Source: Escherichia coli (lineage in GTDB: Bacteria; Pseudomonadota; Gammaproteobacteria; Enterobacterales; Enterobacteriaceae). Taken from it: a stretch of DNA of 64,000 nucleotides. Both the position numbers and the translations under genes were made by a program. Position 1 is the first letter of the stretch. Every line of letters starts with the position of its first letter. The stretch lies in the NCBI RefSeq assembly GCF_002854065.1, contig NZ_CP024151.1. The stretch is one strand, 5' to 3'. Shown piece by piece: positions 1-64,000 of this stretch. The notes beneath the pieces were generated by a model. The model worked only from the letters and a program-made list of their open reading frames with translations. It was not told the DNA's origin and searched no databases.

Positions 1-2
1 AG

Positions 3-822
3 GGCACTGTTGCAAATAGTCGGTGGTGATAAACTTATCATCCCCTTTTACTGATGGAGCTGCACATGAACCCATTCAAAGGCCGGTATTTTCAGCGTGA
101 CATCATTCTGTGGGCCGTACGCTGGTACTGCAAATACGGCATCAGTTACCGTGAGCTGCAGGAGATGCTGGCTGAACGCGGAGTGAATGTCGATCACTCC
201 ACGATTTACCGCTGGGTTCAGCGTTATGCGCCTGAAATGGAAAAACGGCTGCGCTGGTACTGGCGTAACCCTTCCGATCTTTGCCCGTGGCACATGGATG
301 AAACCTACGTGAAGGTCAATGGCCGCTGGGCGTATCTGTACCGGGCCGTCGACAGCCGGGGCCGCACTGTCGATTTTTATCTCTCCTCCCGTCGTAACAG
401 CAAAGCTGCATACCGGTTTCTGGGTAAAATCCTCAACAACGTGAAGAAGTGGCAGATCCCGCGATTCATCAACACGGATAAAGCGCCCGCCTATGGTCGC
501 GCGCTTGCTCTGCTCAAACGCGAAGGCCGGTGCCCGTCTGACGTTGAACACCGACAGATTAAGTACCGGAACAACGTGATTGAATGCGATCATGGCAAAC
601 TGAAACGGATAATCGACGCCACGCTGGGATTTAAATCCATGAAGACGGCTTACGCCACCATCAAAGGTATTGAGGTGATGCGTGCACTACGCAAAGGCCA
701 GGCCTCAGCATTTTATTATGGTGATCCCCTGGGCGAAATGCGCCTGGTAAGCAGAGTTTTTGAAATGTAAGGCCTTTGAATAAGACAAAAGGCTGCCTCA
801 TCGCTAACTTTGCAACAGTGCC
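3..822 (+). mobile_element. IS26 (IS6 family), complete 820-bp element
   Basis: 14-bp terminal inverted repeats GGCACTGTTGCAAA at 3-16 and its reverse complement at 809-822; internal transposase ORF. Left flank is cut by the window edge so target duplication cannot be checked. Confidence 0.9.
66..770 (+). CDS. tnpA: IS26/IS6-family DDE transposase
   Basis: Translation MNPFKGRYFQRDIILWAVRWYCKYGISYRELQEMLAERGVNVDHSTIYRW... is the recognisable IS26 Tnp26 sequence; start set at MNPFKG inside the longer track ORF 54-770. Confidence 0.9.
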   Translation: MNPFKGRYFQRDIILWAVRWYCKYGISYRELQEMLAERGVNVDHSTIYRWVQRYAPEMEKRLRWYWRNPSDLCPWHMDETYVKVNGRWAYLYRAVDSRGRTVDFYLSSRRNSKAAYRFLGKILNNVKKWQIPRFINTDKAPAYGRALALLKREGRCPSDVEHRQIKYRNNVIECDHGKLKRIIDATLGFKSMKTAYATIKGIEVMRALRKGQASAFYYGDPLGEMRLVSRVFEM

Positions 823-939
823 GAAAACAGAACCGTTCGATAATACCTGTGTTTAACACCCTGTCAGTACTGATGAAATTTAAATCTCCGATTATAGCTT
901 TTTTCGGATCTCAGCAGAAAAAAGACAGAAGTGTGTATA

Positions 940-1045
940 GGTTTGGCATATGCGTACCCCTGCCATCTGCATATGCTATATCTATACATATGCCGATCAT
1001 CTGCATATACTGAGCATATGTATAAAGGCCGGTCGGCCAGGAGGA
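940..1045 (+). promoter_or_regulatory. vagCD promoter/operator region with repeated CATCTGCATATG-type palindromic motifs and RBS
   Basis: Several copies of GCATATG / CATCTGCATAT palindromes immediately upstream of vagC; AGGAGG at 1040-1045, 4 nt before the ATG at 1050. Typical autoregulated TA operator layout. Confidence 0.5.
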
Positions 1046-1049
1046 AATA

Positions 1050-1280
1050 ATGAGAACCGTATCCATTTTTAAAAACGGCAATAACCGCGCCATCCGTCTG
1101 CCCCGCGATCTTGATTTTGAGGGGGTGAGCGAGCTGGAGATCGTCCGGGAAGGGGACAGCATCATCCTGCGCCCCGTCCGGCCGACCTGGGGCTCGTTCG
1201 CGAAGCTCGAAAAAGCTGACCCGGACTTTATGGCGGAGCGCGAGGACGTTGTCACCGACGAAGGACGGGTTAACCTGTGA
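1050..1280 (+). CDS. vagC: VagC/VapB-type antitoxin (SpoVT/AbrB fold)
   Basis: 76-aa ORF MRTVSIFKNGNNRAIRLPRDLDFEGVSELEIVREGDSIILRPV...; AbrB-like swapped-hairpin antitoxin; stop overlaps the start of the downstream PIN toxin gene. Confidence 0.85.
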   Translation: MRTVSIFKNGNNRAIRLPRDLDFEGVSELEIVREGDSIILRPVRPTWGSFAKLEKADPDFMAEREDVVTDEGRVNL

Positions 1281-1693
1281 ACAAAACGTATATGCTGGAC
1301 ACCAACATCTGCTCTTTCATCATGCGCGAGCAGCCGGAAGCCGTCCTGAAGCGCCTGGAGCAGGCGGTGCTGCGTGGCCACCGTATCGTGGTCTCGGCCA
1401 TCACTTATTCCGAAATGCGCTTCGGGGCTACCGGCCCGAAGGCCTCGCCGCGCCACGTGCAGCTGGTTGACGCGTTCTGCACCCGCCTCGATGCCATCCT
1501 GCCCTGGGATCGCGCCGCGGTGGACGCGACCACGGAGATTAAGGTGGCGCTGCGCCTCGCCGGGACGCCGATCGGCCCGAACGACACGGCGATTGCCGGA
1601 CACTCCATCGCCGCCGGTGCCGTGCTGGTGACGAATAATACGCGGGAATTTGAACGGGTACCGGGTCTTGTGCTGGAAGACTGGATAAGATAA
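1277..1693 (+). CDS. vagD: VagD/VapC-type PIN-domain toxin
   Basis: 138-aa ORF MNKTYMLDTNICSFIMREQPEAVLKRLEQ... with the N-terminal LDTN acidic PIN motif; 4-bp overlap with vagC. Confidence 0.85.
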   Translation: MNKTYMLDTNICSFIMREQPEAVLKRLEQAVLRGHRIVVSAITYSEMRFGATGPKASPRHVQLVDAFCTRLDAILPWDRAAVDATTEIKVALRLAGTPIGPNDTAIAGHSIAAGAVLVTNNTREFERVPGLVLEDWIR

Positions 1694-1766
1694 CGCTGTA
1701 AAACAAAACAGGCGGTCTGGCGCTGCCGGACACTCTTTCAGTCAGCGGTATATAAAGGAATAAAAG

Positions 1767-3329
1767 ATGCCTCTGATCACGCGGCTTATGCTGCAAAACT
1801 TTAAAAAGTTTCCGGAACTGGACCTGCGCTTCACTCATGACCGTAACATTCTGGTCGGGGACAATGAGTCCGGGAAAAGCACGATTCTGCTGGCCCTTGA
1901 CCTTGTGCTGAGCGACAGCCGGCACCGGGTCGAGGCATTGGGTGTGGAATCGCTCCTGTCCCAGTCAGCAGTCAGGCAGTTTCAGGAAGGTGAGCGCCGC
2001 GCCGATCGGTTACCCGTGCTGACAGCTGATGTTTTCCTGAGTAATGGGGGAGATCCTGACCTGAACGGCAGGCAAAATCTGGCGGGTATCGATGCGGATG
2101 GTCTCAGAATGCGCATTGCACCCATGACGGAGGAATACGGTCAGGATATACATCATGTCCTGCAGCAGGATCCCGATAATTTTCCCTATGAATACTATTC
2201 CGTGCGGTTCAGCACCTTCTCCGGGGGGCATTTTGCCGGCTTCAGACGCTATCTGCGCCATCTGCTGTTAGACAGTGCACGCATCGATAACGAGCACGCC
2301 GCACAGGAATATACGCGCACAGTTTACAGCGTCAATGTGCCGGTAGCCGATCGGTACCGGCTTGAAAACAGTTACCGGCAACAGAAAATGCACTTCTGCA
2401 CCCGGCATCTGTCAGCCATAAACGACACGCTGGATACGTATCAGTTTGGCGTGCGTTCCGGTGCTAAATCAGGTCTTGAGGCGAATCTGGACATTACCGA
2501 GGACGGTATTTCCATTCGTCACCGTGGAAAAGGAAGGCAGTGCTTCATCAAAACAGAGTTTGCACTGCAGCGGCATCAGCAGCAGGGAGAGCTCCACGCA
2601 CTGTTGCTTGAGGAGCCGGAGAATCATCTCAGCCATGTCAGTATGAAGAGGCTGGTTAATCAGCTTGCAACTGAACGGCAGACGCAGGTGTTTATTGCCA
2701 CACACAGCAGCCATATCTCATCCCGCCTCGATCTGCGTAAGGCAATCCTCCTCGGGTCTGCCCGACCGGTACTGATGAATGAACTTTCCGCTGAGACTGC
2801 CGCCTTCTTCATGAAAGCACCGGACAATAATGTGCTGGAATTTGCGCTGGCCAGACGTGTGCTGCTCGTGGAGGGGGATGCTGAGTTTATTCTGATCGAG
2901 GCCTTTTATCGCCGCCTGTATGGCAGGTCGCCGGAGGATGACGGGGTTCACATCATCGCTATCGGCGGAACGAGTTTCCGTCGTTATCTTGAACTGGCCC
3001 GTCTTCTGGAAAATCGCGTCGCGGCCCTTCGTGATAATGACGGCAACTATCAGCAAAACTGCGATGAACGCTATGCTGACGTGCTTTGTTCCCGCTCCCG
3101 GGTATTTGCTGATCGCGATAACACCCGATCCACATTTGAAATCTGCCTGTATCAGGATAACGCTGGTCTGTGTGATGCGCTTTTCCGCGGAACACGCCGG
3201 ACACTCACGGTGCAGGAATACATGCTGGCCAATAAGGCAGAAGCAGCATTCCGGCTGTTACAGCTGCACGCCGAAGAGCTGACAGTACCTGATTATATTC
3301 AGGAGGCACTGGCATGGATAAGAGAGTGA
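1767..3329 (+). CDS. OLD-family ATP-dependent endonuclease (N-terminal ABC-type ATPase plus C-terminal TOPRIM), GajA-like
   Basis: Walker A GDNESGKST near the N-terminus, Walker B-like LLLEEPENHL, H-loop IATHS, then TOPRIM signature LLVEGDAEFIL ... RDNDG. RBS AAGGAATAAAAG precedes the ATG. Confidence 0.8.
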   Translation: MPLITRLMLQNFKKFPELDLRFTHDRNILVGDNESGKSTILLALDLVLSDSRHRVEALGVESLLSQSAVRQFQEGERRADRLPVLTADVFLSNGGDPDLNGRQNLAGIDADGLRMRIAPMTEEYGQDIHHVLQQDPDNFPYEYYSVRFSTFSGGHFAGFRRYLRHLLLDSARIDNEHAAQEYTRTVYSVNVPVADRYRLENSYRQQKMHFCTRHLSAINDTLDTYQFGVRSGAKSGLEANLDITEDGISIRHRGKGRQCFIKTEFALQRHQQQGELHALLLEEPENHLSHVSMKRLVNQLATERQTQVFIATHSSHISSRLDLRKAILLGSARPVLMNELSAETAAFFMKAPDNNVLEFALARRVLLVEGDAEFILIEAFYRRLYGRSPEDDGVHIIAIGGTSFRRYLELARLLENRVAALRDNDGNYQQNCDERYADVLCSRSRVFADRDNTRSTFEICLYQDNAGLCDALFRGTRRTLTVQEYMLANKAEAAFRLLQLHAEELTVPDYIQEALAWIRE

Positions 3330-4336
3330 TATTTGCGGTTGCCGGCTCGGGCAAGACCACGCTGCTGATACAGCGGTTGAGTGAGGACCGGCGGACGCTG
3401 ATCCTGACCTTCACCGTGAATAATGAAGCGCATCTCCGGGCGCAGATTATCAGACGTTTTGGCTTTATCCCGGACGGGATCAGGGTGATGACCTGGTTTG
3501 AGTTTCTGCACGGTTTTTGCTTCAGGCCTTTCCTGCAGGAGCAGCTGGCATCGCGTGGGCTGAGCTTCGACCAGCCCCCACCCAGAATACCGCGCACGAA
3601 TGCCCGGCATTATCAGGATCCCGCCGGACGGCTGTATCACCGGAGGCTCGCACACTTACTCACAGCCCGGGGGCTGCTGCCGGATATCCGTACCCGGCTT
3701 GCCCGTTACTACGATGAACTGCTTATCGATGAAGTCCAGGACTTTGCCGGACATGACTTTAATTTTCTGCTGGAGCTCTGCCGCGCGGAAATCACTGTGC
3801 TCTGTTGCGGCGATTTTTATCAACATACCTTTGATACAAGCCATGACGGCAACGTTAATTCAACGCTGCACGATGACATTACGCGATATGAGGCCCGCTT
3901 CGACGCAGCAGGTTTCACGGTTGACCGGGACACGCTCAACCGGACATGGCGTTGCTCAGCTTCAGTGTGCGAGTTTATCACCGGACAACTGAACATCCGT
4001 ATCGCTGCCCATGGGATACATGCCACCCTGATTGAAACGATCACAGATGCAGAGCGCACAGCCACCCTGCACGCCGATAATACGGTGATTAAGCTCTTCT
4101 ATCGTGAACATCACCGTTACGGCTGCTATTCCATGAACTGGGGCGTCAGTAAAGGGCTCGACCACTTTCAGGATGTCTGCATTGTGATGGGATCTTCCCA
4201 CTGGAAGCTTCTGACCCGTCAGGAACTGGCAGCCCTTCCACCGTCGTCCCGTAACAGGCTGTACGTGGCATGCTCACGGGCGCGCGGCAACATTTATTTT
4301 GTTCCCGAAATTCATCTGCGCCGATTCCGGAACTGA
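3314..4336 (+). CDS. Compact UvrD/Rep-like SF1 helicase (340 aa), GajB-like partner of the OLD nuclease
   Basis: Motif I AVAGSGKTTLL, motif II LLIDEVQDF, motif III GDFYQ, motif VI-like VACSRARG; start overlaps the last 16 nt of the OLD gene and its AGGAGG RBS lies inside the OLD 3' end, indicating translational coupling. Confidence 0.75.
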   Translation: MDKRVIFAVAGSGKTTLLIQRLSEDRRTLILTFTVNNEAHLRAQIIRRFGFIPDGIRVMTWFEFLHGFCFRPFLQEQLASRGLSFDQPPPRIPRTNARHYQDPAGRLYHRRLAHLLTARGLLPDIRTRLARYYDELLIDEVQDFAGHDFNFLLELCRAEITVLCCGDFYQHTFDTSHDGNVNSTLHDDITRYEARFDAAGFTVDRDTLNRTWRCSASVCEFITGQLNIRIAAHGIHATLIETITDAERTATLHADNTVIKLFYREHHRYGCYSMNWGVSKGLDHFQDVCIVMGSSHWKLLTRQELAALPPSSRNRLYVACSRARGNIYFVPEIHLRRFRN

Positions 4337-4469
4337 GTCAGCTGCTTCTCAGTCGGGCACAATTCAGAAATAAAGCTGTATGGCCAACGATGTCACTTCA
4401 GGCTGGAAAAGTGCGGATCCGGTTTTGGTGGTTTTCGGATCTGCGGTGGAGAAATGAGAAAACAGGATA

Positions 4470-4620
4470 TGCGCAGCATATCCACATGCCACGCATCTGC
4501 ATAGGGCAGACATACGCATATGTCAGTCATCTGCATATGTTACACCTATACAGACCAGTCCGGCAGGCATATACTGCACATATGTACTCACACATCATGC
4601 ATGATCAGCCGGAGGAACAT
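4470..4620 (+). promoter_or_regulatory. Second vagCD-type operator/promoter region (diverged duplicate)
   Basis: Same family of CATCTGCATATG / GCATATG palindromes as at 940-1030, upstream of the second vagC copy. Confidence 0.45.
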
Positions 4621-4622
4621 CC

Positions 4623-4853
4623 ATGCGCACAGTTTCGATATTTAAAAACGGCAATAACCGCGCCATCCGTCTGCCCCGGGACCTGGATTTTGACGGCGTC
4701 AGCGAGCTGGAGATCGTCCGGGAAGGGGACAGCATCATTCTGCGTCCCGTCCGGCCGACCTGGGGCTCGTTCGCGCAGCTGGACAGGGCCGATCCGGACT
4801 TTATGGCGGAGCGTGAGGATGTGGTCAGCGATGAAGGACGCTTTGAGCCATGA
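4623..4853 (+). CDS. vagC: Second VagC/VapB antitoxin copy
   Basis: 76-aa ORF about 90% identical to the first copy (MRTVSIFKNGNNRAIRLPRDLDFDGVSELEIVREGDSIILRPV...). Confidence 0.8.
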   Translation: MRTVSIFKNGNNRAIRLPRDLDFDGVSELEIVREGDSIILRPVRPTWGSFAQLDRADPDFMAEREDVVSDEGRFEP

Positions 4854-4993
4854 AGAAAACCTGGATGCTCGACACTAACATCTGCTCGTTCATCATGCGC
4901 GAGCAGCCGGCAGCGGTGCTGAAGCGCCTGGAGCAGGCGGTGCTGTCAACGCCACGATGTTTGACCGTTATTTGCCATTTTCATGCCCGCTAA
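4850..4993 (+). pseudogene. vagD: Truncated vagD/vapC (PIN toxin) remnant
   Basis: MKKTWMLDTNICSFIMREQPAAVLKRLEQAVL matches the vagD N-terminus for about 32 codons, then homology ends at about 4945 where IS21-family-derived sequence begins; the reading frame runs into unrelated sequence and stops at 4993. Confidence 0.75.
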
Positions 4994-5003
4994 GATACTT
5001 TCG

Positions 5004-5787
<784 letters not shown>

Positions 5788-5791
<4 letters not shown>

Positions 5792-6429
5792 AACAGCTCC
5801 TCATAGGCACTCAGTGGTCGATGTTCCACCTGACTGACCTGCTGCCAGAGCGGGGCGTGATGCTCCGGCACTGTCTGCCAGCCAGACGATGCCGGACAGA
5901 GGCGATGTGAGGCCACCAGTTTCTCATTACTGTAGATCCGCAACTCGTCATCCAGCGATATTCGTATCGATACTGGCTGACCACACAGCGCTTCGGGAAC
6001 GCTGTAACGATTACCACCAACCTCGATATAGCTGTCCCAGGACACATGGCGGATGTCGAAGTAACTGGTATCGAAGTCCGTATCCGGTAACGGCTGCAGA
6101 TGTTCCTGCTCCAGCGCGAAGCGCTGTTCCGGCGTTTCTTTGAACTGGCGAAGCTCCCGTTTGTCAGCCACATCGGCTATCCATTGCTCCAGTTGTTGAT
6201 TAACATGAGTGAAGCTGTCGAACCTGCGGTACCGGACGAAGAAGTTCTCCTTGAGGTATTTCACCATCCGCTCAACCTTACCTTTTGTTCTGGCCCTGCG
6301 TGGACGGCATGCCCGTGGCAGGAAGTTATAGTGGTCGGCCAGCAACAGGAATCCGGAGTTGAACACGACTTTCCCGTTGTTATTCTTCAGCACCGCAGCC
6401 TTCTGGTTATCAACCAGCACCGTTTTCAC
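5788..6429 (-). pseudogene. istA: istA (IS21-family transposase) C-terminal fragment
   Basis: Translation ...[24 protein letters not shown]... is characteristic of the IstA C-terminal region; the N-terminal catalytic part is absent. Confidence 0.7.
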
Positions 6430-6990
6430 ACAACCACCGAATTTGATCCCTGAAAACTGTCAGCGCTGCGAGGACGAAGAAAGTATTACGGCTAAAGCCG
6501 TAATACCTCCCCATCCAGCTTCAAGCTATGTAGAAACTTATGTGGGTAGAGCAGTCCCGACAGGGCAGTACCGCATTGACAGGCCGTCAGGGCCACTTAC
6601 GAGCTTGTATGACAAGGGGGGCCGTCTGGATATAGCGAATTATTGTACGGTAAGCCTTTTTTGAACAGCCTTACCTATTGCTATAGAGGGGAACTCCTAC
6701 GTTATACGCCGCTTTCAGGGGATTCGACCTTAATGAGACAACTCAAATATGATCGACAACTTAAACGCGATAGTTGCTGATAAAATCAATCCATTACGCG
6801 TTTCAATTGATTAAATAATGCACTTAATGTACAAAAATTCCCGATCTCAAAACTGAACCCTAAAGATACCAGGCATCTCCCCCAGGAAGCGCCCTCATGC
6901 GTTTTCCTGTTCCGCCCCTGCCACCTACCTTCTGTTTCATACTTGTTGTATTATTGTTTTTGTTTTCAATCCCCAAGGAGACGTCGCTAT

Positions 6991-7158
6991 ATGACTGTGC
7001 GGGAGACAGAGGAAAACATTGAACAAATCTTCCCTGAGCTTTCGAACTTAATTGATATTATTAATAAATGGCTTTCCCATGGAAACATTGATCCTGAACT
7101 GGCACACTTCATCATTTATCTTCTTGATTACCTAACCACCACACACAAAAGCATATAA
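6991..7158 (+). CDS. Small hypothetical protein (55 aa)
   Basis: ATG at 6991 preceded by AAGGAG at 6976-6981; a rho-independent terminator follows at 7274-7301. No family recognised. Confidence 0.45.
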   Translation: MTVRETEENIEQIFPELSNLIDIINKWLSHGNIDPELAHFIIYLLDYLTTTHKSI

Positions 7159-7273
7159 AAATTTTCCTTGCACATCCATTTTTTTGCGAATATTATTATT
7201 CCTGCTGAATATGATTCAATATCGCACGCTACTCATCCATCCCAGGATAATGAGTACATAGGTTGAAGTTTCA

Positions 7274-7301
7274 ACACCCCCATTACGGGGGTGTTTTTTT
7301 T
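7274..7301 (+). terminator. Rho-independent terminator
   Basis: 8-bp GC-rich stem ACACCCCC / GGGGGTGT with a 5-nt loop, followed by a T7 tract. Confidence 0.7.
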
Positions 7302-7776
7302 ACCAATAAACACAAATCACACCATCGCCATACTCTGTTTGCCAGACATCGATTGGTAAATATGCGTAACTCGCTATAATACAAAAAGAAAAATCAGAAC
7401 CAGAAACCAGTTTCCAGATAAAAAACACCCTCCCGAAGGAGGGGACAGACACATTCATATTTCCCAAAACAGGAATTTTTATTTTTATGACGCATTAATG
7501 AAGTTACTTCATCTCCAGTAGATTAACTTCATTTAAAGTGGCGATCAATCATATTTATTACGACTCTAAACTATTACAACAACCACAATAAGATATCACC
7601 TCAAATATAAAAGATAACTCTTACAAAAACGTTCCGAAAACAAAAAATACAGATAAACACCAATAAAAAACAGAAAACTCTTACACATTTAAAGATGGTA
7701 AAATAATATAGAACTGTTAGTCTAATGGAGAAGGCGCATCTGATTCAGAGCAATCTATTGCGAAGAATCAGAGTAA

Positions 7777-7815
7777 CAGGGCCCCATGATATAATCATGG
7801 GGCCCTGTTGCTTTT
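7777..7815 (+). terminator. Strong hairpin terminator (13-bp perfect stem)
   Basis: CAGGGCCCCATGA-TATAA-TCATGGGGCCCTG followed by TTGCTTTT. Confidence 0.6.
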
Positions 7816-8059
7816 ACAGATGTAAAAACGACCAATCATTTAACATCTGTTATCGGCACCGCCCCGGACGGGTTCGGCGCAAATATGGTATGGTACCAGC
7901 CCGGCAATTCACCTGCCGTGCAATCTGACGAAGCAGTACCGGCGTATGCAGATATATCGTCCAGACATATCTGCCGCATTCAGGCGGTGAGTAAAGCCTT
8001 CTCTCTCAAAAGAGGAGCAACAGTTATCCACAGATTCTGGGGATAACTGCGAAAAGAAT

Positions 8060-8200
8060 ATGTGCCAGGAAAGTCGGCTCCCGGGAAAAAGACCGCTGGC
8101 GGCGCAGCTGCTGGATACGAAAGCTGAGCTGAAAGGATCCCGGGAGGACGTCCGTAAACTTCAGTCCCTGGCCCGTCATGACGGGAAGGTGAAAAAGTGA
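8060..8200 (+). CDS. Small hypothetical protein (46 aa), first gene of an overlapping pair
   Basis: ATG at 8060; its TGA stop (8198-8200) overlaps the GTG start (8197) of the next ORF in a GTGA junction. Not in the ORF track because it is under 60 aa. Confidence 0.35.
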   Translation: MCQESRLPGKRPLAAQLLDTKAELKGSREDVRKLQSLARHDGKVKK

Positions 8201-8838
8201 ATGCGGACACCTGGACCCGCCTGCAGGCCTTCCGACATGCTCTGGAGCTGACTTCCTGTGAGGCTTCTCTCACCGCCGGGTATGATCACCTGAAGGATTT
8301 CCCGGCCGGTTGCAGCGAGCTGGCCAGCCAGACGCTGACTGATTATCTGACGGAAGACGGCAGCAACCTGTACTCCTGTATTGTCGGTATGCAGTGGGAT
8401 AATGGTCCTGGCAGATACGGCCACGTCATTGCCGCCCCTGCCAGGGACTATATCGACCTGACCCTTGATCAGTTTCCAGGCTATCATAACCGGATTGTGG
8501 CAGAGCCCGTTGAGTCCGGCGGACAGCTCGCGGCAGACCTCAACAGGGAGCCTGCCATCAGTACAGCTGATGGAATAGTGGCCAGCGCATCAGATAAGGT
8601 TAATTACATTACTGAACAGAAAAATCGCCAGCCAATGGTGATCATTACAGAATGTTACAAGCTGATCAGAATAACGGCAAGATTTATACCAATGTGCCAG
8701 TCATCTCAACTCTTCCAGCACCAGGTATTCCCTCGCTTATTTATCATTTCAGACGTTGGCTCCTGCAGTTTGTCCAGGAACACCTTAGATCGTTTAGCTA
8801 CTGACTGGAAGGTGACACTGTCCATCCTGTCGCTATAG
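8197..8838 (+). CDS. Hypothetical protein; 3' end uncertain
   Basis: 213-aa track ORF starting at GTG; no recognisable domain; the tail overlaps a convergent minus-strand ORF (8706-9026), so the true stop is uncertain. Confidence 0.35.
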   Translation: MNADTWTRLQAFRHALELTSCEASLTAGYDHLKDFPAGCSELASQTLTDYLTEDGSNLYSCIVGMQWDNGPGRYGHVIAAPARDYIDLTLDQFPGYHNRIVAEPVESGGQLAADLNREPAISTADGIVASASDKVNYITEQKNRQPMVIITECYKLIRITARFIPMCQSSQLFQHQVFPRLFIISDVGSCSLSRNTLDRLATDWKVTLSILSL

Positions 8839-21200: not shown

Positions 21201-22482
21201 CTCTTCTGCAACCGACAAACTGGTAATTAAAGGCGATGCGTCCGGTAAGACCCGAGTGGCTGTTACGAATGTTGGTGGTTCAGGCGCTAATACGCTGAAT
21301 AGTATTGAAGTTATTCATGTTGATGGTAATGCAGCTAACGCTGAATTTATTCAGGCCGGACGTATAGCGGCCGGCGCTTATGACTACACTCTTGGACGTG
21401 GGCCGGGAAGCAACTATGGAAACTGGTATCTGAGCAGTAGTAAAAACACTCCAGAACCAAGGCCTGATCCTGAACCTACTCCGGAAGGGCATGATAACAA
21501 CCTGCGCCCGGAAGCCAGCTCCTATACCGCGAATATAGCTGCGGCAAACACCATGTTTGTGACCCGCCTTCATGAACGTCTGGGGCAGACGCAATACGTC
21601 GATGCAATTACCGGAGAACCGAAAGCAACCAGTATGTGGATGCGCCATGAAGGAGGACATAACCGCTGGCGCGACGGTTCTGGTCAACTGAAAACTCAAA
21701 GTAATCGTTATGTGATTCAACTGGGTGGTGATATCGCACAATGGGATTGGGGTGGAACTAACCGCTGGCATCTGGGGGTTATGGCTGGTTACGGTAACAA
21801 CCATAGCAGTACAGGTGCAGTACGCACCGGATACCATTCAAAAGGCAGCGTAAATGGTTACAGTACCGGGCTGTATGCTACCTGGTATGCTGATGATGAG
21901 ACTCATAACGGAGCTTATCTGGATACCTGGGCTCAGTACGGCTGGTTCGATAACCATGTGAAAGGTGACGGACTGCCGGGTGAATCCTGGAAATCAAAAG
22001 GACTTACCGCCTCACTGGAAACAGGTTATGCCTGGAAAATCGGGGAATTCAGCAGCAACTATGGCAATCTGAACGAATGGTATGTTCAGCCTCAGGCCCA
22101 GCTTGTCTGGATGGGGGTTAAAGCTGATGAACTCTATGAAAGTAACGGTACTCTTATTGAAAGCACCGGAGACGGTAATGTCCATACCCGTCTGGGCGTG
22201 AAAACCTGGATTAAAAGGCTCAATAAAATGGATGATGGTAAATCACGTGAGTTCAGCCCATTTGTGGAGGTGAACTGGTTGCATAATACCCGTGATTTTG
22301 GGGTTCGTATGAACGGCGAACCGGTGTATCAGGATGGTACCCGTAATATCGGAGAGGTCAAAACTGGTGTGGAAGGTCAAATAAATCCCCATCTGAACCT
22401 GTGGGGGAATGTGAGAGTTCAAGTTGGTGATAAAGGGTATAACGACACCTCAGCCATGCTGGGTGTGAAGTATACATTCTGA
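18295..22482 (+). CDS. Type Va autotransporter, adhesin-like (AIDA/pertactin-type beta-helical passenger, C-terminal beta-barrel)
   Basis: 1395-aa ORF; repetitive G/N/T-rich passenger, proline-rich linker PEPRPDPEPTPE, C-terminal barrel ending in the aromatic motif GVKYTF; no serine-protease GDSGS motif, so not SPATE-like; low-GC, AT-rich upstream region. Confidence 0.8.
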   Translation: MSHKFYYVISFLLSLASSPSIGDEMNCQRYFCFVNGIVEIRTAPEEYQNKPVLVGSQSDGLLIIDNHADIEDGIFSTLHIGNGYNGAVDVINGAALHMDNRSGSAPLIVGAFGNDIAGKLNISGRNSIVSYRDTPSSSGHNESIYVGFGPGATGWINIFNGGVFEVLNSTNIYVGSDTPGGGDGSIVIDGSNSKMTADFSEAYVGLYGNGDISLKNGGQLSASNLYIGGNGRAIVNISGTDSRLIANMITISGSSGAPGIYIADQGILNVDNYINITTANDTKGKLFINSDMPGTIESKGILFGVGKAELIFKHNSDNYAFSSPLISKNTGNGIINAESGETHLTGDNTDYSGLLNILPTASIDISSQKNIGKSVIVNNGVLQITSQDDWTFNNNMTGNGYLNVHTGGHNFAFQNSTNTQEFTGTLALSDTLFDLSDDNTTALTSALVLAGVGSVITAGTGTQVINGFSFDGGAVNFGAVTQGAQQTESQIQVTDNLYINGNGAVRVSTPTDVNGIPQVINSSLSLLEQDDSNATIKLVDASSAVVKGNGGNLQLQDASGQVISSGKQRNIVQLGKNVAKGVYDYRLTSGPHNDGLYIGYALTQLDLLASGVDALVLDAAGTTGNAADMSARITGAGDLAFNSQKGETVSLSNQDNDYTGVTAIRGGNVLMNSNSVLGQTSEIRLATDTRLDMNGHSQTVGKLNGAAGSVLNINGGNLTLTDDGVSAGTLTGGGFLNISGGVLDITGGNHTFAVSTIIAKDATVRMNDVSGLGTGNISNAGTLSLTHASGLLSNNLSGSGTVSLINSDTQISGNNSNYSGLFVVDTSSQLTATGAQNLGIASVSNRGILQLNNTTDWQLINNVTGTGNVRKTGSGSLTVRSNAAWSGQTDIDDGSLILGQSDAPVMLASSLVNIAKNGKLTGFGGVVGNVTNSGSLDLRSAAPGNILTIGGNYTGNNGTLLINTVLDDSSSATDKLVIKGDASGKTRVAVTNVGGSGANTLNSIEVIHVDGNAANAEFIQAGRIAAGAYDYTLGRGPGSNYGNWYLSSSKNTPEPRPDPEPTPEGHDNNLRPEASSYTANIAAANTMFVTRLHERLGQTQYVDAITGEPKATSMWMRHEGGHNRWRDGSGQLKTQSNRYVIQLGGDIAQWDWGGTNRWHLGVMAGYGNNHSSTGAVRTGYHSKGSVNGYSTGLYATWYADDETHNGAYLDTWAQYGWFDNHVKGDGLPGESWKSKGLTASLETGYAWKIGEFSSNYGNLNEWYVQPQAQLVWMGVKADELYESNGTLIESTGDGNVHTRLGVKTWIKRLNKMDDGKSREFSPFVEVNWLHNTRDFGVRMNGEPVYQDGTRNIGEVKTGVEGQINPHLNLWGNVRVQVGDKGYNDTSAMLGVKYTF

Positions 22483-22515
22483 CTATGGTTTTCTGTAAAT
22501 TCAAAATATACTTAG

Positions 22516-23710
<1,195 letters not shown>

Positions 23711-23829
23711 CTGGGTAATCTCAGAACATCCTGTGCGACTGCTAGCCCCGGCTCACCTGCTCGGAATAAGGGACCGTAACTATCTTTTTTCGGAGCTAGG
23801 TTGAAAAAAGAATGTAGTGGATCACAAAA

Positions 23830-24314
<485 letters not shown>

Positions 24315-24341
24315 CAGACGCGGTTTGATGCGGCGGGGTTA

Positions 24342-25753
<1,412 letters not shown>

Positions 25754-25863
25754 TTATAGTACAATAAATTCGATATCCAAGCTGACCTCAAAAGCTTTAT
25801 TCCGTTTTACTGACATCCAACCATTCAGCAGCAGTAATGGAAGCAAGGCAAGAGCATTTATTC

Positions 25864-26670
25864 TCAGGATAATTGTTTCAGCATCGCAATAGCATCAGAC
25901 TCAGGCATCAAAAACTGCACCCGGTGCCGTGCAGCCACATCCAGTGCAAACACCTTCGTGTAGACCTCCGTTGAGCTGATGGACTTATGCCCCATCAGAC
26001 TCTGCAGAACCTTCAGCGGTATACCGGCATACAGCATGTGCATCGCATAGGAATGGCGGAACGTATGTGGTGTGACCGGAACAGAGAACGTCACACCGTC
26101 AGCAGCAGCGGCGGCAACCGCCTGCCCAATCCAGGTCCTGACCGTTCTGTCCGTCACTTCCCAGATCCGCGCTTTCTCTGTCCTGCCTGTTCGTTTATTA
26201 CGCCGTTCCATGGGGATTTTCAGTGTTGCCACCATCGTCTGCAGCTGGCTGACGTACCAGGAGTCAGAGAGCGGAACCAGCCGGTGAGTCTGCTGCCCGG
26301 CTGGCGTTCTTCCTGCCGTCCTGGCTGCTTTTTCTGTCCGCTGCTTCAGAGTGGCCAGCTGCACAAACGGATACGGAGGCGCGAGCGAAAAATCCCCCCG
26401 CGTCAGCGCCAGTGCTTCATTAATGCGCGCACCGGTGTTCCACAGTGTGGCCAGCAGCATCTTGCGGCGCAGATCCGGGACGTAATGGAGCAGGGCACTC
26501 ACTTCAAGGGCGAGCAGGTATTTTGGCAGTTCATCATGAACCATCGACATCTGGCGGAGTGCCAGCGCAGCCGGATAATCAATGGCAACAGGCAGCGATG
26601 CAGGCTGTCCGGCAGAATACACTGCCGGTACCATGACTGCAGACTGGCTGTGTATAACGGAGCCTGACAT
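25864..26670 (-). CDS. resD: Tyrosine recombinase / resolvase ResD
   Basis: 268-aa ORF with C-terminal ...HTFRHSYAMHMLYAGIPLKVLQSLMGHKSISSTEVYTKVF; sits immediately downstream of ccdAB as in F-like plasmids. Confidence 0.8.
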   Translation of the reverse strand: MSGSVIHSQSAVMVPAVYSAGQPASLPVAIDYPAALALRQMSMVHDELPKYLLALEVSALLHYVPDLRRKMLLATLWNTGARINEALALTRGDFSLAPPYPFVQLATLKQRTEKAARTAGRTPAGQQTHRLVPLSDSWYVSQLQTMVATLKIPMERRNKRTGRTEKARIWEVTDRTVRTWIGQAVAAAAADGVTFSVPVTPHTFRHSYAMHMLYAGIPLKVLQSLMGHKSISSTEVYTKVFALDVAARHRVQFLMPESDAIAMLKQLS

Positions 26671-27196
<526 letters not shown>

Positions 27197-28011
27197 AATG
27201 CACCTCATCCTACATACTCTCTATACACAATTAAGTATACACCAGTATTACGCTATAGCATGCCTCAGGCAATGGAATATTGTTATCAGGCTATTATTAA
27301 CACTCACATCAATAACCAACACAAAAAGTAACCATGGCAGTAATAACCAGCAATGTAGTAACCATGCTAAATTACAGAATAACTGTTTTTTCATGATCCG
27401 ATTTTTATAGGATTCAGGAATTTCAGGAAGTTGATCACGATCAGTGAATAAGCGAAGTGATCTTTTCTGCCGCTGATGACTGGCTCGCGAACACGGGAAT
27501 AAACACAACATACAGTGTTATGTCAGCGGGCATGAACACAACATCCTGTGAAATCTGGCCAACGGACGGCAGCGAAGGATCTGCGGATCCGGAACAACCA
27601 GAAATCGGATCTCAGGAGAGGAGAAGAAGGATTATTGCCGAAAAGTCAAAAAAACGGCACATTGTTGCGGTGAATGGATTATTGCACAGAAAGCAAAATT
27701 TAAGGATTACTGCCCCTGATACAGCAACAAAGAGGGAAGGGAAACTTTTTTTCAGTTTTTTTACCGACCGGCCTTAAAGGCCGCATCGGATTTCCTAAAT
27801 ACAGTTTTAGAGAAGGTAAATTCTATGACTGTATTTTTGATGGCTATTGCCTACGGCATTTTAAAAACTAGGTGTTTCATTTTATTGGTAGTTAAGGGGT
27901 ATCCGGGCTGGACATTATTCTGGAAAAACTATGACCGTCTCCCTCATATCATCCGTTCCCGCTGCCGATACCAGAGACGATTCATGTTCAGACGCATCTG
28001 GAAGCGAGTCT

Positions 28012-28302
28012 TCAGCGACTGATAATGTTATCGAGCGGCATACCCAGTCCGGCCAGCCAGCACAGGCAGCACCAGGTGGTGTACACCATACTGGTCTCGC
28101 CGGATTTCCACTTACAGATGGTGCGTTCGTCCACAGTCAGCCGGTTGGCCAGCTGGCTGTCAGTCAGGAAGATAAGTCCCCTGACCAGCTGGATTTCGTC
28201 GACTGTGGGCTTCTGCCAGTCTTCTCCGCTGACCAGCGTATAGCCATTAAATTTTTTGGCCTCGATAAGATCGCTGAAATACCTTTCGGTATCCGCATTC
28301 AT
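28012..28302 (-). CDS. HTH-XRE DNA-binding protein, HigA-like putative antitoxin
   Basis: 96-aa ORF with helix-turn-helix segment LTDSQLANRLTVDERTICKWKSGET; 4-bp overlap with the upstream small ORF. Confidence 0.5.
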   Translation of the reverse strand: MNADTERYFSDLIEAKKFNGYTLVSGEDWQKPTVDEIQLVRGLIFLTDSQLANRLTVDERTICKWKSGETSMVYTTWCCLCWLAGLGMPLDNIISR

Positions 28303-28462
28303 AATTCATCCTCCTGAGCAGATTGCCACAGCACCGGGTTTTCCAGCGTGTAATAATAGCCATGATCCAAATCCTGCTTATCCAGATACTCATTAAGCTT
28401 GCTTATCTCATAGGCTGAATAAAAAGTACTGGAAGAGCCAACATTATACATATCGATTGTTG
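28299..28462 (-). pseudogene. Small upstream partner ORF (toxin-like position) whose 5' end is replaced by an IS2 end
   Basis: The track ORF (28299-28490) draws its first codons from IS2 terminal-repeat sequence beginning at 28463; only about 50 native codons remain. Confidence 0.35.
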
Positions 28463-28583
28463 TAGACTGGCCCCCTGAATCTCCAGACAACCAATATCAC
28501 TTAAATAAGTGATAGTCTTAATACTAGTTTTTAGACTAGTCATTGGAGAGCAGATGATTGATGTCTTAGGACCGGAGAAACGT
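28463..28583 (+). mobile_element. IS2 left-end fragment (about 121 bp)
   Basis: TAGACTGGCCCCCTGAATCTCCAGACAACCAATATCACTTAAATAAGTGATAGTC... matches the IS2 left end at 36102-36222, then diverges after ...GGACCGGAGAAACG. Confidence 0.8.
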
Positions 28584-28600
28584 GAATCGCCACGGATAAT

Positions 28601-29236
28601 TTAGACACTTCCGAGCCGTTGATAATACTGGTTTTCATATTCTGTCGGTGACATCTGATCGCTGGAACCATGCCGACGCTTACTGTTATAAAACATTTCG
28701 ATGTAATCAAAAATATCGCTGCGGGCTTCTTCCCGCGTTCCGTAGATCTTTTTCTTTATCCGTTCGCGTTTCAACAACTGGAAAAAGCTTTCTGCAACCG
28801 CATTATCATGGCAGTTACCGCGACGGCTCATGCTGCCCTCCAGGCCGTGTGATTTCAGGAACGACTGCCATTCATGGCTTGTGTACTGACTGCCCTGATC
28901 CGAATGAACCAGCACCTGTTTTTGGGGATTACGCCGCCATACAGCCATCAGCAGTGCGTTCAGGACAATGTCTTTTGTCATCCGGGATTGCATGGACCAG
29001 CCGATAATTTTGCGTGAGAACAGATCAACAACCACGGCAAGATACAGCCAGCCTTCGTGGGTCCTTATGTAGGTTATGTCCGTTACCCAACGCTCATCCG
29101 GAGCATCCGGATTGAACTGTCGCTGAAGCCTGTTGGGCGACACGATACTGGCCTTGCCTTTACGAGCCCGCGGGCTCCGGTATCCGACCTGAGCCTTTAT
29201 CCCGATACGTTTCATCAGTCGCCAGACTCTGTTCAC
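28601..29236 (-). pseudogene. IS3-family transposase OrfB fragment (integrase core, N-terminus missing)
   Basis: ...[33 protein letters not shown]...HSDQGSQYTS... DDE integrase core of an IS3-family OrfB; no orfA upstream. Confidence 0.65.
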
Positions 29237-29324
29237 TCCGCACTGTTGCCCGCTGTCCCGCAGATCTAAATGGATTTTGCGATAACCGTAAGCGTACAGC
29301 GAGGGCCGTATTGACGGGGATGTG

Positions 29325-30026
29325 TTATTCAGCTGGCAGTGCTATGCGCCACGGAAGCAGTTCGCTGACCCGGTTGACCGGCCAGTCTGCTATGACGCCA
29401 AGCACATGGCGAAGGTAGCTTTCTGGATCCACGTCATTCAGTTTGCACGTCCCGATCAGGCTGTACAGTAGCGCTCCCCGCTCACCACCATGGTCAGAGC
29501 CGAAGAACAGGAAGTTTTTACGACCCAGACTGACCGCCCGCAGGGCATTTTCAGCGATGTTGTTGTCGATTTCCACCCAGCCATCGTTCGCATAGTACGT
29601 CAGTGCCGGCCACTGGTTAAGTGCGTACGCGAACGCCTTCGCCAACTCTGAGTGTCGCGACAGGGTCTTCATCTTTTCACGCAACCAGCTTTCCAGGGAT
29701 TTCAACAGCGGTTTCGTTTTTCGCTGACGTTCAGCAAGCCGCTGCTCTGCCGGCATTCCCCTTATATCCGCCTCTATGGCGTACAACTGACCGATCTGCT
29801 CCAGGGCTGCTTCCGTCAGTGCTGACGGGATGCGGACGTGCACATCGTGGATCTTTCGGCGGGCATGAGCCCAGCAGGCAGCTTCCGTTATCCGACCATT
29901 GCGATACAGCTCGTTGAACCCGGCGTACGCATCCGCTTGCAGCACACCGCTGAAGCAAGCAAGATGAGTCTGCGGATGGATGCCTTTTCTGTCCGGGCTG
30001 TAAGCGAACCACACTGCAGGTGCCAA
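29325..30026 (-). pseudogene. IS66-family transposase (TnpC) C-terminal fragment
   Basis: 233-aa ORF ...[13 protein letters not shown]...[63 protein letters not shown]... is the characteristic IS66 TnpC C-terminal region. Confidence 0.7.
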
Positions 30027-30122
30027 CGCTGACCCGGCATTGCGGTCATCACGAACATGATCTTACCCAGCAATAGTGGACACGCGGCTAAGTGAGTAAA
30101 CTCTCAGTCAGAGGTGACTCAC

Positions 30123-30422
30123 ATGACAAAAACAGTATCAACCAGTAAAAAACCCCGTAAACAGCATTCGCCTGAATTTCGCAGTGAAGCCCTGAAGCTT
30201 GCTGAACGCATCGGTGTTACTGCCGCAGCCCGTGAACTCAGCCTGTATGAATCACAGCTCTACAACTGGCGCAGTAAACAGCAAAATCAGCAGACGTCTT
30301 CTGAACGTGAACTGGAGATGTCTACCGAGATTGCACGTCTCAAACGCCAGCTGGCAGAACGGGATGAAGAGCTGGCTATCCTCCAAAAGGCCGCGACATA
30401 CTTCGCGAAGCGCCTGAAATGA
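30123..30422 (+). CDS. insE: IS3 OrfA (InsE)
   Basis: [54 protein letters not shown]... Confidence 0.85.
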
Positions 30423-31237
30423 AGTATGTCTTTATTGAAAAACATCAGGCTGAGTTCAGCATCAAAGCAATGTGCCGCGTGCTCCGGGTGGCCCGCAGCG
30501 GCTGGTATACGTGGTGTCAGCGGCGGACAAGGATAAGCACGCGTCAGCAGTTCCGCCAACACTGCGACAGCGTTGTCCTCGCGGCTTTTACCCGGTCAAA
30601 ACAGCGTTACGGTGCCCCACGCCTGACGGATGAACTGCGTGCTCAGGGTTACCCCTTTAACGTAAAAACCGTGGCGGCAAGCCTGCGCCGTCAGGGACTG
30701 AGGGCAAAGGCCTCCCGGAAGTTCAGCCCGGTCAGCTACCGCGCACACGGCCTGCCTGTGTCAGAAAATCTGTTGGAGCAGGATTTTTACGCCAGTGGCC
30801 CGAACCAGAAGTGGGCAGGAGACATCACGTACTTACGTACAGATGAAGGCTGGCTGTATCTGGCAGTGGTCATTGACCTGTGGTCACGTGCCGTTATTGG
30901 CTGGTCAATGTCGCCACGCATGACGGCGCAACTGGCCTGCGATGCCCTGCAGATGGCGCTGTGGCGGCGTAAGAGGCCCCGGAACGTTATCGTTCACACG
31001 GACCGTGGAGGCCAGTACTGTTCAGCAGATTATCAGGCGCAACTGAAGCGGCATAATCTGCGTGGAAGTATGAGCGCAAAAGGTTGCTGCTACGATAATG
31101 CCTGCGTGGAAAGCTTCTTTCATTCGCTGAAAGTGGAATGTATCCATGGAGAACACTTTATCAGCCGGGAAATAATGCGGGCAACGGTGTTTAATTATAT
31201 CGAATGTGATTACAATCGGTGGCGGCGGCACAGTTGA
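30419..31237 (+). CDS. insF: IS3 OrfB (InsF); ends at a TGA that may be a premature stop
   Basis: DDE integrase core ...[33 protein letters not shown]...; reading frame stops after ...NRWRRHS, with in-frame coding-like sequence continuing to 31285. Confidence 0.8.
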
Positions 31238-31427
31238 TGTGGCGGCCTCAGTCCGGAACAATTTGAAAACCAGAACCTCGCTTAGGCCTGTGTCCATATT
31301 ACGTGGGTAGGATCATTTCGCCTGCCGGGAGTCACATTTTTCTGCATATCTGACACTTTGGTTCCCACTACTTATTTGGTGGACACCACTTTGTCTAATT
31401 CGTCAGATTCTGGGTAATGACTCCAAC

Positions 31428-31931
31428 TTATTGATAGTGTTTTATGTTCAGATAATGCCCGATGACTTTGTCATGCAGCTCCACCGATTTTGAGAACGAC
31501 AGCGACTTCCGTCCCAGCCGTGCCAGGTGCTGCCTCAGATTCAGGTTATGCCGCTCAATTCGCTGCGTATATCGCTTGCTGATTACGTGCAGCTTTCCCT
31601 TCAGGCGGGATTCATACAGCGGCCAGCCATCCGTCATCCATATCACCACGTCAAAGGGTGACAGCAGGCTCATAAGACGCCCCAGCGTCGCCATAGTGCG
31701 TTCACCGAATACGTGCGCAACAACCGTCTTCCGGAGACTGTCATACGCGTAAAACAGCCAGCGCTGGCGCGATTTAGCCCCGACATAGCCCCACTGTTCG
31801 TCCATTTCCGCGCAGACGATGACGTCACTGCCCGGCTGTATGCGCGAGGTTACCGACTGCGGCCTGAGTTTTTTAAGTGACGTAAAATCGTGTTGAGGCC
31901 AACGCCCATAATGCGGGCTGTTGCCCGGCAT
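31428..31931 (-). CDS. insB: IS1 InsB (expressed as an InsAB' frameshift fusion)
   Basis: ...[71 protein letters not shown]... Confidence 0.9.
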
Positions 31932-32125
31932 CCAACGCCATTCATGGCTATATCAATGATTTTCTGGTGCGTACCGGGTTGAGAAGCGGTGTAAGTGAAC
32001 TGCAGTTGCCATGTTTTACGGCAGTGAGAGCAGAGATAGCGCTGATGTCCGGCGGTGCTTTTGCCGTTACGCACCACCCCGTCAGTAGCTGAACAGGAGG
32101 GACAGCTGATAGAAACAGAAGCCAC
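31850..32125 (-). CDS. insA: IS1 InsA
   Basis: [58 protein letters not shown]... Confidence 0.9.
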
Positions 32126-32383
32126 TGGAGCACCTCAAAAACACCATCATACACTAAATCAGTAAGTTGGCAGCATCACCAGATTCTGACCAGACGGTTC
32201 AGGCTGTACGCTTACGGTTGTCGTGAAGGAGGGGGAAGACCATCTCATCGCTTACTGATGTTCCTGTTACTATATCTATTGAATCCTGGCTATAAGTTCG
32301 CTGTTTAAAGAATTATATGAATAGCACCAATTAATAAGTTAATATTAAAAAGAAGACAGACCTTCTAAATAAACGCATTGAAT

Positions 32384-32641
32384 CTATGTTCCCTTGTGAG
32401 TGTTTTTACGTTTGGCGGGAGGCCTGGAACCTCGGGATTTAACTTTTCTTTTTATATTTTTGATAAAATCATCAATAGAAAACTGAATCGTCTCTGATAA
32501 ATACTGTTGAGCTATATCTGTACTCTGTTTTTCTAAATCAGAAGCTTTCTTTGTTTCAAGAACAGATTTGATTAACTCCTTACGTTGTGTACACCAAATC
32601 TCGTCAGATGAACAGTATTTTTTATTTTCGTGTTTGTTCAT
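32384..32641 (-). CDS. Hypothetical small basic protein (85 aa)
   Basis: ORF immediately downstream of the sulfatase gene on the same strand; Lys-rich; no recognised family. Confidence 0.3.
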   Translation of the reverse strand: MNKHENKKYCSSDEIWCTQRKELIKSVLETKKASDLEKQSTDIAQQYLSETIQFSIDDFIKNIKRKVKSRGSRPPAKRKNTHKGT

Positions 32642-32709
32642 TATTTATTGCTCTAACTGATTTATTTCCCTATATCCAGGGAGTAGATATATCTACTCCC
32701 TGCTTATTA

Positions 32710-34407
32710 TCATTTCACGTTAGTTAAAGATTTTTTTATATTCTCAAATTTGGCTTGGTTGATATCACTGATCGGTTTTTGACTTGACGTGATGAAGTCA
32801 ATCATAACAGCCTTCATATTCTTAACCACATCAGGATGGGATGCAGAGAGATCTTTAGTTTGTTGCAGATCGTTGATATCGTACAGAGCTAGTTTATTCT
32901 CTGCATAGGTGTAAACCAGAGAATAATCGTTGCTTCTTACAGTGTATGCAAACTGGCTTAAGTCTTCTGTATGTGGGTTGTGCGGATAATCATCAGACTC
33001 TTTTCTCACGAATTTATGATATCCGTTCCAGAATGCAGTGTTCTCTTCGTCCCACCAGTGAGAATAAGAGGTAATCCAGGACAGATATTTGTGAGGTTCG
33101 CCAGCTGCAGATTTCTTATCAGCTCCTTTCTGTACATATGGCAATAATGATACACCATCTAGTTTCAGAGAAGCAGGGATCTTGATATCTGCGGCATCTA
33201 AAGCGGTCGGATAGAAGTCCATTGATGAAACCAGTTTGTCATAATCACCCGTTTTCAGCTTGCCATTCCACCACATGAACATAGGTGTATGCATACCACC
33301 CGGATACGGTTGGCCTTTGTAACCAGCCTGCGCACCATTCAGTGGCAGTGGACCATCAATTACAGCACCGTTATCAGAGGTGAACAGAATGATGGTGTTG
33401 TCGTACTGACCTTTTTCCTTAAGTGTATTCAGGATCTTTTTAACCCCCTGGTCAACGGAGTAAATTGACGCATAATAGTTATCAGCAGTCTTGCTACCAG
33501 TGTTGAATTTCTCCTGATAGTTTTTAGGCGCAGGCTGATCGTTAGGCAGGTGTGGTGCACTGTATGCCAGATAAATCATAAATGGCTGTTCCAGTTTGCT
33601 TGCACGGTCAATTACACCAATTGCTTCATCAGTTAATTGATCACTAATGTACCCTTCAGCTTTAATGTTTTCACGGTTACGGAACAATGACGGGGAGTTA
33701 TAAAGTGAAACGCCGGATGCGTGATAGCCCATGAAGTAGTTGAAGCCACGATTCTGAGGTTGCCATTCTTCTGCGGAGAAGGTGGTGAAGTTATCGTGGT
33801 AGTCACGGGTTTGTTTTTCTTCAGGCACACCTACGTTGCTGATTTTTGATAAGTGCCACTTACCGATTGCTGCAGTGTAATAACCATGATTCTGAAGTAA
33901 TTCAGACAGGAATGTTTCTTCCAGAGGGATACCATCCTGTGCATCAGAATTTGAATATACACCGAAGCGAGCAGGAGCTCGCGCCGTCAGGATTGCGGCA
34001 CGTGAAGGGCCAGAGACACCGTGTGCAACATAGCCGTTAGTGAATTTTACACCTTCGTCCATCAGGGCCGCTAATGTTGGAGTGGATTTTTTTGCAGCTT
34101 CAATTGCTTTATCAATACCTATTTTGTATGTATCAACAACATTTCGGTTATCCATCGTTTTAGGGTCAAATGAACTATCATCAAAAGGCAATTGTCCATA
34201 CCCTAAATCATCCATTGTTAAAACAATGATATTTGGCTTACCTTTAGTGCTGTATTCCGTCGGCGTGAAGTCCGCAAAGGCAACATTGGTTTTTGTTGCT
34301 TTGAGCTTAACATCATCTGCTGCATTTGCAGTACTCATCATCAGACCAGATGCTAATATAAGTGATATTGATGAGTTAAGCAGTTTTTTATTTAACTGAT
34401 GTTCCAT
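32710..34407 (-). CDS. Periplasmic sulfatase (alkaline-phosphatase superfamily), Ser-type
   Basis: Signal peptide; metal-binding N-terminal block IIVLTMDDLGYGQ; formylglycine-site motif S-G-P-S-R-AAILTAR with Ser rather than Cys; about 565 aa. Confidence 0.75.
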   Translation of the reverse strand: MEHQLNKKLLNSSISLILASGLMMSTANAADDVKLKATKTNVAFADFTPTEYSTKGKPNIIVLTMDDLGYGQLPFDDSSFDPKTMDNRNVVDTYKIGIDKAIEAAKKSTPTLAALMDEGVKFTNGYVAHGVSGPSRAAILTARAPARFGVYSNSDAQDGIPLEETFLSELLQNHGYYTAAIGKWHLSKISNVGVPEEKQTRDYHDNFTTFSAEEWQPQNRGFNYFMGYHASGVSLYNSPSLFRNRENIKAEGYISDQLTDEAIGVIDRASKLEQPFMIYLAYSAPHLPNDQPAPKNYQEKFNTGSKTADNYYASIYSVDQGVKKILNTLKEKGQYDNTIILFTSDNGAVIDGPLPLNGAQAGYKGQPYPGGMHTPMFMWWNGKLKTGDYDKLVSSMDFYPTALDAADIKIPASLKLDGVSLLPYVQKGADKKSAAGEPHKYLSWITSYSHWWDEENTAFWNGYHKFVRKESDDYPHNPHTEDLSQFAYTVRSNDYSLVYTYAENKLALYDINDLQQTKDLSASHPDVVKNMKAVMIDFITSSQKPISDINQAKFENIKKSLTNVK

Positions 34408-34502
34408 ATGGTATTCCTTCTGAGTTGCATCACGAACATTTATTAATAATAAAAGCCTCTGATATAAATAAAAACTATGTAAATCGTTTAAATGGATACC
34501 TG

Positions 34503-35639
34503 TTAAAACTGATACATCATACCAACAGCAAGTATATTATCGGTTGCAACTCCAGCCTTTTTGGTAAATTCGCTTTCATCAATAAGGTTAATTTTGTAAT
34601 CAATAAGAAGTGACATGTTTTTGTTCAGAAAGTAGTTTGCGCCAACATCAATATACTCAACAAGAGACTGATCGCCATAGTTTACTATTCCACCTTTAAC
34701 ATCCATCCCTTTGGACTGAACGTAAGCCAGTGAAGGACGCAGGCCGAAATCAAACATATACTGAGCCACAACTTCAATATTCCGTGCTTTATCTGCGATG
34801 CCTGCGCTACCAAATGGAGTCATATTTCGGGTTTCAGAGTAGTCAGCTGCCAGATACAGGTCATTATCATTATACTTGACCCCAACACCTGCAAACTCCG
34901 CATGTTTTCCCCCGGCAATCCAGCGAGGCGTAATAACTTCTTTTCCTTCTGAATCTTTCGATGTCATGAAACGTTTACGGCCTTCTTTTTCCTGCAGACT
35001 GGTTCTGTCGGCATTAGTGTAAGCGGCAACGATTCCAAAACCTTCATAGTCATAGCTTACGGAGAAACCATATCCATCACCATTAGCTTCAAGTAAATTA
35101 TCACGGTCATTTTTACCCTGATATTGAGCAGAAAAAGTAAGTCCATCAACAAGCCCGAAGAAATCTGTATTGCGCCAGGTCAGAACTCCGGTTGTTCTGC
35201 CGGTCATATAGTTATCAGAGTAAGTCCAGCTGTCACCACCAAAGTCCGGAAGTACGTCAGTCAGAGCCCCCACATCATAGGCAACACCATAGTTTCGCCC
35301 ATAATCAAGTGAACCGAGTATATTGTGGCGAATACCTGCAAATGCCAGACGATTTTTATCGTTGCGTACTTCACTTTCTGTCTTAAACCCCAGGAACTGG
35401 TATTCCCACTGACCAAAGCCAGTCAGGCTCTCATTAATTTGTGTTTCGCCTTTGAAACCAAGACGTGCAAATGTTCTGTCGCCATCCATAGAACCATCAG
35501 AGATGTAATGACGGGCTTTAACGCGACCATAAAAATCCAGTTTATTACCGTCTTTATTATAGATTTCTGCTGCCTGTGTTGCCTCACACAGCATTAATGC
35601 AGAAACGACAGAGCACACAACCACACTTAATTTTCGCAT
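34503..35639 (-). CDS. Outer-membrane general porin (OmpC/OmpF/PhoE family)
   Basis: Signal peptide then AEIYNKDGNKLDFYGRVKARHY..., and the C-terminal ...AVGMMYQF aromatic terminus typical of 16-strand porins; start set at MRKLSVVV inside the track ORF. Confidence 0.8.
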   Translation of the reverse strand: MRKLSVVVCSVVSALMLCEATQAAEIYNKDGNKLDFYGRVKARHYISDGSMDGDRTFARLGFKGETQINESLTGFGQWEYQFLGFKTESEVRNDKNRLAFAGIRHNILGSLDYGRNYGVAYDVGALTDVLPDFGGDSWTYSDNYMTGRTTGVLTWRNTDFFGLVDGLTFSAQYQGKNDRDNLLEANGDGYGFSVSYDYEGFGIVAAYTNADRTSLQEKEGRKRFMTSKDSEGKEVITPRWIAGGKHAEFAGVGVKYNDNDLYLAADYSETRNMTPFGSAGIADKARNIEVVAQYMFDFGLRPSLAYVQSKGMDVKGGIVNYGDQSLVEYIDVGANYFLNKNMSLLIDYKINLIDESEFTKKAGVATDNILAVGMMYQF

Positions 35640-36147
35640 AAAAAAATCCCCTGTGCACATTTTTAGTATGGTTTTAAAAATTAAACTATGGCGAAAAAAT
35701 TATCACCATGCAAATATGTAACAAAATATTTCTCGGTGATCTATGTTGTTGTTTTTATTTGAGGTTGTATATTTTCTAGTGTATTTGACTTTTCTTTCTT
35801 AAGTGTTATTTCTCGACCTTTATCACAGAACCATCTCCCTGGATATCCCCATAACATTGCATGAAAAGCAAGTTTTACCAATCTTGATTTTCAGTGTTAA
35901 ATAAGATTAATAACTGTAATTCTGCAAAAAAAAGAACACCATATGTAGTATGACTACGTATTCCACTCTGTTCGTTCACGGACTGGCATCGAAGTCTGAG
36001 GTGTACTGGCAATAGCGGATACAGTCATTTGTTCTTTTTTTAAGCATTCATCCGATGATACTTTTCCTGAATGCTACCGGAGTGGTATTCCCCTGCCGTG
36101 ATAGACTGGCCCCCTGAATCTCCAGACAACCAATATCACTTAAATAA

Positions 36148-36558
36148 GTGATAGTCTTAATACTAGTTTTTAGACTAGTCATTGGAGAGCAGATGATTGA
36201 TGTCTTAGGACCGGAGAAACGCAGACGGCGTACTACACAGGAAAAGATCGCTATTGTTCAGCAGAGTTTTGAACCGGGAATGACGGTCTCCCTTGTAGCC
36301 CGGCAACACGGTGTGGCAGCCAGCCAGCTATTTCTCTGGCGCAAGCAATACCAGGAGGGAAGTCTTACTGCTGTGGCCGCAGGAGAACAGGTCGTTCCTG
36401 CCTCTGAACTTGCTGCTGCCATGAAGCAGATTAAAGAACTCCAGCGCCTGCTCGGCAAAAAAACGATGGAAAATGAACTCCTTAAAGAAGCCGTTGAATA
36501 TGGGCGTGCAAAAAAGTGGATAGCGCACGCGCCCTTATTGCCCGGGGATGGGGAGTAA
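36148..36558 (+). CDS. insC: IS2 OrfA (InsC)
   Basis: Same 136-aa protein as at 17452-17862. Confidence 0.9.
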
Positions 36559-37421
36559 GCTTAGTCAGCCGTTGTCTCCGGGTGTCGCGTGCGCAGTTGC
36601 ACGTCATTCTCAGACGAACCGATGACTGGAAAGATGGTCGCCGCAGCCGTCACTCAGATGATATGGATGTACTTCTCCGTATACACCATGTTATCGGAGA
36701 GCTGCCCACGTATGGTTATCGTCGGGTATGGGCGCTGCTTCGCAGACAGGCCGAACTTGATGGTATGCCTGCGATCAATGCCAAACGTGTTTACCGGATC
36801 ATGTGCCAGAATGCGCTGTTGCTTGAGCGAAAAACCGCTGTACCGCCATCGAAGCGGGCACATACTGGCAAAGTGGCCGTGAAAGAAAGCAATCAACGAT
36901 GGTGCTCTGACGGGTTCGAGTTCCGCTGTGATAACGGAGAAAAACTGCGAGTCACGTTCGCGCTGGACTGCTGTGACCGTGAGGCACTGTACTGGGCGGT
37001 CACTACGGGCGGCTTCGACAGTGAAACAGTACAGGACGTCATGCTGGGAGCGGTTGAACGCCGCTTCGGCAACGAGCTTCCGGCGTCTCCAGTAGAGTGG
37101 CTGACGGATAATGGTTCATGCTACCGGGCTAATGAAACACGGCAGTTTGCCCGGATGTTGGGGCTTGAACCGAAGAACACGGCGGTGCGGAGTCCGGAGA
37201 GTAACGGCATAGCAGAGAGCTTCGTGAAAACGATAAAGCGTGACTACATCAGTGTCATGCCTAAACCAGACGGGTTAACGGCAGCAAAGAACCTTGCAGA
37301 GGCGTTCGAGCATTATAACGAATGGCATCCGCATAGTGCACTGGGTTATCGCTCGCCACGGGAATATCTACGGCAGCAGGCCAGTAATGGGTTAAGTGAT
37401 AACAGGTGTCTGGAAATATAG
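36516..37421 (+). CDS. insD: IS2 OrfB (InsD)
   Basis: 301-aa DDE transposase ORF overlapping orfA in the -1 frame. Confidence 0.9.
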
Positions 37422-37832
37422 GGGCAAATCCAGTATCCGGATGTGCTGCCAGCCTTCTCAGTTAACCGATGTTTTCCGGGCTTTTTGCCATACTGAGGAC
37501 TGATAACGTATTCCTGGTCGTAAAACCCGTCAATATGCGCCGGGGCATCGACAAAACTGACACAGTACGTCCGGAAAGAACTTAACGCTGCATGGCACGA
37601 CAATGCTGCCTTTGTCTTTACCAACAAGGCTCGTTCCCGCATAAAAGTTCTACGCCGGGATAAACATGGCGTATGGCTGCGTCAGGCCTTCACTACTTCA
37701 CACCGGAAGTCTTCCAGCCTGACACGAATATACCGTCCGGGCTCTTTCGCAGGTGCAAACAGTTTTTCACATTCGGCGAATGTCATTTCTGAATCCTGGT
37801 AACGCAACCACTGAACCGGCATATTACCGGGT

Positions 37833-38438
37833 TTGATTATTGTCGCAGTTATTTTATATCGTTTCCCCATATCGCCTCTCATCCTGACAACAAAATTACC
37901 GGCTGAGCCAGGGGGCCCTCACCCCCCTATAAGGGGTCCGCTTGGAAACATATCGAAGAAAACGGCCGGCGGGAGGAATACGGCGCGCTACCTGGGTCGT
38001 TATCTGAAGAAGCCGCCGATAGCAGCCTCCCGGCTGGCACATTACAACGGAGGGGCGAGCCTGAGCCTCCGTTACCTGGACCACAAAATGGGAGAAACGG
38101 CGACGGAAACGCTGACACAGCGAGAGCTGGTCGCGAGGCTGAAACAGCACATCCCGGAGAAGTTTTTTAAGATGGTGAGGTACTTCGGGTTCCTTGCCAA
38201 CCGGGTGTGTGGAGAGAAGCTGCCGCAGGTGTACCGTGCTCTGGGGATGGATAAACCGGAAGCAGTGGCGAAAGTGTGCTATGCACAAATGATGAAACAG
38301 TTCCTGAGTCGTGATCCGTTCGAATGCGTGCTGTGTGGCAACCGGATGGTATACCGCCGGTCCCTTGCGGGGCTGAATGTATCAGGGCTGAAGAAAAACG
38401 CGCGGGATATCAGTCTGCTGAGGTATATGCTGGCCTGA
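37833..38438 (+). pseudogene. IS91-family (rolling-circle Y2) transposase C-terminal fragment
   Basis: ...FKMVRYFGFLANRVCGEKLPQVYRALG...FECVLCGNRMVYRR... resembles the C-terminal cysteine-containing part of IS91-family transposases; the N-terminal catalytic region is absent. Family assignment is from recall and is uncertain. Confidence 0.5.
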
Positions 38439-38704
38439 CGCAGGCTAAGTGTGCCCGGGAATTGGTGCAGGAATAAAAAACAGCCTGTTGCGGTATAAGA
38501 ATCGACCATGCAGAGAGATAAAACACCGGAGTGGTGGGAAAAGCAGAAGAGCTCACGTGGCATAAGGCGTGGACAGCGGTATCGTCTGGTTTTTCAATTT
38601 CCTATACGTCAAGGATATTTAATGGAATATCAAACATTTGGCCTGATAACAATGCTCAAGGATTAATACCTGCAGGCTATGTTAAAGTTGTCCCCACACA
38701 CAAT

Positions 38705-38980
38705 CTACCTGTTTTCTCGTGTGTGCCACAGGCGCAATACATAAATAGTCTGGCCAGTAAGTTCGTAACGGATTTCGTACTCGCCAGCATAAATCCGTCT
38801 GACCTCCCTGGGTTCAAACTGAAACAACTGTTCTCCCATACGTGGATGAGTTAACAGAATGACCGGTGCCTGTGTCAGGGACTGCACCGTTCTGGCTGCA
38901 GCTGGTTTACTGGCCAGCGCCAGAAAATCATATAACCGCGCCAAATCAGAAAGCGCCTTACTGGTCCACTTCAGTTCCAT
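38705..38980 (-). CDS. RelE/ParE-family type II toxin
   Basis: 91-aa ORF ...IYAGEYEIRYELTGQTIYVLRLWHTRENR with the typical RelE/ParE C-terminus; immediately downstream of an antitoxin gene with ATGA overlap. Confidence 0.75.
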   Translation of the reverse strand: MELKWTSKALSDLARLYDFLALASKPAAARTVQSLTQAPVILLTHPRMGEQLFQFEPREVRRIYAGEYEIRYELTGQTIYVLRLWHTRENR

Positions 38981-39264
38981 CAGCGAGGCACCGGTAACGG
39001 ATTGTCAGTACCGAGGCTGTCCGCCCAGGCCTGTACAGCCTGATGGTCGATAACCTGTCCGGATGTCACATCGTCCAGGGCTTCCAGCGTCAGGCGATTA
39101 CGCTCCTCCTCCTGGGCAAGCCATGCAGAAAGCGCCTGTTTGATAATCCAGCCCCGGGACCGTTCCAGTCTGGCGGCCATCTGGTCGACTTTATCAGCCA
39201 TAGGTAATGGCACATGCGCAGTAATTACTTTTGTTACTTGTGCGGTATTGTTTTTCATTTGCAT
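38980..39264 (-). CDS. RelB/ParD-type antitoxin
   Basis: 94-aa ORF located directly upstream of and overlapping the toxin gene start. Confidence 0.65.
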   Translation of the reverse strand: MQMKNNTAQVTKVITAHVPLPMADKVDQMAARLERSRGWIIKQALSAWLAQEEERNRLTLEALDDVTSGQVIDHQAVQAWADSLGTDNPLPVPR

Positions 39265-39839
39265 ATCCGATTAGTTGTTAATCATATTTAATCATAGTGA
39301 TTACTTTCAGACGGAACAAGACAAATAATGCGCGTCAGCGCATGTAAGGCGGCATACGGTGGTTACATGTAGCACAGGAGTAAAACCGCCGAAGCCCGGC
39401 GTAAGCCGGTACGGACTGATAGATTTCACCTTACCCATCCCCAGCCCTGCCAGACCATACCCGCTTTCAGCCATGAGAGAGCTTCTGTGCGCGGTCGGAG
39501 TGGTCCCGACGAGGGTTTACCCGAAGTCGGGGCGTATCTCCGCGTTAGCGGGCCGTCAGGGCCGCTTACGAGCGTGTACTGAGAACTTCCAGCCAGAAGA
39601 CTGACAGCAATGATAATGTAGTTACAACATTCATAATTAAAAGCGACTCTGTTCCGGCCCGAAGGGCCGGGGCGGGGCCGCTTTTCAGTTATGAGGGAGG
39701 GGCTTTGTGGTTTCAGTTCTGCGCGGGACCGGGGTTTTCCTGGTGGTTGTATTTGAGTGTTGTAACTAAAATGGCTCCGGTCGGGGCCCGCCGCTTGCGG
39801 TGGGAGGTGCATATCTGTCTGTCCACAGGACAGGCAGTG

Positions 39840-40174
39840 AATAGGTTTTCTTTTTAAATGAATGTAGTTAAGTAGTTTAAAGGAGATATAAACAGGTGTT
39901 TAAAAGATACATTGCACCCTGTAAGGCTGGCGGATGGCGCTTTATGACATGAACGGTTGTAACCTTATGGGGAAGTCCCTTGCAGTTAAATGTGGATAAG
40001 CAAAATTCCTCGTCTGTGAGGCGTGTTTTGTATCAAAAACAGGAGGGACCGGATGCACCTGAAGGTGGATGATGAGGTTGTTTTTTGTATGCGGTGCTGT
40101 TTTTTTGTTCGCCGACAGGCTTCAGGCGTGCAGATGCCTCCGGTGCGGGCCGGATTATTCAGAGGAGGTCACTT
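39840..40174 (-). promoter_or_regulatory. RepFIIA origin region downstream of repA1 (approximate), with a DnaA box at 39991-39999
   Basis: Position immediately 3' of repA1 as in R1/R100-type replicons; TGTGGATAA (reverse complement of TTATCCACA) at 39991-39999; GC-rich hairpin-prone sequence at 39640-39800 further downstream. Confidence 0.45.
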
Positions 40175-41032
40175 TCAGGGGGAAGCTGTGGCCAGCCGGC
40201 TGTAATTACGGTTACGTGACAGAATCATGCGCTCTTTCACACGACGCTCCACTTCGCGTTTTACCGCCTCACGATTGGCAGTGAAGCGCCCTTCCGAGAT
40301 TTCACGCGTCAGCTGCCGTTTCACCAGGGTGACGATATCCTGACGTTCCCTGTTCGCATCACGACGCGCACGGGCACGCTTTATTCCACGGGACTTAAGC
40401 TCTGTCTGGTAACTGCGGAAACGCTCACGCACAAAACGCCAGGCTTTCGCTATCAGTTCATCCATACCCAGGGTATCCAGTCCCTGCTTTTTGCGCTGTC
40501 TGTTTTCCCATTCAACACGACTGCGGCGCGCAGCAACTACTGCATCCTCAGACACATCAAGGGCGGCAAATAGCGCCGGTGTGAACGTGATATCGGTCGG
40601 AATGTAGCACCCGATAAGCGGATCATATTCCGTCTGGTAGGTAATCAGTCCCAGCTCTGCAAGGAACGTCAAGGCTCGGGTGGCCCGGGTGATGGAGAGT
40701 TTTCCGGCAGCAGACTCCGTCGCCAGTCCGCACTCAATGGCCAGCGTAGTGATGGAGCACTGGACGCGGTTGGCCAGCGGGTCATAGTGAAAACACAGCC
40801 CCTGCAGCAGCGCATCAATAGCCCGGCGACGCAGTACCGGTGGCATGCGCCGACGCAGTCCCTTCGAACGGGCATGTGCCACATGAATGGCGAAATCAAA
40901 ACGGGAGGTGAAGCCCACCGCCTTTTCCATCAGTTTTTCGCAGAACTTCAGCGTTCCGGCACCTTCACGGGGTGTGAACACCGGATTCGGGTTTTTAACC
41001 TGTGAATAGTATTTTTGAAGGAGATCAGCCAT
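40175..41032 (-). CDS. repA1: RepFIIA replication initiator RepA1
   Basis: 285-aa protein [111 protein letters not shown]...; the track ORF begins 13 codons upstream at an alternative start. Confidence 0.9.
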
Positions 41033-41318
41033 GTCCCCCTCCAACACTATTCCCCCTCCTACGGGCGGCAACTAGCTCGTCTGGGCCGACACGTAAAGTT
41101 TCGAACATATCTGGTCTGAACCAGATGGTTCCTCCATCAAAAGCGATGAGATGAAGATCATTATCAAGAGTTTTGAGGGCTCTCCAAACACGAGTGTATG
41201 AACCTCCACTACAAACTGAAAGCTCTTTAACAGATAAGTTAACTTTGTTCGTATCAGGGATGTAGTGTGCGCACATTACTTGTACGAGGGAAACATAAAA
41301 ACTAACCATCGACGCGCT
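41033..41318 (-). CDS. Hypothetical winged-helix-like small protein encoded inside the repA1 leader insertion; stop overlaps the repA1 start
   Basis: [94 protein letters not shown]; its stop codon lies at 41025-41027 inside the ATGGCTGA junction with repA1, so the coding sequence extends to 41025 and the 41033 lower bound marks the insert edge; the true start within the 41025-41519 track ORF is uncertain. Confidence 0.35.
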
Positions 41319-41499
41319 GATTTTATTTTTACGTTTGCCATGCGCTATTGCAAGAAAACCTCTGATGAAGATCAGATGCTTGAAGGAGTCAAAATGAGCC
41401 CTTTTCTGGAGAAGGCAGCAAAACGGGTGAGGATACTTGCTGGAATCAATGTGAAGATCTGATTCAATCCCACCCGCTATTACTGAATGTGTTTCATGA

Positions 41500-41574
41500 T
41501 TAGCCACACCATCCTGCACTTACAATGCACAGAAGGAGTGAGCACAGAAAGAAGTCTTGAACTTTTCCGGGCAT
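41500..41574 (-). CDS. tap: Tap-like leader peptide of the repA mRNA (24 aa)
   Basis: Reverse-complement ORF ATGCCCGGAAAAGTTCAAGAC... encodes [24 protein letters not shown] then stop; matches the size and position expected for the IncFII leader peptide, but here it ends about 467 bp upstream of repA1. Confidence 0.55.
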
Positions 41575-41615
41575 ATAACTATACTCCCCGCATAGCTGAA
41601 TTGTTGGCTATGCGG
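41520..41615 (+). ncRNA. copA: Candidate CopA-like antisense RNA overlapping the tap start
   Basis: Plus-strand stem-loop CCGCATAGC-TGAATTGTTG-GCTATGCGG followed by TTTT at about 41584-41614, antisense to the repA leader and the tap initiation region; boundaries approximate. Confidence 0.35.
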
Positions 41616-41805
41616 TTTTATGGGGCCCCGGTAATCTTTCTAGTCGCCAAACTTGAAGAAGATTATCGGGGTTTTCGCTTTTCTGGCTCCTGTAAATCCA
41701 CATCAGAACCAGTTCCCTGCCACCTTACGGCGTGGCCAGCCACAAAATTCCTTAAACGATCAGCAATCTACCACTCACTCCTGAGATAAGCAAGAATGTG
41801 AATAT

Positions 41806-42063
41806 TTACGAAGTCGCTCTGCGTTTCAACTCTGATTCAATCAGTTTTTCAAGCATCTGCGCCTGAGTAATACCTTCCTCATCCGCAAGTTCACTCAGCC
41901 TGTCTTTTAACCGGGCCTGAATAACCGCATGAAAAGCCTTATGAGTGTTGCTTCTGCGAGCCAGAGAAGCTCTTTGCCTCTCTCTGGCCGGAACAGGGTT
42001 ACCTTTCCGGTATGTACGCTTGGTGCCTGATGAGGAAGTCACTGCATTTTCTGTCTGCGACAT
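41806..42063 (-). CDS. repA2: RepA2 / CopB transcriptional repressor of the repA promoter
   Basis: 85-aa [85 protein letters not shown]... Confidence 0.85.
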
Positions 42064-42322
42064 CTCGCCTCCTCAATTCTCAAACAGGGATCGTTTCGCA
42101 GAGAATACTACAGTTTTTTGAAATCAGCGACTTGAAAGTTGTGACGATGATCTGTGTTGGCGCACAAATCATGTCTGATTACGACCGTTTAATGTGATTT
42201 TGATAATGAAATGACTGAAAAGCTGGAAATGCCTTAGCCAGGGTGCCGGCCCCGGGCGGGACCGGCTGTTTCTGGTATATAGGATGTCTGCCCCTGAAAT
42301 ACCTCACACTTCCGGAAAGCGG

Positions 42323-42529
42323 GGACTTCCGTGCTTCGTAGGCCAGAGTTACCTGCACCACTGTATTTCCTCTGTGAATATTCAGCTCACATAACCGTTC
42401 CCTGAATATCAGTGAAAAACACAACACCATGGCGCACACGGCGAGCAACCCGATAAGGGCATATTTCGTCATAAACTTTGACCTCTCTGCAAAGAAGAGG
42501 CTACAATCAGTAGTGTTAAGGTACTTCAT
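42323..42529 (-). CDS. srnB: Hok/SrnB-family type I toxin, with overlapping mok-like leader frame
   Basis: MKYLNTTDCSLFFAERSKFMTKYALIGLLAVCAMVLCFSLIFRERLCELNIHRGNTVVQVTLAYEARK embedded in a longer track ORF (42179-42634); the ORF lacks a stop after the conserved ...AYEARK terminus. Confidence 0.7.
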
Positions 42530-43505
42530 GCAGACCTCACGAGTTAATGGATTAACGAGTGGGGTCTTCGCATTTCTGGTACCTGCGTCTTGCCTGAACC
42601 AGAAAGGCTCAGACACCCGCCGCGATAATACCACATTCCCTGTTGCTGGCTATTACCCCCATTTGCCTGTTTTTGTTACAAAAACGCCGGGAGCGGGGGA
42701 AAACTTACTTTTTCCCGTTTCCGGGGGGGACAACTGAGCATTGCGAACGCGTCAGCTACGATGTTCCGGTGATTGCTGATCAGCCCCTGTTGTATTCATA
42801 AACTAATTAACATTCATTCCGTCTGGTGCATAAATCTGCCCGTGAACATCTGCAGACAATACCGACCATAAAAAAATAAATAATCCCAGTAGAATATATT
42901 TCCTCATATTATTATCCATAACAAATAAATGGCACCTGTACACCTGTATTTCAGGCAATCCTGAATATTGCAGCGCACATTGAATAAGACGTTATTTCGT
43001 GACATTAATCACAAAATATAAAATCGCGACTTAATACGGAAAAAACTCTGTGCTACTCAGAACTGACTGGTCATACTGCCCGACCGGATATTAAAAAAGC
43101 AAATCTCATAAACTCCTTTCAGCCTTCTGACTCCTGGAGTAATGAAGGCTGCTTTTTCGTTACACCCTTCCCCGGCAGCGCCGGTAGCAGTGTTCAGCCC
43201 TTTTTCGGGCAAACTGCTGCCAGTCTGTCCGGGGCGCAACACAGGCAGCCCGTCGCCATCCTTCTGCCGCTTCCATCCAGCGTCCACTGACCTCCAGAAT
43301 AACGGCCCGGCTTCCGGCACGCTGCCAGCGCCAGACCTGACCGTTCCGTGAACTGTTTCTGAATCCATTCATCTTTATCACTCCTCTTTAACCCGTCAGT
43401 ATTATGGTGTTAAATAATCTACTGAATTGGCTTCCTTTCGGGTACGGAAGTTTATTTCCTTTTAAGCCTTATTTCCCTGCCTCCTCTCTCTGATGGAGGC
43501 TTTTT

Positions 43506-44066
43506 TTACTTCTCATCAAGCACGGCCTGAAGTTCTGCCTTTATCCGGTTCTGGCGGCGGATTTTATCCAGACGCTCTGCCGCATACGCTTCCTCCTCCT
43601 GAGAAATATGCTCCGTCACATACCCTTCCGTGTCATACCGGCAGGCACCGGCTTTCATGGCACACAGATAGCTTTCTGAACGGGTGATGGCCTTCAGCGC
43701 CCTGCGCAGTTTTTTATGCGAGAGCGGGATATTCCGCTGCGCCACGTCTTCCAGTAACACGTCCCGGATACCGCAGGCCAGAAGCCGGGGGGTGTCACCG
43801 TCAAATAATCCCGGCCACCAGGGCTTCAGGGTGTTCACGGCTTCATCCAGTGTGGGCAGGTTCAGATAAATGGACAGCGCCTGTCTGGCCTGCGCTTTTT
43901 TTGCCGCCAGCTCTGCCTCCCGAGCCGCTTTCTCCACCAGCTTCTGCTTTTTCACCTTCCATTTTGGTGGCGTGGTGACATTGATGATGGTTTTCCGGTT
44001 GCGGACAGGCGCTGTTCCCTCTGTCTTCCGCTTCAGTGTCAGTACCGGTCGCTTCTGCTCTGTCAT
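43506..44066 (-). CDS. finO: FinO fertility-inhibition RNA chaperone
   Basis: 186-aa [80 protein letters not shown]... Confidence 0.9.
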
Positions 44067-44120
44067 GCTGTGTTCTGCCTCTGACGAATCATCCTCTTGC
44101 GGCCAAAGATACCATACCCG

Positions 44121-44867
44121 TCACAGCGCCAGAACGTCCAGCACAGCCAGATGACAGGCATAGAACGTCGGGAAAAAATCCCCGGGCCAGAAACGGGGTA
44201 ATGATTTTCCTGCACACGACACCAGACCAACGGTCAGCACCGTCATCACAAGGCCGGCCACCGCCGCTGCATCACTGGTGGCAAGGTTAAGCGCCGGAAT
44301 AACAGCCAGCAGGCAGGCGACCAGCGCCAGACGTTCCATTCTGTCTTCCGCCCGGTACAGCCTGTGGCTGACTGCCAGCATCAGCAGCCCGGCAATGCCG
44401 TAACTGGTGCCGGAGAAAGGCAACCACATTGCCAGAAGCAACATGGTCTCTGCGGAACGCCACCAGGTGCGCGTTTCACACCATGTCAGCACCTGTGCCG
44501 TAACTGCAAAGGCAAACAGGATATTCCCCTCATACCAGGGAAAGCCGGCCAGATAATATGCGAACTGGGCAATCACCGCCCATCCCCACAGCCGGTTAAT
44601 GGCCTCCTGCCGGATATGCGTATGACGGGACAGATTCAGCCCCCACACCAGGGCAAACAGCGGAAAGGCCCCACGCCCGACCAGAAACATCCACGACTGG
44701 TCCAGATGCAGAATGCGGTTTGCATGGTCCAGAACCATCAGCACCAGTGCCACCGTTTTGATGATATCCCGCTGTCCGGGTGACCAGACCAGCAACGACT
44801 GCAACCAGGTATCGGTCCGGGCAGCCAGTGAATCATTACGTGTTGTGTTCGTGTTATCCGTTGTCAT
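44121..44867 (-). CDS. traX: TraX F-pilin acetyltransferase
   Basis: 248-aa polytopic membrane protein MTTDNTNTTRNDSLAARTDTWLQSLLVWSPGQRDIIKTVALVLMVLDHANRIL... located between traI and finO. Confidence 0.85.
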   Translation of the reverse strand: MTTDNTNTTRNDSLAARTDTWLQSLLVWSPGQRDIIKTVALVLMVLDHANRILHLDQSWMFLVGRGAFPLFALVWGLNLSRHTHIRQEAINRLWGWAVIAQFAYYLAGFPWYEGNILFAFAVTAQVLTWCETRTWWRSAETMLLLAMWLPFSGTSYGIAGLLMLAVSHRLYRAEDRMERLALVACLLAVIPALNLATSDAAAVAGLVMTVLTVGLVSCAGKSLPRFWPGDFFPTFYACHLAVLDVLAL

Positions 44868-44886
44868 CAGCGTTTATCTTCCTGTA

Positions 44887-47800
44887 TCAGTCTCCGCCCA
44901 GGGTTTTCTCTTTCTGCAGGGCACGAACCATATCCCGCTCCATCTGCTGCAGTCGCTCCTGCAGCAGATTTTCCCGGGCAACATCCCGGACCGCTTCCCG
45001 CACCCGTTGTGATTCACGCAGCACACTCTCCGGCAGCGCGGCTTCCCGTTCAGATATGGCAGACCGGTCACGCTCCTGCCCGGCAATCTCCCTGACAGCC
45101 TGCTCTGTTTTGCCATCCGGCAGGTCAGGTTTGTTCTCTGCCATTTTACGGACAATTTCATCCGCACGGCGTTCCGTTTCACGGCGGATGGCCTCTTCAG
45201 CTTGCCGCTGTGCCAGTACCTCTGCCGTGACCGGTTCGCCATTTCCGGCTCCCGGCTGAACGCTGTTGTCCGGGATATCCCCCCACACGCGACCACCGGT
45301 GATGGTACCGGGATTCCACGGACGACCTTCACCGGCGATTCTTACCACCACACCGCTGTCAGGATTATCACGGGCAATCCGGACACCATCCTGCATATTA
45401 TCAGCCAGCAGGCTCTCTCCGTTACGGCTGCCCTGCAGGGCCACGAACTGCGCATCCCCGCTGCCTTTCACCCGGCCTTCACCACTGAAGCCCCGCAGCC
45501 CGTTTCCGTCATCCGTGGTCAGCGGATTCAGCCAGATACCGGCGGACTTGCCGTTACGGTCAAAAGCCGGCAGTGCCACATACGGCTGCGGATATTTGCG
45601 CCCGGGTGCAATAAACCGTGCAGGATTGTCTCCCCCGGCAAGTCCCGCCTGACGGAGAACGGCACGGCCGGCCGCCACGTCCCGCAGCTCCCGCGCCGTA
45701 CTGAACAGCCGCTCTGCATTCATGACCTCCCGGTCCGATTTCGGCTCAAGCACATCGTGGGCAGTTCCTTTCTGTACGGCATTGTTAATGGCATCCGTCC
45801 AGCCCTGACGGTTATCGGTATACACCTGCACATGCTGCTTCATACGCGACAGGGCCACGTAGGCTGACTCAAAGCCGGCCATCTGTTTCCGGCTGCCTTC
45901 CGTACCTTCAAGCGCGATGGCAAAGGTTTCACTTGCCCCCTGCGCACCGTGGGCGGTGATGGCATAGGCCAGGTCAATATGTTGCTCTGCCCGCTCCTGA
46001 CCGGGGCGAATCACCCGGGTCTGCTGTCCGTCCGACAGCGTGACACTGTCACCGGAAACCGCTGTCACCGTCCAGACGCTGTTGGCCACATAACCGCGCT
46101 CCCGGTCACTCTTCGTGAAGCGCATCCGGTCACCGGTTCCCACCCGGATGGTGTCCGGGGTGTACAGTGTGACGCCTTCAGCCACCGCCTCCCGGGGCGA
46201 AATCAGCCGCGTGTTACCTTCAGCATCCTGCAGGGTTATCAGCCCGTCATCCCTGCTGATACCGGCAATCCGGTGATACACATTATCCACCAGGGCAAGT
46301 GCGTCCCGATGTGTCTCCCAGGTGGAGAGACGACGCAGCTCCCCGTCGCGTATATTCGCTGTGTTCAGGACAGGCACCATGACCTGCTCTTTTCCCAGCT
46401 CACCGGCCTTTTCCCGTGCATCATGAATCATGCTGTTCAGCACGCGCCGGTCCTCATTCAGGTGCGTGACAATCAGCGTCTGCTCCCGTGCTTCCGGTGT
46501 TCTGCCGGTATAGTCGCGGACAATGGCTTCATACAGTGTCATGGGGACATCCGGGAAAGCCTCGCCTTTCAGCATCGCCTTCTGCTGCGCTTCTGCCAGT
46601 TTCGCTTCCTGGCTGTGACTGAACTCCATCACGGAGTGCTCCGGTGCCCATGCGCCCTCCAGACGTGGCACCTGAGACGGTTTCACACTCTCAAGCCCGG
46701 ATAGTGCCCTTTCCACATCCCGGTTAATCAGGTTGTATACCGCCTCCCGCAGTTCCGGCGTCTGACGCACAATCTCCTTCATGATGGCCACATCGGCAGC
46801 ACTGCGCGTCTGCTGGAGACGGAAAGGCTGACCGGGCGCGATGGCCTGCAGCTGGTCCGTGTCACCACTGGCCACGGCACGACCGCCACCGGCCGCAATC
46901 AGGGCGTATGCCCGTGCCATGTCGGTATTGCCCACCATTGAGCTCTCATCGAGCAGGAACAGCGTGTTGCTGAAATCCGGCGTTTCTCCGCTGCGCTGCT
47001 GCAGCTGCGTGTCATGCAGAAAAGACGCCAATGTCTGCGCATCCACGCCGGCGCTGCGCATCTCCCCGACCGCACGGTGTGTGGGACCCAGCCCAACGAC
47101 ACGGGGACGCTCACTCTCCGGCAGCATGTTCACGGCTGACATCACCGCCCGGAACTGTGTGGTCTTACCCACACCGGCATAGCCCTGCACCACCGTGAAG
47201 CGGTCGGACGTTTCCAGTATCATGCGGGTGGCGGCGCGCTGTCCTGATGTCAGTTTCTCCATGAGTTCGCCAGGTACTCTCTCCATCAGCGGCGTGACCG
47301 CCTCCTTACCTTCGAGAATATGGCGAAGAATGCTCTTTTCTGCCTCATACGACGCACGGGAAACCAGCAGGCCTGTGCCATAGTCTTTTGCCACATCCAC
47401 ATACAGTAAATCACCCCGTTTTATCTGCGCATCGATTTCCCCTCCCAGTTCAGTAAAACTGGTTCCTTCTGCAGCAAACGACTTCGCCTCTGTCAGCAGG
47501 TCCACCATGCTGAAGGCCAGGTTTTTACTTTCCAGCACAGGAAGGGCCAGATGAATGGCCTGCTGTGCCGGCGTGTGAAGCCCGGCTTTCTGCAGACTGA
47601 TAGCGGTTTCCAGCAATGTCTCACCGGCACGCGCCTTTATCTGCTCAGAAACCACCGTAAAGGAGGGATGGCGGGCAAGTTTTTCCGCAGTACGGGTTTC
47701 ATCCAGTGAGGAATACAGCCGGACATCACGACCGCTGCGGGCCAGACCGTTCAGGGTGGCGTTGTCCATTGCCATCTGTGTGACGGAGGCAAAAACCTTC

Positions 47801-50157
47801 GCACTGTCGCTGACGGAATGCCCGGGCGTTTCCACCCAGCCGCTCTCCAGCTTCAGTGCCGTGAACGGTGAATCAGCCACAGGCAGGGAGGCCGGTTCAG
47901 CCCGTCCCGGCACAACAACCGTCATCGCGTCCTCGCTGACGGATGCCACCTGCAGGAGGTCACCGCCGGAGACGCGGAGTCCGGGAATTTTCCCGGTCAC
48001 CCTCAGACGCTCGCCGTCTGCCACCGGCATTTTTTCCGGCCGGAACAGCGACCAGCTGCTGTCCAGGGAGGAAATACGCACCACCTGCGTTTCACCCTGC
48101 GCATCCCGCAGGGTCAGGCTGTGACTCTGCGCCGTCACCCGGTCGATAACATAGCGGTCATGACTGCGTGTCTCCGGGTTCCACTGCTCCATCACCATCC
48201 CCGGACGGTACATATCCCGCAGATAACGGCTCCGGCTGTCCAGCCAGACCGGTGACAGTGCCGTCATGGTTACCTCCGGGTGTCCGAGCACGCCCTGTGT
48301 TTTCAGCTCACTGCGAATGGCCTGTGTCAGTATGGCCTGTTCCCGTACCCCGCTGACCTGTGCCACGCTCTCTTCTCCGGCTTTCACGCTGGCCGCAAAA
48401 TCTCCTGCCAGCCGGGCATAGCGGACATTACGGTCCGGTTCACTGATGATGGTGGCCGGCCGCTGTTCTCCCCCCTGCCAGCGATATGTGTTCACCCCGG
48501 CATCTTTCATGGCCATCAGTGCACTGCCTGTACCGGTTCGCTGCCCGCTGTCGGTTATCAGGACCTGTACGTTATGACGTGCAGCACCGTCCAGCAGGGT
48601 TAACGTCTCTTTCAGGGAGAGTTTTTCGCCCTGGTCAACGATAACAGTATTGCCCGGCGTGAAGGCCATGCCCTCCTGCAGCTGACGACGTCCGGTTATC
48701 AGCTCACCGGACAGCCGTTCATCCTGCTTCAGGTTCATCTGCGAGCGACGGTCAGCGGCGATAATCTGCACCTCCCGCCCCTGCTCCCGGGCCATCATGA
48801 CCAGCTCCGCCACCCGCTCACGCTGCCCGGCTGCACCGCCCTGCCCGGACACAATAGCCAGCGACGGGCGATCCTGTGCCAGAACACTGACCGCATCGCT
48901 GTAACCGGCCGTCCGGGGGACACTTTTCTCCGGATGTACGGTCACCCGGTTCTGTTTCATGATGTCACGACTGAGTGCCCGGACTGACAGCTCATCGAGC
49001 ACATGAATCCCGGACGTGAACAGCCCCTTCTCACGATCGAGGGGGATAAGCTGCTCACGGCTGATGGCCTCATCGATACCGGCGCGTGCCCGTTCAATCA
49101 CACCATTTTCCGGCGGCAGTATGCCGACCGTTCTGGCCAGCACGTCCGTGTACGTAAACTGCACTTTGCGTTCACTTAATCCGGCAATCGCCTGTGTCAC
49201 CGCCTGCTGCACATCCGGCCCGTCCGGTGAAGCAGGCCCGGGCGCCTGCGTGCGGGTCTCCGCCCGTTGATCCGCCGCGTCACGATACGCCCGGATGTCG
49301 AACCCGGTTTCCCTCAGCGTCTGCATCCATTCAGCCATTCTGACTTCAGGATCGACGTGCTGTTTGGATTTTCGCGTATCCAGTGCCGCCACATCCCGGG
49401 ATTTCAGCGAGGCATCTTCCCCGACGGCCTCCCGGATAGTCTGTGAGCGTCCGGAAAAGGCCTCCACCGGTACGCCCGGCATCTCCCACATACCGTGCTT
49501 ACCCACCACTTCGGTTTCATAGCCCAGCGCCTCAACCTGCTCTTTCAGTTTTTCCCGGTAGAGCCTGCCAAAGGCAATCTGATTAGCGTACACATTCTCA
49601 ATGAACCCCGTTTTCCCCACTTTGTCACTGCTCAGTGTCTTCCACTCACCGTTATGCTGCGTAACATTAGCCACCACCGCATGCGTGTGTAACTGTGGTT
49701 CCTGATCGCGACTGGTGTCGTGGTTAAACAGTGCCATCACCAGATTACCGGTCAGTACCGTTTCTGACTGTCCGTCCGTCATCACCCGTGTGGAGGCCAG
49801 CGCCTCCACCTGACGAACAGCAAAGTCCACGGCCTGGTTATGTGCATCAATCAGGCGCTTATCGCCACCTAACATGGCCATCATGGAGACACTTTTGGGG
49901 GCGGAGAAGGTCAGGTCGTAGCCGGGACGATGCTTATTACTGCCATCCTGCATGCGGCTTAGATCCGCTCCGTCCGGCAGCCTTCCCTCCAGAAGACGGG
50001 TAAAAACATCCTTATCGACACTGCCCTGCAGTCCCAGCTGTTCAGCCCCCCTGCCGGCCCAGCGTTCTCCCATGCTGCCCAGTACATAGTAATTATCCTT
50101 GTCGGTATAATAGTTACCGGCACTTCCGGCCGATCTGACCTGCGCGATACTCATCAT
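44887..50157 (-). CDS. traI: TraI relaxase / DNA helicase I
   Basis: 1756-aa [48 protein letters not shown]... with N-terminal relaxase, central helicase domains and C-terminal region. Confidence 0.95.
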   Translation of the reverse strand: MMSIAQVRSAGSAGNYYTDKDNYYVLGSMGERWAGRGAEQLGLQGSVDKDVFTRLLEGRLPDGADLSRMQDGSNKHRPGYDLTFSAPKSVSMMAMLGGDKRLIDAHNQAVDFAVRQVEALASTRVMTDGQSETVLTGNLVMALFNHDTSRDQEPQLHTHAVVANVTQHNGEWKTLSSDKVGKTGFIENVYANQIAFGRLYREKLKEQVEALGYETEVVGKHGMWEMPGVPVEAFSGRSQTIREAVGEDASLKSRDVAALDTRKSKQHVDPEVRMAEWMQTLRETGFDIRAYRDAADQRAETRTQAPGPASPDGPDVQQAVTQAIAGLSERKVQFTYTDVLARTVGILPPENGVIERARAGIDEAISREQLIPLDREKGLFTSGIHVLDELSVRALSRDIMKQNRVTVHPEKSVPRTAGYSDAVSVLAQDRPSLAIVSGQGGAAGQRERVAELVMMAREQGREVQIIAADRRSQMNLKQDERLSGELITGRRQLQEGMAFTPGNTVIVDQGEKLSLKETLTLLDGAARHNVQVLITDSGQRTGTGSALMAMKDAGVNTYRWQGGEQRPATIISEPDRNVRYARLAGDFAASVKAGEESVAQVSGVREQAILTQAIRSELKTQGVLGHPEVTMTALSPVWLDSRSRYLRDMYRPGMVMEQWNPETRSHDRYVIDRVTAQSHSLTLRDAQGETQVVRISSLDSSWSLFRPEKMPVADGERLRVTGKIPGLRVSGGDLLQVASVSEDAMTVVVPGRAEPASLPVADSPFTALKLESGWVETPGHSVSDSAKVFASVTQMAMDNATLNGLARSGRDVRLYSSLDETRTAEKLARHPSFTVVSEQIKARAGETLLETAISLQKAGLHTPAQQAIHLALPVLESKNLAFSMVDLLTEAKSFAAEGTSFTELGGEIDAQIKRGDLLYVDVAKDYGTGLLVSRASYEAEKSILRHILEGKEAVTPLMERVPGELMEKLTSGQRAATRMILETSDRFTVVQGYAGVGKTTQFRAVMSAVNMLPESERPRVVGLGPTHRAVGEMRSAGVDAQTLASFLHDTQLQQRSGETPDFSNTLFLLDESSMVGNTDMARAYALIAAGGGRAVASGDTDQLQAIAPGQPFRLQQTRSAADVAIMKEIVRQTPELREAVYNLINRDVERALSGLESVKPSQVPRLEGAWAPEHSVMEFSHSQEAKLAEAQQKAMLKGEAFPDVPMTLYEAIVRDYTGRTPEAREQTLIVTHLNEDRRVLNSMIHDAREKAGELGKEQVMVPVLNTANIRDGELRRLSTWETHRDALALVDNVYHRIAGISRDDGLITLQDAEGNTRLISPREAVAEGVTLYTPDTIRVGTGDRMRFTKSDRERGYVANSVWTVTAVSGDSVTLSDGQQTRVIRPGQERAEQHIDLAYAITAHGAQGASETFAIALEGTEGSRKQMAGFESAYVALSRMKQHVQVYTDNRQGWTDAINNAVQKGTAHDVLEPKSDREVMNAERLFSTARELRDVAAGRAVLRQAGLAGGDNPARFIAPGRKYPQPYVALPAFDRNGKSAGIWLNPLTTDDGNGLRGFSGEGRVKGSGDAQFVALQGSRNGESLLADNMQDGVRIARDNPDSGVVVRIAGEGRPWNPGTITGGRVWGDIPDNSVQPGAGNGEPVTAEVLAQRQAEEAIRRETERRADEIVRKMAENKPDLPDGKTEQAVREIAGQERDRSAISEREAALPESVLRESQRVREAVRDVARENLLQERLQQMERDMVRALQKEKTLGGD

Positions 50158-52319
50158 CAGAAATCATCTCCCGGCTCAACATCCTCCCCACGCTCCCGGT
50201 GCACATTAATGTTCACCTCTTCACGACGCTGCATCTGCTGCTGGATGTCCGGATGATTTTCCTGTTGCCATGCCTCATAAGCGGCCATATCCACCACTTC
50301 ACCGGATTCACTGATCCCGGGTGGCAGTTGCTGTTCCATCTCTTCTTCCGGTTTCATTTTCAGCTCCTGCTCGATCCCCCCTGCCGGAACATTCACACCT
50401 GAATCTGACTTCTTATCGTTTATGGCAGGAGACACCGGCTGTTGCGGCTGTTGCGGCTGTTCAGCCTGAGTCACGTCTTCTCCGGAAACAACTTCCGGCA
50501 CATCCGGTTCGAAGAGGCTGGCCATCTGACGACCTTCTGCTTCCCTTGCGGCAAGTACGGCACTCAGACGGTTCTCCATTTCCGGGTTGATGTCACGCGG
50601 AATAAACTCAGGGGCAACCTTCGGACGTGCCTGATATTTCAGTGAGAGTTTTACTGCCGGATACGGTCCGGGCAGGGTGACATAACAAGTCAGATCCGGC
50701 AGAGACTGAATGTCGGAATAACTGACCAGCGTCTGGCGCTCCATATCCTTACCGGTCGATACCCCGTCACGTACCGGATCAGCACCGTAGGAATACTGCT
50801 CGCTGGCTTTCAGGTGCTCTTTCTCACCAATCTCACCGGCAGCGAACTCTGCAATCTTATGGCTGGGAGAACGGAAAAAGGCACGAGTGTTCATGACGTC
50901 AAACAGCGTGGCAGCCGCTTTCTCACCGTAGATATCTTCCAGCTGGGCATAGGACTGGATACCAAACACATAACAGCCACCGAACTTACGGGCTTCCGGC
51001 AGGATCTCCACCAGGTCCGGCAGTTTGTGTAACGTGGGTAGCTCATCACAGAAAAACCACACACGACGGTTACGGTTTTCTCCCATTGCCAGCAGACCAC
51101 GAATGGCAATGGACAGCCACATGGAGATCACCGGCTTCAGGGAGGCATGGGTGTCGGCATTCGACGAGATAAACAGCCAGCCGTTTTTCTGATCTTCCCG
51201 GACACCCCGCATCCAGTCACGGATGGTAAAAGACTCACCGTTATGCTCAATCCCCTGCAGGTAACGGATGGCTTTCACGTAGTTGGTCAGCACAGCACGG
51301 ATGGAAATCGCCGTTTTCTCAATTTTCTCTTCCACCAGGTTGGCCGCCGGTGAATTACGCAGGAAGGTACGCAGTTTTTCGATTTTGATGGAAAGCAGTG
51401 TGTCCACCAGTTTGCTGTAGCTGCGGTTGGGGTCATTACGCATCAGGTACGCCGCTTCCGCAAAAATGGTACGTCCTGAACCCTGCCAGAACGGGTCCTC
51501 TTTTGTGCCCATCGGGATCAGAGTATTTGCGGTATTATCAAAATCCGGCTGTGTCAGGCACTCCTTCCACAAATCCCAGGCGGCACAACGGGCATCCAGC
51601 GGATTCAGGATTTTATCGATGGAGGGATCATAGTAACTTTTAACAAATTCCCCTGAACGGTCATAAATCACCACCATATCTCCACGCTGACGGGCGTAGT
51701 TGGCCAGACGACGGATAACTTCCGACTTACCGGCCCCGACCGTGCCGTGCAGACAGAAGTTCTGGATTTCGGAATCCCGGATAATCGGCAGGTCGCCAAT
51801 CCGTATATCGGAGTCCTTGCCGTCTTTTTTCAGCATCCGGGCAACGTCTTTCGGGTTCTCCGTCAGCTGACGACCACCTGTGACTTCATTTTCGCTCTGT
51901 TGTTTACCCTGACGCCCCAGAATCCAGGAGACAACAAAGAAGGTAATCAGGCAAATAACCAGTGCCACAACTGTAGCCAGAACGAATGCGGACCATAGCT
52001 GCTCTCCGCACCAGATCATATATTTATCATGCAGTACCTGAGCAGCGTTCATCCGGAAGGTTTTGCCGTAATACTGGATCTCATAGACCGGCTGGGACTT
52101 GATTAAATCCCGCATGCCTTCCAGCGTGGTACACCACCAGTAAATACAGCCGTTCACAAACGTCTGCCAGCTTATTTTTACCCATAAAACCAGACCAACG
52201 AGTATCCAGAAAAAAATAAACAGGCAGTAAAGCATGATATTGGCGATCTGGCTGAACATGCGGATACGCATGGACGCAATCTGACCGCCCTGGGTCATAT
52301 CCTTTGCGTTAAAACTCAT
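50157..52319 (-). CDS. traD: TraD type IV coupling protein
   Basis: 720 aa; N-terminal transmembrane segments, Walker [10 protein letters not shown]-terminal QPQQPQQP repeat and acidic tail. Confidence 0.95.
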
Positions 52320-52570
52320 GATGATATTCCGAAGAAAAAAGTCAGTCGGACTGATTATTAATGATGAAAAGATTAATAACCGTTAAATTCCGGCTTCGCC
52401 GGCAACACTTCACGGTCGCACAAAGAATTTGCACAACCGCTCAGTGTTTTCATATTTATTTCGGAAACGCCGGGGAGAAATAAAATTTATTTTATTTCTT
52501 TCCGGGGTTGGACAACGAGCAAAGCGAGGCGTCAGTCAGGAGGCCGGTCAGACCAGCCTCCGGAAGATAA

Positions 52571-53302
52571 TCAGAGAATATTTGCGATTGATTTGGCCAG
52601 CTGGTCTTCGAGAACAGGCTTCGCCTCTTCAAATTTCAGGTTAACCTTGTTCGCATTTGAGACCACACGGGTCTGGTATTTATGCTGGTTACCTGTTTCA
52701 GTACTGGTCTGAATTTTCGCACCTGATGTGCCCTGACGCAGGGCGGCAACATTATCCGTTGTCACCGTTGCCTTAGTACGCTCTGCAATCTGCACATCCG
52801 TGATCATGGTATAGTTCACATCTTCCACCATCGCATCTGCAGCCATACCCACCAGACCGGCAGCAAGGCCCACACCGAGTGTGGCACCGGCAGAACTGGA
52901 ATTATATCCGGTGATACCGGCACCTAACGCTGCACCAACTGCTGCGCCCTCATAACCACGGTTCAGCCATCCCTGAGACTCCCGCAGATCCATCTTATCG
53001 GCCTTCAGCACATTCGCCTGAATCCAGTAGTAGGCTTTATCCGGAGAAGTCACCACCTGATATCCTTTTGCTTTCACAGCATCAGCAATTTTGCCCTGCA
53101 GCCCACTCATGTCTTTATCAGACGTGTTTTTGATCTGCAGAAATACCGTGCGTTCGCTGGCGGGTTCAAGCCAGATGGTCTCACTCATCTGAGTCTTCAC
53201 CTCAAGGTTACGCTTCTTGATTGCTGTGCTCATCGCACCACACCCTGAAAGGGCCAGAGTGGAACTGACCAGTGCAACCATCATCAATTTTTTTGTTTTC
53301 AT
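52571..53302 (-). CDS. traT: TraT surface-exclusion / serum-resistance lipoprotein
   Basis: 243 aa with lipobox LSGC: [47 protein letters not shown]... Confidence 0.95.
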
Positions 53303-53315
53303 CCAAAATATCCTT

Positions 53316-53825
53316 TTAACTAACAGACTCTTTTTTGAACAGTCCTATTACTGAGGCTATAGCTGAGAGATTATAACGATTTATATCTATGGTATACACC
53401 AAGAAAAATAATATGAATGTAATCATTAGTGCAAAAACATATAAGATAGAATGCATAAACGAAACCATAGAAAAAACAATCAAAAACAACAAAATATATG
53501 TCTTACTCTTAGAATACATAAAATTTATTATTTTTGAATCCTTTCTGAAACTATCAGGAATCGCAAGGTATAACATCATTCCATTTGTAATAGCCACAAA
53601 AAGCAGGAACCCCATCATTCCACTAGCACATATATCAAAGCCAACATCCCTGACATCACTTTTAACCGATACTAAACGCAGAAAAGTTGGCCATAATAAA
53701 ACCCATAAAAACACATAAGTTCCCGGCTTTATGACTTGTAATAATGATGGGATATTAACACCCTCTACAGAGAGTACCTCCTTTAGTTTTTGCATCTCCA
53801 TTCTTATATCATAGTGAGTGATCAT
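53316..53825 (-). CDS. traS: TraS entry-exclusion inner-membrane protein
   Basis: 169-aa hydrophobic, AT-rich ORF in the traS position between traG and traT. Confidence 0.6.
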
Positions 53826-56647
53826 AATGGCCCCTTCAATCGTTCTTTCTTATCATCCACCATCTGTTTTAACGCATCTTCAGACGGTGTTGGCATTAAT
53901 TTCTGTCGTTTATTTTCTTCATTATATCTGTTGTTTTGTTGAATTTCTTCCTGTTTGTGATTATTTTTTAACTCTGAATATTGTCTGTCTACAATATTTT
54001 CTTCGCCATGAATACTATTCTGAGTATCTCCGATATTCCCTTTATATTCTGTGACCATATTATCAACCTGATGTTTTACATCATTACGGATATTACTGTC
54101 CTGCGTTCTTTGATCAATAATGGCCTGATGCCCCTGATGGTCAGCAATAATATCCTGGCTGCCACCACCCGAAGGTACGCTCTCCATTCCTTTACCAATA
54201 TCCCCACGGGATTCACGCCAGGCATTATCAACACCAGGCTGCACCTGTTCCTGAACAAAAGACCATGCCATCGCCCGACGGCGTTCTGCAATCTCCGGTG
54301 AACTGGTGTTTGTCAGAATAGCTTCGGCATCCTGCGGTGCGTGTTTCATCACATACTGTGCAAACTGTTGCGACAAATCTTCGCTCATCTGCCCACTCAT
54401 GCTTTCAGTACGGGATGCCATTTCAGCATATTCATGGCTGCGGGTCATATTCGTCGTGTACTGGTCGTAACTCTGTTTCGCTGAGTTCAGGGCTGCAGAC
54501 AACTGGTCCACGCGGGAATCGGCATTATTGTCAGTATGGCTGCCGGATTCACTGACTTTGCGACTGGTAAAGTAATCGCTGGCCTCTTTAAAGTCCTTAC
54601 TGGCTTTAGCATCGATATCATGGCGAGCATCATGGGTAGCCCTGCTGCCACTACTTGCTGAATGTGAGTCATCATCCGTTGCATCCAGGCTCCCCTTAAA
54701 TCCACCTCTGATGCCTACCCCACCACCAACACCAAGAATTTTAGGTTTAACCCCCCATTCAGCATGAGCATCAGCATACATTCCACCAGATAGCCTGGTA
54801 CTTGTTGATGCCAGTTCCTGAGTCGCCTGCTCATTACTGATATTATGCGCCTTCGCATAGCTTTCCACTGCACTGCGCATACGGCTGGCCATCATGGAGT
54901 CCTGAGCACTCATCGTGCTGTCAGCACCACCGGTGACAGAATCACTGCTCCCCCGGTTAGAACCAAACTGACTGAGCGTGTTCCAGGCACTGGCAATACT
55001 GCTGCTGAACCCATGCAGGGCACTTTCTGCTCTGTTCGATGCTTCCCGGGCCATTTCCTGTTGTGCCGCCGCAATCTGACGCGTTGCATTGATGCCGACC
55101 GGTAACCGGGACATCGCTCCGCTTGCATCCATCACCATATTACCGTCACGGGTCTGTGTGGCGGTTGCGCCACTGCCGGTCTGGTACATCATCTGACCAA
55201 ACGACGTGGTGCTGTTGGTGCTCCAGCTGAAGCCGTTAACATTCTCCGTCTGCATGTTGCCGTAGGAGTAATTACCGTCAACCACACTGCCTGCTGCACT
55301 GGCGGTCGGGCTGATAGCAGAGGAAGCGAAATGGCTGTACACACTGGAAAATCCTGCCCCGAGCCCCCTGACCATCATCCAGGATAATGGCGGGATCATC
55401 ATGGAAAGATACCCGGCAGTGGAAGCCAGATCGGAGTATTTCAGCTGTATCTGTGAAATTTCCGAGAGCACCACCGGTGCACCATTCTGCTTTGCATAAA
55501 ATGTCATGGCGCTGTTCAGAATGGCGTACAACATTGGCCATGACTGCAACCACATCAGGGCAAACACATAGCCTTTCAGGACGGACAGCGTCAGTTTGTT
55601 GAAGACAGCCGCCAGTACCAGGAGCGGGAAAATACCGATGGCGATCCCCGTCAGGATGGTCTGCGTCATGGGCAGTGTCCGCATCGCCACATGACCGATG
55701 GAGACATGTGCCAGACGTTGCTTCTCCATCGATGATGTGGTGGCCAGATTCACCAGGCTGGCCGAATCACCATTACGTGCGGCATAACTGGTGATCCCCT
55801 CCTTCAGCGCATTGATGGTGACATTCTGGCGGATGATCTGGCTGGCTGATTTACTTGAGCCATAGAAGTAACTGTAACTGTCGCCAATCAGCGTACTGAA
55901 CAACAGGTTCGGATCAGGGCGTCCACCAAATAGCTGCTGGGCATAATAATGCCATGTTTTTCCGCCACTCTGTGTGTCCAGATTCAGCTTGTCTTTCAGC
56001 GAAACCGACGCGTCCTTACAGGTCACGAAATTATTATTGCTGTCATAAACGCCCCGCAGCGGACTGGGGCGGGAAAAAATCAGCGTGTAAGGATCAGCGG
56101 AGGCCATCAGTTCCTCCAGCGTGTATTTGTGGTTCAGGTAAATATCCCCCATCACGCAGTTCTGCACATAATCCTGGAAAAGATTGGCGATTTCCGGATT
56201 ACGGGACAAAAAGTCGGTGCTTTTTGATACCAGTTCTGCGCCAAACAGCATCCCCGTTTTGCTGTAGGTGACACTGTCCGGTTGCGTGAAGATCATCTCG
56301 TAACTGGCCACCATTGCATGCCCGATACGGGTCGTCAGTGAAAGTGGCATCGCCAGTCCGACCGGCACATTATCCACCCGGTGAACTTTGACCAGGTCAC
56401 TGTTATCAATAATCTGCACCGATGTGCGGACATTAACCAGCAGGCTGATAAGCACAAACACGGCCACCCAGCCCAGCAAATCCATCACGTTGTGCCGCTG
56501 TACCCACATTACGGCCACCGCGAGAACAGACAATGTGAGCGCAATTTTTTCAATGGAATCCCACGTCCGGGTCCCCATAAAGGCGGCAATGGCATTCAGG
56601 TTATTCCGCAACCACTCACCACCGGCAATCACATAAACTTCATTCAC
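53822..56647 (-). CDS. traG: TraG mating-pair stabilisation / pilus assembly protein
   Basis: 941-aa ORF with N-terminal membrane domain; position between traH and traS. Confidence 0.9.
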   Translation of the reverse strand: MNEVYVIAGGEWLRNNLNAIAAFMGTRTWDSIEKIALTLSVLAVAVMWVQRHNVMDLLGWVAVFVLISLLVNVRTSVQIIDNSDLVKVHRVDNVPVGLAMPLSLTTRIGHAMVASYEMIFTQPDSVTYSKTGMLFGAELVSKSTDFLSRNPEIANLFQDYVQNCVMGDIYLNHKYTLEELMASADPYTLIFSRPSPLRGVYDSNNNFVTCKDASVSLKDKLNLDTQSGGKTWHYYAQQLFGGRPDPNLLFSTLIGDSYSYFYGSSKSASQIIRQNVTINALKEGITSYAARNGDSASLVNLATTSSMEKQRLAHVSIGHVAMRTLPMTQTILTGIAIGIFPLLVLAAVFNKLTLSVLKGYVFALMWLQSWPMLYAILNSAMTFYAKQNGAPVVLSEISQIQLKYSDLASTAGYLSMMIPPLSWMMVRGLGAGFSSVYSHFASSAISPTASAAGSVVDGNYSYGNMQTENVNGFSWSTNSTTSFGQMMYQTGSGATATQTRDGNMVMDASGAMSRLPVGINATRQIAAAQQEMAREASNRAESALHGFSSSIASAWNTLSQFGSNRGSSDSVTGGADSTMSAQDSMMASRMRSAVESYAKAHNISNEQATQELASTSTRLSGGMYADAHAEWGVKPKILGVGGGVGIRGGFKGSLDATDDDSHSASSGSRATHDARHDIDAKASKDFKEASDYFTSRKVSESGSHTDNNADSRVDQLSAALNSAKQSYDQYTTNMTRSHEYAEMASRTESMSGQMSEDLSQQFAQYVMKHAPQDAEAILTNTSSPEIAERRRAMAWSFVQEQVQPGVDNAWRESRGDIGKGMESVPSGGGSQDIIADHQGHQAIIDQRTQDSNIRNDVKHQVDNMVTEYKGNIGDTQNSIHGEENIVDRQYSELKNNHKQEEIQQNNRYNEENKRQKLMPTPSEDALKQMVDDKKERLKGPL

Positions 56648-64000: not shown

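Follow-up and report, generated by a model that had tools for sequence, protein, structure and literature searches.

A natural 24-bp slipped-strand deletion, recurrent among F-like plasmids of Escherichia coli, removes the srnB stop codon and half of the adjoining hairpin and probably leaves a null toxin

The srnB/srnC locus of an F-like IncFIB/FIC plasmid of Escherichia coli carries a natural 24-bp deletion, of the kind expected from strand slippage between short repeats, and we consider it likely (with a probability of about 0.8) that the resulting allele is a null toxin. We studied the locus in a stretch of 64,000 nucleotides from contig NZ_CP024151.1 (assembly GCF_002854065.1), hereafter the window, whose sequence is almost the same as that of the IncFIB/FIC plasmid pPM4-5-103k. 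With finO/traX on one side and the repA2(copB)-CopA-tap-repA genes of an IncFII/FIC replicon on the other, srnB/srnC occupies the site at which it is classically found in F-like plasmids (Table 1).

Table 1. Elements of the srnB/srnC locus and neighbouring features, in positions of the window.
Feature	Position	Strand	Basis or remark
srnB mRNA promoter-like site, TAGCCA + 16 nt spacer + TG-TATTAT	42625..42652	-	9/12 consensus matches, TG present
srnB mRNA 5' leader (tac element, SrnC target, srnB' start)	42460..42618	-	Rfam RF01794
tac element GGGUGUCUG	42618-42610	-	mRNA 5' end
srnB' leader MKYLNTTDCSLFFAERSKF, 19 codons from ATG 42529, in frame with srnB, mok-equivalent	42473..42529	-	GAGG 7 nt upstream
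SrnC (Sok-like) antisense promoter-like site, TTGACC + 18 nt spacer + TACAAT	42478..42507	+	10/12 matches
SrnC antisense RNA (predicted; ends approximate)	42514..42580	+	MFE -31.5 kcal/mol, z -4.7
SrnB (Hok/Gef), 49 codons, ATG 42472 to AAG 42326	42326..42472	-	ORF translation, Pfam, alignments
Deletion junction, lone 8-bp direct repeat ACGGAAGT	42325..42332	-	alignments
Read-through SPLSGSVRYFRGRHPIYQKQPVPPGAGTLAKAFPAFQSFHYQNHIKRS, 48 codons (42325 down to 42182) and new stop TAA 42181-42179	42179..42325	-	former 3'-UTR
Third CGGAAGT copy	42308..42314	-	partner in 17-bp deletions of other plasmids
fbi-like element CAGACAUCC, complementary to mRNA 5' end	42282..42290	-	MFE folds
GC-rich hairpin CCGGUCCC-GCCC-GGGGCCGG, downstream of fbi; no U-run	42246..42265	-	sequence
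repA2/copB, 85 aa	41806-42063	-	IncFII/FIC replicon
CopA antisense RNA (RF00042)	41592-41680	+	Rfam 93.6 bits
AS-pc02 (RF02876, 'antisense to pHK01_099')	43080-43263	+	Rfam 177.7 bits
vapBC type II module	1050-1693	+	mapping to annotated sister plasmid, ORF matching
ccdAB type II module	~26671-27208	-	mapping to annotated sister plasmid, ORF matching
relE/parE with CopG-type antitoxin	38705-39264	-	mapping to annotated sister plasmid, ORF matching
UptR sRNA	7204-7295	+	Rfam gathering-level match
AS-traI	47232-47308	+	Rfam gathering-level match
AS-traG	55843-55928	+	Rfam gathering-level match

The toxin gene sits inside a minus-strand open reading frame of 151 aa (42179..42634), made up of consecutive stretches of 35, 19, 49 and 48 codons. 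Its GTG at 42634 is a mechanical start, upstream of the mRNA 5' end that promoter and Rfam place at 42618; with the message beginning at about that position, the first 35 codons would fall outside it. The real starts are ATG 42529, which opens the in-frame srnB' leader and is also where the 116-aa CDS called by PGAP in sister plasmids begins, and ATG 42472, which opens srnB. The SrnB toxin itself (MTKYALIGLLAVCAMVLCFSLIFRERLCELNIHRGNTVVQVTLAYEARK) is complete, with the N-terminal transmembrane helix and the conserved Cys-containing C-terminal part of a Hok/Gef domain. Pfam HOK_GEF (PF01848) covers residues 58-99 of the 151-aa frame at 28.9 bits (cutoff 22), and the sole change in the 49-aa core relative to SrnB of plasmid F (WP_001312851) is Thr15Met (codon 42430-42428), in the transmembrane segment, which sets the window apart from other intact alleles as well. 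While a toxin frame of this family is about 50 aa long and terminates directly after the conserved C-terminus, here the stop has been deleted: none follows ...AYEARK, and the codons SPLSGS...HIKRS continue in the same frame. The initial annotation had described a toxin frame without its native stop, running through the structured 3' region, and both the ORF and the alignment with intact alleles bear this out, although its figure of more than 80 additional codons was an over-count, the breakdown of the ORF giving 48. This tail matches no Pfam domain, HOK_GEF being the only one in the whole frame, and the read-through frame ends 116 bp short of the copB start.

That the stop is missing is not a matter of chance, as alignment with intact alleles traces it to a discrete event. 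Against both the intact allele of NZ_OW967796 and plasmid F (NC_002483), the window lacks a single block of 24 bp, bordered by ACGGAAGT repeats. The order in intact alleles is GAAGC-ACGGAAGT-AAGCTGCCGGGCGGGG-ACGGAAGT-CCCCGC, and the window retains one copy of the repeat. In the intact arrangement, the TAA stop overlaps the 3' end of the first copy (the last base of the repeat is the T of TAA), and a hairpin with a 10-bp GC stem, GGGCGGGGAC-GGAA-GUCCCCGCUU, begins 7 nt downstream of it. The deletion, which preserves the frame, takes away both the TAA and the 5' arm of this hairpin. Judged by its sequence, the loss carries the signature of slippage between the 8-bp direct repeats; the region as a whole holds three CGGAAGT copies, at spacings of 24 and 17 bp. 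Stop and hairpin are kept in plasmid F and in more than 1,500 other plasmids. The initial annotation had also allowed that reference srnB genes might share the long frame, a possibility now ruled out, given that plasmid F and the common 49-aa WP_001312851 allele have TAA directly after ...EARK.

The same junction is found well beyond the window. We searched for it by megablast with a 40-mer, whose longest uninterrupted match to intact alleles is no more than 24 bases, fewer than the 28-base word size, so that the probe cannot seed on them. It was present in 16 PLSDB plasmids and in 15 of the 5,426 complete RefSeq E. coli genomes, in the latter always on a plasmid, and seven PLSDB plasmids match the window at 100% identity across 621 bp. 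The sources of the deleted alleles span several countries and include pigs, cattle, humans, a goose, seawater and wastewater. The deleted alleles are rare, at about 0.3-0.7% of srnB-bearing plasmids. They occur on at least three srnB backgrounds that differ from one another by 12-24 substitutions, each close to its own intact counterpart: the window lineage (2/440 substitutions from NZ_OW967796), the O103:H2 plasmid AP038982 (0/440 from CP027580) and the CP025574 lineage (0/440 from CP099765 and CP015086). A single clonal allele is thereby ruled out, and the parsimonious reading of these sequences is that at least three independent 24-bp deletions took place. Because the same junction recurs in many plasmids and genomes and on at least three backgrounds, we regard the deletion as natural and recurrent rather than as an artefact.

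Other deletions strike the same structure. A 17-bp deletion between the second and third CGGAAGT copies (e.g., CP057230 and pCP301; equivalent to window positions 42308-42332) is present in 77 PLSDB records, 66 of them Shigella virulence plasmids, and a 10-bp deletion is a singleton in OZ039654; both remove the 3' arm of the hairpin and keep the stop. In pCP301, the one Shigella plasmid examined, the srnB locus is an IS-flanked remnant. Taken together, the 24-, 17- and 10-bp losses mark the post-stop hairpin of srnB, at the level of sequence comparison, as a deletion hot spot. One carrier of the 24-bp deletion, CP099153, has a further 16-bp deletion which removes most of the downstream GC hairpin (window 42246-42265) and shifts the read-through frame, a pattern consistent with continuing decay.

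A different lesion marks the widespread srnB lineage of CP099765, CP015086 and CP025574, which includes O25b:H4 plasmids (WP_023144756). Here, a 2-bp deletion (TAC to T, at the window equivalent of about 42335-42340) creates a TGA, and the toxin is 44 aa long, ending in ...VTLA without YEARK; in the same lineage, the srnB' leader carries a 1-bp indel. By analogy with R1 Hok, in which Y48N is a loss-of-function suppressor (Le Rhun et al., PMC9841398), this common 44-aa allele may also be weak or inactive. We considered whether the 2-bp deletion in the CP025574 lineage could be a compensatory repair that restored a stop, and ruled this out, since it pre-exists in the widespread lineage that retains the 24 bp.

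In contrast to its 3' end, the 5' half of the locus (srnB promoter, srnB' start, SrnC promoter and SrnC RNA) shows no difference from intact alleles, nor does the leader at 42460..42618. Over 621 bp, three substitutions separate the window from the nearest intact allele: one at 42649 in the -35 region, the codon change behind Thr15Met at 42430-42428, and C-to-U at 42284, inside the fbi-like element. We place the start of srnB transcription at 42618, where a sigma-70-like promoter points and where position 1 of the Rfam model RF01794 (sok/hok leader) aligns; the model matches 42460-42618 (-) at 94.5 bits against a gathering cutoff of 59. The srnB' leader provides the reading frame that mok provides in hok, with putative translational coupling to the toxin. 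On the opposite strand, the predicted SrnC has a promoter-like site of its own and overlaps the start region of the leader ORF, all within the RF01794 match; in its predicted fold, a single-stranded 5' tail complementary to the srnB' start region precedes a strong hairpin, after which comes a U-rich tail. Although RF01794 is named 'sok antitoxin', it matches the toxin-mRNA strand, from the predicted srnB mRNA 5' end to about 10 nt past the srnB ATG, and it seems to describe the hok/srnB leader, not the RNA in antisense orientation.

How the deletion alters the message can be gauged from predicted folds. In the intact srnB mRNA, folded as nt 1-362 from the predicted start, nt 1-9 (GGGUGUCUG) pair with nt 353-361 (CAGACACCC), which is the tac/fbi interaction of this family, and the 10-bp hairpin occupies nt 303-326, just after the stop at nt 294-296. 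When the intact mRNA is cut after the hairpin, the 5' end is predicted to refold into a stem of its own while the hairpin caps the 3' end. The deleted mRNA retains the long-range pairing in its MFE prediction, with nt 1-9 against CAGACAUCC at nt 329-337, and thus the topology of the intact allele and of R1-type hok, except for one G-C pair that has become G-U through the C-to-U change at 42284. The GC-rich stem-loop that would protect the 3' end of the processed mRNA is absent, its 5' arm being deleted, and the local stability of the hairpin region falls from -19.8 kcal/mol in the intact allele to -5.9 kcal/mol. An R1-type hok allele folds in the same layout as srnB, with the stop followed by GGAGGCGGGC-GCAG-GCCCGCCUU and then by fbi (CUGAAGCGCC), and on these models the srnB hairpin is the positional and structural homologue of the R1 hok stem.

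Our functional reading of srnB is transferred wholly from this homologue, which shares about 40% protein identity with SrnB and the same mRNA plan. In R1 hok, six substitutions that destroy the stop codon (nt 330-332) and add 17 aa are loss-of-function suppressors, and toxicity is also lost when an 8-aa FLAG tag is fused to the C-terminus (Le Rhun et al., PMC9841398). Single changes in the hairpin that caps the processed, translatable mRNA likewise abolish toxicity, and with G345A and C358A the truncated mRNA is absent (PMC9841398). With a 5-nt offset for the hok allele that we retrieved, the published positions map to the stop codon and to G and C residues of the stem. By this analogy, the window srnB is very probably a dead toxin gene. 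The initial annotation had suggested inactivation through loss of the stop; this stands as the most likely consequence, but the cause is wider than the stop, as half of the hairpin, its 5' arm, goes with it.

If the R1 scheme holds, the srnB hairpin would close off the 3' end of the processed, translatable mRNA as its terminal stem-loop. The full-length mRNA of the deleted allele would still be made and would still be closed, while 3'-to-5' exonucleolytic trimming of this inert form would meet no roadblock; with no stopping point for the trimming, no stable active srnB mRNA would be expected to accumulate. Any product that is translated would consist of SrnB with a basic, proline-rich tail of 48 residues at its periplasmic end, and would be non-toxic if it behaves like extended R1 Hok. 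Should the transcript end near fbi (at about 42280, as in R1, which leaves some 100 nt to the new stop) or at 42265-42246, where the GC hairpin is a possible transcript-end structure, the message would contain no in-frame stop, and its product would therefore be tagged for degradation by tmRNA. We offer this non-stop step as a conjecture. No terminator was predicted on the minus strand from the fbi element to the new stop. The plasmid would tolerate the loss of the toxin because it also carries three type II modules, vapBC, ccdAB and relE/parE.

A competing interpretation is that the extended protein of 97 or 116 aa is a functional toxin variant, whose transmembrane helix inserts and whose tail is either tolerated or confers a new property. 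The whole SrnB core is indeed kept save for Thr15Met, the frame remains open to a TAA 48 codons on, RefSeq labels the extended frame as a Hok/Gef family protein, and the deleted allele persists in plasmids of pigs, cattle, humans and wastewater; moreover, some Hok-family fusions may retain activity. On the other hand, the deletion destroys the hairpin on which a stable translatable mRNA would depend, the tail derives from UTR sequence and matches no domain, and one lineage has since gained the frame-breaking 16-bp deletion in the tail region. That the extended frame is open in two independent lineages carries little weight, as these lineages are too young to be informative. Given, in addition, that a shorter read-through of 17 aa and an 8-aa C-terminal tag each abolish the toxicity of R1 Hok (PMC9841398), we find a functional variant quite improbable. 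Still harder to credit is a sequencing or assembly error, be it a single base, as the initial annotation had proposed, or a local mis-assembly. While a GC-rich hairpin close to repeats makes for a difficult template, the clean 24-bp gap against NZ_OW967796 and NC_002483 rules out a single-base error or frameshift, and the agreement of seven identical plasmids, together with the recurrence of the junction in PLSDB records and complete genomes from unrelated laboratories and hosts, means that on sequence grounds an assembly error is excluded for practical purposes.

A last alternative accepts the dead toxin and holds that the toxin-dead, antitoxin-intact allele has been selected, either for anti-addiction, with SrnC neutralising the srnB mRNA of competing or incoming F-like plasmids, or for a lower plasmid cost. 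Repeated hits on one hairpin (the 24-bp deletion at least three times, the 17-bp deletion in 77 plasmids and the 10-bp deletion in one) would fit such selection, as would a 5' half in which the SrnC promoter and RNA are identical to intact alleles. However, three CGGAAGT copies beside a hairpin make a mutational hot spot, so that the recurrence is explained without selection, and conservation of SrnC is expected in young alleles either way. The 24-bp deletion is also rare, and the 17-bp copies reside mostly on Shigella virulence plasmids, the one examined having only a remnant of the locus. We see selection as an unlikely explanation. The broader proposal, that the srnB hairpin amid three CGGAAGT copies is a fragile site which recurrently yields toxin-dead, antisense-only cassettes kept for anti-addiction or lower cost, is in our view no less unlikely. 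A null toxin left by strand slippage remains our preferred reading.

Set beside known systems, the locus most resembles srnB/srnC of plasmid F, with which it shares the order finO, srnB, repA2/copB, near-identity outside the deletion over the aligned 552 bp, the promoter, the in-frame srnB' leader, the SrnC antisense gene and the tac/fbi complementarity; it differs in the 24 bp that are missing (TAA and hairpin 5' arm), in Thr15Met and in the change of an fbi pairing from G-C to G-U. Compared with the laboratory suppressors of R1 hok obtained by FASTBAC-Seq (PMC9841398), the window allele combines two classes, namely stop loss with a C-terminal extension and disruption of the terminal stem-loop. 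Whereas those suppressors are single laboratory-selected substitutions, here one spontaneous 24-bp deletion in wild plasmids does both. The likeness to non-stop mRNAs handled by trans-translation (tmRNA/SsrA) would apply to a transcript ending close to fbi or to the GC hairpin; unlike such mRNAs, the message has a TAA 48 codons downstream should transcription read through. There is also a parallel in the chromosome of E. coli K-12, where hok loci were reportedly found by Pedersen and Gerdes in 1999 to be inactivated by IS elements, point mutations or rearrangements. Like the window locus, these decayed loci keep recognisable RNA elements and no longer yield an active toxin, but they are chromosomal and mostly IS-disrupted, whereas the window locus is plasmid-borne and has suffered a repeat-mediated micro-deletion at its 3' end. 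In the literature on srnB deletion alleles, we found nothing relevant.

With toxin domain, antisense gene, leader ORF and tac/fbi pairing present, and native stop and terminal stem-loop gone, the window srnB is best filed as a decayed member of the Hok/Sok family and as ordinary gene decay, not as a variant with a new mechanism; the mildly novel element is only the recurrent, repeat-mediated targeting of the hairpin. Our understanding of the Hok/Sok system is unchanged by this allele. The wild lesions nevertheless match the stop-loss and terminal-stem classes of the R1 hok saturation mutagenesis and so lend independent natural support to that functional map. There is also a practical implication for annotation. 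PGAP and RefSeq label the frame as a 116-aa or 97-aa Hok/Gef protein with no pseudogene flag, and an older run as an 83-aa hypothetical protein; inventories of plasmid toxin-antitoxin systems ('srnBC present', IncF typing) would thus count an addiction system that very probably does not work.

Several neighbouring features deserve mention. CopA and repA2/copB lie immediately downstream of srnB, and the AS-pc02 match falls in the finO-srnB intergenic region, where it overlaps small hypothetical ORFs. Rfam found no second hok/sok locus in the window, the leading-region hok of the sister plasmid lying outside it. In that near-identical sister plasmid (NZ_CP096835.1, 72641-74275), an IS150 sits directly upstream of the leading-region hok/mok, with mok flagged as partial, and both Hok-family loci of NZ_CP096835.1 may therefore be disabled.
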